A stretch of DNA of 64,000 bases from an uncultured delta proteobacterium (GTDB lineage Bacteria > Desulfobacterota > Binatia > UBA9968). The translations under genes were made by a program, and so were the position numbers. The DNA lies in the NCBI GenBank assembly GCA_963727625.1, contig CAVSHR010000005.1, forward strand, positions 416,001 through 480,000, read 5' to 3'. Positions 1 to 64,000 of the stretch are shown here, in pieces. How positions within the stretch are numbered: the first letter of the stretch is position 1; every line of letters begins with the position of its first letter. Under the pieces are notes generated by a model, which saw only the letters and a list, made by a program, of their open reading frames with translations, was not told the DNA's origin and searched no databases.

Positions 1-100
1 CCCAACTGATTCCGACTCCCGTGCCGGCGGCGTAGGTGATCGATGATATCTTCATAGACGAGGTTCTTAAGGAACGAAAATAGCAGAAAAGGAGCTGAAC

Positions 101-769
101 GTGGCAAGTCAGGTGTTTGTCGATTCGGTAATCAAGGAAATCGTTCAACCGGGGGTGGACCAGTTGATGGAACTGCCCTATTTCACCGAGCTGCGCAGCG
201 GGAAACTGTCAATCAAACGGCTGCGAGGCTGGGCGCTGCAGCACTACCTTCACAACGTTGCTTTGCTCAAAGGCTTTGCCCTTTGCATGGTCAAGAACAG
301 CCACGACCCCGAGCTTTTTAAGTACTTCCTTTACCAGTTGAATGAAGAGCAATATCACCCTGACCTGGCGAAAAAATTCGGTTTGGCGATCGGCTTGCAA
401 AATGAAGACTTCGATAAAGCGTTGCCTATTTTTGAATGTTTGAGCCACACCGCGAAAACTATCCACGGCATGCTCTTGGGTTCGGCGTCGGAAAATCGCG
501 CCTCGGCGCTGGTCAATGAAACCATGGTTTGTCGCTACTCAGAGGAACATATCAAGGCATTGCGCCAACACTACGGTCTCAATGACAAACAAATTCAATT
601 TTTCACCGTTCACGCGATCGCCGATCAGGAGCATACGGCGATGGCCGGCGAAGTAATCGCCAAGCTCGCCGACACAGAGCATCAGCAAGAGCTCGTGCGC
701 CAAGCCGCGCGCTACATGGTGCGTTATAAAATCGCCAAGTTCGATGGCATCTATAACGCGTATGCGTGA
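101..769 (+). CDS. Heme-oxygenase-like diiron enzyme (TenA/PqqC/CADD superfamily)
   Basis: GGAG RBS before GTG; helical 222 aa protein with NEEQYH, VNET and HAIADQEH (H-x3-D-x2-H) metal-ligand pattern as in CADD. Confidence 0.75.
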   Translation: MASQVFVDSVIKEIVQPGVDQLMELPYFTELRSGKLSIKRLRGWALQHYLHNVALLKGFALCMVKNSHDPELFKYFLYQLNEEQYHPDLAKKFGLAIGLQNEDFDKALPIFECLSHTAKTIHGMLLGSASENRASALVNETMVCRYSEEHIKALRQHYGLNDKQIQFFTVHAIADQEHTAMAGEVIAKLADTEHQQELVRQAARYMVRYKIAKFDGIYNAYA

Positions 770-782
770 AGCTGATAAAAAC

Positions 783-834
783 CGTGATCGTGTTCGTGAA
801 AAATGCTCGGACGAATCACCGGCACGAGCACGAA
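783..834. repeat. Intergenic imperfect inverted repeat built of (T)CGTG / CACGA units (REP-like)
   Basis: cgtgatcgtgttcgtg ... cacgagcacgaa just after the stop at 769; same design as 37189-37257. Confidence 0.55.
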
Positions 835-883
835 TTTGGTGATTAGAAGCAGTGGATTCAATTCAAGAAACGAAAGGCCAAAC

Positions 884-1879
884 ATGGCGATGTTAACTCT
901 CGACCTCGGTTGCGGCGACTACGACATCGTCCGGGCGCTCAAAGACGGCAACGTGCGCGCCGAAGGGATGGAAATCAACTTCATCCCTATCAACAAACCG
1001 CCGGAAGTGCATTGGCGCATGGGGATGCACAACGAATTCGACGCCGCCGAAATGTCCTTCGGCAGCTTTGTCGCCGGCAAGGCGCGCGGCGACTTTCCCT
1101 TTGTCGGCATTCCCGCGTTCGTCTACCGCAAATTCCGCCACTCCTGCGCTTATGTGAACGTCAACGCCGGAATCAACAAGCCTGAAGATCTGAAAGGCCG
1201 GCGCGTCGGCGTGCCGGAGTGGCAGATGACCGCGACGGTCTGGCTGCGCGGCTTTTTACAGGACGACTACGGCGTCCGCCCGAGCGACGTGCACTGGCTC
1301 ACCGGCGGGCTGGAATCGTCCGAGCGCAAAGAGAAAGTAGCACTGACGCTGCCGCCGGAAATCAAAATTGAAAACATCGCGTCGGGAAAAACCCTTTCGG
1401 ACATGTTGATGAGCGGCGAGATCGACGCTTTGCTCACCGCCCAGGTCCCGGCGCCCTACGTCAAGCGCGCGCCGCAAGTGCGCCGTCTGTTCGCCGACAC
1501 GCGCCAGGTAGAGGCGGATCATTTTCTCCGCACCCGTATCTTTCCGATCATGCACGTCATGATCATTCGCGAAGAGTTTTACAAACGCCACCCTTGGGTG
1601 GCGCAAAGCCTTTATAAGGCTCTGCTCGACGCCAAGGAGCACTGCATCGACGCCGTTTTTAAGAACGACGCGATCCATTCGGTTTTGCCTTGGGCGGGTC
1701 CGCACGCCGAAGAGGTGAGAAAACTCATGGGGCAAAATTTCTGGCCCTATGGCGTCGAGGCCAATCGCAAGACTTTGGAAACTTTCCTACGCTATAGTTT
1801 CGAGCAAGGCCTGACGAGGCGACTGCTGAGCGCCGACGAGCTCTTTGCCAAGGAAACCTTGGATACTTTTCACGTCTAG
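884..1879 (+). CDS. 4,5-dihydroxyphthalate decarboxylase-like protein (periplasmic-binding-protein fold)
   Basis: N-terminus MAMLTLDLGCGDYD, FDAAEMS, GIPAFVYRKFRHS, DLKGRRVGVPEWQMTA, FWPYGVEANRKTLE; start moved to ATG 884. Confidence 0.8.
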   Translation: MAMLTLDLGCGDYDIVRALKDGNVRAEGMEINFIPINKPPEVHWRMGMHNEFDAAEMSFGSFVAGKARGDFPFVGIPAFVYRKFRHSCAYVNVNAGINKPEDLKGRRVGVPEWQMTATVWLRGFLQDDYGVRPSDVHWLTGGLESSERKEKVALTLPPEIKIENIASGKTLSDMLMSGEIDALLTAQVPAPYVKRAPQVRRLFADTRQVEADHFLRTRIFPIMHVMIIREEFYKRHPWVAQSLYKALLDAKEHCIDAVFKNDAIHSVLPWAGPHAEEVRKLMGQNFWPYGVEANRKTLETFLRYSFEQGLTRRLLSADELFAKETLDTFHV

Positions 1880-2206
1880 CCGGCGCGCGCCGACGTTTCG
1901 ATCCACCCTCTTGCGACCGCGAGTTCGAGCCAGGACCAATGCCGCGACTTGCCGCTGTCCTGGGCGCTTACGCGTCACAGCAAGAATTACCTTCTCGCTC
2001 CTTTAACGGATGGATCGCGGACAAACAAACCCTGTTCAGCCTGCAGTCGCGAAGGGAAGAGCGCCGAGCATACCACCAAGCGTTTACGGCAGAATTGACC
2101 GAATGGCGTTACTTCACCTCGCTCCCGGTCTACCCTGCCCCCGTTCCTCATCGTAATTTTTCAGACATCTGATGACAGGCGGTACTATTCGCAGATATTC
2201 GCGACC

Positions 2207-2222
2207 CGGCATGGCTCCTGCT
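2207..2222 (+). promoter_or_regulatory. Putative sigma-54 (-24/-12) promoter
   Basis: CGGCATGGCTCCTGCT has GG-N10-GC spacing, ~85 nt upstream of ORF 2307. Confidence 0.5.
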
Positions 2223-2306
2223 CTATGGAGAATCAGGGACGCCAAAGCGAATTAACACGAACTTACATTACAATCTTCAAAGACAGGATCCAAAGGAGGG
2301 ACAAAG

Positions 2307-2504
2307 ATGAAAACGACGGAACACGAAATGGATAAACGGAGTTATTGGCAACTGATATTCACGCAGAGCAAAGTCAACGGGGCGCCCTACAGCGGCGACG
2401 AACTGCCGGGGCGCCACTGGGAGTGGCCGCGAGACACCTACCTGCAACGCCGTCTACGGAATCAACGATTCTTTCGGCCCCCGGAACAGTTAAATCTAAA
2501 TTAG
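2307..2504 (+). CDS. Small hypothetical protein (65 aa)
   Basis: Strong RBS AAAGGAGG upstream of ATG; candidate sigma-54 promoter upstream; no recognised domain. Confidence 0.5.
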   Translation: MKTTEHEMDKRSYWQLIFTQSKVNGAPYSGDELPGRHWEWPRDTYLQRRLRNQRFFRPPEQLNLN

Positions 2505-2752
2505 CTAGCCGCGTCCCGCGCTGCCTCCTTCAGCACAGCTCCCACGGGACAGCGGCCGCCACTGAGCTCCCGTCACGTTCAGTGGCACGAGGCCAGACTC
2601 GAAAGAGTCTGGCCTCGTTTTTTTTCAGCAACGAGGCACGGAACACTAGCGCCGTTACCGACCACCTTCAAAAGCCGGATGAACAGACAGGTTTAGAAGG
2701 CGCATAAGGGACCAGGCCGAAATGGGCGTTCGCGGACACACTGCAATACTGG

Positions 2753-4171
2753 TCAACTAAACAACTCTTTCTTCCATTTTTCGATCACTGCGCGCTGACG
2801 CTCGGCGCTGATCTCGGCCGCGGGTGGAAATTTATCGCGCCATTCAAAGGGCCGGCACGCGTCAATGATCATACGCGAGCTGAAGCCTTTGCGCTCCCGC
2901 GGAATGATCGGATCCAGCGGCCCGCTCCAGCAGCGCCGGATAATTTCCGCGGCATCCACCGGATCGGCGCGGCTGCACATGGCCCACAACACGTCGCTGA
3001 TATCGTAGGCGTCGATGTCGTCGTCGACCACCACCACATACCGGCCTAGATAGGCCGCCCCCTGGCATTGACTGGCGACAAACCCGGCTTGGCGTGCGTG
3101 GCCGGGGTAGCGCTGGCGGATTGCAATCACTGTGAGAAAACGGCGGAAGTAGCTCGCCACCGCTTGAATGTCGGGCACACCGGCTTTCTCCACCTGGTCG
3201 CGAATGTACGCCGCGCGCAAGAGCTCATAGCAGTGCTCGGCCCGCGCCGTTGGCCGATACTCCGGCGAGGCGGTGATGATCGGGTCGTTGCGATGGTACA
3301 GCCGGTGCACTTTGATCAGCGGTTCGAGTTTTTCACCGCTGGCGTAGTACCCGGTCCACTCGCTGAAAGGCCCTTCCGATTTGCCTTGGTCCGGCAGGAA
3401 TTCACCCTCGATCGCGATCTCCGCGTAAGCGGGAATCGGCAAGCCGGTAACTTCGCCTTCGATCACCTCGACGGGCTCGCCTTTGATGCCGCCGACGGCG
3501 TCGAATTCGCTGCGGCCATAAGGTTCGGGCCGCGTCGCGATCATGTGCAGCAGCGGATCGACGCCGAAGCAGGCCACCACCGGGCAAGGCGTGCCGCGGT
3601 CGAAATATTTTTGCCGATGCAGTCTGCCATGCTTGCCCGGAGAGATATTCATCCCCACGGAGTTTCGATCGTGCACCATCGCCCGGTAGCAGCCGACGTT
3701 GACCCAGCCTTCGTCAGGATCCCGCGTGATGACCACATGGCCGGTGCCGAGATAACGGCCGCCATCGCGCTCGTGCCAGAATGGAACGGGAAATTTAAAC
3801 AGATCAATATCGTCGCCACTGAAAATATTTTCCAGCACCGGGCCGCTCTTGACCATCGCCGGTGGAATATACGCCGGCCGTGCCAAACGCTCGCGCCAGG
3901 CTCCAATGAAACCTTCGCGCGTGATGTCGAGCGGTAAATTAGTCGTCAGTGCCGAGCGCTTCAGGCTCTCGAAGAATCCGACGAGAATGCGGTAACCGGC
4001 GGGATAATCCTTGATCTCGTCGAAGAGCAGCGCCGGGCTGTTTTCTTTATGCTTGGACGCGAGCACCGAGAGAGCGCCGATTTCTAAATTCCAATCCGCG
4101 CCGCGGATCACTTTGAGCTCGCCGAGTTCGTCGACATTTTGAATCCACTCCCTGACGTCTTTGTAACTCAT
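2753..4171 (-). CDS. UbiD-family prFMN-dependent decarboxylase
   Basis: ADWNLEIGA, ALLFDEIKDYP, HERDGGRY, NVGCYR, EGPFSEWTGYY, VVVVDDDID, PLDP motifs. Confidence 0.93.
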   Translation of the reverse strand: MSYKDVREWIQNVDELGELKVIRGADWNLEIGALSVLASKHKENSPALLFDEIKDYPAGYRILVGFFESLKRSALTTNLPLDITREGFIGAWRERLARPAYIPPAMVKSGPVLENIFSGDDIDLFKFPVPFWHERDGGRYLGTGHVVITRDPDEGWVNVGCYRAMVHDRNSVGMNISPGKHGRLHRQKYFDRGTPCPVVACFGVDPLLHMIATRPEPYGRSEFDAVGGIKGEPVEVIEGEVTGLPIPAYAEIAIEGEFLPDQGKSEGPFSEWTGYYASGEKLEPLIKVHRLYHRNDPIITASPEYRPTARAEHCYELLRAAYIRDQVEKAGVPDIQAVASYFRRFLTVIAIRQRYPGHARQAGFVASQCQGAAYLGRYVVVVDDDIDAYDISDVLWAMCSRADPVDAAEIIRRCWSGPLDPIIPRERKGFSSRMIIDACRPFEWRDKFPPAAEISAERQRAVIEKWKKELFS

Positions 4172-4251
4172 CGGTTGCCTCCAGCAGCACCAGAACTACG
4201 AATTCGCCTGTCGCTTTGCAAGCGCGCCATAAAATTGCTAACCCGGGCAGC

Positions 4252-4440
4252 TTGGAGGAAGCTTGTAACGATAGGGTCGAGGCGCTGTCGCACGACGGCT
4301 TCGTCGACGACGAGTCGCTGCAAGCCGCCATCGACGAAGCCACGAGCTTGGCAAGATCACCAAGCCGATCAAGCTAGCGGACGTGGTCGATGACAGTTTT
4401 TTGCGCGCCGCGGTGAAAAAGTCGCGGGCGGCCTATTTCA
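4252..4440 (+). pseudogene. Frameshifted C-terminal relic of an ABC (NMT1/SsuA-type) substrate-binding protein
   Basis: ALSHDGFVDDESLQAAIDEA, frameshift, then LGKITKPIKLADVVDDSFLRAAVK; resembles the C-termini of intact SBPs in this window. Confidence 0.55.
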
Positions 4441-5380
4441 TCGCTTCCCCTGCGAGGGAAAAGTCGAAGATCTTCTCGGCCGGCACCGCTTCTTTGACGC
4501 GCAGCGCTTCGCGGCCGATTTCGATGATCTCCTTCTCAGCGTCGACGCTCAAGCGGCCGCCAGGCAACACATACGGCGCATCGTCGTCATACATGCGGCG
4601 CGCCAGCTGGGCATCTTTGATGCCGAGCCGTTTCTGAATGTACGGCACCATGATATCGGGACTTCCCTGATACACTTTCAAGCAGTGGTTCCAGGCGCGC
4701 AGAAAGCGTACCAGCTTTCCCCGCTTCTGTTTGATGTTCGAGTCGGTTAAAACCACGCCGGTCTGCAAGTAACGCATATAGTCGCGGCCGCGGCCAAAGA
4801 CTTTGTAACCCTAATCCTGAGCCAGACAGGTGGCCGGCGGGGTCATCATGGCGCCGGCTACTCTACCCGAGTAAAGGGATTGCAATCGCGCCGGCGTGTC
4901 CATGCTTAAAAAAGTCGCGTCTTTCTGCGGGTCCAGCCCCTTGGCCTGGAGTATTCGCCGCGTCATGATCGCCGCGGTGCCGTCCAGCGATCCTACTGCG
5001 ATGGATTTTCCCTTTAAGTCGGCGGCGCTATTGACCGAGGCGCTAACGATCAGCTCATGAATCGGTCGGTCGCGCGTGACCGAAATGATTTTGAGCGGCA
5101 TGCCGCGTAGCGCCGCGGAAAAGCCGCTGCCGGCGTGACAAGTGACGTCGATTTCGCCCGACATCAGACTGCTTACGCCGACGATGCCTCTGACCACCGG
5201 CACCTGAAGATCCAAGCCCTCTTGCGCAAAAAAACCCTTTTCCTGACCGTAATACAGCGACATATAGCTCAGTGTCGGCCCGGGTATGCTGATATAGAAA
5301 CGCTCCGCCGCAAACGTGTGCGTACCGATCAATAATAACGACAGGAACACCGTAGCCAGAAGTCGCCGACTCAGCGCCAT
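4433..5380 (-). pseudogene. ABC substrate-binding protein (NMT1/SsuA family) with in-frame TAG at 4811-4813
   Basis: Signal peptide, KGFFAQEGLD, DLKGKSIAVG; ORFs 4811-5380 and 4433-4777 are in one frame: LAQD*GYKVFGRGRDYMRYLQTG. Confidence 0.85.
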
Positions 5381-5417
5381 AGTTCCTCCCGAAAATTTTT
5401 ATAGCGTTACGATAGTT

Positions 5418-7157
5418 CTATTTTCGTTCCAGCGAGGCAAACGGGCCGACCGCATGGACGATGCGCCCGCCGACCATTGTCAGCAGGGCCTGCAACGTGC
5501 GGATCTGCTCATCAGGCACGGTCAGGTAATCCGCGTTGAGCACCGCCAGATCCGCGAACTTGCCCGGTTCGATCGAACCCTTCCGCCCTTCCTGATAATC
5601 CAACCACGCGCCGCCCATGGTATAGAGCCGCAGCGCCTCCGCGCGGGTTAGATTCTGGCTCGGGCTGCGCAGCTTCGTGCCGGCCACGGTCTTGCCCGTG
5701 ATCAACCACCAGAGCGCCAGCATCGGCGAATAATTCCCCGCGCGAAAAGCGTCTGTGCCGACGCTCAACGGAATACCCGATGCGACCATCGTGCGCAACG
5801 GCGGCGCGTTGCGCGCTTTCTCGATTCCCCACAGCTCGGCGTAGCGCTCGCCGGTAAGCGCTATGCGGTTCACCAGCGCAATCGCACCGCCGAGTCCTTT
5901 GATCCGCGCGATGGTCTCGGGCGTGGCGTCTTCGAGACCGGAAAAAGTGATGCGCTGGCGCGTGAATGGCGTCACTTTATGGACCTGCTCGAGAATATCG
6001 AGCCATTGCCGAGCGGTCTGGTCGCGCGTCGTATGCATGTGAAAGTTATAGCCGCCCTCGGCGAAAAAGCGCGCCGTCCGGCGAAATTTTTCCTTGGCTG
6101 CTGCGGCTATTCCCGCACCCTTCGAATCGGGCAGAAGATCGCCATCATCGATCCCGGGAGCCAAAGTCGGCGCGAAACCGGCGAAACGAAACAGCTCATT
6201 TTGCGGCAGCCGTTTGAGCGCTTCGACGGCGATTTTCAACTGCTCCAACTCATCGCCGGGGTCGTTGGCCGCCACGTAGAAATTTAACCGTAACGACAGA
6301 TCGCCGCTGCGTGCCATTTCACCAAGCAAACGGCGGTGCGCGAAGTTGACCCCGTCGGTCTGCATGTCGCCGATGGAAGTCACGCCCAAACGGTTCAGTT
6401 CGCGAAAGGAATTGCGCAGACTCTCGCGAACCTTATCGAGGCTGAGACGAGGAATTTTTCGATAAGCATACTCCCAGGCGGCCACACCCTGCAGCCAGCC
6501 GGTAAGCTCGCCGGTATTCGGATTGCGCTCGAACTTGCCGCCCCGGGGATCGGACGTGCCCCGGCCGATGCCGACCGCAGCCATCGCCGCGCGATTTAAT
6601 AGCGCACCCTGGCGCAGGTACTGAATATAGACGGGATGATTCGGCGCCAGCGCGTCGAGCTCGGCGCGGCTGGGAAAGCGCCTTTCGGCGAACTGTGTCG
6701 GCACCCAGCCGCCGCCGACGACAATCCAGCTTCCCGGCGGCTTTGCCTTTACCGCGATGGCGATTTGTCGCAAACCGTCTGCGAGCGTGCGCAGCGACTC
6801 CCAATGAAGCTCGCTGTCCCAGCTCAAGCCGGCCACGGTCGCGTGAATATGCGAGTCGATCAGCCCGGGAATCACCGTCCGTCCCGCCAGATCGATCACT
6901 TTCGTAGACGGCGCGATCAACGGGCGAATGTCTCGATCGGTGCCCACGGCGATAAAGCGCCCGTCTCTGATCGCCACCGCCTGGCCGATCGAAAAATCGC
7001 GATCGACGGTGATAATCTTGCCGCCGCGCAAAACCATGTCGGCAGGCGTCTTGACCGCGAGCGAGCGGGCGAAGTCCACCTCAGCGCCGCTGCCACAGGC
7101 GACCAAAGTCAATGACAGTAAAATTATTGCGAGCCGTTTCAATTGAACCTCTGACAC
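5418..7157 (-). CDS. Amidohydrolase (YtcJ / amidohydrolase-3 family), predicted lipoprotein
   Basis: LVAC lipobox; VIPGLIDSHIH, GTDA, KGSIEPGKFADLAVL, TMVGGRIVH. Confidence 0.88.
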   Translation of the reverse strand: MSEVQLKRLAIILLSLTLVACGSGAEVDFARSLAVKTPADMVLRGGKIITVDRDFSIGQAVAIRDGRFIAVGTDRDIRPLIAPSTKVIDLAGRTVIPGLIDSHIHATVAGLSWDSELHWESLRTLADGLRQIAIAVKAKPPGSWIVVGGGWVPTQFAERRFPSRAELDALAPNHPVYIQYLRQGALLNRAAMAAVGIGRGTSDPRGGKFERNPNTGELTGWLQGVAAWEYAYRKIPRLSLDKVRESLRNSFRELNRLGVTSIGDMQTDGVNFAHRRLLGEMARSGDLSLRLNFYVAANDPGDELEQLKIAVEALKRLPQNELFRFAGFAPTLAPGIDDGDLLPDSKGAGIAAAAKEKFRRTARFFAEGGYNFHMHTTRDQTARQWLDILEQVHKVTPFTRQRITFSGLEDATPETIARIKGLGGAIALVNRIALTGERYAELWGIEKARNAPPLRTMVASGIPLSVGTDAFRAGNYSPMLALWWLITGKTVAGTKLRSPSQNLTRAEALRLYTMGGAWLDYQEGRKGSIEPGKFADLAVLNADYLTVPDEQIRTLQALLTMVGGRIVHAVGPFASLERK

Positions 7158-7361
7158 TTTTCAAGAGTTGGCGGATTTTACCTTTGACGCGCTGCGATTG
7201 CGAGGCTTGGCGATTCATTTGCCCGTGCCACGTCACGTCGAAAAGATTTCTCCGAACTGGAAAAGACCTATAACGGTTGCGCGGTGTTTACCTTTGAAGT
7301 TATAGTCCGAAAACAATTCGGCGCAATCGCCGCCGTCAGCTCTGTAATTCCGAGGTGCACG

Positions 7362-8606
7362 ATGAAACCGGTACAACTTTTCTGCTGGCATTTCATGGCC
7401 TATCCCTATCTCGACAAAGATTTCGATGAAAAGGAATACACCGGCTGGGTCACCGTGCCCAACCGTCTATGGGACAACCGCAAGGCGCGCGGCCTGTACC
7501 AGGAGTATATCGACCAGCTTGCCTACGCCGATGAGCTCGGTTTCGACGGCATGGTGTTGAACGAGCATCACCAGAATATTTACGGTTTGATGCCCTCGCC
7601 CAACCTGATCGCCGCGGCGCTCTCTCAATGCACCTCCCGGGGCAAGATCGTCATCCTCGGCAACCTGTTGCCGCTGCATTTGAATCCAATGCGCGTCGCC
7701 GAAGAGTACGCCATGCTCGACCAGATGAGCGACGGTCGGCTCATCGCCGGATTTGCCCCCGGCGGTGGGCCGGAAACCTTCAACTACGACGTCCCATCGG
7801 CCAACAGCCGGGAAAAATTCTGGGAAGCCGCCGACCTGATCGTGCGCTCCTGGACCGAAGACGGGCCCTTCGCCCACGAAGGCCGGTATTTTCCGCTGCG
7901 CTATGTGAATCTCTGGCCAAAACCGCTGCAGAAACCGTTTCCGCCGGTGTGGATTCCCGGCTCGCGCAGCCCATCCACCATGACCGAAGTGGCCAAACGC
8001 GGTTATTGTTATTTTCTCTCCTCGCGCAGCCACGGTGGAGAGACCCATCGAGCGCAACAAGAATTCGCCGCCGTGCTAGAAAAACATGGTGACAAGTACC
8101 ACCCGTTCCGCTTCGGCATTTTGATGTCCACCTACGTCGCCGAAACCGATCAACAAGCGCGCGAAGAGTGCGAGGAAGGCGTGTGGTATTTCCTGAAGAA
8201 TTGTCTCAAAGGCCATCTCCGCCGGGTCGGCCGCCAACTTACCTACGGCCCAGGGGTTCCGTATATTCCCGCCGCCGCCTGGCGCGAATATCTTAAGCAC
8301 TACAAACCCGGCCAAAAACTCTTGGGCGACGTCGACAACTGGGAGGAACTGGAAGCGTCTCAATCGATCATCGTCGGCAGCCCAGAAACCGTCACGCGGC
8401 GCATTCAAAATCTCATCGAGAAGGCCAAAGTCGGCAATTTGTTGATTCAATTCCAGCTCGGCAACATGCCCAACCACCTGGCGCGGAAAAGCATGAAGCT
8501 CTTCGCCGAAAAAGTCGCGCCGGCGCTGCGCGATGCCTCTTTGACCCAGTTCACCAAAGAGTATCCCGGTGTCAATCTTGAACAAGCTGCGGAGGCGATC
8601 CATTGA
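7362..8606 (+). CDS. LLM-class (luciferase-like) flavin-dependent monooxygenase
   Basis: ADELGFDGMVLNEHH, PMRVAEEYAMLDQMSDGRL, WPKPLQKP, IVGSPETV; GAGG RBS before ATG 7362. Confidence 0.92.
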   Translation: MKPVQLFCWHFMAYPYLDKDFDEKEYTGWVTVPNRLWDNRKARGLYQEYIDQLAYADELGFDGMVLNEHHQNIYGLMPSPNLIAAALSQCTSRGKIVILGNLLPLHLNPMRVAEEYAMLDQMSDGRLIAGFAPGGGPETFNYDVPSANSREKFWEAADLIVRSWTEDGPFAHEGRYFPLRYVNLWPKPLQKPFPPVWIPGSRSPSTMTEVAKRGYCYFLSSRSHGGETHRAQQEFAAVLEKHGDKYHPFRFGILMSTYVAETDQQAREECEEGVWYFLKNCLKGHLRRVGRQLTYGPGVPYIPAAAWREYLKHYKPGQKLLGDVDNWEELEASQSIIVGSPETVTRRIQNLIEKAKVGNLLIQFQLGNMPNHLARKSMKLFAEKVAPALRDASLTQFTKEYPGVNLEQAAEAIH

Positions 8607-9415
8607 GCGGGCAAATCATCGAGGTCAACAAGCGTAAGGTTCAAGTCCTGGAAAGCGGCAGCGGCGCGCCGCTGCTCTATCTGCATGGCTTCGCCGATAT
8701 TCATTCGGTAAATGAAAATTGGTTGCCGTTTCATGAGCAGCTCGCCAAATCCGCCCGCCTGATCGCTCCAGCGCATCCCGGCTGCGCCCAAAGCGACGAA
8801 GACAAAGATATCGACAGTGTCGAAGACGTGGTGTTTTCCTATCTCGAACTTCTCGACGCCCTGAAGCTGACGCAATTCGATCTCGTCGGCAGCTGCGTCG
8901 GCGGCTGGATCGCCGCCGAGCTCGCCGCGCGCCATCCGGAAAAGGTCGGCAAGCTAGTCCTGATCGGCGCCACCGGCCTGTTCGTCCAAGGCGCGCTCAT
9001 CGGCGATGTCTTCATGAACGCCCAGCCCGAGTACGGTTCGAGCTATGCAACTTTGCGGACAATGCTTTTTTCCCGCGCCGACCACCCGACGGCGCTACAA
9101 ATGTTTCCCGACGGCAAAGGCGATATCGACGATGAATTGCGCCGGTATCAGATGCTGCGGCTGAGCTCGCGGATCGGTTTCAAACCGCCCTACTTCTACA
9201 ATTATTCGCTGACAAATCGCCTGCATCGCATCTCACCACCGACGCTAGCCATCTGGGGCGAGCACGACCACATGGTCCCGCGTGTTCATGGAGAAACCTA
9301 CGCCAAACGCATTCCTACTGCGACGCTGAAAATTGTTCCCGGCGCCGGCCACAGCGCCCACGTGGAAAAACCGGATGAGACGGTGAGGCTGGTTTTGGAT
9401 TTTCTCGCGAAGTAA
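8603..9415 (+). CDS. Alpha/beta hydrolase, translationally coupled to the LLM gene
   Basis: LLYLHG, GSCVGG (Cys at the nucleophile position), IWGEHD, GAGHSAHVEKP; TTGA overlap. Confidence 0.88.
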   Translation: MSGQIIEVNKRKVQVLESGSGAPLLYLHGFADIHSVNENWLPFHEQLAKSARLIAPAHPGCAQSDEDKDIDSVEDVVFSYLELLDALKLTQFDLVGSCVGGWIAAELAARHPEKVGKLVLIGATGLFVQGALIGDVFMNAQPEYGSSYATLRTMLFSRADHPTALQMFPDGKGDIDDELRRYQMLRLSSRIGFKPPYFYNYSLTNRLHRISPPTLAIWGEHDHMVPRVHGETYAKRIPTATLKIVPGAGHSAHVEKPDETVRLVLDFLAK

Positions 9416-9580
9416 ATTCCTCGGCCTCCATAGGTCTTAGGTAAGACCGACACAGGTTACGGCCTACATGTCCGCCGATTTTTACATGGGTATGGCACCG
9501 CCATTTGAGGAAAAAAATGATCCGTTGACTTGACTTTGCGTGGAGAAAGCGAAAAGCGAACAAATTGGGAGGAGAATTCC

Positions 9581-9835
9581 ATGAAATTATCCGTTAAGGG
9601 ATTGGCGCTTGGCTCGGCTATTACCTGGGGATTAGCAGTGCTGTTTGTGGGTCTGGTCAACTTAGGGTGGCCCTCCTATGGTACTGCCTTCCTTCAGCTC
9701 ATTAGTTCCATTTATCCGGGATATCACGCCCAGGCGTCTTTGGGGAATGTCATTGTAGGAACGCTGTACGCCGTTCTGGACGGCGCGATCGGCGGCGTGT
9801 TTTTCGGCTGGTTGTATAATCTATGCGCGAGTTAA
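9581..9835 (+). CDS. Small two-TM membrane protein (holin-like family)
   Basis: GGAG RBS; two hydrophobic helices around SIYPGY and a C-terminal GWLYN motif. Confidence 0.7.
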   Translation: MKLSVKGLALGSAITWGLAVLFVGLVNLGWPSYGTAFLQLISSIYPGYHAQASLGNVIVGTLYAVLDGAIGGVFFGWLYNLCAS

Positions 9836-9936
9836 AAAAGTTTGAGGAATGTCGATATCCGGGCTGGGCTTAGCACCTTTCGCCCAACTTGAAAAAGCCA
9901 TTCGCCGCTGGCCTCATCCCCGGCCAAGCCGTTTTT

Positions 9937-10845
9937 TTACTTGGCCCGAACCACGAGAACCGGCTCATCGGCGTGGCGTACCACCGTCTCGGTGACGCTA
10001 CCTACCACCCACCGTTCCATTCCCGTGCGCCCGTGCGAACACATGGCAATCAAGTTATCCGGTGTCTCGCGTCCCAGAACAATGATCTCGTCACTGGCAA
10101 TACCTTCTTTGGAAACGCACGTAACCTTCTTGACCCCCAGTTTTTTGAGTTCTGCGACCTTCTTCTCTAGATACTCGTTGGCTTCATCTCGCGCGCTAGC
10201 AATTAGCTCGCTGAAGCTGACGCCCGCATAGAAGCTTTCATTATTTGCGTAAGGGGTATACGGAATATGATAAGCACGGAATAACACAACCTCCACGTCT
10301 AGTTTCTCCGCCACTCCGGCGACCATCGGTAATAGGCTTTCCGCCAGTTCCGACCCGTCCAGCGGTATGATGATCGATTTGAGGGTCGCTTCTACTGCCG
10401 ATCTCGCTGGCCGCGTCGCTCGAACTAACAGGAGCGGGTTAGCCGCACCACGCAAAACTTTCTCCGCAATGCTCCCCAATAGGAACCGATTGAGCCCTGA
10501 ACGGCCATGGGTAGCCATCGTGATAAGGATTTCCCTATCAGTTTTCCCTTTTTCAATGATAACTTCTTCAGCTCTGCCTTTTTCAACCGTGCACTTCACC
10601 TCGGCTCCAGGAAATGTCTTGGCAACCTCACTTAGGTAGTTTTCACTGCTGCGTACACCATTCTCGATCATAGTTTCGACAAAACGAGCTTTATCTGCGG
10701 AAATGTGAGTTACCATTTCAGCGATATCAACGACCGCTAACAATTGAACCGGGATCTTGAATTTTGCTACGAAGTAGCGAGCGCACGGCAACACCTTTTC
10801 GGCGGTGTTGGACCCGTCCAATGGTATTAAAATCTGTGTATACAT
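9937..10845 (-). CDS. Universal stress protein (tandem USP domains)
   Basis: Two ILIPLDGS ... MATHGRSG / MCSHGRTG ... GSV repeats; GAGGAGG RBS. Confidence 0.93.
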   Translation of the reverse strand: MYTQILIPLDGSNTAEKVLPCARYFVAKFKIPVQLLAVVDIAEMVTHISADKARFVETMIENGVRSSENYLSEVAKTFPGAEVKCTVEKGRAEEVIIEKGKTDREILITMATHGRSGLNRFLLGSIAEKVLRGAANPLLLVRATRPARSAVEATLKSIIIPLDGSELAESLLPMVAGVAEKLDVEVVLFRAYHIPYTPYANNESFYAGVSFSELIASARDEANEYLEKKVAELKKLGVKKVTCVSKEGIASDEIIVLGRETPDNLIAMCSHGRTGMERWVVGSVTETVVRHADEPVLVVRAK

Positions 10846-11099
10846 ACGTCCTCCTCGCTGCCCGGTTGTTATTAGGCCACGCCCCGCGGCCTGTTAAGTT
10901 GAGTTGTGTCGGAATCGTTCACCCTGTATGCGAAAACCCGGCCTCGAGAGGTCTCGATCGCGCACCACAGTTTCAAGAACCTTAGTCGTGAATTACCTTC
11001 TACCGAGATGGTGCGGGCAGCCCGGTTATTTATCGAGGCTGCTTTCTGAGAATTCGTTCAGCAACCCGAGACGCTACACGCTAGACCCAAGACTATTTG

Positions 11100-12083
11100 C
11101 TATTTCCCCCAAAGTTTCTTCACGAACCCCTCTTCCTCCAGCCGTTTTAAATAACGGTCATTGACGTAATTCCTTGCGTCGATGCCTTTGGCCTTGGGAT
11201 TACCTTCGGCGATCTGGTCGACCACGGCTTGCATCGCTGAAACGGATGGATGCGGTACCGGTTCGAGTTGTTTGACGAAGTAGTCGTAGCCTTCCGCCAC
11301 CGACTTGAGATTATTGACCCGGGTGAATTGCGCCAGGGCTTTGATCGAATAATCGCGCTCGGTCTTGAGGACTTTGATCGCTTCGAGATAGGCACGCAGG
11401 AAATTCATCACCTTGGCTTCCTGTTTGTCCAAGAACCGTTTGCTGCCAAGCAGTCCGGTATTGAAGAACGGTATATTCATCTTGACCGAATCCGCCAGGA
11501 CAAAAAGCTTGAGCCGCTCGGCCTCGATACCGAAGGGCGCGTTGGCCACCGTGCCGTCGATGTTGCCCGACTTGATCGCCGCGATGCGCGATGGCTCGTC
11601 ACCGATCTGCAAGATGCTCGCCTCTTTGACAGGATCGACGCCGAGGCGCTTGAGCATGGCGCGCATGCCGAAGTCGGCGGAAGAGCCGTAGCGGCTGACG
11701 CCGAATTTCTTGCCTTTCAATTGTTCCACCCTTTTGATCTCGGGACGGGTGATCAATTGGTAGTTGAGTTTGTCGAGCAGCCCGGCGAAATAGACGATAT
11801 CGGCGCCTTGGAGATTGGCCGCCACGCCCGGCGCACCGCTCAGCTGCGACAGGTCGAGGTTGCCGGAGATCAGCACGTGGATGTTGGTTGAGCCGCCGGG
11901 AATATAAATCGTCTCGACGTCCAGGCCGTATTTGGCGAAGAAGCCGCGGTCCTTGGCGATATGCATGAGGCCCGACTGTAAACTGACCGAACCCTGGCCA
12001 ACGCGCAGTTTATCCTGCGCCTCGGCATGGCCGGCCAAACAAAAAACAACTATTAAAGAGAGGATAAAATTAATGTTCTTCAT
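11100..12083 (-). CDS. ABC substrate-binding protein (NMT1/THI5/SsuA family)
   Basis: Signal peptide AEA, RGFFAKYGLD, QLKGKKFGVSRYGSSAD, YLKRLEEEGF. Confidence 0.9.
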   Translation of the reverse strand: MKNINFILSLIVVFCLAGHAEAQDKLRVGQGSVSLQSGLMHIAKDRGFFAKYGLDVETIYIPGGSTNIHVLISGNLDLSQLSGAPGVAANLQGADIVYFAGLLDKLNYQLITRPEIKRVEQLKGKKFGVSRYGSSADFGMRAMLKRLGVDPVKEASILQIGDEPSRIAAIKSGNIDGTVANAPFGIEAERLKLFVLADSVKMNIPFFNTGLLGSKRFLDKQEAKVMNFLRAYLEAIKVLKTERDYSIKALAQFTRVNNLKSVAEGYDYFVKQLEPVPHPSVSAMQAVVDQIAEGNPKAKGIDARNYVNDRYLKRLEEEGFVKKLWGK

Positions 12084-12221
12084 AGCGCCCTAGTAGCACA
12101 TCAGCCTCGCGCGCGGCAATGGCAATTCGCCGGCGCGGCGGGAATTTATGCAAGGTGGGACGTTGATCGATTCAGCTCAGTGTGCAATGTTCGACGGGAT
12201 CGCTACACTAAGGAGGCAGTT

Positions 12222-12428
12222 ATGGCTGATGTTACGGCGAAAGCCCTCAAAAACGGACCCTACGAAGTCGCCGGCGGCGCCATGGTGCAGGACCATACGG
12301 GTAGGGAATATGGGGAGAGCGCCATCGATCCGCTCTACCTAGGCCGCTGCGGCGCATCGAAAAACAAACCCTTCTGCGACGGCAGCCACGAGAACATCGG
12401 GTTCAAAGCCGAAGAGACGGCGAAATAA
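12222..12428 (+). CDS. CDGSH iron-sulfur domain protein (first Cys replaced by Gly)
   Basis: AGGAGG RBS; KNGPY ... LGRCGASKNKPFCDGSH. Confidence 0.85.
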   Translation: MADVTAKALKNGPYEVAGGAMVQDHTGREYGESAIDPLYLGRCGASKNKPFCDGSHENIGFKAEETAK

Positions 12429-12444
12429 AGAAAATCTTTCAAAC

Positions 12445-12502
12445 CAATACTCCAGCACTCCCGCGGGGCGGGGGACCCGAAGGCTCTCGTCATGGAGTGT
12501 TG
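12445..12502. repeat. REP-like inverted repeat CAATACTCCA ... TGGAGTGTTG
   Basis: 10-bp arms with one G-T pair, immediately downstream of the CDGSH gene. Confidence 0.45.
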
Positions 12503-12555
12503 CGCAAGCGCCAGAGCAGGCTCAAATCAATCTACGTTGCGGGAAGGAGAAACCC

Positions 12556-13284
12556 ATGCAGGGAAAAATTGTCATCGTTACCGGCGGCGCCAAGGGAATC
12601 GGCCGTCACGCCGCCCTCACGCTTGCGAAGGCGGGCGCGAAAGTCGTGCTCGCCGACACCGACGTCGAGCGCATGCACAAGGCGCTCAGCGAGATCCGGC
12701 AGATCACCGATCAAGCCGTCGCCGTGCCCACGGACGTGCGCGATGAAAAAGACGTGCGCCGTCTGATGCACGAGGCGATGGATCGTTTCGGCCAGATCGA
12801 CGCCTTGATCAACGACGCCGGCATCGTACCCCATTTCAACTGGGGCGTCCCGCGCTGGCCGCGCGTGCGCTTCTTGAGCAAAGATTTCTGGGACAGCGTC
12901 ATTCAGACCAACTTAGGCGGAACATTTCTTTGCACCAAGTACGTCGTGCCGTTCATGGAAGAGCGCCGCTCGGGAAATATCGTCAATCTGTGGGGCGGCG
13001 GGCGGGCGGAAAATCACGGCGCGTCGCCCTACGTCGTCAGCAAGGATGCCATCCGGACCTTTACCCGCTTCGTCGCCGAAGAAGAGCGCGAGTGGAACGT
13101 CTGCGTCGTCGCCTTCAGCCCGAAACAAGCGATCGCCACCGAAGACGCGCCCGCAGAAGCGCGCCAGCGCTTGCCCGGGCCGGAAAGTCTCGGGAACGGC
13201 TTCGTGCTTGCGGCGCAAGCGGGCATGGAGATGACCGGCAAGACCGTCGAACACCGCGACGGCAAGTTGGTGGCGGCGGATTAG
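12556..13284 (+). CDS. Short-chain dehydrogenase/reductase
   Basis: VTGGAKGIG, LINDAG, YVVSK (YxxxK). Confidence 0.92.
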   Translation: MQGKIVIVTGGAKGIGRHAALTLAKAGAKVVLADTDVERMHKALSEIRQITDQAVAVPTDVRDEKDVRRLMHEAMDRFGQIDALINDAGIVPHFNWGVPRWPRVRFLSKDFWDSVIQTNLGGTFLCTKYVVPFMEERRSGNIVNLWGGGRAENHGASPYVVSKDAIRTFTRFVAEEEREWNVCVVAFSPKQAIATEDAPAEARQRLPGPESLGNGFVLAAQAGMEMTGKTVEHRDGKLVAAD

Positions 13285-13310
13285 CGACGTCCAGATCCGA
13301 ACCCAAAACC

Positions 13311-13390
13311 TTCACCGCGAAAGCGCTGAGGACGCGAAGAAACGTCGTTGGCCAAATCCTCCGTGAACTCTGCGGCTCGGCCGTGATGAA
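13311..13390. repeat. Degenerate palindromic intergenic element (CACCGCG...GCGAAG / CTCTGCG...CGTG)
   Basis: Imperfect inverted arms after the SDR stop; resembles dispersed REP-like palindromes. Confidence 0.35.
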
Positions 13391-13581
13391 TCCGGACTGA
13401 AATTTGAACGGTTCTGCCCCACAAAACGATTAGGAGGTCATCATGGGAGCGCCGTGTTGAAGAACCACGACCTCCAAATCGAAGACGTTTAATGCCTGCT
13501 CCGCCTCCTCGACAATCCGGTTAAATTCCGTTTGACCAAAGTCCGCCTGTTCTGTAAATTCTACGATCCAGGAGGTGATCT

Positions 13582-13998
13582 ATGATTGCGATAATCGACC
13601 AAATGAAGGATCTTGTTAATAACGCCTTGGCCAACGGATGTCCCTGTATTCTCGCCACGGTTTCCGGCGACGGCGAGCCGGACATCGGCTACAAGGGCAG
13701 CATGATGGTGTTCGACGACAGTTCCCTGGCCTACTGGGAACGCACCAAGCGCCAGCACATGAAAAACGTCAAAGAGAACTCCAAGGTTGTCGTGCTATTC
13801 CGCGACACCAAATCCAAAGCCGCCTGGCGCTTTCACGGCAAGGCGACCCTGCACGAGGATGGGGCGATCCGCGAGCAAGTGATGGCCCGCACGGTGAAGG
13901 AAGAGCTCGACAAGGACCCCGAACGCAAAGGCGCCGCGGTGGTGATTAGCCTCGATAAAATTACCAATATGGGCGGCCAGGTTTTGCAGAGCCGCTAG
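13582..13998 (+). CDS. Pyridoxamine 5'-phosphate oxidase-like (split barrel) flavin-binding protein
   Basis: AGGAGG RBS; ILATVSGDGEPDIGYKGS, AYWER, NVKENSKV. Confidence 0.85.
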   Translation: MIAIIDQMKDLVNNALANGCPCILATVSGDGEPDIGYKGSMMVFDDSSLAYWERTKRQHMKNVKENSKVVVLFRDTKSKAAWRFHGKATLHEDGAIREQVMARTVKEELDKDPERKGAAVVISLDKITNMGGQVLQSR

Positions 13999-14051
13999 TC
14001 CAGGTACCTCTTCGCCGCTGGAACTTCGTTTCAATCAATCCGCGCTCACGG

Positions 14052-14082
14052 CTTCATGCTCGTCACACCGGCGAGCATGAAG
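14052..14082. terminator. Hairpin between convergent genes (probable bidirectional terminator)
   Basis: CTTCATGCTCG-N9-CGAGCATGAAG, perfect 11-bp stem. Confidence 0.6.
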
Positions 14083-15168
14083 TCACGCCGCCTTGAACAC
14101 TTCTCCCATCCGGCTCTGCACGCCTCGTTTCGCTAGTTCGGCTTCGAACATGGCGCGAACACGCGGGTCTTCGTCCTCGTATTCGATCTGGTCACCGCCC
14201 AGTTTGACGCTTTCGGAGGTTCCCCACTGCTTGCGCAAACCGGGAAACTTGCGGCTGCTGAACGGCTTGAGAGCGAGATAACGCGCCGGATCGCCGCCGA
14301 CGTTGAAATGTTGGTGGAACCAGCGCTCGGGCGGCACGAGCAAGCTGCCGGCGCGCCAGTCGTAGCGTTTGATTTCTTCGCCCTCGCGCCACACCATCGA
14401 GAACCCCTCTCCCTTGAGGATAATCACATGGGCGCCGGCCCCGTGGCGGTGCGCCTTTTTATAAGTTCCCACCGGGAACTGGGAAATATGCGCCGACATG
14501 ACGTTGTTCGACATCTCGATCATCAGCATCCTGCCGCCGGCGCCACGGTCCTTTCTTTCCGGCAGCTCGTAGCTGCGCACGTCGCGAATAAAGTTCGTAT
14601 CGTGAAACCCTTCACCGGGAATCTTTGCTTGGCCGTTGAAAAAGTCTTCTTCTCCGGCGTAACGGTCGGTAAAACGATAATCGCAGTTAAAGACGAAGTC
14701 CCTATTGTGATAAAGGTTCAGCACGGTGGGCGCGTTGGTCATCGCCAAGAGCCGTACCGGTTTGTCGCCCTGGCCATTGAAATGCTGGTAACGGGCGTTG
14801 AGCGGCGGCGAAAAGAGCGCGCCCTCGCCCCATTCGAAAGTTTGCTTCTTGCCGCCGTCCTGCCATATCGTCGTCGCGCCGCGGCCGCTGACGACGTAGA
14901 TCAAGGCTTCGAACATGTGGTTTTGCGGCTCGAGGGATTTCCCCGGTGCGATCTCGGCAATATAACAGTCGTTGATGCCTTCGGAACCTTCCAGATTGAG
15001 ATAAACGCCGCGCCCGCCGGTGCGCGCCCAAGGGTGAAGCTCCACAGCATTGATGTCTTCGATGTGAAAGCCGCGCAACGCCGGCACGCCCTCTTTTTCC
15101 AGGAAGATTTCGTAACTGGTCTTGGCGCCCAGCTCATTGCCGGCGCGTTTGAGATTGGTTGCAACCAT
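14083..15168 (-). CDS. Bicupin protein (gentisate dioxygenase-like)
   Basis: Two cupin motifs: QNHMFEALIYVVSGRG...YQHFN and KAHRHGAG...ILKGEG...WFHQHFN. Confidence 0.85.
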   Translation of the reverse strand: MVATNLKRAGNELGAKTSYEIFLEKEGVPALRGFHIEDINAVELHPWARTGGRGVYLNLEGSEGINDCYIAEIAPGKSLEPQNHMFEALIYVVSGRGATTIWQDGGKKQTFEWGEGALFSPPLNARYQHFNGQGDKPVRLLAMTNAPTVLNLYHNRDFVFNCDYRFTDRYAGEEDFFNGQAKIPGEGFHDTNFIRDVRSYELPERKDRGAGGRMLMIEMSNNVMSAHISQFPVGTYKKAHRHGAGAHVIILKGEGFSMVWREGEEIKRYDWRAGSLLVPPERWFHQHFNVGGDPARYLALKPFSSRKFPGLRKQWGTSESVKLGGDQIEYEDEDPRVRAMFEAELAKRGVQSRMGEVFKAA

Positions 15169-15580
15169 GAATTGTCTTGCCTTCCTAAACGATTTGAATT
15201 TGCGCTATGTGAAGTCGTACTGCGCTTTTAATACGACGGCTCGCCTGAGGTCAAGGCAAGCCGTCGATTGGCCCGTCCCACCTTTTCGACGCTCTACTCG
15301 CGCGGCTCGTTTTCGCTCCTGGACACCGGGGAGCAGCCCCGCAGCGAGGCAGCTAACTTACGCCAACAAAAGATTTTTGTTGACCTTTTTCCGTTTTTGA
15401 GTAACCTAGTAAAAATGATTCAACGGTTATATTCATCCCCTTCTCAAGATTTTGACCGATTGCAGCAATTGGGTTGGGGTTGTCACCTTCAAAGCCAAAC
15501 GGACAGACAATCAGTCGTTTTTTTCTTTCCTGCATAGGCCTGATTTCACCCACGTGAAACTCTTTGAGCTTTTAAAGTTT

Positions 15581-16147
15581 ATGATGGAACAAACCGCTGA
15601 GTTTTATGCGCGCGCTTTAAGAGTCATCGGTCAAGATCTCGCTGACCTGCTGCCGGAAAATTTGGCCATCGAACTGCGCGGCGATGAATTCGTCGTCAAC
15701 GGCTTCTGCACCAAGAGCCGAATGGAGGAGATCGAGTCGACAGCGTCCCGTGCCGGGATAAAAAAATTTATAGATAAAGTCGCCGACGCGCTGATCAGGC
15801 CGCCGAATCGCGAGCCCGACTTGGAATTCGTCCCCTTCAGTCGAACTTACAGCGCCGGCGACATCGATCGCCTGGAAACCCAGGCCACGAATCAGCGGGA
15901 TGGTTACGGCGGCATGCCCGATATTTACAGCCTTGGCGAGCGGCTGCGCACCATCGGCAAAGTCATCGACGGGCAGAACGGCCGCATCGTCAGACTCTTC
16001 AAGGATCTCCATCAGATCGTTTTCGAATACCAGGAAGGCGACGGCAATGCGCGCAAAGAAGCGCTGAACAACACAGAAATTTATCAGCTACAGCAGCGCT
16101 ACGCGGCGGAGCGCAGCGGATCGAGTGGCGACAAGCCCGGCCAATGA
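15581..16147 (+). CDS. Hypothetical protein, paralog 1 of a tandem pair with an internal LRxIG repeat
   Basis: YARALRVIGQDL ... RTYSAGDIDRLE ... PDIYSLGERLRTIGKVID; aligns with 16292-16882. Confidence 0.8.
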   Translation: MMEQTAEFYARALRVIGQDLADLLPENLAIELRGDEFVVNGFCTKSRMEEIESTASRAGIKKFIDKVADALIRPPNREPDLEFVPFSRTYSAGDIDRLETQATNQRDGYGGMPDIYSLGERLRTIGKVIDGQNGRIVRLFKDLHQIVFEYQEGDGNARKEALNNTEIYQLQQRYAAERSGSSGDKPGQ

Positions 16148-16291
16148 ACGGCCGTTGCCTGCCCGTGTAGTTAGCGAAGCGTTAAACCGAAGATCCTTCC
16201 TGGACCTCGCTCCGTCAAGCACCGACACAAATTGAATAGCAAAATTTCTGATGAAATTTTAGCCCGTGGGTGTTACTCTGGGTGACAATTT

Positions 16292-16882
16292 TTGGAGTTT
16301 TCCAAGGTGGAGTCGAACCCGACGGCCAATTATTATGCCCGGGTCCTGCGCGCGATTGGCCAAGACCTTTCCGCACTATTCCCGGTTCAGCTCGAAATCG
16401 AGCAGCAGGGACGCAGCTTCGTCGCCCACGTGCGCTGCGACCGCAAGAGGGCAGGGGTTAAAACCGCGCCTGAGCCGCAAAAATCGGGTTTCGGAGGAAT
16501 CATTCACAAGCTCGCGACCTACCGCTTGGATAAAGCACCAGAGAAATCCGACCTGGCGAATGTAACCCGCAACTACACTCCCAACGATATTAGCCGCATC
16601 GACGAGGCCGGGCTCCATAGGCGCATCCAACTCGGCAAGATCCCTGATATACACAACCTTGGCGAAGCGTTGCGCACCATCGGCAGAATCATCGACGCAG
16701 AGGATGGCCAGCTGACGCGGATTTTCAAGGATCAGCGCCGGGTGGTTTTTGAGTACGTCGCCATGGGCGGCGGGACGCGCAAAGTCGAAATGACGCTTAC
16801 GGAACTATACAAAGCGCAACAGAGTTATTATCAGGCCCGCTCCAGCACCCAAAGCCTCGACCTCTGGAAAGGCAAGAAGTAA
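16292..16882 (+). CDS. Hypothetical protein, paralog 2 of the tandem pair
   Basis: YARVLRAIGQDL ... RNYTPNDISRID ... PDIHNLGEALRTIGRIID; start codon uncertain (TTG). Confidence 0.8.
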   Translation: MEFSKVESNPTANYYARVLRAIGQDLSALFPVQLEIEQQGRSFVAHVRCDRKRAGVKTAPEPQKSGFGGIIHKLATYRLDKAPEKSDLANVTRNYTPNDISRIDEAGLHRRIQLGKIPDIHNLGEALRTIGRIIDAEDGQLTRIFKDQRRVVFEYVAMGGGTRKVEMTLTELYKAQQSYYQARSSTQSLDLWKGKK

Positions 16883-16974
16883 ATCCAAAGTAATTCCGGC
16901 GCGGTTTATAAAACTATACCAATCCACTTTGCCAGAACGCTCCGACTCCGCGGCGTTCGTAGCAATCGCCCGTT

Positions 16975-17059
16975 TTGCGGAATGTGCCACGCTTCCAGCG
17001 CTTCGCCGGATACAACCGCGTTCGTCGAGGGTTGGCCGCTCTACGCCGAGAGTATCGGC
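16975..17059 (+). pseudogene. Short relic of a DUF885-family gene
   Basis: LRNVPRFQRFAGY, 1-nt shift, TAFVEGWPLYAESIG; matches the DUF885 motif (TAYVEGWALYAE) as recalled. Confidence 0.55.
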
Positions 17060-17242
17060 GCTAAATTGACCGCCTGGACCGAAAACCTGTCGCGCCGAGG
17101 GCTGCTTCACCGCCTTGCGTCGATGATGAATTCGCGCGACCGGCGCGTTACAATAGCCTCTATTGACATGCGCGCCGCAGGCCTCATTGTAGAAAATCAC
17201 CTAGCCAGTCTGAAAACACGCCATCTTGCACCGGCTCGCAGG

Positions 17243-18130
17243 ATGACCGGACACGAGCACCGCCTGGTCCATCCCAACCGGGGATTGATCAAGCTCGCCG
17301 AGCGTTACGCCGACATTTTTGTTTCCCGTTTTGTCTATCCGTTGATCGGCCCAATCTGGAACCCCTACAGTTGGCTGCTTGAACGACGTTTCACTGTCGC
17401 CCAAACGACGCTCGCGCCGGTGGGATGGCCGAACGGGGCGGCCCCTTTGCGCGTGCTCCTCATCACCGATATTCACGCCGGGATTTTTTTGCACCGGGAA
17501 ACGCTTTGGCGCATCGTTCAAGCTTTGATGGGGATGAAGCCCGATGTGGTCATCATCGGCGGCGATTTGGTCACGGGTCACGTGAGCGAAGCGACTCGCT
17601 ATCTCGATATTTTGGCGGCGCTTAACGCCGCGCCGCTGGGCGCCTGGTTTTGTTTCGGCAATCATGACTACTTTGGCGGAGATCCCGGCGAATTGCGCGA
17701 AAACCTCGCCGCCGTCGGCATCAAAACTTTAACGAACGAAAGCACCGTCCTTAAACATCGCGCCACGTCAATCATTCTCGGCGGTATCGACGATCAGTTG
17801 ATGGGCCAGCCTGACTGGCAACAGCTGATTTCGAGTCACGGCCCGCCCCATCTGCTGATAGCGCATAACCCGGACCACTTCTACGAAGCTGAAGCTCATG
17901 GCGTGCCGCTGACGTTATCGGGACATACTCACGGCGGGCAGATTCGTTTTCCCAACGGCCCTGCGCTGATTCGCCAAAGTCGTTACTGTCTCGATGAAGG
18001 CGTGTACGCTTACCGTTCTGCGTTGCTGCTGGTCTCGCGCGGCTTGGGCAGCGTCGTCTTGCCGATTCGCTGGGGCGCTGATCCCGAAGCGGTGATGGTG
18101 GAAATTACCGCGCCACCCGGACTCCGATAA
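17243..18130 (+). CDS. Metallophosphoesterase (YkuE/YaeI-like)
   Basis: TDIH, GGD, GNHD, AHNPD, SGHTHGGQ; start uncertain, moved past the DUF885 relic. Confidence 0.88.
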   Translation: MTGHEHRLVHPNRGLIKLAERYADIFVSRFVYPLIGPIWNPYSWLLERRFTVAQTTLAPVGWPNGAAPLRVLLITDIHAGIFLHRETLWRIVQALMGMKPDVVIIGGDLVTGHVSEATRYLDILAALNAAPLGAWFCFGNHDYFGGDPGELRENLAAVGIKTLTNESTVLKHRATSIILGGIDDQLMGQPDWQQLISSHGPPHLLIAHNPDHFYEAEAHGVPLTLSGHTHGGQIRFPNGPALIRQSRYCLDEGVYAYRSALLLVSRGLGSVVLPIRWGADPEAVMVEITAPPGLR

Positions 18131-18145
18131 AGCAAACTCGCGGCT

Positions 18146-19101
18146 TTATCGCCGATAGATCGTCCCCCGCTCACCGCGCGACGGGTTGACCGGATCAAAA
18201 AGCGGCTGGCGCGAGCCGACGCCGCGAATATTCGTCAAGACGATGAATTCGCCTGCGTCCGCCTGCGATCTTGGCAGCGCATCCAAAAATGAAAACGGGT
18301 CGATGACGTGGATCTGCATTAACGACCACTCCAGCGACTCCTCTTTACGGGCGCGATAAATGAAGAGCAGCATCTCCTTGAAACGCTCGTCGATCGGATG
18401 GGAGCGCACGAGCTCTTCATGCATCCAGAACGGCGGCGCATCCGCACGCACGTAGCTCGACGGCGACGCGCTTTTGAGCGCCGCCGGATCGTGGCCGAAG
18501 GTTTTCCCGGTTGCCGTCTTTTGATTCCTCGTTATCCCCCCAAGTGGGGAGGAAATCGTAGAAACCGCTGATCGATATCACCCCGCACGCGCCTTAGGCG
18601 ACAAGCGTTGCCGTTCGAGATCACTTCGGTCGAACGCCACCAACGACGCCAACTGGCCGCCTGCCGAATGGCCGGCGAGAAATACTCGCTTGGCGACGAA
18701 TCCATACTTTTGCGAGTTTTTGACCAGTTGAGCTACCGCCGCCGCAACATCCTCGGCCTGCGTGGGATGGCGGTGCCCACGCGCCAAACGATAGCGCAGA
18801 AGCGCCACCGCAACACCGTCTTGACCCAAATTCTCCGCGATCGACGGTCCGATGCGATAACCGTCGTCGGGCAAGTGCCAAAAACCGCCGTGAACAAAAA
18901 TCAGCAAAGCCGGCTTGGCGCCGGACTCCGCCGGCAGGTACAGATCGAAACTACGGCGCCGCTCTCCCTTGGCCGCACCGCCATAGGGTACTTCTTTAAT
19001 GACCACCGGGCGGCTTGAGCGCCGGACGCCGCCTCTCCCATCAACGCCATGACGCCGGCAAGTAACGACAATAAAATTACCAGATGCCGGATCGACAGCA
19101 T
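18146..19101 (-). pseudogene. Fragmented secreted alpha/beta hydrolase (HSL/arylformamidase-like)
   Basis: Signal peptide (19101), FVHGGFW and AGHSAGG (18578-19006), ASPSSYVRADAPPF (near 18450) lie in separate, disrupted segments. Confidence 0.75.
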
Positions 19102-19319
19102 GGGGAAAAATCGCTTGCGGCCGTTACACTCGCGTCGGCAACCGCAAAGATTAAAAGCAGGAGATTGCCCGGCTATTTTTTAAATATAGCGTCGCTTCGT
19201 GCCAAGGTCTAGGCAGCGGATGTTTTGTAAACGGTCGCAGTGGAGAAAATTCTCGGTGCTTGCTGGCTCATCCGGTTTCTCCGCGCCGCGCAGCGCCGAG
19301 AAAAAAATCCCGGCGGCGC

Positions 19320-19782
19320 AAAAGACGATGGCCGCCTTCGCCGCGGCATAGTCGACATACCCGTCGGATGATCCGAGCTGGGATGCGACCGAAGAGACAT
19401 TGACAATCGCACCGCCTCGCGCGCGCACAGGAACGCGCCGGTGACGTTTACCGCAAAGACCCGACTTAATCGCGCCGCATTCACATTCTCAACTCGCGTC
19501 TGCTGTTCTACGATTCCGGCATTGTTCACCCAGCGCCGTGACCGGACCGAGCACGTCATCGACAGTTTGGAACAGGTGAACCACGTCGGCCTCGATACTG
19601 ACATCCGCCGCCACCGCAATCGCCGTCCCGCCGGATCGAACAATGGCCTCGACTCCGGAATCCGCCGCGGCGCGATGGCCACGATAATTGACGCACACGG
19701 CATAACCCCGCGCGGCGGCAAGCCCAGCCGTAGCGGCGCCGATCCCGCGGCTGCCGCCGGCGATCACTAGAATTTTATTCAT
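19320..19782 (-). pseudogene. Frameshifted SDR oxidoreductase
   Basis: IAGGSRGIG, VNNAG, GGAIVNVSS ... YAAAK distributed over three frames; C-terminus missing. Confidence 0.85.
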
Positions 19783-19912
19783 GGTCGCTTCAGTGATCAC
19801 ATTTTACGGTGTACCCATCATGGAAGGGGTTACAGATCGGTCAAATTTCTTATTCTGCGTTTTGATCCCCTAATATCGAAACGGGCGACGGACCAAGAAC
19901 TGACCACGATCG

Positions 19913-21751
19913 TCAAGTCGAGTGAGACAATCGCAACCAGTGAACGATTTCGTCGACGCAACTCTCCGGCTTGGCACCGAGCGTGCGCAAATAAATCTCC
20001 GGAGACTCCGGCGGCTCGTAGTCGCTGTCGATACCGGTGAAATTTTTCAATTCGCCGCGCCGAGCCTTGGCGTATAGCCCTTTCACGTCGCGCCGTTCAC
20101 ACTCTTCGAGCGGCGTGTCGACAAAGACCTCGATGAACTCGCCGGGATCAAACATGCCGCGCGCCAGTTCCCGCTCGGCTCGGAACGGTGAAATAAAGGC
20201 GACCATGACGATCAGTCCCGCGTCCACCATTAGCTTGGCGACTTCGCTGACCCGGCGAATGTTCTCCACCCGGTCGGCCTCGGTAAATCCCAGGTCGCGG
20301 TTGAGGCCGTGGCGCACGTTGTCGCCGTCGAGCATATACGTGTGCTTGCCGTCGGCGTGCAAGCGTTTCTCCACTAAGTTGGCGATGGTCGATTTACCCG
20401 AGCCGGAAAGCCCCGTGAACCAAAGACAGCACGCTTTTTGATGTTTCAACTCGGCACGGGCGGTTTTCGTTAGTTCGAGCGCTTGCCAATGGACGTTCAC
20501 CGCGCGGCGCAGCGCAAAACGAATCATGCCGGCGCCGACCGTTTCGTTGGTCAGCTTATCGATGATGATCATAGCGCCCAACCGTTTGTTCTCGACATAG
20601 GGTGCAAAGGGTACGGCGCGATCAAAGCTAAAGTTGACGGTGCCGATTTCATTCAAGCCCAGTGTCTTGGCAGCCAGTCGCGCGCCGGTGTTAACGTCCA
20701 GACGATGTTTGATGTGGGTAATGCTGACGCTCGCCGCTTTGCTGTGGATAAGCGCCGCGTAGGGGCGACCCGGCAGCAAGGCGTGCTCGCTCATCCACAA
20801 AAGATCCGCTTCGAACTGGTCGGCGCATTCGACCGGGTGGGACGCCATCGCAATGACGTCGCCGCGGCTGGCGTCGACTTGGTCTTCGAGCACCAAAGTC
20901 ACCGACTGGCCGGCTTGCGCTTCGGCCGCGGCGCCGTTGCCGTCAATGACCTGCTTAACTATGCTGGCCACGCCCGAGGGGCTGACGCGCACGCTGTCAC
21001 CCGGCTTTATTCGCCCGCTGGCGATGCGCCCGGATAATCCCCGGAAGTCGAGATTGGGTCGATTCACCCATTGCACCGGCATAGCAAAGGCTTGGGATGC
21101 TACGCGCGCTGCGGCCGGTATGTTTTCAAGCCATTGGAGTAGCGTCGAACCTCGGTACCAGGGCATCGCTTCATCGCTGTTGCCGACAACGTTGTGACCT
21201 TCGAGAGCGGATACCGGGATTGCCGTGATCGTATCGAAGCCCAGATCTTGGGCAAACCGACGATAAGCCAACTCGATCTCGTCAAAGGCGAGCTGGGACC
21301 AGTCCACCAGATCCATCTTATTGACCGCCAACGCCACGTGGCGGATACCGAGCAGCGACATGATTCGACTATGCCGTTTGGTCTGGACAAGCAACCCCTT
21401 GCGAGCGTCAATCAACAGCACGGCCGCCTCCGCCGTCGATGCCCCGGTCGCCATATTGCGCGTGTACTGCTCATGCCCCGGGGTATCGGCGACGATGAAG
21501 CGGCGCTTCGGCGTGGAGAAAAAGCGGTAGGCCACGTCGATGGTGATTTTCTGCTCGCGTTCCGCTTGCAATCCGTCGACCAGCAGCGCGAAATCCAGAC
21601 GATCGCCCTGGGTGCCGAATTTTTTGGAGTCCGCCTCGAGCGCCTCCAGTTGATCCTCGAAGATCAACTTGGTCTCGTAGAGCAAGCGGCCGATCAAGGT
21701 CGACTTGCCGTCGTCCACGCTACCGCAGGTAATGAAGCGCAGGGTGTCCAT
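19913..21751 (-). CDS. cysNC: Bifunctional sulfate adenylyltransferase subunit 1 / APS kinase
   Basis: [20 protein letters not shown], then [12 protein letters not shown] and [10 protein letters not shown]; TAATG overlap with cysD. Confidence 0.95.
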
Positions 21752-22650
21752 TAAAAATATCCTTCCTGCTTCTTGCGCTCCATGGAGCCGGCGCCGTCGT
21801 GGTCGATGATACGCCCCTGCCGCTCCGAGGTCGTCGCGCCGAGGGTTTCGGCGACGATCTCGTCGAGCGTGGTCGCCTGACTCTCGATCGCGGCGGTCAG
21901 CGGATAGCAACCCAGGGTGCGAAACCGAACCATCAGCGTTTGCGGTGTTTCGCCGCGTTCGAGCGGCAGCCGGTCATCGTCAACCATGATCCACTTGCCG
22001 AAGCGCTTGACCACGGGACGAGGCGCGGCGAAGTAAAGCGGCACGATCGGAATCTTCTCCTGGCGGATATACGCCCAGATGTCCGCTTCGGTCCAATTGG
22101 ACAACGGAAATACTCGGATGGTTTCCCCTGGATGGATGCGCGTGTTGTAAAGATTCCAAAGCTCGGCGCGCTGCGCTTTGGGGTCCCAACGGTGCCCCGG
22201 CGCGCGAAAAGAAAAAATCCGCTCCTTGGCTCGCGATTTTTCCTCGTCCCGCCTCGCGCCGCCGAACGCCACGTCGACGCCGTGCAGATCGAGGGCCTGC
22301 TTGAGCGCCTCTGTCTTCATGACATCGGTGTGATAGGCCGAGCCGTGGGTGATCGGCCCAACACCCTCGGCCGCGCCCCGCTCGTTGGTGTAGGTGATCA
22401 GTTGAAAACCAACTTCGGCCGCCCTGCGGTCGCGAAACGCGATCATCTCGCGGAACTTCCACCGGGTGTCAATGTGCATCAAGGGAAATGGTATCGGTCC
22501 GGGGTAAAACGCTTTCTGCGCCAGGCGCAGCATCACCGAAGAGTCTTTGCCGATCGAGTAGAGCATCACCGGTTTCGCTGCTGTAGCGGCTACTTCGCGA
22601 ATGATTTCAATCGACTCCGATTCGAGCTCTGAAAAGATAGGGTCGCTCAT
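21751..22650 (-). CDS. cysD: Sulfate adenylyltransferase subunit 2
   Basis: [40 protein letters not shown]. Confidence 0.96.
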
Positions 22651-22767
22651 GGTGCGAATTTACAATCCTCCTGCAATCGTCTGTCCGACGCGCCTATAAC
22701 CGGGCAAACCAGTGCACAGTTTCTTTCCAACTTTTTTACTAAATCTGAGGGCAAATTCCCACTCCGC

Positions 22768-23625
22768 TCAGGACTGGGCAGCGCGCTTGGCAACCAAAAT
22801 ACCCTGTGCGGCGGCGGCGACTTCGGCGATCAAAGAACCCATCTTGGGATGCGCCGGCTCGATATCCGGCTTGAGGCCGAATCGTTGCAGCATCTGCGTG
22901 CAGATCGGCCCCACCGAGCCGATTGCGACACGGCTACAGGCAACACGCAGCTCGGAGCCGGCGTTCTGTTCTGCCGCAAGGAGAAACAAGTGCTCGACCT
23001 GCGCACCGTTGGTGAACAGCGCCACATCGACGACGCCGCGCAGTATTCCTCGAATCGCGTCGCGCAGCGGCCCCAGATCTTCCGGCAAGGCCCAACGGTA
23101 AATTGCAATCGTTGTGACACGAGCGCCGCGTTGTTCCAATTCGGCGACCAGCTCCGGGTTGGGAACACCATACTCTTGAACCGCGATTCGTTTGCCGGCG
23201 AGGACAGCCGCGGCATCAAGAACCTTCAGCACTTCACGCCAGGTATTGGGCTCGGGTACGGTGTGCGCCGCAACCAGGCCCAGCTCTTTTAGCGCCGCGA
23301 CCGGTTTGGGGCCGCGCGCGACCAGTTGCGACCTCTTAAAAACCGCGAGAATTCGTTCCTGCGGATAGCGGGTAAGCAGCGCCCGATAGAGCGTCCTTGT
23401 GCCGATCCCGGTCATGAGGATCATGATGTCGAACTTTCCCGCTTCGATTTCCGGAAAGAAATCGAGCACCGCGCGATTCTCGCCCGACGCCACTTCGCGC
23501 ATCGACGGTGCCACGATCGGCTCGCCGCCGTAACGGCGAATCAGTTCCGCCATTTCCTTGGCGCGGCGGCTTTCGAAGGAGAGGACCTTAAGCCCTTGCA
23601 GATTCGTTGGCGGCGTTGAAATCAT
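22768..23625 (-). CDS. hemD: Uroporphyrinogen-III synthase
   Basis: SFESRRAKEM, VARGPKP, AVQEYG, YRWALP, SVGPIC; siroheme cluster context. Confidence 0.88.
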   Translation of the reverse strand: MISTPPTNLQGLKVLSFESRRAKEMAELIRRYGGEPIVAPSMREVASGENRAVLDFFPEIEAGKFDIMILMTGIGTRTLYRALLTRYPQERILAVFKRSQLVARGPKPVAALKELGLVAAHTVPEPNTWREVLKVLDAAAVLAGKRIAVQEYGVPNPELVAELEQRGARVTTIAIYRWALPEDLGPLRDAIRGILRGVVDVALFTNGAQVEHLFLLAAEQNAGSELRVACSRVAIGSVGPICTQMLQRFGLKPDIEPAHPKMGSLIAEVAAAAQGILVAKRAAQS

Positions 23626-24385
23626 AAAACGGCGCATTGAAAAGCGCGGGATCAAACCAGTTTAGCTTATCCGCCAATGAAACAACATCGCCGACGACGA
23701 TCAACGCCGGCGCTTCGATCAGCGCGCTCTTCTCGACGATATCGGCCAGAGTGCCGACAACGATTTCCTGCTCGCGCGTCGTACCCGAGTGAATCACCGC
23801 CACCGGCGTCCGCGGCGAACGGCCATGCGCGATCAGCTTCTCGACGATGGTGGATAAATTCGTCAATCCCATCAGAATGATCAACGTGTCGACGGCCGTC
23901 GCCAACTTGGCCCAGTCCACGGCGGAATGCGCTTTGCGCGCTTCGTGGCCGGTGACCACGGCGAAGGACGACGCGAGCTCACGATGCGTGAGCGGAATGC
24001 CGGCATAGGCCGGCACGGCGACCGCCGAGCTCACCCCGGGCACGACTTCAAAGCAGATTCCCTCAACCGAAAGCGCTTCGGCTTCCTCTCCGCCGCGGCC
24101 AAAAACAAAAGGATCGCCGCCCTTGAGGCGCACGACTTCCTTTCCCGCGCGCGCGTAAGCGATGAGCACGCTGTTGATCTCGCTCTGCCCAATGCAATGC
24201 CGGCCAGCGCGTTTGCCAACAAAAATTTTGCTTGCCGAAGGCGACGACTCATCCAAGAAATCGGGATTGACCAACTGATCGTAAACGATCACCTGTGCCC
24301 GGCGCAGGAGTTCGAGACCGCGAACCGTCATCAATCCGGGATCGCCCGGGCCGGCGCCGACGAGGTAGACCTTACCCGTTTTCAC
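23588..24385 (-). CDS. cobA: Uroporphyrinogen-III C-methyltransferase
   Basis: VYLVGAGPGDPGL, VRLKGGDPFVFGRGGEE, AGIPLTHR. Confidence 0.95.
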   Translation of the reverse strand: MKTGKVYLVGAGPGDPGLMTVRGLELLRRAQVIVYDQLVNPDFLDESSPSASKIFVGKRAGRHCIGQSEINSVLIAYARAGKEVVRLKGGDPFVFGRGGEEAEALSVEGICFEVVPGVSSAVAVPAYAGIPLTHRELASSFAVVTGHEARKAHSAVDWAKLATAVDTLIILMGLTNLSTIVEKLIAHGRSPRTPVAVIHSGTTREQEIVVGTLADIVEKSALIEAPALIVVGDVVSLADKLNWFDPALFNAPFYDFNAANESARA

Positions 24386-25011
24386 TCGGCAACCCCCAGT
24401 TCTCGCAGCAACAGATTCTTGGCGCGTGCCAGCTCACCCCGCATCAACAGTTGGCGCACGTCGCCGCTCAAGGCCCGGCGCCAGGTTTCGAATGATACGG
24501 TCATCCCGCGTTGCCGTAGCTCCCGCCGCGCTTCCGACGCCAGCTGGGCAAGCGCTTCATATTCCTGGGTGAAGTAAAGCTCAAGCTCTTCGCGGACCGT
24601 GCGGGCCAGCGCCGGACTATTGCCGCCACTGGATACCGTCACAGTCAAGTCACCGCGCCGCAACACCGAGGGCAGGATGAAATCACAGTGTGCCGGGTCA
24701 TCCGCCGCATTGACCCAAACGCCGCCGCTTCTGCCCTCGCGGCAAACCGCGCCGTTCACCTCGGCGTCGTCGGTGGCGACAAAAGCAAGCTCGAATCCCG
24801 CCAGATCGCCTTCGCGGTAGCGTCTGGCCGTCAATTGCAACAGATTTTGCTTCGACCAGCGCGCGATATTTTCGGTCACGTCCGGACTAAGCACCGTCAC
24901 CTCCGCGCCGGCTTCCAATAGATTGGCAATCTTGCGCTCCGCGACCGCTCCCCCACCGATCACCAGGCAGCGCCGCCGCCTCATCTCGATATAGATGGGA
25001 AAGTAACTCAT
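24382..25011 (-). CDS. Precorrin-2 dehydrogenase / sirohydrochlorin ferrochelatase (CysG N-terminal, SirC-like)
   Basis: VIGGGAVAERK, NAADDPAHCDF, SSGGNSPALA. Confidence 0.92.
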   Translation of the reverse strand: MSYFPIYIEMRRRRCLVIGGGAVAERKIANLLEAGAEVTVLSPDVTENIARWSKQNLLQLTARRYREGDLAGFELAFVATDDAEVNGAVCREGRSGGVWVNAADDPAHCDFILPSVLRRGDLTVTVSSGGNSPALARTVREELELYFTQEYEALAQLASEARRELRQRGMTVSFETWRRALSGDVRQLLMRGELARAKNLLLRELGVAE

Positions 25012-25415
25012 CTGGCGTCCTTCCTGCGAAATCGAGTACCCAGATTTTTCCTTTCCCCAACTCTAACTCGCGGCGTGCGCCGGAGACAAACAGCGCCTCT
25101 CCCCAAAGACCGATATCGACAATCGCCGCTCCGGCGGCGAGCTCTCTTTCGTAGAGAAATTTTGCCAATCCTTCGACGGCCTCGGCGTAGGATAGTTCTC
25201 CTTTCGCTTGCAGTAGACCAACGAAATAAGATTCGGACTCCGTGCCGGCGCGCGCCATGCGCGGCGTCGCGAAACGCAAGATCTGACGGGCGGCAATGCG
25301 TCGATCCGACGCTGTCCCGATACCGCGATTTCTTCGCTTGCGCAGCCGCGCCAGCGCCAAAGAAATAGATGAATTGCGCCAGCCAACTGCGATGGATTTC
25401 TCTCATCGCTTCCAT
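25008..25415 (-). CDS. Hypothetical protein inside the sulfur operon; reading frame ambiguous
   Basis: GAAGGG RBS and ATGA coupling to sirC favour this frame, but the overlapping frame 24887-25360 looks more protein-like. Confidence 0.4.
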   Translation of the reverse strand: MEAMREIHRSWLAQFIYFFGAGAAAQAKKSRYRDSVGSTHCRPSDLAFRDAAHGARRHGVRILFRWSTASERRTILRRGRRRIGKISLRKRARRRSGDCRYRSLGRGAVCLRRTPRVRVGERKNLGTRFRRKDAR

Positions 25416-25458
25416 AACGTCCCTTCAGCGCTGCGGTGATCCCACGGACGGAATTTCC

Positions 25459-26181
25459 TCAACTATGGAGTCCGCATTCCTTGTGCTCGACCTTTTCCCA
25501 CCACCAGCGCCCGGCGCGGCTCTCTTCCCAAGGCTTGATCGCGCGGGTGCAGGGCGCGCAACCGATGCTTGGAAAACCGCGATCGTGCAGCTGGTTATAG
25601 GGCACGTCATGAGCAGCGATGTAGTCCCAAACCTGCTTGCGCGTCCAGTCGGCCAACGGATTGACCTTCGCGATGCCGCCGTGCGCCTCGTCCCGCGTGA
25701 TCTTGCCGGCGCCCGTGCGCGCCACCGTCTGCTCCCGCCTGAGACCGGTAGCCCAGGCCGCCAAACCGCTGAGCGCGCGCTTGAGCGGTTCGACCTTGCG
25801 CACGGCGCAACAGCGCTTGCGCAGTTCGATGGATTCATAAAACAGATTAAGCCCGTGCGCTTTGACTATCCGCTCGACCTCGTCAGCGGCGGGAAAATAA
25901 ACTTCGATGGTGATGCCGTAGCGCTGCCGCAGTGCCTCCATGCAGTCGTAGGTCTCTTGATTCAACCGGCCCGTGTCTAGGGTAAAAACTCGAAAGTCGG
26001 AGCCACGGAGTCGATGCAGCATATCGATCAGCACCGAGCTCTCGGCTTGAAAAGAAGAAGCCAGCGCGATATTCGGTGAAAATTTTTCGAAGGCCCAGCG
26101 CAGAACTTCCTCGGCAGGGGCTTGCTCGAAATCTCGCGCCATCTCAACTTCGGCTGATTCTTGGCTGTCGGGCGACAACAT
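25459..26181 (-). CDS. cysH: APS/PAPS reductase, [4Fe-4S] (APS-type)
   Basis: LDTG, CCAVRKVEPL, SIGCAPCT, RAGRWWWE, KECGLH. Confidence 0.93.
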   Translation of the reverse strand: MLSPDSQESAEVEMARDFEQAPAEEVLRWAFEKFSPNIALASSFQAESSVLIDMLHRLRGSDFRVFTLDTGRLNQETYDCMEALRQRYGITIEVYFPAADEVERIVKAHGLNLFYESIELRKRCCAVRKVEPLKRALSGLAAWATGLRREQTVARTGAGKITRDEAHGGIAKVNPLADWTRKQVWDYIAAHDVPYNQLHDRGFPSIGCAPCTRAIKPWEESRAGRWWWEKVEHKECGLHS

Positions 26182-26196
26182 GATCCGTCTCGCTTC

Positions 26197-26772
26197 CTAA
26201 TTGCGCTTCAAGCTTTGCAACAAACCGAGTAGATCCAGCGCAGCTGAGCTCTTGATGCGAACCTCAAGCCGGCGGCGGGGATCGTCGTCGCGATCAAGCA
26301 CCACGGCGGCGGCACCGAACAGCCTCTGAGCAAATTCCTCGACATCACTCCTGATCGCCGCGAACGAATCCGGCGTGTTGATGGCTGACAAACGGTCATT
26401 GACAAAGATCAGCGCTTCGTCGGGGGCAAAGCGTAACCGACCGCGCAGCGCCGGCTCCGCCTCGAGTTTGCGACAATTCTCCAGGGCTGCCCGAAAAACC
26501 GCCCTGAACTTCTCTTGATTGGAACCGCTCAGCCGGCTTTTCTGATTGACCAGCAAGCCGCGCCGGCCGCCGCTTTCGTCGATGCTCACGTTGGCCTGGT
26601 TGGCGATGAGCACGATACCGGGCCCGGCTTTCATATGACTGTAATCGGCAACGTTGTGGTAAACCCCGTCCGTGGCCTGAATCCAGCCGTGAAACACTTC
26701 GATAAAATCCGTCAGTGGCACGGCGTCCGGCCCGGCGACGAAAAATTTCACGTTCAGCTTTTGTAAATCCAT
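26197..26772 (-). CDS. Hypothetical protein between sulfite reductase and cysH
   Basis: GGA RBS, 15-nt gaps on both sides; motifs FHGWIQ, VADYSH, GPGIVL, VNDRL. Confidence 0.75.
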   Translation of the reverse strand: MDLQKLNVKFFVAGPDAVPLTDFIEVFHGWIQATDGVYHNVADYSHMKAGPGIVLIANQANVSIDESGGRRGLLVNQKSRLSGSNQEKFRAVFRAALENCRKLEAEPALRGRLRFAPDEALIFVNDRLSAINTPDSFAAIRSDVEEFAQRLFGAAAVVLDRDDDPRRRLEVRIKSSAALDLLGLLQSLKRN

Positions 26773-26787
26773 CTTAGCTTCCTGGGG

Positions 26788-29082
26788 TTACACGCTCGGC
26801 TGCACTCCGGCGGGAATGGGCGTTGAGCTCGGCACTGGGCCGCGCGTCTTGCTATAGCAATCATGGGCTGCATCGATAAATAGCTGCGCTTCCTGCAAGA
26901 GTTGTGTCGCCCGATCGGCGTCCGCGAATTTGCCAGCATTGACGAATTCCCTGGCCCTGAATAGGTACTCGGCGAACTTTCCACCGGCGTACTTGTCCCA
27001 AAAAATTTGCGTGTCGACGAACCGGCGGGTGAACTCGCCGATGATCTGATTTTCGTCCTCCATGATGCTCGGGTTTTGGTCTTTCACCAGACCCTGGGCG
27101 GCGCGCACCATCGACGCATAAGCCAGCTTGACCGCCTGGTCCAGGTAACCGGAGTCAAAAAGCAGCTGGGCTTCAAACAGCTCCCGCTCGCTCGCCGCCA
27201 GAGTAAATTCGGCCTGGCTCACCACCTCGCCGGCGCACTCGCCGACGCCCATATCGACAAGGGTGAACTCGCGCGGATCGCCCCAATCGCTGTAGTACGA
27301 TCGATCCACCTCATGGGCGGGAATTTGGGTGAGATCGTCGAGCAGATCCTTGATTTGCTTCTTGCCAATGCGCGCGACGAACTCCTGAAAGCCCTCGTTT
27401 TTATGCCGCTTGCTCACGTAATACTCGATGATAGTCGAAACCGCCTCGGGAATTCTTTTCGACGGCACCGCGCCGATCGCCACACCGTATTCGCCGGCGT
27501 TGTCGTGAAATTTGCCGCCGAGGACCACCTGGAAATGCGGTACTTGAAATCCTTTGACGTTGCGGTTGATGCCGTAGAAGCCGATATCGGCGATATGATG
27601 CTGGCCGCAGGAATTAAAGCAGCCGCTGACTTTGATGCGAAGATTCTTGACCGCTTCATCGAGCGCTAGACTCTTTTCGCCCAAACGGTATCGCAGCTCG
27701 CGCGCCAGTCCGCGCGAGGATGCGATACCCAGCTTGCAGGTATCGGTGCCGGGGCACGAAGTCACGTCGACGATGGTCGCCGCGTCCGCCGCGCCCAGGC
27801 CGATCGTTTTGATCGCTTGATAAAACTCCGGCAAATCCGCCTCGCTCACCCAGCGGAAAAGAAGATTTTGTTCCACGGTCGTGCGCAGCGTGTCCTTGAC
27901 GAAACGGCGCGCGGTGTCGGCAAGCGCGCGCAGCTGATCGGCGCTGGCGTCGCCGAGCGGCAATGTCACCGTGACTGCAACGTAGCCCGGCTGTCTTTGC
28001 TTGTAGACATTGGTCGCATACCAAGCGTCAAAGCCTTCGGGACGCTGGTAGCCATTGAGGCTCCCGCCCTGCTTGAGCGGTTGCTCGGTCCACTGATTAA
28101 CCGCGCGAAGATAATCGGTCCAGCGCGGATCGGTGGAGAGCGTTTGCCGTTCTGCCAATACCAATTTGCGAAACTGATTGATGCCCAGGTGGGCGATTAA
28201 AAATTTAAGCCTTGCCCGTGCGCGATTGCGCTTCTCTCCGAGGCGAGCGAAGACGCGCGAAATTGCCTGCATCGTTGGCAAGAGTTCTTCTTCCGGCAGA
28301 AATTCATCGAATAGTTTCGCCTTGTATGGCACCGATCCCAAACCGCCGCCGACGTAGAAGGCGAAGCCGCGTTGTACTTTGCCATCGACAACCCTGGATT
28401 TGGCGATGGCGCCCATGTCATGCATGGTTACCAGTCCGCAGGGGTTCTGCGCGCAGCCGGAGAAGGCGACCTTCACCTTGCGCCCGAAGTCCTGGGTGTC
28501 GGGATGCCCCATGAGAAAACGGGAGCAAGCTTTGGCGTAGGGCGTTGTGTCGAAGGTTTCTTCGCGGCAGATTCCCGCCAGGGGGCATGCGGTTACGTTG
28601 CGCACCACGTTGCCACAAGCTTCGCGGGTGGTGATCCCCACCGCGGCGAGCCGGCGCATCAGATCCGGCGTGCCGTCGATATGCACGTAGTGGAATTGAA
28701 AATCCTGCCGCGTCGTCACATGGGTCACACCGTCGGCGTACTCTTCGGAAAGATCGGCGAGAGTTTCCAATTGTTCGGGCGTAACGCCGCCGAACGGGAT
28801 TTTGATGCGCATCATGCCGGGCGCATCCCACAGGGTGTCGGGTCCTTTGAGGACGTCGGCCGGCAGCTTGAGTTTTTGGATTTTGTTGCCGTCATGCCGC
28901 TGGCCATTGTCGTAGCGCTGGCCGTAAATGCCGCGCCGCAAGCGGGTCTCGGCGAAAACCTTCTCGTCGATTTTGCTTTGCTTGCGCAGCTCCATCTGCT
29001 GCTCGAAGATATCGATCTCCCGTCCTAACTCGTCGGAGATCTTGTCGGCTAATTTTTCTTTCCAGCTCAGTCCATGTTTCAT
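26788..29082 (-). CDS. sir: Ferredoxin-type sulfite/nitrite reductase hemoprotein with helical C-terminal extension
   Basis: GIYGQR, HVTTRQD, ACGNVVRN, CPGTDTC ... SGCFNSCGQH siroheme/Fe-S cysteines; cys context. Confidence 0.88.
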   Translation of the reverse strand: MKHGLSWKEKLADKISDELGREIDIFEQQMELRKQSKIDEKVFAETRLRRGIYGQRYDNGQRHDGNKIQKLKLPADVLKGPDTLWDAPGMMRIKIPFGGVTPEQLETLADLSEEYADGVTHVTTRQDFQFHYVHIDGTPDLMRRLAAVGITTREACGNVVRNVTACPLAGICREETFDTTPYAKACSRFLMGHPDTQDFGRKVKVAFSGCAQNPCGLVTMHDMGAIAKSRVVDGKVQRGFAFYVGGGLGSVPYKAKLFDEFLPEEELLPTMQAISRVFARLGEKRNRARARLKFLIAHLGINQFRKLVLAERQTLSTDPRWTDYLRAVNQWTEQPLKQGGSLNGYQRPEGFDAWYATNVYKQRQPGYVAVTVTLPLGDASADQLRALADTARRFVKDTLRTTVEQNLLFRWVSEADLPEFYQAIKTIGLGAADAATIVDVTSCPGTDTCKLGIASSRGLARELRYRLGEKSLALDEAVKNLRIKVSGCFNSCGQHHIADIGFYGINRNVKGFQVPHFQVVLGGKFHDNAGEYGVAIGAVPSKRIPEAVSTIIEYYVSKRHKNEGFQEFVARIGKKQIKDLLDDLTQIPAHEVDRSYYSDWGDPREFTLVDMGVGECAGEVVSQAEFTLAASERELFEAQLLFDSGYLDQAVKLAYASMVRAAQGLVKDQNPSIMEDENQIIGEFTRRFVDTQIFWDKYAGGKFAEYLFRAREFVNAGKFADADRATQLLQEAQLFIDAAHDCYSKTRGPVPSSTPIPAGVQPSV

Positions 29083-29120
29083 AACACCCTCAAAGAATCT
29101 TGGTTCTCGTCATACTAAAG

Positions 29121-29145
29121 TTACTTGATCGATTGAGTCAGAATT
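29121..29145. promoter_or_regulatory. Putative Rrf2 operator upstream of sir
   Basis: TTACTTGATCGATTGAGTCAGAATT; shares TTGATCGATT with 29647-29671; abuts TTGACA (minus strand 29152-29147). Confidence 0.55.
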
Positions 29146-29183
29146 GTGTCAAAAAAAATATCGCCCGCTAGTTCATCCGTTGT

Positions 29184-29618
29184 TCAGATGTAATACATCA
29201 GCGCAGCTGTCTCGGGCTTGCAGAGATCGGCGAGAGTCGTCTCTTCCAGAACCGTCTCCATGGCGTGCACGCCGCGGGCCCAAGTTTCAATCAGCCGCTG
29301 GGTCACTTGAGATATCGACCGGCTATGCATCTGCGCTTTCAATTCGAATCCAATCGCCGGGCCTTCCAGCACCGCGAGAATCTCTTTCACCGAAATCGTC
29401 TCGGGGGGTCGAGCTAAACTATAACCGCCGGAAGGGCCGCGCGCCGCGTGAACCAAATGACCGCGTTTGAGCAAAACCATAATTTGACCGAGATACTGCA
29501 AGGGAATCTGCTGATTGCCGGCGATCTCTTTGACCTGCACGGCGCGACGCTGCTTGTAGTTCTCAGCCAGCTCTCCGAGCGCTAGTAATCCGTAATGTCC
29601 TTTGGAGCTCACCTTCAT
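29184..29618 (-). CDS. Rrf2-family transcriptional regulator (CymR-like, lacks the IscR Cys triad)
   Basis: MKVSSKGHYG, IPLQYLGQI, RGPSGGYSLARPPETI, TTLADL. Confidence 0.93.
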   Translation of the reverse strand: MKVSSKGHYGLLALGELAENYKQRRAVQVKEIAGNQQIPLQYLGQIMVLLKRGHLVHAARGPSGGYSLARPPETISVKEILAVLEGPAIGFELKAQMHSRSISQVTQRLIETWARGVHAMETVLEETTLADLCKPETAALMYYI

Positions 29619-29646
29619 GACGCACGACCAATTTCCAACGTGGCCA

Positions 29647-29676
29647 GATCCTAAGTAAATCGATCAAATTTGTCAA
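29647..29676 (-). promoter_or_regulatory. Sigma-70 promoter of rrf2 with overlapping operator
   Basis: Minus strand TTGACA-17 nt-TAGGAT; the spacer contains TTGATCGATT. Confidence 0.65.
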
Positions 29677-29951
29677 GAACCATCCGCCAGCTTTAAAAAA
29701 TTACAGACGCTTTTGCATGTGGCCGGTAGATTTTCGAAACGCTAAAGCTCCGCTTGCGCCTCTTCAACCATTGAAGTTATATTCCGGCAAATTCACCTGT
29801 TAGAGCTCGATTGTTGTTGCTATTTAGAGTTTGGCAGGTTTCAAAATCATTTTTACAATGCTCTTAAATTCGGCAGTTTCGATCGGTTTTAGCCACCATG
29901 AGTACGGTGTCAAATAGCGCCGGGAAACCTTCCCGTGCTAGAAATCGGAAA

Positions 29952-30782
29952 ATGAACACGCAACTTTGCACTTTCAAAACCGCCGACAATGAACGATTAC
30001 ACGGCCTGCTGTTCACCCCCCAGACAGCGCACAAGGATCGCGCTTTGTTATTTGTGCACGGCGTGGCGATGAATTTTTATCTGCCGCCGCTGTCGGTGTT
30101 CGGCCAGGAATTGGCGCAACGAGGCTTTCACAGCTTCGTGATCAACACTCGCGGCCACGATTGGATCTCGCGCGCCGGCAACTTGACCAAGTTCGGCGGC
30201 TCCGCTTATGAAACTCTCGAAGAGTGTCTTCCCGACCTCGACGGCGCTCTCGGCTATCTCCAAGAGCGTGGCTACCGCCGTTTCGTCCTGATCGGCCACA
30301 GCCTCGGCGCCATCAAGTCGATTATCTATCAGGGCAGGCGCCGGCGTGCCGATATCGCGGCCGTCGTCTCTTGCTCTGCACCGCGCCAGTTTTTTTCCGA
30401 ACGGGTGGCGCGCCAACCGGGGTTTCGCGAGGTCATCGAAAAGGCCGAAGCGATGATCGCGGCAGGCGATAGCGAAGAATTATTGACGGTGGGCGTCGGC
30501 TCCACACCCGGCATTTTCACCGCCCGCACCCATGTGAACAAGTACGGCCGCGACGATCGCAACGATTGCCGCCCCTACGCCAGGCTGCTTGGCTGCCCGC
30601 TGCTCGCCATCGTCGGAAGCGCGGAGCCCAGGTTTTTTCACGAATACGCCGAAGAAATCGTTGCCGCCGCGGCGCCGCGCGGCACTTGCAGGGTGGTGCA
30701 GGGGGCCAATCACTTTTACAACCGGCACACGCTTGAGATCGTCGCGATTATCGATCAATGGCTGCGACAAGCGATCGACTAG
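29952..30782 (+). CDS. Alpha/beta hydrolase (DUF1749-like)
   Basis: LFVHG, NTRGHD, GHSLG, GANHFY. Confidence 0.85.
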   Translation: MNTQLCTFKTADNERLHGLLFTPQTAHKDRALLFVHGVAMNFYLPPLSVFGQELAQRGFHSFVINTRGHDWISRAGNLTKFGGSAYETLEECLPDLDGALGYLQERGYRRFVLIGHSLGAIKSIIYQGRRRRADIAAVVSCSAPRQFFSERVARQPGFREVIEKAEAMIAAGDSEELLTVGVGSTPGIFTARTHVNKYGRDDRNDCRPYARLLGCPLLAIVGSAEPRFFHEYAEEIVAAAAPRGTCRVVQGANHFYNRHTLEIVAIIDQWLRQAID

Positions 30783-30830
30783 TCAGTGAACGGGCGCGCC
30801 ACGCTTAGCTGAACGAAAAAGAATTTGGAT

Positions 30831-31637
30831 ATGCCCTACCTGAAACGAAGTGATGCAGAAATTTACTACGAGACCCACGGCGATGGCCCTCCGTTGTTGC
30901 TTTGCAGCGTCACCGGCCTGGACCACCAGGCTTGGAAGTTTCACCAAATCCCGGAGTTTTCGCGCGATCATCGGGTGATCGTTTTCGACTACCGCGGCAC
31001 CGGCAAGTCGAGCAAGACGGTGCAGAAATATTCGATCAAAATGTTCACCGACGACACCGCGGCCTTGCTCGATCATTTGAACGTCGAACAAGGGGTCGTC
31101 TGCGGGCACAGCATGGGCGGCGTCGTGGCGCAGTTGCTCACTCTCGATTATCCGCAAAAAGTTAAGAAACTCATCCTCGCCTCCAGTGGCACCGCCCACC
31201 CTGGTGCGCGGGGCATCCCTCTCTCCATGTGCCGCGACATGGTGCTCGGGGGCTTCGAAGGCTATATCCGCAAGCACACTATCGAAACCGGCTGGACCAA
31301 GGAATTCGTCAAGACCCACCCCGAGCGGATCGAAACTTTCCTGCAGGTGAGGATGTCCGGCATCGCGCCGCTGGAGAATTATCTCCATTTCGTCCTGGCG
31401 CGCCAGGAGCACGATCACACGGACCGTCTGAAAGAAATACAAGTTCCGACACTCGTCCTGGTCGGCGACGACGAGAATCACGGTGCCACCGACAACACCC
31501 ATTGGAGCGCCGCGCATCAGCTGGCGCGCGCGATCCCGAATGCCAAGCTGGTGGCGTTACCCGGCGAGGGGCATCACTATTTGGCAACTCATCCGGCGGC
31601 GGCGCACGAGGCAATTCGAGAATTTATCAATTCTTAG
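30831..31637 (+). CDS. Alpha/beta hydrolase (enol-lactone hydrolase-like)
   Basis: FDYRGTGKS, GHSMGG, LVGDDE, GEGH. Confidence 0.9.
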   Translation: MPYLKRSDAEIYYETHGDGPPLLLCSVTGLDHQAWKFHQIPEFSRDHRVIVFDYRGTGKSSKTVQKYSIKMFTDDTAALLDHLNVEQGVVCGHSMGGVVAQLLTLDYPQKVKKLILASSGTAHPGARGIPLSMCRDMVLGGFEGYIRKHTIETGWTKEFVKTHPERIETFLQVRMSGIAPLENYLHFVLARQEHDHTDRLKEIQVPTLVLVGDDENHGATDNTHWSAAHQLARAIPNAKLVALPGEGHHYLATHPAAAHEAIREFINS

Positions 31638-31798
31638 AAATATCTATGGCGATGACGAGGGTAGGACAAAAATAAACGAGTCTAAATTCCGCTATAAGCC
31701 GGAATGATCGGACCAAATTCGATCGTGCTCTTGAGTCAGAGCCTTAGCCACTTCGGGATGGATCCGAGAAAGCAACGGTCGGTATCGCTTTTCACTTT

Positions 31799-33733
31799 AT
31801 GACAACAACCATCTCGCCCTACGGTTCATGGAAATCGCCAATCACAGCTGACCTTGTCGGCAGCGGTGAAATCGGACTGGAACAAGTCCGGATCGACGGC
31901 GACGAAATTTTTTGGATCGAGCGTCGCGCTAATGAGGCTGGGAGAAAAGTCATTATCCGGCGTTCAAGCGACGGCGAAGCTGCCGACGTAACACCGACAG
32001 GATTCAATGCTCGTACACGCGTACACGAATACGGCGGCGGCGATTACGCGGTTTCCAACGGAACTGTGGTTTTTTCCAATTTCTCCGACCAGCGTCTTTA
32101 TCGCCAAAAACTTGGCTCTGAACCGAGGCCATTTACCCCACAGGCCGCGCTGCGCTACGCCGATGGTCAAATCGATCGACGCAGAAATCTTTTTTACTGC
32201 GTGCGCGAAGATCACTCTATTGCGGGTGAAGCTGCCAATACGATCGTGCGGGTCGATCTCGCCAATGGCGGCGCCAGCACAATCGTGGTGTCGGGAGGCG
32301 ACTTTTATTCATCGCCCCGCCTCAGTCCCGACGGTGCTCAACTGGCGTGGCTTACCTGGAATCATCCCAACATGCCGTGGGACGGCACGGAGCTTTGGAT
32401 CGGCAAACTTAACGAAGACGGTTCGATCACCGAAAAAAAACGGATCGCCGGTGGCATCGATGAATCTATTTTTCAACCGGAGTGGTCGCCGGACGGTATT
32501 CTCCACTTTGTATCCGACCGCACCGGCTGGTGGAACCTTTACCGGTGGAGTGAAAACACCATCGAACCGCTCTATCCGATGGAAGCGGAGTTCGGCCAGC
32601 CGCAGTGGGTTTTTGGCGCCTCGCTCTACGGTTTCGCATCGGAAAAACAAATCGTCTGCCGCTACAGCAAGAACGGTCGCGACTATCTCGCTACGCTCGA
32701 CACATCAACGAAAACCTTGCGGGATATCGATCTCCCCTATTCCGCCATTTCGCAAGTCCGCGTTGCAGCCGACCGAGTGGCTTTCATCGGCGCGTCGGCA
32801 TCCGAGTCGAGTGCCGTCGTAACTTTGGATTTGACGACGCAAGAACCGGTGGTGTTACGCCGATCGCGCGGGACCACAGTTGACGCCAGCTGCTTGTCCG
32901 AAGCGCACGCCATCGAGTTCCCCACTGAACACGGTCTAACCGCGCATGGATATTTCTATTCAGCGAAGAACCGCGATTACGCCGCATCTGTAAACGAAAA
33001 ACCGCCGCTGTTGGTCATGAGCCACGGCGGGCCGACCTCGTCGAGCTCGGGCTCGCTCAAATACTCGATCCAGTTCTGGACTAGCCGAGGGATTGCGGTG
33101 CTCGACGTCAATTACGGCGGCAGCTCCGGCTACGGCCGCGCCTATCGCGAAAGATTGAATGGCAACTGGGGCATCGTCGACGTCGACGACTGCGCCAACG
33201 GCGCGCGCTATCTCGCCGAACGCGGCGAAGTCGACGGCAACCGCCTGGCGATCCGCGGCGGCAGCGCCGGCGGCTACACGACGCTTTGCGCGCTGACGTT
33301 CCGTGATGTGTTCAAGGCCGGCGCGAGTCACTACGGCATCAGCGACCTCGAAGCGCTCGCCAAGGACACCCACAAGTTCGAGTCGCGCTATATGGATCGA
33401 CTGATCGGCCCCTACCCCGAGCGCCGCGATCTTTACATCGCCCGCTCGCCAATTCACTTCACCAACCGATTAAATTGCGCCATGATTCTTTTCCAGGGTT
33501 TGGAAGATAAAGTGGTTCCGCCCAATCAAGCCGAAAAGATGGTCGAAGCCGTGCGCGTTGCGAAACTGCCCGTGGCCTATCTCACCTTCGAGGGCGAGCA
33601 GCACGGCTTTCGCAAAGCGGAAAACATCAAACGCGTGTTGGAAGCGGAACTGTATTTCTATTCAAGAGTATTTTCCTTCGAATTGGCGGAGCCGGTAGAG
33701 CCTGTCGATATTCAAAACCTGCAGGCGAAGTAA
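31799..33733 (+). CDS. S9 prolyl oligopeptidase-family peptidase
   Basis: PYGSWKSPI, propeller region, HGGP, GGSAGG, DKVVPP, EQHGF triad. Confidence 0.93.
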
Positions 33734-34429
33734 ATGGACCGCCGCGTGATTATATTCGATCTTTTCGGCACGTTAGTTGACGGCTTCGTGTCGGTCGCGG
33801 GCCAGACACAAGAACAATTCGCCGCGATTCTCGGCGTTCCATATGAACCATTCACAAAACTATGGCGGGAGATAACCGGGCGACGGACAATGGGCGAGTT
33901 TCAGACTATCGAAGCCAGCATCCGGCATGTCTGCGGCGCGCTCGGTGCGGCGGTGAATGCCGAGCAAATGGCCAGAGGGGTCGAATTTCGCCTGGAATAC
34001 ACCAGGCTTGCTCTCACGCCCAAACCGGATGCGGTCGCAACGTTACAGGAACTTAAACAGACAGGTTTCAAGGTCGGCCTGCTCAGTAACTGCTCCATCG
34101 AAATTCCTATCCTCTGGCCAGAAACTGAATTTGCACAGCTAATCAAAAACCCGATCTTCTCTTCCCGCGAACGTTTGAAGAAACCGGACCCGCGAATCTA
34201 TCATCTCGCCTGCGAGCGCTTGGGCGTCGCTCCAGAAGACTGCCTTTACATCGCCGACGGCGAGAATTTCGAGCTCACCGCCGCGGCCGAGATCGGCATG
34301 CATCCCGTATTGATTCGGGATTCGTCACAGGAAGATAGCAAGGAAGTACTTCGAGAAGCTCGAGAATGGCGCGGCGTTACGATTCAGTCTCTGGCTGAAG
34401 TTCCAATCTTATTAAGCGATCACCGGTAA
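33734..34429 (+). CDS. HAD-superfamily hydrolase
   Basis: FDLFGTL, LLSN, KKPDP, YIADG. Confidence 0.88.
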   Translation: MDRRVIIFDLFGTLVDGFVSVAGQTQEQFAAILGVPYEPFTKLWREITGRRTMGEFQTIEASIRHVCGALGAAVNAEQMARGVEFRLEYTRLALTPKPDAVATLQELKQTGFKVGLLSNCSIEIPILWPETEFAQLIKNPIFSSRERLKKPDPRIYHLACERLGVAPEDCLYIADGENFELTAAAEIGMHPVLIRDSSQEDSKEVLREAREWRGVTIQSLAEVPILLSDHR

Positions 34430-34434
34430 AAATA

Positions 34435-35133
34435 TTGAATGTGAATTCCTCCATCTTCTTTGATCTAGACGGCACTATCAGCGACCCCCGAATAGGCATC
34501 ATTCGCTGCCTGCAATATTCGCTCAAGGAATTGAGCCACACAATACCGTCCGAGGACCAGCTCCTCCGTTTCATCGGCCCACCGCTTTTCGATAGCTTCG
34601 CCACCTTGCTTGATTCCAACGACAGGAATTTGATTGAGCGAGCGGTTGAGCTATATCGAGATCGTTTCTCTTCGCAGGGCATGTTCGAGAACTCGCTTTA
34701 TCCAGGAATTACTGACGCGCTGGCGGCGCTGCATCACGAGCGCTTTCGTCTCTACGTCGTGACAACGAAGCCGACGGTATTTGCCTGCCGGATTCTCGAC
34801 TACTTTGGGATCGCGGAATTCTTTTTCGCGGTTTACGGAAGCGAGCTGGATGGTACCAGATCTGACAAGCGGCAATTGATCGCCCATGTCCTTGAGAAAG
34901 AGCAAATTCACCCGACGGAGGCCGTAATGGTCGGCGACCGCGAGCACGACATCAAGGGCGCTCTAGCGAACGGAGTTTTCCCCATTGGCGTCCTTTGGGG
35001 CTACGGTTCGCGAGAGGAACTGACAGAAGTAGGAGCAACGGTGCTGTTGGAAACTCCCCGTCTACTAACCAAGGAGGAATTGCTTCGTCATCAACCGTCG
35101 CTCACGGCTTTCCAAGCTTCACCCCGAAGTTAG
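34435..35133 (+). CDS. HAD-superfamily hydrolase (phosphoglycolate phosphatase / nucleotidase-like)
   Basis: FDLDGT, FIGPPL, VTTKP, MVGDREHD, WGYG. Confidence 0.9.
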   Translation: MNVNSSIFFDLDGTISDPRIGIIRCLQYSLKELSHTIPSEDQLLRFIGPPLFDSFATLLDSNDRNLIERAVELYRDRFSSQGMFENSLYPGITDALAALHHERFRLYVVTTKPTVFACRILDYFGIAEFFFAVYGSELDGTRSDKRQLIAHVLEKEQIHPTEAVMVGDREHDIKGALANGVFPIGVLWGYGSREELTEVGATVLLETPRLLTKEELLRHQPSLTAFQASPRS

Positions 35134-35195
35134 AGTGCTGACGGTGAAGAGACGAGTAGGGTTTTGACCGACTCGGCAGCCAGCGACTCGATCCC

Positions 35196-35915
35196 ATGTC
35201 CTACGAGAAATTTTCAAGATATTACGACCTGGTCATGGGCGACCGGTCGGATGCGGCTCGGTACATCGCCGGCCTCATCGCTGATCATATGCCCGACGCA
35301 AAGACGGTGCTGGAGATCGCCTGCGGCACCGGCACCATATCGGGCAAGCTCTCGGCATCCTACGAAGTCACCGGCCTGGATTGGTCCAAGCCGATGCTCG
35401 CGCTGGCACGGAAGAAGCTTCCTCATGTGCGCTTATTCCGACAAGACATGACCAGCTTTCGAATCGGCCGGCGCTTTGACGTCATCGTTTGCGCGTTCGA
35501 CTCGATCAATCACCTCCTTCGCTTCAACGACTGGGAGAGAACTGTTCACTCCGTCAAGCGGCATCTGAACACCGGCGGAATATTTATCTTCGACGTCAAC
35601 ACCCTGGGCAAGCTGCAGCGACTCACTGAAGGCCCTGCCTGGGAGAACTGGTTTGACCGGGATCTGGTCGTCATCAAAGTCACTCGCGGCCGGCGAAATA
35701 AATTTATCTGGGACGTGAAAATCTTCGAACATCAAGGGCGGGATCGCTACCGGTTGATCCATGAAGAAATTCCCGAGGCCGCGTTTCCGCTGCGGCGGAT
35801 TCTGGCGGCCCTTCGCGCCCGCTTCACTCGTGTCAAAGTTCTCGATCCCTTCGGGGCAAAGGCTTCGGATCGATCCGAGCGGCTTTATTTCATCTGCAAA
35901 GCCAACGCCCGCTAG
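35196..35915 (+). CDS. Class I SAM-dependent methyltransferase
   Basis: VLEIACGTG, QDM, FDSINH, GGIFIFD. Confidence 0.9.
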   Translation: MSYEKFSRYYDLVMGDRSDAARYIAGLIADHMPDAKTVLEIACGTGTISGKLSASYEVTGLDWSKPMLALARKKLPHVRLFRQDMTSFRIGRRFDVIVCAFDSINHLLRFNDWERTVHSVKRHLNTGGIFIFDVNTLGKLQRLTEGPAWENWFDRDLVVIKVTRGRRNKFIWDVKIFEHQGRDRYRLIHEEIPEAAFPLRRILAALRARFTRVKVLDPFGAKASDRSERLYFICKANAR

Positions 35916-36012
35916 GAGGATCGATAACCTCCGCGGTTTCTGTTCCGTTTGATCGACGGCCTGTGCTAATCTCTGTTCAAAATAAAAATATTTCTGGAGC
36001 TGTCACGGAAAG

Positions 36013-37185
<1,173 letters not shown>

Positions 37186-37188
37186 GGA

Positions 37189-37257
37189 TCGTGGTCGTGA
37201 TTCGTGCTCGTGAACTACGATTCGACCAACAAACACGAATCACGGTCACGAACACGA
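37189..37257. repeat. Inverted repeat of tandem TCGTG / CACG(A) units (REP-like)
   Basis: tcgtggtcgtgattcgtgctcgtg-N21-cacgaatcacggtcacgaacacga directly after the argJ stop. Confidence 0.7.
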
Positions 37258-37302
37258 CGGTTTCAAGAGCAGCAACGCCCAGCCTACTGCGAGAGATAGA
37301 CC

Positions 37303-38475
37303 ATGGAAAGACAATTAAATGATTTTTTACTGAAGGGCGGTCGCCTCATCGATCCCGCCAGTGGTACGGACGGCCTTTTCGACCTTCGCGTACGCGACGG
37401 CAAGATCGACGCCATCGGCGCCAATCTCGATGCGAACGGCGCAGCAGTAATAGACGTCAAAGACCATATCGTCACGCCGGGCTTGATCGACGTGCATCTT
37501 CATTTGATGAAAGGACTCGGCGCCTTCGGCGTCGACCCGGATATATTCGGCGTCGGTTCCGGCGTGACGACGGTCGTCGACGCCGGCAGCGCGGGGCATA
37601 CGTTGCTCAATGTCTTTCGCAACTACGTCACCGATAACGCCAACACGCGGGTGCTGAATTACATAAATTTGTCCACGCTCGGCGGCGTGAGCGGGCCGGG
37701 ATACAGCATTCTCGCCGATCCGCGCCTAATCGATGAAGATAAAATTGAAAAAGCGGTCGAGACCAACCGAGATATCATCGTCGGCATCAAAATCATGGCC
37801 ACCGGCGGCGCGCTCGGCGCCCAGGGGTTAAAACCGCTGGAGCGCGCGCGCAAGCTCGGCGACGCTTTAAAGATTCCCCTGCTCGTCCATATCGGCGAGA
37901 GCTGGACCAAAGGCACCGAGCCGGTCGCCGTCGGCGACGTGCTCAAATATCTTCGCGCCGGCGACATCGTCACCCACATGTTTACGGTCCATCCCGGCGG
38001 TCTGCTCGACGCCAACGGCAAGCTCTGGCCGCAAGTGCGCGACGCCAAAGAATCCGGCGTGCTGATGGACGTCGGCCACGGCCTACATAATTTGAATTTC
38101 GACGTGGCACGAAAAGTTCTTGACCAGGGACTTCACCCCGACGGGGTTTCCACCGACGGCCACCGTGGCAACCGCGCCGGACCGGTTTATGATCTGCCGA
38201 CGACCATGGCGAAGTTGATGGCTTTGGGCTTTTCGCTGAATCAGGTGATCGAGATGGCAACGGCGAACGCCGCTAGACTCTTGGGCCGGGCCGGCGAGCT
38301 GGGCACACTCAATGTCGGCCAGCCCGCCGATATTTCGGTAATGAAAGTCGAAGATCATGAATGGAAAGCGGTGGATTCGCAGAAAGGAATCATCCCGGCG
38401 CACCAAACGATTTTGCCGGTGTACGCGATCCGCGGCGAAAAGATTTACGAGCCGTTAACCGTCGAACGGCCGTAG
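37303..38475 (+). CDS. Amidohydrolase/deacetylase-family metallohydrolase (dihydroorotase-like)
   Basis: PGLIDVHLH, VDAGSAG, GIK, VHIG, THMF, DVGHG, STD. Confidence 0.9.
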   Translation: MERQLNDFLLKGGRLIDPASGTDGLFDLRVRDGKIDAIGANLDANGAAVIDVKDHIVTPGLIDVHLHLMKGLGAFGVDPDIFGVGSGVTTVVDAGSAGHTLLNVFRNYVTDNANTRVLNYINLSTLGGVSGPGYSILADPRLIDEDKIEKAVETNRDIIVGIKIMATGGALGAQGLKPLERARKLGDALKIPLLVHIGESWTKGTEPVAVGDVLKYLRAGDIVTHMFTVHPGGLLDANGKLWPQVRDAKESGVLMDVGHGLHNLNFDVARKVLDQGLHPDGVSTDGHRGNRAGPVYDLPTTMAKLMALGFSLNQVIEMATANAARLLGRAGELGTLNVGQPADISVMKVEDHEWKAVDSQKGIIPAHQTILPVYAIRGEKIYEPLTVERP

Positions 38476-38479
38476 GTAT

Positions 38480-39070
38480 TTACCGCCTTCTTCTCCGCGT
38501 CGTCGTGCTACCGAAGATCGAGCCGAGCACGCCGCGGATAATTTCCCGCCCCACCTGGCTGCCGATGGCGCGCACGGCGCTCTTGCCGAACGCATCGAAT
38601 AGCGAGCCTACTTCAGTTCTTCCCCCGCTTCGCGCCGTAGTTTGCGCTTGGGTCGAGCTCGGTTCCGGGGCGCGCGCCTTGAGCATTTCGTAGGCCGATT
38701 CCCGGTCCAAAATTTCTTCATAGTGACCGTACAGCGTGGACTGCTTGATGATCTGCTCCCGCGCGCCTGCATCGAGCGGCGGCAGCTGGCTTTGCGGCGG
38801 ATAAATTAGCGCGCGATCGACCACCGTGGGTTGGCCCTTTTCATCGAGAAACGAGACCAAGGCCTCGCCGACGCCAAGCTCGGTGATCGCCGTTTCCACG
38901 TCGAAATCCTTATTCTGGCGAAAGGTCTGAGCCGCGGCCTTCACCGCCTTCTGGTCGCGCGGCGTGAAAGCTCGCAGGGCGTGTTGCACCCGATTGCCCA
39001 GCTGGCCGAGCACCACGTCGGGCAAATCGAGGGGATTTTGCGTGACGAAATAGACGCCGACACCCAGTGA
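38480..39070 (-). pseudogene. C-terminal fragment of a HerA-like ATPase (YjgR/DUF853)
   Basis: GVGVYFVTQNPLDLPDVVLGQLGNRVQHALRAF ... REIIRGVLGS; Walker A/B half absent. Confidence 0.85.
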
Positions 39071-39212
39071 GCCGACTGGACCTTATCGCTCCCTCGGATT
39101 TTTCCAGAAACGGGCCAGGATATCTGGCCCGTTTCTGTTTTTGGGTCCAGCTTTTTTTCTGTGGGCGCTTTTGCTATCCTGGGCGGAAATTTGCGAACGA
39201 GAGTGCTCGACC

Positions 39213-39923
39213 ATGGCTTCACATCCCGAAGTAACGATAGTTCACAGCTCCGATCTTCATCTTGGCACCGACGATAGCTTTAGCGACAAAGACCGCCTCG
39301 CGGTTCTCCCCAAGGTTTTGACCGCCGCTTCAGAAGTCAACGCGGACGTCGTCGTGCTCGCCGGCGATTCTTTTGACAACCACCGCCAGCCTCTAGAATT
39401 ACTCGAGCGCGCCGCGGAAATGTTGCGCGACTACCAAAAGCCGGTGGTCATTTTACCCGGAAACCACGATCCGCTGACGCCTGACTCGGTTTACCGCCGC
39501 GCCGACCTGGGGCTGATTCCCAATGTCAGCATTCTCGGCTTGAACGTTGACAAAGCCGTGATGTTTGAAGAATTCGAATTGGAAATTTGGGGACACGCCC
39601 ATTTCGATTACACCGACATGTCGCCGCTCGCCAATCCTCGGCCGCGCAGTTCGCGCTGGCAGCTCGCCGCTGCCCACGGTCATTATGTAGACGCCAGCAG
39701 GGACCCGAACCGGATGATCGGGTCATGGTTGATCCATCGCGAAGAGCTGGCCGCCACCGGCGCCGACTATGTCGCCCTCGGTCACTGGAACCAAGCGACC
39801 CCGGTTGGCGACGGGAAAATTACCGCGCACTACTCCGGCTCGCCGGAATACACCGGCACCGTCAATGTCGTGCGTTTTGCGGGCGACGGCAGCGTGCAAG
39901 TCGGCAAAGCGCCGCTGCGCTGA
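39213..39923 (+). CDS. SbcD/Mre11-like metallophosphoesterase (nuclease domain only)
   Basis: HSSDLHLG, LAGDSFD, PGNHD, AHGH, DYVALGHW, YSGSPE. Confidence 0.85.
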   Translation: MASHPEVTIVHSSDLHLGTDDSFSDKDRLAVLPKVLTAASEVNADVVVLAGDSFDNHRQPLELLERAAEMLRDYQKPVVILPGNHDPLTPDSVYRRADLGLIPNVSILGLNVDKAVMFEEFELEIWGHAHFDYTDMSPLANPRPRSSRWQLAAAHGHYVDASRDPNRMIGSWLIHREELAATGADYVALGHWNQATPVGDGKITAHYSGSPEYTGTVNVVRFAGDGSVQVGKAPLR

Positions 39924-39976
39924 CGACCTCCAGCGGCTCCCGTTTTATCTCCCCAATCAAAATATCCACCTCGTCG

Positions 39977-40963
39977 TTAAGCTGGAAGTAAAAGTCGGGC
40001 TTCATCGGCATCCACCACCGGATTCTTCGGCCGCTTACTTTCCAAAACCCGAATCACTTCCTGCGCCGCACCCCATTCGCCGCGCTCCGAGGCTTCCAGG
40101 GTTACCGCGCCCAAGTGCGGCGTCCACAGCACGTTGTCCAATTTGAAGAGCGGATGATCGTTCGCGGGCGGCTCGTTGGCGATGACATCCAAGGCCGCGC
40201 CCGCGATCTTGCCGCGCCGCAAAAGCCCGCAGAGAGCCTCTTCATCAACGATGCCGCCACGAGCGGCATTGATCAAAAACGCCGAGAACTTCATCGAGTC
40301 GAGTTCTTTCGCTCCGATCATTCCGCGGGTCTCGCGATTGAGCGGACAGTGAATCGTGACAAAGTCCGACTCTGCCAGCAATTCTTCCAGGCCGACATAC
40401 TTGCCGCCCAGCGCCGTCACGTGGGATTCCGGTATATACGGATCGTAAACTAATAAATCCATTTCGAACGCCCGCGCGCGCAGCGCAACACGCATACCGA
40501 TATTACCGAGGCCGACGATGCCGAGAGCTTTACCGGCCAATTCGGTGCCGATAAATTTGAGATAATCGCTCCAGCGATTCTCCTTTACCGCCCGGTTGGC
40601 GGCGTGGGTGTGGCGCACCAGCGCGATCATCTGGCTGAAGACCAGCTCGGCCACGGATACGGCGTTACTGCCGGGTTGGTTGGTTACCCAGATTTTTAAC
40701 TCTTTAGCGGCTTCGAGGTCGACGCGCGACGGATCGACGCCGACGCCGGTGCGGGCGATGATCTTGAGCCGCCCGCCGCTTCGGCGCATCTGTTCTCCGG
40801 TAATCTTGCCTTTCCGGCTGATGACGGCGTCGACCCGGGTGACTTCCAACTCCCAACGTTGCGGCTCCGTCCAAGGATTGACCACCACTAATTCGACGCG
40901 CTCGCGCAGCCATTTGAGCACTTCGGGTTGAAATTCTTCGACCAGCACTCGCGCCGTTGCCAT
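39977..40963 (-). CDS. D-2-hydroxyacid dehydrogenase (phosphoglycerate dehydrogenase-like)
   Basis: RTGVGVD, GLGNIG, INAARG, ALDV..EP, TPHLG. Confidence 0.92.
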   Translation of the reverse strand: MATARVLVEEFQPEVLKWLRERVELVVVNPWTEPQRWELEVTRVDAVISRKGKITGEQMRRSGGRLKIIARTGVGVDPSRVDLEAAKELKIWVTNQPGSNAVSVAELVFSQMIALVRHTHAANRAVKENRWSDYLKFIGTELAGKALGIVGLGNIGMRVALRARAFEMDLLVYDPYIPESHVTALGGKYVGLEELLAESDFVTIHCPLNRETRGMIGAKELDSMKFSAFLINAARGGIVDEEALCGLLRRGKIAGAALDVIANEPPANDHPLFKLDNVLWTPHLGAVTLEASERGEWGAAQEVIRVLESKRPKNPVVDADEARLLLPA

Positions 40964-41250
40964 AGCCTGCCTCCCATCGATTCGTACAGAGTGGTTTTCC
41001 AATCAACTATAGTAAGCCCGATTATACAATGCCGGCGCCTCGTTGTCCTTGACGCAGGCGCGCCACAACCTTTATATGCTAAAGGGCGGTTGGCGATTTG
41101 CGACGATTACGTCATACCTAGAATGTAGGAAACGAACACGGCACATGATCGGCCCGGCCGATGGATTTCTGAAACACGCCGTGCTAACTCAGCATCGGTA
41201 GAATGGCTAACCATAATGGCAAAGGGTTTCTTGGAAGGGAGCGTCCAACG

Positions 41251-42228
41251 ATGATCTGGATCCGATCGGTCGTTTTCGTTTGCATAGGTCTTTTGGCGCC
41301 GGTCGCTTCGGCCGAGCAGGTGCGAACCGCCATACCACGGTCAACACTCAATTACTTGAGCCTGGCGGTCGCCGAAGCGAAAGGATACTTTCGCGATCAA
41401 AATTTGGAAAATCAAACGATCGTAATACCGGGCACCACGGCGATTGCAGCACTGATTAGCGGCAATGTCGACTACAGTGGCGCCGGCGGATCCGGCATGC
41501 GCGCCGCCGTACGCGGCGCGCCGATCAAAGCGATTATGTTTCAAACTGATAAAGTTACCTGGTATCTCCTGGCGGCCAGCGACATTCAGAAGATTTCCGA
41601 CCTCAAGGGCAAGCGCGTCGCCGTCGGCACGATCGGCGATACGCAGGACGCCTTGATCACCCTGTTGGTGGAACGCGAAGGCCTCTCCAGCCGGGATATC
41701 CATCGCGTTGCCCTGCCGTCGCGCAACACAATGAACACGATTTTGTCGCTAAAAACCGGCGCCTTCAGCGCCGCCGTAGTCAACGCCGACGAGTCGTTAC
41801 TCGGCGAAAGAGCAGGTCTGCGCACCCTGGCTTTCATCGGTGACTTGTTTCCCTATCCCTTTCAAGGTTTTGTCGCCACCGATAAAATGATTGCCGAACG
41901 ACCCAATGATATAAAGCGCTGGCTGCGGGCGATGGCGCGAGCGTTGATGTTCATTCGCGATCAGCCCGAAGAAGCCGCCGACATCGCCAGAAAGAAAATT
42001 CCCATGGGCAAGGACATGACCCGACCTTTGGTCATCGAAGGCATCCGGCGTTTTGCCAAGGCATTACCGAACGGCGTACCCGGTCTGCCCAGCCCGCAGG
42101 GGATCAAAACCTTGATGAAGTACGACGTCGAAGCGCCGCTCAAGATCAAAGAAGACATCGCCCCGGGAAAAGTGCTGAGTTTGAAATTAATGCGCGAAGT
42201 CAAAGAAGAATTGGAAAGCAAGCGTTGA
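41251..42228 (+). CDS. ABC substrate-binding protein (NMT1/SsuA family)
   Basis: Signal peptide ASA, KGYFRDQNL, ALISGNVDY, DLKGKRVAVG. Confidence 0.88.
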   Translation: MIWIRSVVFVCIGLLAPVASAEQVRTAIPRSTLNYLSLAVAEAKGYFRDQNLENQTIVIPGTTAIAALISGNVDYSGAGGSGMRAAVRGAPIKAIMFQTDKVTWYLLAASDIQKISDLKGKRVAVGTIGDTQDALITLLVEREGLSSRDIHRVALPSRNTMNTILSLKTGAFSAAVVNADESLLGERAGLRTLAFIGDLFPYPFQGFVATDKMIAERPNDIKRWLRAMARALMFIRDQPEEAADIARKKIPMGKDMTRPLVIEGIRRFAKALPNGVPGLPSPQGIKTLMKYDVEAPLKIKEDIAPGKVLSLKLMREVKEELESKR

Positions 42229-42350
42229 TGGCGCTCCACACCTCGTCGCGACCGCGCCACGGCGAGCGGCGCGATTAACTGGCCGCGGACGGCAACCCTT
42301 TGTCGACCGGATCAGCGCTTCGACCCTAAAAACCGAGGAGTAGACTCGCT

Positions 42351-43361
42351 ATGACCCGAATCAAGCTCACCGATCTTGTATTGGCTCTGTTATTTTTCTT
42401 CGTCCTATTGTTACACTCCTTTCCCGCCCACGCCCAGGAGAAAAAAAACCTCCGCATCGTCTTCGTCAGCCTGTCCTGGAATAATCAGCTCCCCTTTCGC
42501 ATTGCCGTGGCCAAAGGCTATTTCAAGGACCAGGGCCTCAGCGTGGAGCCGATTTTCGTGCGCGGCGGGCCGACGGCGATTGCCGCGTTGGCATCCGGCA
42601 ACGTCGATTTTGCCAGCATCGGCGGCGCCCAAGCGGCGATCCGCAGCAACGCCCGCGGTCTGGATCTCCATATCATTGCGTCGCTGTCCAATTACACCAA
42701 TTACGCGCTGCTCGGCAGCAAAGAAGCCAAGAGCATCGAAGAGCTGCGCGGCAAAGTCATCGGTGTTACCGGCGCCGGCTCGTTCTCTGATTTTACCATC
42801 AGAATTTTTCTTAAGCGAAACAATATCGATCCCGACAAGGACGTGACGCTGCGTGCCATCGGCGGCACCTCCCTGCGCGCCATCGCCATCGAGAAAGGCC
42901 TGATCGCCGCAGCGCCGTTTTCCGCAGAAGACACCGTAAGATTGCTCGACAAGGGTTACCCGATGATCGTCAATCTCAACGAAGCCTTGCGCATCCCGCA
43001 AAGCGTTTTCGTCACCCGCGGCGAAGTTCTGCAAAAATATCCGGAGACCACCAAGCGCTTTCTCAAAGCGGTGATTTTGGGAATGCAGTTCGCCAAGCAC
43101 AACAAAAAGGAGGCGATTCAGACAGGCTTTGCCGCGGGACTCAAGGGCGACCCGGATATTGTGAATCGCTCCTACGACCTTTTCAGCCCCGGCTACGCCG
43201 GGGATCTTTCCGTGGCGCAAGACGGCATCCAGATCATGCTCGATGAAGACATTCGCGCCGGCCTTGTCGACAAGAAATTTACCCTCGACCGGGTGATCGA
43301 CGAGCGGATTTTGAAACGAGCCCAGCAAGAGCTCAAAGACGAGGGCCGGCTGAAACCATGA
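42351..43361 (+). CDS. ABC substrate-binding protein (NMT1/SsuA family)
   Basis: GAGGAG RBS, signal peptide AHA, KGYFKDQGL, ALASGNVDF, ELRGKVIGV. Confidence 0.9.
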   Translation: MTRIKLTDLVLALLFFFVLLLHSFPAHAQEKKNLRIVFVSLSWNNQLPFRIAVAKGYFKDQGLSVEPIFVRGGPTAIAALASGNVDFASIGGAQAAIRSNARGLDLHIIASLSNYTNYALLGSKEAKSIEELRGKVIGVTGAGSFSDFTIRIFLKRNNIDPDKDVTLRAIGGTSLRAIAIEKGLIAAAPFSAEDTVRLLDKGYPMIVNLNEALRIPQSVFVTRGEVLQKYPETTKRFLKAVILGMQFAKHNKKEAIQTGFAAGLKGDPDIVNRSYDLFSPGYAGDLSVAQDGIQIMLDEDIRAGLVDKKFTLDRVIDERILKRAQQELKDEGRLKP

Positions 43362-43370
43362 GAATAAGCG

Positions 43371-43718
43371 ATGAAACGCTGACCCGCCGCGAGGCTCCTC
43401 TACGGATTGCTCCTTTGTCTTTGGCTGGACCAGGCTCGAGTCCACGAGGCAACCCGGCATGGGAATCCGAATGAGCCAACGGCATCGAAGCGGGCAAGGA
43501 AGAAAGGAGCGCTCACAATCTCGCACACCCGAGGCCCGTTTGAAAAGCTGTTCGCCGATTTCTCAAAACGCTATCCAACGATCAAGATCGTTTCGATTTC
43601 CGGCCGCGGCGGCGATCTGATCTCGCGCCTCACGGCGGACCGGCAGGCGGCAAAATATCGCACGGAAATTTATCTCGACGCGGCGGAAGAGATGATCGAT
43701 GAAGCTCCAAAACGATAG
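43371..43718 (+). pseudogene. Truncated N-terminal relic of an Fe(III)/thiamine-type solute-binding protein
   Basis: MKR* early stop, then KKGALTI ... FSKRYPTIKIVSISGRGGDLISRL...AAKY; no C-terminal part. Confidence 0.55.
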
Positions 43719-43815
43719 CGCGAAACTTCGCCGCGCTGTTTGAATATCGATTATTTCTGGATCTCAGCCCCGCCGCAAGAATCTCCCGTTGGACAGTACA
43801 AAAGATTTTTCTCTC

Positions 43816-43824
43816 TGTTATAAT
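43816..43824 (+). promoter_or_regulatory. Extended -10 promoter upstream of top6B
   Basis: TGTTATAAT about 170 nt upstream of ATG 43995. Confidence 0.5.
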
Positions 43825-43994
43825 CAAAGCCAGCGATGATCACGTTGATTCGTGAAAATTTAATTCTGCGTTAAAAGCTTGCCTTGCCGTTTGCTCGTGT
43901 TGCAATCTCCGAACAAAATAGACTGTCATCCTGCTGTCAGGGCGCAATATTTCGCAGCGCTCCAATCGCCGAAGAAGGAGAAAGAAACCCAGAA

Positions 43995-46043
43995 ATGGCG
44001 AAACCGATGCTGAAATCCAACGGCGCGGCGGCCGAAACGCCGAGCGCCGAGCCGAAATCGAAAACGACCCTGTCTGCGGCCGAGATGGGCGCGCGTCAGC
44101 GTGAAATCTCGGTCTCCGAGTTTTTTACCAAGAACCGTCACTTGCTGGGCTTTGACAGCCCGCGCAAGGCCCTGCTCACCTGCGTTAAAGAGGCCGTCGA
44201 TAACGCGCTCGACGCCTGCGAAGAGGCCGGAATCTTACCTGAAGTCGTCGTCAAGCTCGACGTGGTGGCCAACGACGGCGCCGCGCCTGCCCCGAGCCAA
44301 GCGAACCGCTTTCGCATCACCGTGGTCGACTATGGCCCCGGCATCGTGCGCCAGCAGATCCCGCCGATTTTCGCCAAGCTGCTTTACGGGTCGAAATTCC
44401 ACCGGCTGCGCATGAGCCGCGGCCAGCAGGGCATCGGCATTTCCGCCGCCGGGATGTACGCGCAATTGACCACTGGAAAACCGGTGCAGATCATCTCGCG
44501 CACCGGCGCGCGAGCGCCGGCTCATTACTTCGAGGTGCAGATCGATACCAAGAAAAACGAGCCGCGCATCTTCGAGAACAAAAAAATCGATTGGGAAAAT
44601 CATCGCGGCACGCAAGTGACGCTCGAGATCGAAGGACGCTACCAAAAGGGGCGCGCCTCAGTGGACGAATATCTCGAGCAGACGGCGATCGCCAACCCGC
44701 ATGTCACGCTCGTCTACCATACGCCCGACGGCGAGGTTAGGACCTTTCCGCGCACCATCGAGGAGCTTCCGCCCCAGCCTCGGGAGATCAAGCCGCACCC
44801 CTACGGCATCGAGTTCGGCATGATGCTCAAGATGCTGCACGACACCAAGAGCCACTCCCTGAGCGGCTTTCTATCCAGTGAGTTTAGCCGCGTTTCCGCC
44901 GGTCTTGCGCAAGCCATCTGCAAAAACGCCAAGCTATCGCCCGACACGAGGCCGCGCAATCTGCACGGCGCGGCCGCCGAGACGCTTTACAAAACCATCC
45001 AGAGCACCAAGATCATGGCGCCGCCGAGCAATTGCATTTCTCCGATCGGCGAGCGCGCGATCCTGCACGGCTTGTACAAGCAAATCAAAGGCGAGTTTTA
45101 TACGGCTGTCACCCGGCCGCCCTCGGTCTATCGCGGCAATCCTTTCGTCATCGAAGCCGGCTTGGCCTTCGGCAGGGGCCCGGAGCAGGCTGCGGAAAAA
45201 CTCCCACAGCCGGCGGCACCGCTCGCTGAAGGCGAATCTCATGATGGGGACGACGAATTGGCGCGTGTCATTCGCTATGCCAACCGCGTGCCGCTGCTTT
45301 ACCAGCAGTCCTCCTGTGCGACGTTCAAGGCCGTGCTCGACACCACATGGCGCAACTACGGCGTGGCGCAATCCCGCGGCGCGCTGCCTGCCGGGCCCAT
45401 GGTGATCTTCGTGCACATGGCCTCGGTCTGGGTGCCGTTTACCAGCGAATCCAAAGAAGCCATCGCCGACTACGACGAGATCAGAAAAGAAATCAAACTC
45501 GCCCTGCAGGAATGCGGCCGGCGACTTGGCGTCTTTCTCAGGCGCCGCGAGCGCGCCAAGAGCGAGTTCCGCCGGCGCAATATTTTCGAGCTCTACATCG
45601 AAGAAGTCGTCGACGCCTGCAATCGCTTGAAGGGCGGCAAACTTGCCAAAGAAAAACTCAAGAACCAACTGCAAAAGATCGCCAGCAAACGAACCGGCGG
45701 CGAGAAGACCGATGAGATCCTGGGCCGTGACGGCGGCGGGCCGGAAGGTCTCCCCTATTCGATCATCGTCACCCCCGAGGGCACCGAAGGCGACGCTCCG
45801 ATTTTGCCCGGTGACGAGCAAAGGGATGTTGCGATGCCGCAAGAAACCGCTGCGGAGGCGCCGGAACTGGAATTGCCCGCGCTAACGGAAACAAAGTTAA
45901 AGTCGGCCGGCAAAGCCGGCAACACTTCGGCGAAGGCCAAGCCGGCGCGCGGCACCAAGGCCCAAGGTGAGAAGCAGATGAACCTGGGCTTTGAACGATC
46001 CGGCGCAAGCGCCAAGTCAAACCGGAACAATAGGAAAAAATGA
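43995..46043 (+). CDS. top6B: DNA topoisomerase VI subunit B
   Basis: EISVSEFF, GHKL boxes KEAVDNALDA / DYGPGI / SRGQQGIGISAA / GTQV, PHPYG, RYANRVPL, VPFTSESKEAI. Confidence 0.95.
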   Translation: MAKPMLKSNGAAAETPSAEPKSKTTLSAAEMGARQREISVSEFFTKNRHLLGFDSPRKALLTCVKEAVDNALDACEEAGILPEVVVKLDVVANDGAAPAPSQANRFRITVVDYGPGIVRQQIPPIFAKLLYGSKFHRLRMSRGQQGIGISAAGMYAQLTTGKPVQIISRTGARAPAHYFEVQIDTKKNEPRIFENKKIDWENHRGTQVTLEIEGRYQKGRASVDEYLEQTAIANPHVTLVYHTPDGEVRTFPRTIEELPPQPREIKPHPYGIEFGMMLKMLHDTKSHSLSGFLSSEFSRVSAGLAQAICKNAKLSPDTRPRNLHGAAAETLYKTIQSTKIMAPPSNCISPIGERAILHGLYKQIKGEFYTAVTRPPSVYRGNPFVIEAGLAFGRGPEQAAEKLPQPAAPLAEGESHDGDDELARVIRYANRVPLLYQQSSCATFKAVLDTTWRNYGVAQSRGALPAGPMVIFVHMASVWVPFTSESKEAIADYDEIRKEIKLALQECGRRLGVFLRRRERAKSEFRRRNIFELYIEEVVDACNRLKGGKLAKEKLKNQLQKIASKRTGGEKTDEILGRDGGGPEGLPYSIIVTPEGTEGDAPILPGDEQRDVAMPQETAAEAPELELPALTETKLKSAGKAGNTSAKAKPARGTKAQGEKQMNLGFERSGASAKSNRNNRKK

Positions 46044-47149
46044 TGGCGCAAAAAAAACCAAAAAATAATGGTGTAGTTGAGAAGAAACTCATCGGCGTTG
46101 CCGACGTCGTCATCGGCGCCGCGCAACGGAGCCAGGACCCCGCGCTGTCGATTCCGGTGCGCAGTCTCGCCAACGTCAAGTTCAACGAGAAGCGCGGCAT
46201 CATCGAGATGGGCAAAAGAAAACAGGCGCGCACCTTCTTCAACGTCGGCATGGCGAAGAAGTTTATGCAGACGGTGCTGGTTGCGGACGCACTTGCCGAG
46301 CTGCAGCGCGCCAACTTGACGACCTCGCTCCGCGAAATTTACTACAGAACCAAGCATACCATTAAGAACTCCCACGAGAATACCTTCGACGGCCAGAACG
46401 AATCGGACCCGCTGATCGAAGACCTCGAAGTCACGCTCGAAGCCCTGCGCGAAGAGCTGCACGTGCGCGCCGAGAACTCGGGGACGGTCGTTGGCCCGCT
46501 GGTGCTGGTCGATGACGGCGACCGAGTCGATTGCACCCGGCTCGGCAAAGGCGGCTATTCGGTCCCCTCCATCGTCGAGCCCGAGTATATTCAGATCAGC
46601 AAGTGCACGGCGGACTTCGTCCTGCTCGTCGAGAAAGGCACCCAGTGGAACCGCTTGTCGGAAGACAAATTCTGGCGCCGCTACAATTGCATTTTGCTGA
46701 CGGGCAACGGCCAGCCGCCCCGCGGCGTGCGCCGCCTGGCGCGCCGGCTGCACGAAGAGTACAAACTTCCCGTTTACGTCTTGGTCGACAACGATCCCTG
46801 GGGTTACTACATCTACTCGGTCATCAAGCAGGGCTCGATCAATCTCGCCTTCGAAAGCCAGCGCATGGCGATTCCCAAAGCGAAGTTCATCGGCTTCTCC
46901 AGCGCCGATCCCGACCGCTATGGTTTGCCTCGCACCGTCGGTATTAAATTGAACGACAAAGACATCAACCGCGCCAAGGAGCTGATGAAGTACAAATGGT
47001 TTCAGAAAAAACAGTGGCAGAACGAAATCAAAGGCATGCTTTCGAGCGGCCTCAAGTACGAGCTTGACGCCCTGGCGAATAAGGACTTTCAGTATCTCAC
47101 CAAGACTTACCTGCCGAGAAAGCTAAAAGACAAAGACTGGTTGGATTGA
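46040..47149 (+). CDS. top6A: DNA topoisomerase VI subunit A (Spo11-like)
   Basis: SLREIYY catalytic Tyr, TOPRIM VEKG and DNDPWG, GNGQP, ELDAL; ATGA overlap with top6B. Confidence 0.95.
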   Translation: MMAQKKPKNNGVVEKKLIGVADVVIGAAQRSQDPALSIPVRSLANVKFNEKRGIIEMGKRKQARTFFNVGMAKKFMQTVLVADALAELQRANLTTSLREIYYRTKHTIKNSHENTFDGQNESDPLIEDLEVTLEALREELHVRAENSGTVVGPLVLVDDGDRVDCTRLGKGGYSVPSIVEPEYIQISKCTADFVLLVEKGTQWNRLSEDKFWRRYNCILLTGNGQPPRGVRRLARRLHEEYKLPVYVLVDNDPWGYYIYSVIKQGSINLAFESQRMAIPKAKFIGFSSADPDRYGLPRTVGIKLNDKDINRAKELMKYKWFQKKQWQNEIKGMLSSGLKYELDALANKDFQYLTKTYLPRKLKDKDWLD

Positions 47150-47206
47150 GTCGCGGCGATCGTCTCTAGCCAACCGTATTTTTATTACGGCATCGCGGCC
47201 AAGAAT

Positions 47207-48574
47207 CTAGGGTCGAGAAGGCGGCCTGTCTGAAAGATTCTGGGCAAAGGCATGACGATCGTCTGGAAACGACGCCGGCCGGTACCAGTCCGCCCGCGTC
47301 AGCGGCAAGCCGCTTTGACCGCGCTCCGGTTTCGTCAACAACGTCTGATACAGGCTTAAACGGCCACAGCGAAACTCGTAAGCCGACCCAGCCAAATACA
47401 ACCGGAAAACCCGGAAACTCAGCGGATCGGTTTGCCGCTCAATCTCCGCCTGGGCAGCCTCGAACCGTCTGAGCCATTGTTCCAGCGTCAACTTGTAGTG
47501 TTCGCGCAGGCTTTCGACGTCGCGCACCTCGAAGCCCGCGGCCTCCGCGCCGGCCACGGTGCGCCCAAGGGTGGCGAGAAAATGATCGGGAAACACATAT
47601 CGATCCATGAACGAGCGGCCCGGCCGCTCTTGAATGCTCGGCACGCACACGATGGCATGGTGGAGAAATTGACCGCCGGGGCGAAGCAGCTCGAACGCTC
47701 GGGCAAAATAATCGTCAAAACAATTTTCCGGAACATGTTCGGCAGCGCCCACGCTGGCGATGCGATCGAAGCTGTCAGCGGGGCGGAACTCGAGAAAGTT
47801 TGCGACCTCGACGCGGCACTGATGCGCCAAACCCGCCGCGCCAATCCGCTCGCGCGCGACTTCTGCCTGGTGCGGGCTGAGCGTGAGCCCGAGAGTCTCC
47901 ACGCCATAGTTGGCCGCGGCGTGCATCACCAGCGCACCCCAACCGCACCCCATGTCGAGCAGACGATGCCCCGGTCGGAGACGCAATTTACGGCAGATAT
48001 AATCGAGCTTGCTCTTTTGCGCTTCGGCCAACGAGGCCCGAGACGACTCAAAGTAAGCACAACTGTAAGACAGCGACTCATCGAGCCATAATTTCCAGAA
48101 ATCCACCGGGTGATCGTAATGATAATTCACCGCGGCACGGATGCGGGCGGCGGTCGGCGTAAAACGTCGGGCGAATCCGGAAAAAACTCCGTCGCGCGGA
48201 TACTTCGGCGCGGGGATCGACCAAAGCCAGCGCGCCAAGCGTAGTTTTTCCGCCGGCGGATAGTGGATTCTCAGCAACCGATCGCCGGATTCGAAAACAT
48301 CGATAAGCGAGCCCTGAACATCCAAATGGCCATAGATATAGGCCTCGCCGAAACTGAGCGAGCTCACGTTGCTGAACATGCTGCGCACGACGTTGGGCGT
48401 GCGAAAGATCAGCTTGAAATCCGCAGGCCCGTTTGGTTCCGCCGGCCACTGCTCGCCGTCCCAGAGCTGAACGGCAAATTCTCGCGGCCCCAACCGCGCC
48501 AAGACCGTTTGCAAGAGCGACCGCGCCGAGAGTTCTATGGAATCCGTTATCGGAGTTGATGTTGCCGTCATCAT
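47207..48574 (-). CDS. cfa: Cyclopropane-fatty-acyl-phospholipid synthase family methyltransferase
   Basis: FGEAY, YHYD, YSCAYF, LDMGCGWG, YVFP, LREHY. Confidence 0.9.
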   Translation of the reverse strand: MMTATSTPITDSIELSARSLLQTVLARLGPREFAVQLWDGEQWPAEPNGPADFKLIFRTPNVVRSMFSNVSSLSFGEAYIYGHLDVQGSLIDVFESGDRLLRIHYPPAEKLRLARWLWSIPAPKYPRDGVFSGFARRFTPTAARIRAAVNYHYDHPVDFWKLWLDESLSYSCAYFESSRASLAEAQKSKLDYICRKLRLRPGHRLLDMGCGWGALVMHAAANYGVETLGLTLSPHQAEVARERIGAAGLAHQCRVEVANFLEFRPADSFDRIASVGAAEHVPENCFDDYFARAFELLRPGGQFLHHAIVCVPSIQERPGRSFMDRYVFPDHFLATLGRTVAGAEAAGFEVRDVESLREHYKLTLEQWLRRFEAAQAEIERQTDPLSFRVFRLYLAGSAYEFRCGRLSLYQTLLTKPERGQSGLPLTRADWYRPASFPDDRHAFAQNLSDRPPSRP

Positions 48575-48786
48575 GACCTCCGCAGCTGGAAACGGGACGC
48601 CGAAGCAGGTGGAGGCGACTCAACTTCACCCACCGACCGCCCGTGAGCCATCGTTTGGTTTGTTGGCAGACTTAAAGGGGCCCTTCCGGACCTAGGGAAA
48701 TTCCACCACCTTGGGAGAGGTTATTCAATGGGCTGGATTCGTCGCGCTGGTCCCCGGGAGTGCGGCCCATGCCGCGATACGATCGG

Positions 48787-51180
48787 TTATTTTTTCAATT
48801 TGGCGCGCTCCAGCGCCAAGGCGAACGCGCCGCTGGGTTTCGGTTCAACGCGCTCCTGCGCGCGCTTCGAATCAGGTGGACGCGACTCGCCCTGTCCACG
48901 CGCCGCGCTGTCGATTTGCTTGGCGCGCGGATTACCGAGGGGCGGACTACCGCCGGGTGTGTCGTCGAGGCGCATGGTCAGCGAAATGCGCCGGCGCTTT
49001 TCGTCGACTTCCATCACCTTCACTTTGACGATCTGTGCAGGCTTGACGATCTCCTGCGGGTCCTTGACGAACTTGTTCGCCAGCTGAGACACGTGCACGA
49101 GGCCGTCCTGATGCACGCCGATATCGACGAAGGCTCCGAAAGCGGCCACGTTGGTCACCACGCCTTCGAGGATCATGCCCGGCTGCAAGTCGGCAAGCGA
49201 CTCGATACCTTCTCGAAATGTCGCGGCTTTGAATTCCGGGCGCGGGTCGCGGCCGGGTTTTTCCAGCTCGGCGAGGATATCGCGCACCGTCGGCACTCCA
49301 AACTTTTCATCGGTGAAGGACTCGGGCGCAAGCCCCTTCAACGCCGCCGATTGCCCCATCAATTGGCCAATCTCTTTGCCGATGCGGGCGAGAATCCGCT
49401 CCACCACCGGATACGCTTCCGGATGGACCGCAGAACGATCGAGTGGATTGTCACCATCGTTGATGCGCAGGAAGCCCGCGGCCTGCTCGAAAGTCTTGTC
49501 GCCCAATCGCGGTACTTTGCGGATGGTCATGCGATCGGTGAACCGGCCGTTGCCGTTTCTGAACTCGACGATGTTTTTCGCCAGCGCGCTGTTGAGCCCC
49601 GACACGCGCGCGAGCAGCGGCGCCGACGCGGTGTTCACGTCCACGCCCACGGCGTTGACGCAGTCTTCCACCGTGGCGTCGAGCGCGCGCGCCAGCGCTC
49701 TCTGGTTGACGTCGTGCTGATATTGGCCGACGCCGATCGCCTTGGGCTCGATTTTTACGAGCTCGGCGAGCGGATCTTGCAGGCGGCGCGCGATCGACAC
49801 CGCGCCGCGCAAGCTGACGTCGAGGTCGGGAAACTCGGCGGCGGCCAGGGCCGATGCGGAATAGACCGACGCGCCCGCTTCGCTGACCACGATCTTGTTG
49901 ACTTTCCGTTCCGGCATCTTCGCCGCGACCAAGTTGATCGCTTCGGCCGCGAGCTTGTCGGTCTCGCGGCTGGCGGTGCCGTTGCCGATGGAGACCAGCT
50001 CGACCTTATGCTGCACGATCATGCGCGCCAGCGTCGCCAGGGAGCCCTGCCAATCGTTACGCGGTGGGTGCGGATAGATCGTCGTCGTTTCGAGCAGCTT
50101 GCCGGTGGCATCGACCGCCGCGACCTTGCAGCCGGTACGGATACCAGGGTCGAGGCCGAGCACCGCCTTGGGACCCGCGGGCGCTGCCAGTAAAAGCTCG
50201 TGCAGGTTGCGGCCGAAGATTTTGATCGCCTCGGCCCCCGCCGCTTCGCGCAGCTGCATCAGGAGCTCGGTGCTGATATGCGGGTGCACACGGACGCGCC
50301 AGCTCCATTGACAAACTTCGCCGAGCCACGGGTCGGCCGCCCGGCCGCGCTCTTCGATGCCGAAGTGCGCGGCGATCATCGCGACGCAGGGATGCGGCAC
50401 GGCGGCTTCAAGTTCGTCGCCCAAGCCCAGGTTGATCGTCAACACCTCCAAAGCCTCGCCACGGAACAGCGCCAGGGCGCGATGCGACGGGATGGTGCGG
50501 ATTGTTTCCGAGTAATCGTAATAATCGCGGAATTTTTCCGCCTCGGCTCCCTCTTTGCCCTTCGCTACTTTGGCGCTGACCACCCCCTGCTCCCACAGGC
50601 GCGTGCGCAGCTTCGCCAGCAGCTCGGCGGTCTCGGCAAACCGCTCGGCAAGAATATCGCGCGCGCCGTCGAGGGCGGCTTTGACGTCCGGCACGCCGTT
50701 TTCGGCCGCGGGTTTGTCGTTGACGAACTTGGCGGCTTCCACCGGCGGGTCTAGCGATGGATCAGCGAACAGCGCATCGGCCAGCGGCTCCAGTCCGGCC
50801 TCGCGTGCGATCTGCGCGCGCATGCGCCGTTTAGGCTTGTACGGCAGATAAAGATCTTCCAGCGCCTGCTTGGTCGCCGCCGCTTCGATGGCGCGGCGCA
50901 GCTCATCGGTGAGCTTTCCCTGCTCCTCGATGGAGGCGAAGATCATCCCGCGCCGCTCTTCGAGCTCGCGCAGATAACCCAACCGCTGTTCGAGATTGCG
51001 CAGCTGCGTGTCGTCGAGATTGCCGGTGACTTCCTTGCGATAGCGCGCAATGAACGGCACCGTCGCGCCTTCGTCGAGCAGCGCCACCGCCGCGGCGACC
51101 TGCTGCGCCCCGGCACCGAGTTCGGCGGCGATCATTTGATAAATTTTGACCTGCGTAGATTCCGAAAGGTTTTGAGTCAT
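48787..51180 (-). CDS. tex: Tex-family RNA-binding transcription accessory protein
   Basis: [42 protein letters not shown]-terminal S1 domain. Confidence 0.96.
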
Positions 51181-51347
51181 AGAAAATTAACCCGTGTGTG
51201 TTGCGGAATTGAAAGTATCACGCGATCGAAGTCATCAACAGCACGGGAATTTAGCAGAAGACTTGCAGCGCTTCCAGGTCGGAGCAACCGCAAGCCGGCA
51301 GCCAGACGCCGGATTGACATCCTCTGGTAAAGAGGTAGCAAGTACAC

Positions 51348-52091
51348 ATGGCAGCACATCTAACGATGAGATCCGGCAATCCGGTTTTGACCGGGGATAC
51401 TTTCCGAAGAGAGCGGGCGCTCGCGGGCGGCGATGTGATGACGGTAGCCGGAGCGGTCAACAAAACCGCGCTGCTTTTGGCCATCTTGTTTGTGACGGCG
51501 ACGTACACCTGGGGCCAGGGACCGGCGGCGTCGGGCTATATCATGGTCGGCGCCCTCGGCGGCATGGTCGTCGCGCTGGTCACAGTCTTCAAAAAATCTT
51601 GGGCGCCGGTGACCGCGCCGATTTACGCGGCTTTAGAGGGCCTTGCTCTCGGCGGAATTTCCGTGCTGTTCGAGAGCCGTTATCCGGGAATCGTCAGCCA
51701 GGCAATCTTCCTCACCTTCGGCACGCTCGCCGCCTTGCTGATCGCCTATCGCTCCGGCTGGATTCAAGCGACGGAAAATTTCAAGTTGGGCGTCGCCGCC
51801 GCCACCGGCGGGATTTTTTTCGTCTATCTGATCAGTTTCGTGCTGGGCTTTTTCGGCATGAGCATCCCGCTGATTCATGGCAGCGGCACTTTCGGCATCC
51901 TCTTCAGTCTCTTCGTCGTGGTCATCGCCGCGCTGAACCTGGTGCTGGACTTTGACTTCATCGAGCAGGGCGCCGAGCAAGGCGCGCCGAAATACATGGA
52001 ATGGTTTGCTGCCTTCGCTCTCATGGTCACGCTGGTCTGGCTCTATCTTGAGATTCTCCGCCTGCTCAGCAAACTTCAGGACCGGCGCTAA
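51348..52091 (+). CDS. Bax inhibitor-1 / YccA-family membrane protein
   Basis: RSGNPV, YAALEG, YPGIV, LVLDFDFIE, LVWLYLEILRLL. Confidence 0.9.
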   Translation: MAAHLTMRSGNPVLTGDTFRRERALAGGDVMTVAGAVNKTALLLAILFVTATYTWGQGPAASGYIMVGALGGMVVALVTVFKKSWAPVTAPIYAALEGLALGGISVLFESRYPGIVSQAIFLTFGTLAALLIAYRSGWIQATENFKLGVAAATGGIFFVYLISFVLGFFGMSIPLIHGSGTFGILFSLFVVVIAALNLVLDFDFIEQGAEQGAPKYMEWFAAFALMVTLVWLYLEILRLLSKLQDRR

Positions 52092-52331
52092 TCACCGAAC
52101 TCAGCGGCGTTGACGAAAACGATGCGCCGAGTAAAGCTCAACCTGGGCACGCCACTTGAGTGTAAAGCGGCGCCCTGCCTTGTATTAACCCTATCTCCGC
52201 GTTAGGTTTTTCAAGTGCACATGTGAATTATCTCTAACTTGTCGCTTAATTTATGGAGCGATCGCCCGGGCGGCTTGTCAATTGTTACAGAATTGAATTA
52301 CCGTTCCATCTCTTTCGAGAGGGGAGTTAAG

Positions 52332-52574
52332 ATGATCCGTCTGAAAACCGAGACGCGCGCCTGCTTGCTCGACAGCACCCAGCCCGGTTCGCTCGTGCAC
52401 GAGCTGCTCTCCGGCGCTCCCGTGGTCACCAGGTTCGGCGACCCGCCGGGAGGTCTCTACGAAGTTGACTGCAGCGATGAACACTGCGAGGAGCTTTTGG
52501 CCGTCGCCTCCAAGCATTGTCCCGACTCTGTGCAAGAAATCGAAGCTGAAATCAGCCGTCAAACCCGCGCCTAA
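52332..52574 (+). CDS. Small hypothetical protein (80 aa) with a C-x4-C ... HCP pattern
   Basis: GAGGGGAG RBS; YEVDCSDEHCEELLAVASKHCPD. Confidence 0.65.
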   Translation: MIRLKTETRACLLDSTQPGSLVHELLSGAPVVTRFGDPPGGLYEVDCSDEHCEELLAVASKHCPDSVQEIEAEISRQTRA

Positions 52575-52711
52575 TCGGTGAGGTGTCACTTTGTATCCGT
52601 GAGATTTCACCGCGACCAGGGCGTCTTGGAAACTCTTATTAGCGAACTAACCCCTATTGGATGCTTCATCGAAGACCAATGTCGGGCCAACGCGCAGGAG
52701 AAGGGTCTCTT

Positions 52712-53506
52712 ATGAAACGAACTTTTATCTGGCTGATTCCGCTCATCGTGCTTGGCGCGGTCGCGGGGATTTATTTCTGGCCCGAGAATCAAAAGCCGTT
52801 ACCCCAAGCCGTTTCGACACCCGCGCCCGCCGTCGAACCGGCGATTCGCCACCCCGTCGAAACCGTCGAGACTCCTGGAGAGCCCTTGCCGCCCCTGGCG
52901 CAGAGCGACGGCGCCTTGCGCGACGCGTTGGCAGCCCTGCTTGGGCACAACCTTCCTAAGTTTGTCTATTTAGATAATCTGGTTCACCGAATCGTGGCCA
53001 CCGTGGACAATTTGCCGCGGGATTACGTGGCGCCGCGATTAATGCCGGTAAAGCCCGTCACCGGGCTTCCGATCACCGTAAACAGCGGCGACACGCTTGC
53101 CCTCAGCCCGGAAAATGCCGCGCGTTACCGGCCCTATATGCGCCTGGCGGAAGCGCTGCCCGCCGACGCGCTCGTGGGAATATACTCGCGCTTCTACCCG
53201 TTGTTCCAGGAGCAGTACGAGAAGCTGGGTTATCCGGGCAAGTATTTCAACGATCGCGTCATCGAGGTGATCGATCATCTGCTGGCTGCGCCGGAGATCG
53301 ACGGACCACTGCGCCTCGTTCAACCCAAAGTTCTTTACCAGTTCGCCGATCCGAAGCTGGAAAAGCTTTCGGCGGGACAGAAACTCTTATTGAGAATGGG
53401 CCGCGCCAATGAGCTCAAGCTGAAAGAGAAACTCCGGGAAATTCGCCAGGCGCTGGTGTCGAAGGCGCCGGCAAGCGCAGTAGGCGACCACGATTCGCGA
53501 TCTTAG
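52712..53506 (+). CDS. DUF3014-family membrane-anchored protein
   Basis: N-terminal TM, VATVDNL, NAARYRPY, LGYP, FADPKLEKLSAGQKLLLRMG. Confidence 0.85.
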   Translation: MKRTFIWLIPLIVLGAVAGIYFWPENQKPLPQAVSTPAPAVEPAIRHPVETVETPGEPLPPLAQSDGALRDALAALLGHNLPKFVYLDNLVHRIVATVDNLPRDYVAPRLMPVKPVTGLPITVNSGDTLALSPENAARYRPYMRLAEALPADALVGIYSRFYPLFQEQYEKLGYPGKYFNDRVIEVIDHLLAAPEIDGPLRLVQPKVLYQFADPKLEKLSAGQKLLLRMGRANELKLKEKLREIRQALVSKAPASAVGDHDSRS

Positions 53507-53635
53507 ATCGATGGTGCAAGGATTTCCCATCGCAGAAACCCGGGTGTGGCGAGAGCTTCACCTCTCGTCGGCAATCGTCATAAACGACGCGCTTGAAGGG
53601 ATTGAACGATTTGAACCGGCGGAGTTTTGGCGGCC

Positions 53636-54517
53636 TTACAAAGTCGTGACCGCGGGGATAATTTCTTTCCCCATCAATTCGATCGGCCCGATCTCGTGAA
53701 CTCCCGGCATAGCTACAATCAGGTGTCGAATACCGGCGTCGCTGACGCCGCGGCAATACTCGATCGCCTGGCGCACGCTCATTGCGCCGTTGCGGAGATC
53801 CATACTGCCGATTGCAGTTCGCTCGATTTCATCGTACGGCCGGCCGATCAAGTCGCATTGCCGGCGCAGGACGTCGAGCTTGGCGCGGACGGCGGCCGCC
53901 CCGTCCTGCGCGTAGAGATTGCACGCGTCGGCGTACCTGGCGACCAGCGGCAGCGTGCGCTTCTCGCCGACGCCGCCGATCATGATCGGCGGATGCGGCT
54001 TGGCAATCGGTTGCGGCGAATTGAGCGTTTCGACCAATTGGTAATGCTTGCCATTAAACGGTCCAGCTTTGCCCGACCACATTTGCAGCGCTATCTGGAT
54101 GGTTTCTTCGAGCCGTTCGAAGCGCTCTTTCATCGGCGGAAACGGCACGCCGAGGGCACGCGCCTCGCGCTCGAACCACGCCGCGCCGATGCCGAAATAA
54201 CTCCGGCCGCCGGAAAGCACATCGAGTGTGGTCGCGGTTTTGAGGAGAATCCCCGGGTAGCGATAGATCACGCCGGTGACCAGCGTGCCAAGGCGAATTC
54301 TTTGAGTTACCGCGGCGAGAAAATTGAGCGTGCTGTAACCTTCGAGCATCGCTTCCTCCGGCTTGCCGATCTGCGCGATCTGAAAAAAGTGGTCCATCAC
54401 CCACAGGCTTGCAAAGCCGGCTTCTTCCGCCGCCTGTCCGATGCGCGCCAGCGTCGGACCGATCTGCTCTGCACCACCCGGCCAGGTGAACGAAGGTATC
54501 GTCAGCCCCAGTTTCAT
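53636..54517 (-). CDS. LLM-class F420-dependent oxidoreductase (Rv1855c-like)
   Basis: WVMDHFFQI, LVTGVIYRYP, LDVLSGGR, IMIGGVGEKRTL.LVARYADACN. Confidence 0.9.
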   Translation of the reverse strand: MKLGLTIPSFTWPGGAEQIGPTLARIGQAAEEAGFASLWVMDHFFQIAQIGKPEEAMLEGYSTLNFLAAVTQRIRLGTLVTGVIYRYPGILLKTATTLDVLSGGRSYFGIGAAWFEREARALGVPFPPMKERFERLEETIQIALQMWSGKAGPFNGKHYQLVETLNSPQPIAKPHPPIMIGGVGEKRTLPLVARYADACNLYAQDGAAAVRAKLDVLRRQCDLIGRPYDEIERTAIGSMDLRNGAMSVRQAIEYCRGVSDAGIRHLIVAMPGVHEIGPIELMGKEIIPAVTTL

Positions 54518-54692
54518 GACCACGTCTCTCCTTTCCAAAGCGAAGGGCGAACGCAGGCGCGATGATTCGGTTCATCCCAGCAGGTCTGAACGCGTGCCAA
54601 AGCAAACCTAGCGGCAGTCTTGTCACGAGCAGGATCCCCTGACGGGAGTCGCTTTCGAACCGGCGCGCGACGCGGCGGCCACAACGAAGCTT

Positions 54693-56159
54693 TTAGCTTT
54701 TGTTCTCTTCCGGATCGTAACTACCGAGACAGCGGTCGACCAAGGCTTCCGCGGCCGCCCAATCGAAGGCGCGGAACTCACGGCCTTGAATCGCCGCCGG
54801 CTCGCCCGCGTAGAACATTTCGTATTGTAGATGGCGCGAGCCGAATTCCGAGCCGAGCGCGTCCCACAGAAGCTTTAAGATCTTCACCCGCTCGCGGCCG
54901 CTCGCTTTCGGCCAGCGCAAGTAGCGCTCGATGTCCGCCGAGGACCCGGGCGCAGTTAGCTCGCCGACCGTCGCCGGAAGCTGGATCAGGCTTCCGCCCA
55001 TCAGTCCGCGGAACTGGTTGAGCAGCATCGGATACATCGCCTGCTGAAACAGCTGACTGGCGTATAGTAGAGAATCCTTGGGACGCATCACGCCGAATTG
55101 GTCGGGCTCCGCCGCGGCCTCGGCGCCGAGGATCATTCCTTCCACCAGCGAGACGCGGCTAGCGAGATCGCCAAGCTGCGCGATGATGTCGCCGCTTGCC
55201 GAGCGGCCGCTCAAATTCATGCAGCGCTTTACCAGCCCGACGAGAAACTGCAGCTTGGCCCAGGAACGGATATGCGACTGGGTGTTGCCCAGCACATGCG
55301 CCGCGGTCACACTGAACTGACCGGTCGTGAGTCCAATATTTTTGTAGATAAAAACGTCTTCCCACGGCACCAAAACGTTGTCGAATATGACCAGCGAATC
55401 GGTTTCGTCGAAGCGGCTCGACAGCGGATAGTCGAATACACTGGTAGCTCCGAGCGCATAGGGCCGCCGCGGGTAAAGCTTCACGCCAGGCGCGCCGGTG
55501 GGCACCACGCAGGAAATCGCGTAGTCTTCGTCGCCGGGCTTGAGCGGCAAGATCACCGAAACGAATATGTAATCGGACATCAGCGAGCCCGTGCCGAGCA
55601 TCTGCGCGCCGCGAACGACGATGCCGCTGTCACGCTCCTCGGCGACGCCGGCGTAGAGATACGGCTCGGCCTGCTGATGTGCCGGCTTGGCGCGGTCCAC
55701 GGTGGGATGGACGATGACGTAGCTGACATAAAGATCTTCGTCAGCAGCCTTGGCGGCGAAACGAAAAAGGTTGTCGGCAAACTGCTGCCCGCCGCGCGCG
55801 AAGAATTCGGACGAGCCGGCGAAGCCGGCGAAAAACGAAGCGACATGATCGGGCGAGCGGCCGAGAAATCCGTAACTCGCATCCGCCCAGAATTTGATCG
55901 CGCGCCGGCGCGCCGCCAGATCTTCCCGTGTGCGCGGCACCAGCCAGGACTTATTGATCGGTCGGCCATCGCGCGGCGACAGGTAGGTCATCTGCTCGCG
56001 GTTGGCTGGATCGTGGGCGAGATCGTAGAGCTTCGCAACGGTGCGAACCCCGGCGGCGAAGGCCGGATGCTTCGTCACATCGGCCACGCGCTCGCCGCCG
56101 AGCAGCACCCTGCGGCCATCGCGCAGACCGCGCACATACTCACTGCCGCTCCGAGTCAT
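54693..56159 (-). CDS. 4-hydroxyphenylacetate 3-hydroxylase-family oxygenase (HpaB-like)
   Basis: LRDGR, GRSPDH, VVRGAQMLGT, FDYPLSSRFDETD, RHLQYEMFYAG. Confidence 0.92.
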   Translation of the reverse strand: MTRSGSEYVRGLRDGRRVLLGGERVADVTKHPAFAAGVRTVAKLYDLAHDPANREQMTYLSPRDGRPINKSWLVPRTREDLAARRRAIKFWADASYGFLGRSPDHVASFFAGFAGSSEFFARGGQQFADNLFRFAAKAADEDLYVSYVIVHPTVDRAKPAHQQAEPYLYAGVAEERDSGIVVRGAQMLGTGSLMSDYIFVSVILPLKPGDEDYAISCVVPTGAPGVKLYPRRPYALGATSVFDYPLSSRFDETDSLVIFDNVLVPWEDVFIYKNIGLTTGQFSVTAAHVLGNTQSHIRSWAKLQFLVGLVKRCMNLSGRSASGDIIAQLGDLASRVSLVEGMILGAEAAAEPDQFGVMRPKDSLLYASQLFQQAMYPMLLNQFRGLMGGSLIQLPATVGELTAPGSSADIERYLRWPKASGRERVKILKLLWDALGSEFGSRHLQYEMFYAGEPAAIQGREFRAFDWAAAEALVDRCLGSYDPEENKS

Positions 56160-56381
56160 ACGAGCGTCTTATCCCGCAAAGATTCCGAGCAATCAAGTCT
56201 TTTAAGACGATTGAGAAAAAAACGATTGGGCTCGATCGGCGAGCCGCTTGCGAGCCGGCAAGCGGCGCTCTGCACGGCTGGGACGAGAGGTCGAAATATT
56301 GATTGGTGATCCAGACTTGAAGTTCGACAGTTCAGTGAAGCTGGTTTCTCTGAATTAGACAAAGCCGGTCAGGTTGTCGGT

Positions 56382-56717
56382 TCAGATCCTGACGGGCGCC
56401 AGCTTTGGTTTGGACACTTGATCAGTCCAATCTTCGGGCGCGGGCAACATCTTATGCCCGTGCCCTATGCTCCCGGAAAGAAAGTTGTAATCGCAGGCAT
56501 CACAGATCAGCGCCGAAAGCGGCAGTTGCCCCGCGCAGTTGGGGCACTTCTTTAGCGCCGGGACACCCAGTCTTTCAAACATTTGATCGGCCGCGTAATG
56601 ACCCTTCGAGCTGATTCTCGACACAAGGGATTTGAAAAAGCCTACACATTTCGTTTTCGCTGCCAGGATCGCTGAGAGTACGGAGACAGTAAGTGTGTCG
56701 AAATTTTTAGTTATCAT
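56382..56717 (-). CDS. Small hypothetical protein with a zinc-ribbon motif
   Basis: KKCPNC-x10-CDACDYNF; start uncertain (56717 or 56738). Confidence 0.65.
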   Translation of the reverse strand: MITKNFDTLTVSVLSAILAAKTKCVGFFKSLVSRISSKGHYAADQMFERLGVPALKKCPNCAGQLPLSALICDACDYNFLSGSIGHGHKMLPAPEDWTDQVSKPKLAPVRI

Positions 56718-56803
56718 ACGCGCAGACTCGCTCGTCACTGCTGCCGCTACCTTCGAATAAGCTTAATCCTTTGGTTTCACGACCTTATTTATCATTTGCT
56801 TAA

Positions 56804-56819
56804 AGCAAGAAAAATGCCG
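56804..56819 (-). promoter_or_regulatory. Putative sigma-54 promoter for the zinc-ribbon gene
   Basis: Minus strand CGGCATTTTTCTTGCT, GG-N10-GC. Confidence 0.6.
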
Positions 56820-57105
56820 TGCTAAAGTTTTCCTTATGGGCCTAAAAACGATATAAAAATGCACACATGCTCCGATCGATTCTTTTGCCAAACTGCCCCA
56901 ATTGCGCCCATGGATAGAAGAGCGGGTCTTTTCGCCCGTGCCACTGACCGATAGAGGAAATGGGGAAAACTTGTTATAGACGACGCAATCGGCGGGGAAA
57001 CAGTCGGTCGCAACCCAAGTTCAAGCGCCGACTGGCAAAACCCAATCGGGCTGCCCGCCGGCTCAGTGTCATTTGAAGACGGAGTGATCAACCAGGAGGA
57101 AAATC

Positions 57106-57921
57106 ATGGCGCAACATATTCACGGACCGCTTTACTACGAACGGATGGGACGCACCGGGCCGGTGATCGCGTTTGTTCATCCCAACCCGATGGATCAGTC
57201 ATGCTGGATTTTTCAGATGGCGCACCTGTCGACCTGGTACCGCTGCATCGCTATCGACATTCCCGGCTACGGGCGCTCGCCCAAGGCGGATGCCGGGCTG
57301 ACGATGGCCGACATGGCCCAGGCTTGTTGGGAAGCGATCGACGAAGCGGCCCCGGGCGAGCGCGCGATATTGGTCGGCTGTTCGGTGGGCTCCTCGCTGG
57401 CGCCGCACATGTACCACCAGCGCCCCAACCAAACCGCCGCCCTGGTGCTCTCGGGCACGGGCTACAACCCCAACAAGGAATTCACCAAGGGGCGGATCGA
57501 GAATTACACCACCAACGGCATAGACTATCGCTGGGCCTACACGTTCGAGGATTTGAGCGCGTCGTTTCGCACCACGCCGATGGCGCACTTCTTCGCCAAC
57601 CTTTTTACCGAGCGCAACCAGCACGCCGACGTGGAGACGATCATCCACCAGTTCAAAGCGCTGGCCCAGCCCTATCCCGAAGGCCATCACGAGCGCATCG
57701 CCTGCCCGACGATCATCCTGACCGGGAGCGAGGACAACAGCCATCAACGGGCCTTTGCGCTCCAAAAGCTCATACCGAAATGCGAGCTAAGAACCTTGCC
57801 CGGCGCCGGCCACGCCTGCCAGATCGAGCAGCCCTGGCTGTTCAACCGCTTCATGATCGAGTTTCTCGACAAGCACGGCCTGTTCCCGGGCGCCGCCAAA
57901 CCTGCGCGGACTATTGTCTAA
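57106..57921 (+). CDS. Alpha/beta hydrolase
   Basis: AGGAGG RBS; DIPGYGRS, GCSVG, GSED, GAGHACQIEQP. Confidence 0.9.
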   Translation: MAQHIHGPLYYERMGRTGPVIAFVHPNPMDQSCWIFQMAHLSTWYRCIAIDIPGYGRSPKADAGLTMADMAQACWEAIDEAAPGERAILVGCSVGSSLAPHMYHQRPNQTAALVLSGTGYNPNKEFTKGRIENYTTNGIDYRWAYTFEDLSASFRTTPMAHFFANLFTERNQHADVETIIHQFKALAQPYPEGHHERIACPTIILTGSEDNSHQRAFALQKLIPKCELRTLPGAGHACQIEQPWLFNRFMIEFLDKHGLFPGAAKPARTIV

Positions 57922-57964
57922 AATCCGGACCACCGTCGGCCCTTCAAAGCAATGATATAAGATT

Positions 57965-57987
57965 TTCCTATATCACTGATATAGGAA
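57965..57987. promoter_or_regulatory. Perfect AT-rich palindrome (operator-like) upstream of the PLD gene
   Basis: TTCCTATATCA-C-TGATATAGGAA, extendable by flanking TATAA/TTATA. Confidence 0.55.
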
Positions 57988-58114
57988 TTTTATATTGGAC
58001 GCGCTGCTGAATTGGCGATAAAAATCGGAGTCGAAACGGTCGCGAGGGAACGGCGCGACGGGAACCACCAGGAAGGGTTTAGATAAGTTCCACGGAATGC
58101 ATGGGGAGACGGCC

Positions 58115-59836
58115 ATGGCAGGTGAATTTCAGGTCACGGGTCACAATAACGCCGCTTTATTCTCGCTCAAGCTTCACCGCGGTGACGGCATGGCCTTGGT
58201 CGCGATGAATTGGAAGAAAGGCAAACCGCCCGATGATTTCGTCGGCTTTGCGATCGAATACAGGGAGCCGGGCGGCGACAAGTTCTTTGCCTTGAAAAAC
58301 CGCCTTTCCTTCCCGGGACCGGGCGGCGCGGTGGACCCGAATCAGCTTTCGACGATGCGGTCGCCGATCCAAAAGTTCCGTTGGGTCCACTTCCCGCGCA
58401 ACGCCGAACTCCCCGGTGAGTTCGTCTACCGGGTCACGCCGGTCTTTATGAACGAGATGGACGAGCTGAGCCACGGCGAGCCCCAGCAAGCGGCGATCGA
58501 GCTGCGGCGCGAGACCTACCCGGGAAAGCTCAACGTCACCTTCACCCGCGGCTTCGTATCGTCGCAGGCGTTCGTGGATCGGTATGGATCGGAGGCTATT
58601 TCAACCCTCCTCCCTCGGAAGGCGGACCAAGGATTGGAGTTCGTTCCAACCCATCCCAAGACCAAGCAAGCGTTGGCATGGATGGGCTTCGAGGCGCGGA
58701 GCGCGATACTCGAAGTGCTCGATCTGGCAGTTGCCGACAAGAACGCTCAGGTCCGCGTGGTGGCCTATGATCTGAACGAACCCGATATTGTCTCGCGCCT
58801 CCAAAAGCTCGGCAAACGGCTAAAGATCATTATCGACGACGACGGCGCTCACGGAAAGCCGAAGTCGGGAGAGACAAAGGCCGCAAAGCTGCTTTCTGCC
58901 TCCGCTGGGGCGACGAATGTCAAACGGCAGCATATGGGCAAACTACAGCACAACAAGACCATTGTGGTTGACGGCCCGAAGGTAAAGGCCGCCGTGTGCG
59001 GCTCTACCAACTACTCCTGGCGCGGCTTTTTCGTGCAGAATAATAACGCCATCATTCTGCGCGGCAAGAACGCTGTTAAGATCTTCCGCGCGGGATTCGA
59101 CGATTACTGGGCGAACGACGCCGTGGTCGGCTTCGGCAAGACCGGCTCTGCGAACTGGAACAAACTCGGATTGGCCGGGATCGACGCGCAAATCGGGTTT
59201 TCTCCGCGGTTGAAGAAGAATGCGGTGTTGAAGGCAATCGCCGACGACATCGCTAAGAATACTCTCTCCAGCTTGTTCTTTTCACTCGCCTTTCTTTATC
59301 AGACCCCGGGTGCCATCCAGAACGCAGTGAAAAAAATCAAGACAGACGGCAAAATTTTCTCCTACGGCATTTCTGACCATAAGGTCAAAAAGCTTATTGG
59401 CGTCGCCCTGCAGAAGCCCAACGGCAAAGTCACACTGGTTCAACCGGCAGCGCTGAGAAAAAATGTTCCCGAGCCGTTCAAGTCAGAACCCACTGGTGGG
59501 GCTGGCACCCGGATGCATCACAAGTTCGTCGTCATTGATTTCGACAAGCCAACCGCGCGGGTCTACATGGGCTCTTACAACTTCTCTGCGGCAGCAGACA
59601 CCTCGAACGGGGAAAATCTGCTTCTCATCCGTGACCGCCGGATCGCGGTCTCTTACGTTGTCGAGGCGATAAGAATCTTCGACCACTACCATTTCCGCGT
59701 TGTTCAACAGGACGCGAAGAAGGTCAGGAAGAAGCTCCAATTAGCGAAGCCCCCGCGCAAGGCCGGCGAAAAACCCTGGTGGGCCGAGGACTTTACGAAT
59801 CCACGGAAAATTCTCGATCGAAAACTCTTCGCGTAG
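58115..59836 (+). CDS. Phospholipase D-superfamily protein with two HKD motifs
   Basis: GGAG RBS; HNKTIVVD...GSTNYS and HHKFVVID...GSYNFS; no signal peptide. Confidence 0.9.
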   Translation: MAGEFQVTGHNNAALFSLKLHRGDGMALVAMNWKKGKPPDDFVGFAIEYREPGGDKFFALKNRLSFPGPGGAVDPNQLSTMRSPIQKFRWVHFPRNAELPGEFVYRVTPVFMNEMDELSHGEPQQAAIELRRETYPGKLNVTFTRGFVSSQAFVDRYGSEAISTLLPRKADQGLEFVPTHPKTKQALAWMGFEARSAILEVLDLAVADKNAQVRVVAYDLNEPDIVSRLQKLGKRLKIIIDDDGAHGKPKSGETKAAKLLSASAGATNVKRQHMGKLQHNKTIVVDGPKVKAAVCGSTNYSWRGFFVQNNNAIILRGKNAVKIFRAGFDDYWANDAVVGFGKTGSANWNKLGLAGIDAQIGFSPRLKKNAVLKAIADDIAKNTLSSLFFSLAFLYQTPGAIQNAVKKIKTDGKIFSYGISDHKVKKLIGVALQKPNGKVTLVQPAALRKNVPEPFKSEPTGGAGTRMHHKFVVIDFDKPTARVYMGSYNFSAAADTSNGENLLLIRDRRIAVSYVVEAIRIFDHYHFRVVQQDAKKVRKKLQLAKPPRKAGEKPWWAEDFTNPRKILDRKLFA

Positions 59837-59974
59837 GTAGTGGATGAGATTTATTGAAACTACTTTGACAATGACATGATTGGAATGGATCTATTCGCCC
59901 GCGCACCAACTTTGGCGCAAGTCGTCGTGGCCGAGTCGCTTGCGCAATCTATCCAGCCAGAACCTAGCTACCAC

Positions 59975-60000
59975 CCGGAAATGCTCTCTGACCCCAATTA
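59975..60000 (+). repeat. TCTGACCCC junction motif, copy 1
   Basis: ccggaaatgctctctgaccccaatta; 22/26 identical to 60146-60171. Confidence 0.7.
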
Positions 60001-60145
60001 TTGTCTCTGAGAATGAAATTTAGCAAGGGACGTAACGAGGACGGATTGGTCTAATAAACGTTGCAGCTACAAGTGGAAGCGATAACGGGACGATGATGGC
60101 TGGGTGAAACGGACGGCCGACCAAAACAAACTGCAACGGTTTTAA

Positions 60146-60171
60146 CCGAAAATGTTCTCTGACCCCGATTT
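60146..60171 (+). repeat. TCTGACCCC junction motif, copy 2
   Basis: ccgaaaatgttctctgaccccgattt; contains the ATG of ORF 60152. Confidence 0.7.
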
Positions 60172-60547
60172 TTCGCCGATTTTTCAGGCGCCTACGGGAC
60201 TTGCCGGCAGCGTCGGCAACCGCATGCATCACAAGTTCGTCGTCATCGATTTCGACAAGCCGAGCGCGCGGGTTTATCTCGGCTCGTACAACTTCTCCTC
60301 GCCAGCGGATATCAAAAACGGAGAAAACCTGCTTCTCATCCGCGACCGCCGGATCGCAGTCTCCTACACCATCGAAGCGTTGCGCCTCTTCGACCACTAC
60401 CACTTTCGCGTCATTCAAGAAGAGGCCAAGAAAGTCAAAAAGAAACTCACCCTCGCCAAGCCCGCGCGAAATCCGGGCGAAGTGCCCTGGTGGGCCGAGA
60501 ACTTTACTGATCCGCGGAAATTTTTCGATCGTACACTGTTCGCGTAG
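60152..60547 (+). pseudogene. Orphan C-terminal module of a paralogous PLD (single HKD)
   Basis: Hand alignment gives 84/108 identical residues to the end of 58115-59836; frame open, N-terminal ~80% missing. Confidence 0.85.
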
Positions 60548-60670
60548 ATCATGGATCGAAGTTTATTGTAGCGGTTTTGACGAAGTCACGAATAGAAACG
60601 TCACTACTGGCGTCGCCTCTTGCCTTGCGACAATGTGTGACTGCAAGACCTGACCCGAAATCCTCTCCCG

Positions 60671-61336
60671 CTACTCGCCGCACACAACATGTGGAATTTT
60701 CCGTTCGTTAGCCGTGATTGTTTTCGCGAAGGTCAAGGTGCTCGTTGGAATTTTTTCAGAGAATTTGCGGAACACTGTGTTGTAGAAGTTTCTTAAAATG
60801 AAACCTCCGAACGCGAGCGGACTAAGCGGGGAACAGACGGGTATTCGGCAATTCTCATACTGGCCAAGCGTTAAGTGGGAATATGGGTGATGAACATCCA
60901 CGAACTTCGCCGGGTCAGCACTGTAATCGAAACGTACAGGGAAAGCAACGATATTTCTAGCGCTGACATCCGCGTAAATCTCATCTTCTAAATAAGTTTC
61001 GGGGTCATTCTGAAAATGCTCAAGGTCAGGCGACGGGAAATATGAAAGTGAATGCTCGTTTATTATTCCACCTCGAAACCGGTAGCGGAGGGAAATCAAC
61101 GCTCCATCAAGCATCTTGAAATTAAAGCACCGTGCTTTCTCCAGCTCACGATAGATTTCGCGGTATGCCACATTCTTTAATGCGACGCTCATTCCTGCGG
61201 CGTTACTCACGGTAATCTCGAATGCCGCATTGCTACGACCGCGCGTCGCTGGAAAATTTTGTTCATTCGAAAGGCTTAATCCAACGATCGCTTCCGTGAG
61301 ATCTTTGATTTGCTTAAGTGTTTGCTGAGGTGTCAT
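60671..61336 (-). CDS. DUF2290-family protein
   Basis: FKMLDGALI, YFPSP, PVRFDY, HPYSHLTLGQYENCRIPV; ATGA-coupled to the helicase. Confidence 0.85.
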   Translation of the reverse strand: MTPQQTLKQIKDLTEAIVGLSLSNEQNFPATRGRSNAAFEITVSNAAGMSVALKNVAYREIYRELEKARCFNFKMLDGALISLRYRFRGGIINEHSLSYFPSPDLEHFQNDPETYLEDEIYADVSARNIVAFPVRFDYSADPAKFVDVHHPYSHLTLGQYENCRIPVCSPLSPLAFGGFILRNFYNTVFRKFSEKIPTSTLTFAKTITANERKIPHVVCGE

Positions 61337-62482
61337 TTACGCCGAGATTTGGATTTCTTAGCCAGAAATGTCTGAAGTTTCTTCACGAGATTTTCAGGGT
61401 AATCCTCTATAAAACTTTCACCCGATTCCAATGACGCGATAATGTCTGCAAAGTTGTTTCTCCTTTTCGCGCTTCGGTCTAGTTCCGCTTTCGACATATC
61501 ACGGTTTACGGTCTTCATTGTCTTACGCTCGGCCTCTGTCGGATAGCGGAAATGTAGCGCGAAATTCTCTGCCTTCGCCTTGTCGAATTCCTCCTTCAGA
61601 GCGGACATTGCCTTTCCAATCCCGAGAACCCGAACCCACGCTTTAGAGCGCGTAATCGCTGTAAAAAGACGGTTTCGGACGAGGGCAACATCCCGTGGCG
61701 AGAATGCACCAAAGCAGTCGTGAGCGTTGATCACGTAGACCATAGCCGCCTCATTGCCTTTCGCTCGAAATATACCAGTGAAGGTAACCGTCCCCGGCTC
61801 AGTGAAAACATCGGCAATCGTCGTCACGCCAGCAAGATTCGAGTTTATCCCCATCTGCATCAGCGCCCGCCGCGCATCGCCGACTGCATCTTTCGTTTTA
61901 AGCGGATCGGGATTGATGACAACAATATCGTCTGGAATGAGCTCATCGTCGGTCAGATTCCGTTTGATCTCGGCTGCGAGCCATGCAGTTTGCGCCTCCG
62001 CCGTCTCGAAGATCTGGAACTGAATCAAATCTTCGATTGGCGAGTGCTTCTCGAGGAATTCCGGGCTGGATTTTGGTGTGCGACTGAGCCTAACGAGCTC
62101 ACCGTCCTCTATGTCTCCATTGTCCTCTTCATAACCAATATCGAACCAAAGGTTCTTGTTCTCGAAAATTTGGACAAGGCCCTTCTTGCGATAAATCCCA
62201 AATCCAAGAGCATGAGCCGTCGATAAAACTGGTCTGGAGTTGCGATAGCAAGTGTCAAGGATAATATCTTGCTTGGGTTTCCCTATTTCAGAGGGGTGAA
62301 TAATTACCCGTGGCGTTCCATCCGTGCTTTTGCCGAAGATTTCTTCGACCGGTGGAAGAGATCTATTCCCAAGATTCTGCAACTCGTCGTATGCATACAC
62401 TAGGCGTTTTGGATCCTTGAGATATTCGTAACAGAGTAACAAGAAATTCGGTGCAAAATCCTGCGCTTCATCAACTAGGATA

Positions 62483-63640
62483 TACATCCGCGTATAAATA
62501 AAGGGACATTATGGTTAACAAAAAGAGAGGAGAGATGGGCGGATCAGTTCTGGATAAGATTGCATTTCTCCGAAGACGCGGGCCAAGGTGGTGACGAGTT
62601 CGGCTTGGGTGGCAAAGTAGCGATTGTGGGTTCCGTTCTTTCGGGTGTATTGCCATAGTCGCTCGGTGGGGTTGAACTCCGGCGAGTAGGGTGGCAGTTG
62701 ATGCACCTCCAACCAGTGGCGGTTGGATCGGAACCAGTTCCAAACGCCGGCATCCTTGTGATACGAGGCGTTGTCTTGAATCAGAATCGCTCCACGGCGG
62801 CGGTAGTGGAGGGCCAGTTGATGGAGGAATGCCAAGTACGTGGAAGCATTGAAAACGGCATCTTGCTGGTAATGGAAGCGGGCCTGCCAGAGTTCGATGG
62901 CGGCGAGGATCTTGACGCTCTTACGCTCGCCAGTGACTGGGACCTGCGGCGGCCGGCCGATCCGACTCCAGGTGGCGTGCAGCGTGGAGTCCTGCCGGAA
63001 GCTCGCTTCGTCGGTGAAGATCAGCGCCCGGTTTTCTCTTTGGGCTTTTTTTTAAGGTTGGGATAGGTATGCCGGTGCCAGCGATCTTGCTGGCGAGCAT
63101 CGGCGCGCGCCAGCAGACGCCGGGGACGTTGCACGGAGAAGCCCAGACCATGGAGGAACTTGCGCACATGTCCGGGATGGTAAGTGACGCTGAACTCCTC
63201 TTCGATCACCCAAGCAATCATCGGCGAGGTCCACACTCCGCTGTCCAGTCCGTAGGCCACTGGGCCACTGTCGAGAATGTCGCCAAGTTGCTTTCGCTGC
63301 GGTTCGCTCAACTGCGGCGGACGCCCGGACCGATACCCCTCCAGAAGACCATCGACTCCGTATGCTTGATACCGCGACAACCACTCCGACACCTTGGAGC
63401 GCGGCGCTTTGAGAATCTCCGCCAACTCGCCGCTGGTCCGGCCTTCCGCATTCAACACCACGGCTTGCAGCCGCTTCGCCACCCGGTAAGCGCCAACTCG
63501 CTCTGCCTCCTTACTCAGGCGGACCAGCCGGCTAACGCTCTTGGGGTGCAACCGCAACAATCGAGCACGCATGGCATCTCCTCCTGTGAGGAGTATGCCA
63601 CAGAAAACATACTATGTCCCTTTATTTATACGCGGTAGTA
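62483..63640 (-). mobile_element. IS630-family insertion sequence (1158 bp)
   Basis: 27-bp TIRs TAC(AT/TA)CCGCGTATAAATAAAGGGACAT; TA duplication at 62481-62482 and 63641-63642. Confidence 0.95.
62515..63572 (-). CDS. IS630 transposase, two ORFs joined by a -1 frameshift
   Basis: orfA 63021-63572 (HTH, WTSP, LGFS.QRP); A8G at 63045-63053; orfB FTDEASF, QDNASYH, YSPEFNPTE (DDE). Confidence 0.92.
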
Positions 63641-64000
63641 TAGCATCGTATTTAAGCGCGAATTTTTTCACGCCCTGAAGGGCAATGTCGCATGCCGATT
63701 CAAACGCGTTGTCGGCGCCAAACCGATTTTTTGCCGTTGCAAAATCCAAATACTCGACGCCATGGTCACGGCAGAATTCGAAGTAGATGCCAGTACGACC
63801 TATTCCGCCGGGAGCACCCCAAGCATTTAATATTCGTATTTTGTCCCAGTCCGGCTCTTCGTTCGCCTGCTCAAGCACGAACGTCGTAATCAGGTTCTCG
63901 AACTGCCTTTTCAGTGACCGTGTGTTGAATGTCACGCCGATGAGCCAATCCCGGTGCTTTGCGTGCAAGTATGCGACCTTCAAAGCTAGGACGATTGTCT

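Follow-up and report, generated by a model that had tools for sequence, protein, structure and literature searches.

Several described systems resemble parts of the locus analysed here. In polymorphic toxin loci (Rhs, CdiA), orphan C-terminal modules carry a conserved 5′ recombination handle and a variable toxin tip, and are accompanied by an immunity gene. REPs are typically present in hundreds of copies in a genome, and the nuclease Nuc, a protein of 155 aa, works as a dimer. REP-associated tyrosine transposases (RAYTs) have been described in this context (Nunvar 2010, PMC2817692; Bertels & Rainey 2011, PMC3116915), and one account presents them as usually single-copy genes (PMC5581495). Helicase+DUF2290 is described by Rousset et al. 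(2022, PMC9122126) as a self-contained two-gene anti-phage system.

In the window, the whole stretch of 64,000 nt that was analysed, a complete gene of the PLD superfamily (PLD-A) is followed by a shorter frame that repeats its last ~110 aa, just as the original prediction had read it, and then by a Helicase+DUF2290 pair (Table 1). This shorter frame, here called the orphan, is probably (probability about 0.8) a 3′ remnant, without function, of another PLD gene that this island once carried. The lost gene would have belonged to the lineage of PLD-B, a second full-length paralogue that the same genome carries on a different contig (G000:C2:6673-8409).

Table 1. Features of the PLD locus and of the adjoining Helicase+DUF2290 genes (positions in the window)
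Feature	Positions	Strand	Basis or remark
48-nt palindromic element, left edge of PLD-A/PLD-B homology	57953-58000	.	homology with PLD-B unit starts here
PLD-A, complete two-HKD PLD-superfamily gene, 573 aa	58115-59836	+	PLDc_2 in two stretches
Shared 3′ flank of PLD-A/PLD-B units, ending in repeat copy 1	59837-60002	+	homology to PLD-B flank
Repeat copy 1, 28 nt	59975-60002	+	end of PLD-A unit
IS200/RAYT-type Y1 transposase gene, 3′ remnant with in-frame stop	60058-60160	+	tblastn/blastn
Repeat copy 2, 28 nt, transposase terminal repeat; contains orphan ATG 60152	60146-60173	+	
Orphan ORF, 131 codons/131 aa	60152-60547	+	3′ end of a PLD-B-lineage gene from ~60191
Decayed REP-like hairpin, ~45-nt type, holds third motif gacctgacccg	60608-60660	+	
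DUF2290 gene, Helicase+DUF2290 anti-phage system	60671-61336	-	Pfam DUF2290 2.1e-50; PADLOC PDLC02999 7.8e-96
Helicase C-terminal part, profile 334-706 of 707	61333-62487	-	PADLOC PDLC03002 4.7e-170; UvrD_C_2
IS630-family element within helicase gene	62488-63635	-	NCBIfam transpos_IS630; DDE_3, HTH domains
Helicase N-terminal part, profile 218-335, runs past window	63636-64000	-	PADLOC PDLC03002 2.6e-52

PLD-A joins an N-terminal β-sandwich to two HKD domains, with a Pfam E-value of 1.4e-19 for PLDc_2. Its frame would allow a longer ORF from position 58097; the start at 58115 is favoured because of the family N-terminus MxGEFQV and the GGGGAGA that precedes 58115. Both HxK motifs are invariant among 44 family members, as are residues H279, K281, H469, K470 and D475 and those of G-S-x-N. 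Two HxK(x)4D motifs, GSxN after each and two PLDc-type domains mark PLD-A as a two-HKD PLD. Its structure model (pLDDT 74.6) matches PLD-superfamily structures with a probability of 1.00 and places the second HKD domain at about residues 370-536. Among solved structures, the closest in sequence is that of the nuclease Nuc (1byr, E 4.8e-6), and other top sequence matches are NucT and DrmC (1.4e-13). The HKD motifs are common to PLD-A and these nucleases, but PLD-A, with 573 aa, two HKD domains and an additional N-terminal β-sandwich, scores far under their family cut-offs (for NucT, 28.7 bits versus 297). The structural neighbours of the model span both lipases and nucleases, so that PLD-A may be either; the ESM Atlas returns generic PLD clusters only. 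PLD-A and PLD-B share 78% amino acid identity. The family at large comprises >3,500 uncharacterised proteins, solitary and of patchy distribution, and is unusually conserved between phyla (54-81% identity).

The orphan follows PLD-A in the same orientation after a gap of 315 nt. BLASTP aligns the two proteins with 90/123 identities (73%, E 3e-64), and over the last 108 residues, starting with RMHHK, 84 are identical, exactly the number counted by hand in the original prediction. At the DNA level, identity is 79% over 300 nt, and similarity runs on for ~45-50 nt beyond both stop codons, in agreement with the ~50 nt claimed earlier. The differences are conservative and the similarity is even along the whole fragment. 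The HKD and GSYN motifs are intact, the frame stays open for 131 codons and, as had been seen from the letters, many changes are synonymous (36.3 versus 31.7 non-synonymous). The first ~13 codons consist of repeat or junction sequence, and the orphan begins at a point that corresponds to residue ~455 of PLD-A.

With an open frame and an intact HKD motif, the orphan could give rise to a small single-HKD protein, paired either with a second copy of itself or with PLD-A, and read-through transcription would be possible, no terminator-like site being predicted between PLD-A and the orphan. Such a protein is improbable, since the orphan covers positions 79-124 only of the 132 in the PLDc_2 profile (Pfam), roughly the final 40% of a single HKD domain. 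The model elements 370-442 of domain 2, with four to five strands, are absent, whereas Nuc aligns over a whole domain; a complete HKD domain of the Nuc type, able to fold and dimerise, is therefore lacking. The orphan ATG at 60152 is not preceded by a Shine-Dalgarno sequence, which is present for PLD-A and PLD-B, and no promoter-like site is predicted for the orphan on the + strand. Moreover, the orphan departs from the family at invariant positions, with P replaced by A where 79 of 79 sequences have P, and I replaced by F where none of 79 has F.

Recurrence was assessed in the best 80 of 384 PLD matches, with flanks of up to 5 kb. None of these 80 homologous loci holds a second PLD piece (72 have at least 800 nt downstream), none holds either motif of the original prediction, and none has DUF2290 or this helicase within 5 kb. 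The survey that the prediction had proposed thus gave 0/80 for orphan copies, for the motifs and for these two defence genes. A conserved neighbour was not found in them, the biggest non-PLD cluster covering 5 of the 80 loci, and one locus is frameshifted. Short C-terminal fragments of the PLD family do occur on long contigs elsewhere, for example on two of 68 and 218 kb, where they measure 130-132 aa. Their start points vary widely, which implies that the family has no fixed module boundary.

These data bear on the view that the orphan is a reservoir module, kept so that an alternative catalytic C-terminus can be swapped into the full-length gene by recombination. The open frame, the intact HKD motif, the low dN/dS, the position downstream of PLD-A in the same orientation and a DNA identity that could support recombination all agree with it, and polymorphic toxin loci, too, display a 3′ gene fragment that follows a full-length paralogue and reads in the same direction. 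The likeness ends there. No 5′ handle is present, the edge being a transposase remnant plus a repeat, and no immunity-like partner follows the orphan; the part to be swapped would be a conserved catalytic half-domain and not a variable toxin or specificity module. With its transposase scar as 5′ boundary, the varied starts of the family fragments and the absence of recurrence, a reservoir role has very little probability.

The left junction holds the remains of a mobile element. Two 26-bp direct repeats had been reported at 59975 and 60146, with a third related motif at ~60647. The first two stand, being 86% identical over 28 nt (24/28), and copy 2 does supply the orphan ATG, which lies within it; the third shares just the heptamer CTGACCC with them and belongs to a different element. 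The window contains two occurrences of the repeat core, TCTCTGACCCC, versus 0.66 expected, and 15 of 100 shuffles contain two or more; this count alone is weak evidence. Genome-wide, six exact copies stand against ~4.4 expected. The repeat is nevertheless non-random, because an extended context of 22 nt is common to five of the six sites: two transposase flanks, the ends of PLD-A and PLD-B, and the orphan junction.

The transposase remnant identifies the element to which copy 2 belongs. Its natural stop codon falls within copy 2, and tblastn aligns it with the last 34 aa of an intact transposase of the same genome (G000:C4:363095-363805; 17/34 identical, one in-frame stop). By blastn, 60056-60180 matches C4:363075-363198, the 3′ end of that gene with its terminal repeat, at 70% over 125 nt. 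The intact protein is a Y1_Tnp (PF01797, E 5.8e-12) flanked by inverted copies of the repeat (363082-363106 and 363865-363888), and pieces like the remnant are found in three other genomes of the host family. A Y1_Tnp gene with the same short inverted repeat on each side, and single repeats scattered elsewhere, including the PLD unit ends and the orphan junction, corresponds to a RAYT/IS200-like element. Unlike REPs, the repeat is rare, with five related copies in 6.6 Mb and not hundreds, and it lacks a hairpin of its own (z +0.75). Likewise, the genome has ~25 diverged Y1 transposase paralogues, whereas RAYTs are, in the account cited above, usually single-copy (PMC5581495).

At the right junction, homology between the orphan and PLD-B ends 47 nt beyond the stop codon and the REP-like hairpin comes next. 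The 123 nt from 60548 to the DUF2290 stop at 60671 are free of ORFs and hold this decayed hairpin. Matches occur in 29 of 89 other genomes of the family, at 82-96% identity and at most four per genome; the copies in relatives fold as an imperfect hairpin and the window copy does not. With a different PLD lineage, a RAYT/IS200-type repeat on the left and a REP-like hairpin on the right, the second suggestion of the original prediction, serial gene replacement at REP-type sites, comes close to the data.

The PLD-A and PLD-B units share more than their genes. On the left, their homology starts with a 48-nt palindrome, 95.7% identical to the PLD-B copy over 47 nt; on the right, 59893-60000 and the PLD-B flank share 86% identity, with 35 of the final 36 nt conserved, and homology stops directly after repeat copy 1. 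Such shared ends would suit a cassette-like turnover of a mobile, single-gene family of PLD nucleases in defence, its units, with the palindrome on the left and the transposase-type repeat on the right, exchanged at their ends and the orphan serving as donor of a C-terminus. This scenario is very unlikely. The cassette-like hot spot for C-termini that the original prediction put first is not supported, in view of the transposase scar at the edge, the partial HKD domain, the 0/80 recurrence and the absence of a hot spot at this site in the genus-mates inspected.

The palindrome itself forms a strong hairpin (z -4.57) and may be an operator, a promoter or a terminator-like hairpin. This genome has six copies, all in the same extended context, and none was found in the family's 89 other genomes. 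Besides the two PLD copies, the loci that it precedes include an HsdR-like gene and a papain-like protease gene. A role as an IS200/IS605-type end with PLD cargo was rejected, the palindrome not being beside the transposase and the right-hand repeat accompanying only two of the six copies. An Rfam scan of 57000-64000 with E-values up to 0.1 gave no match.

The neighbourhood on the right is itself damaged. The DUF2290 gene and its UvrD-like helicase neighbour fit the PADLOC models of Helicase+DUF2290, but, in contrast to the published system, an IS630 element has entered the helicase gene and splits it at about profile position 334. The IS630 transposase spans two ORFs (62515-62835 and 63021-63572) between terminal inverted repeats (62474-62509 and 63614-63649; 22 nt perfect), and the N-terminal helicase ORF extends to window-equivalent 64682. 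A functional link between the PLD and this pair had been suggested; it finds no support, and the PLD is not a component, given 0/80 co-occurrence within 5 kb and a partner system that Rousset et al. describe as self-contained (PMC9122126) and that is broken here. In one genus-mate (G049), the site is empty: the hydrolase gene and the gene at window-equivalent ~65400 are just 20 nt apart. Compared with that genome, the 7.5-kb segment is an insertion, a foreign and decaying island. The idea that the position behind the hydrolase gene is a conserved hot spot was rejected, four genus-mates having ordinary transport or metabolic genes there and one the empty site.

Could the arrangement result from faulty assembly, with PLD alleles of two strains joined? 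The estimated contamination of the genome is 6.3%, and the junctions are bridged by no read or contig of two sequencing runs, which yield scattered pieces only, one of them orphan pieces only. An artefact is nevertheless very unlikely: the contig measures 1.1 Mb, copies just 79% alike are too different to confuse an assembler, the intervening 315 nt are unique with an explicable content of their own (the transposase remnant), and PLD-A, the orphan and the helicase are all represented by exact pieces in a single run.

The affiliation of the orphan is revealed by PLD-B. Identity to it reaches 109/123 aa (89%), 99 of 108 residues from RMHHK on and 87.8% over 401 nt (60191-60591), versus at most 80.6% to 78 other homologues. 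The nearest full-length protein in a search of 5.8 billion likewise reaches 89% identity and has three 'odd' residues in common with the orphan; nothing above 89% was found there, and an exact 30-nt scan of metagenome contigs for a closer parent found nothing. On sequence similarity, the orphan thus belongs to the PLD-B lineage and did not arise from its neighbour by divergence. That the 3′ end of PLD-A was duplicated locally in tandem, although suggested by adjacency, equal orientation and similarity past both stop codons, is practically dismissed by this much closer match to PLD-B (99/108 aa and 88% nt versus 84/108 aa and 79% nt for PLD-A) and by a dS of 0.81 between orphan and PLD-A.

Against PLD-B, dN/dS is 0.076 overall (26 synonymous, 9 non-synonymous changes) and 0.011 for the first 75 codons (19 and 1). 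The dN/dS check proposed at the outset thus gave a low value; as a test of function it was rejected as uninformative, because most of the divergence between the orphan and PLD-B must predate truncation. Low values are also expected under continued purifying selection on the fragment. Since the non-synonymous changes are unevenly spread, one in the core and eight in the last 33 codons, there is little uniform neutral drift in the orphan.

Collectively, the reading as a non-functional remnant is supported by the PLD-B lineage, by the transposase end with its terminal repeat at the left edge and the decayed REP-like hairpin at the right edge, by the half HKD domain, by the lack of recognisable signals for translation or transcription and by an island with another broken system. 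A PLD-B-type gene would have been cut by insertion of, or recombination at, a transposase element, and its 5′ three-quarters would then have been lost with most of the transposase gene; the repeat may have mediated these truncation events. The complete PLD-A unit would have come to lie, or already lay, directly upstream. The open frame, the intact HKD motif and the low dN/dS would be an inheritance from the time of the whole gene, and the frame would not yet have closed, truncation being recent compared with the observed divergence. Some observations weigh on the other side: the open 131-codon frame itself with HKD and GSYN intact, the low dN/dS, the scarcity of uniform drift, the junctions bridged by no read or contig, the lack, in the protein and metagenome searches, of a closer full-length parent by which changes before and after truncation could be split, and the short C-terminal fragments on long contigs elsewhere.

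Gene remnants at IS/REP scars in islands likewise combine a truncated 3′ piece, mobile-element remains at its edges and other broken genes. Nothing essential differs here, save that a complete divergent paralogue directly upstream mimics a duplication. Thus, the orphan is probably an ordinary gene relic from turnover at repeat or transposase scars and the locus not a site of module swapping, and its rating as the best candidate for an undescribed system was not borne out. The finding matters little in itself. It is an example of how the appearance of module swapping can arise from a relic of another lineage beside a complete paralogue, and of how an open frame and a low dN/dS are insufficient by themselves to show function. 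The PLD family and the 48-nt palindrome may be worth more than the orphan.

The orphan ORF downstream of PLD-A, the complete two-HKD PLD gene of the window, is an ordinary gene relic. Its resemblance to the PLD-A tail was correctly described in the original prediction: 84/108 residues are identical from RMHHK to the end (90/123 by BLASTP), DNA identity is 79% over 300 nt and similarity runs ~45–50 nt beyond both stop codons. Far closer is PLD-B, the paralogue on another contig (C2) of the source genome, with 109/123 protein identities (99/108 from RMHHK) and 87.8% DNA identity over 401 nt (window 60191–60591). Seventy-eight additional homologues reach 80.6% at most. Because the match to PLD-B far exceeds that to PLD-A, local duplication of the PLD-A tail followed by divergence is excluded. 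The orphan is much nearer PLD-B than the adjoining PLD-A, and its ancestor was a separate gene of the PLD-B type. A protein search and an exact 30-nt scan of metagenome contigs turned up neither a closer strain nor a parent gene. One public run, from another study and with another habitat label, contains near-identical contig pieces over window 60268–60584 in the orphan region (0–2 mismatches, depth ~2x) and no PLD-A piece at ≥90%; the orphan-like pieces could represent the same relic or a full-length parent.

Coordinates of features in the window, which is C5:416001-480000 of the source genome, and on other contigs (C2, C4, C9)
Feature	Location	Strand	Description
48-nt element	window 57953-58000; C2:~8514-8561; C4:~7332-7380; C4:~1095584; C4:~1097398; C9:~306434-306481		
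PLD-A	58115-59836	+	ORF, 573 codons
Orphan ORF	60152-60547	+	131 codons; starts 315 nt past PLD-A stop
REP-like imperfect hairpin, decayed copy	60608-60660		~45 nt; BLAST
DUF2290 gene	60671-61336		PADLOC model of Helicase+DUF2290 system
IS630-family element	62488-63635		22-nt perfect terminal inverted repeats
PLD-B	C2:6673-8409		same genome; full-length paralogue, 78% protein identity to PLD-A
Y1_Tnp/IS200-like transposase gene	C4:363095-363805		237 codons; E 5.8e-12

The orphan covers only positions 79–124 of the 132 in the Pfam PLDc_2 profile. Mapped on the PLD-A model, it runs from the HKD strand onward and lacks four or five strands and two helices at the start of the domain. No Shine–Dalgarno sequence precedes its ATG and no promoter-like site is predicted on its strand. 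Two substitutions fall at invariant or near-invariant positions, a P→A change (P in 79/79 full-length relatives) and an I→F change (F in 0/79). In favour of function, the frame is open and HKD and GSYN are intact. The dN/dS ratio against PLD-B is 0.076 (26 synonymous and 9 non-synonymous changes; 19 and 1 in the first 75 codons). This low value was rejected as a sign of selection on the fragment, since the full-length pair PLD-A and PLD-B gives 0.088 over the same codons and three unusual orphan residues also occur in P0001, a full-length relative. By the same observations, most of the divergence predates truncation and stems from the whole-gene period. Measured against a dS of 0.48, the numbers show a recent truncation; they are also compatible with selection on the fragment.

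The sequences bordering the relic point to its origin. Homology between the PLD-A and PLD-B units is sharp-ended (window 57953–60000 against C2 8561–6497, 76% over 2086 nt), and each unit closes on its right with the 28-nt repeat, where the two agree at 35/36 positions. The two direct repeats of this type noticed at 59975 and 60146 are real and 86% identical. The repeat also bounds the Y1 transposase gene of contig C4 on both sides, in inverted orientation, and window 60056–60180 aligns at 70% identity with the final 125 nt of this gene and its repeat; at the protein level the remnant retains 17/34 identities, with an in-frame stop. On this match, repeat copy 2 is a transposase terminal repeat, and the gene it belongs to is degraded. 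The transposase stop codon lies inside this repeat, and the orphan ATG is an out-of-frame ATG within the same repeat. The core TCTCTGACCCC has 6 genome-wide copies against ~4.4 expected; an extended context is common to five of them (two transposase flanks, PLD-A end, PLD-B end and orphan junction). Three further family genomes carry similar transposase ends. Across the source contigs, ~25 diverged Y1 (IS200/RAYT-like) paralogues are 25–43% identical to the C4 copy, some forming near-identical tandem sets (e.g. C8:236020-242281 and C9:288209-295713).

The third motif (gacctgacccg, ~60647), taken originally for a relative of these repeats, shares only CTGACCC with them and is the 3′ arm of a REP-like hairpin. 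This hairpin occurs at 82–96% identity in 29/89 other family genomes, with ≤4 copies per genome, and by BLAST as a single decayed copy in the source genome. The relatives' copies fold as an imperfect hairpin, whereas the window copy, with its decayed 5′ arm, does not. An Rfam scan of window 57000–64000 at E up to 0.1 matched nothing. At the left end of the PLD-A unit lies a 48-nt element that contains a perfect palindrome with a 9-bp stem (core CTATATCACTGATATAG) and has conserved flanks; it is present in 6 copies in the source genome and absent from the 89 other family genomes searched. Genes downstream of five of its copies encode PLD-A, PLD-B, a papain-like protease, an HsdR-like helicase and a 216-aa protein. 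It folds strongly (z −4.57), and a terminator-like pattern also fits; it may be a strain-specific operator, a mobile promoter or a terminator.

PLD-A and the orphan belong to a larger insertion. The left-flank genes (monooxygenase-like and alpha/beta hydrolase) are kept in 28/30 genus-mates. In the genus-mate G049, the hydrolase is followed, 20 nt on, by a secreted-protein gene located at the equivalent of ~65400 in the source genome; given this spacing, ~57922 to ~65400 (beyond the window end, C5:~481400) is a 7.5-kb insertion containing PLD, transposase remnant, orphan, DUF2290 and helicase::IS630. Ordinary transport or metabolic genes follow the hydrolase in four other genus-mates, and therefore no conserved hot spot is seen in these five genomes. 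DUF2290 and the adjoining helicase match PADLOC models of Helicase+DUF2290, an already published system (PMC9122126; PMC10952713). The IS630 insertion breaks the helicase at profile position ~334, and its transposase is in two separate ORFs.

Recurrence was surveyed in the best 80 of 384 genomic stretches matching the PLD family, with flanks up to 5 kb (72/80 with ≥800 nt downstream). None of the 80 loci has a second PLD piece, the 28-nt repeat core, the left palindrome, or DUF2290 or helicase nearby; a Y1 transposase lies near the PLD gene in one, and no neighbour gene is conserved, the biggest cluster comprising 5/80 loci. One PLD gene, in a Nitrospira MAG (L048:5001-6712), is in two frames with a break at ~residue 450 that a frameshift or a sequencing error may explain. 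Short family proteins (72–230 aa) give 561 matches, mostly on short contigs; the few on long contigs have many and varied start positions, a scatter that agrees better with random breaks than with a defined module. The proposed swapping cassette and new system find no support among these homologues. Gene replacement at REP-type sites was essentially right, as seen in the PLD-B-lineage orphan, the transposase terminal repeat and the REP-like hairpin. The inferred history starts with an island gene of the PLD-B type, broken near codon 455 either by the Y1-transposase element or through recombination at that element's repeat; loss of the 5′ part of this PLD-B-type gene, and of most of the transposase gene, would have followed. 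The complete PLD-A unit, directly upstream of the orphan and ending in the same repeat, would be either a later arrival replacing the missing parts or a tandem neighbour already present before the deletions. Read contigs of public runs are scattered pieces, none bridging a junction.

The start of PLD-A is backed by the family N-terminus MxGEFQV and a GGGGAGA Shine–Dalgarno sequence, and Pfam finds two PLDc_2 stretches (E 1.4e-19). The AlphaFold model, built with 44 family sequences as input (mean pLDDT 74.6, pTM 0.73), has an N-terminal beta-sandwich (~1–130) and HKD domains at ~190–335 and ~370–536. Foldseek matched it to two-HKD PLD-superfamily structures, both lipases and nucleases; an ESM Atlas search gave generic PLD clusters only. 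Among solved proteins, the nuclease Nuc (1byr, E 4.8e-6) comes closest by sequence, and the closest curated families are NucT and DrmC, every score falling far under family cut-offs. From these nearest sequences the family appears nuclease-like. PADLOC has no full-length model of it. The family, whose members are ~575 aa with a beta-sandwich and two HKD domains, is very large: over 3,575 longer proteins match it, and the best 80 of 384 loci, 54–81% identical to PLD-A, are spread over many phyla. In the phylum sample it is present in 1/401 genomes, the source genome only; four genus-mates carry other full-length versions, 63–71% identical. Such a large, solitary and patchy cross-phylum distribution typically marks an accessory gene that moves horizontally.
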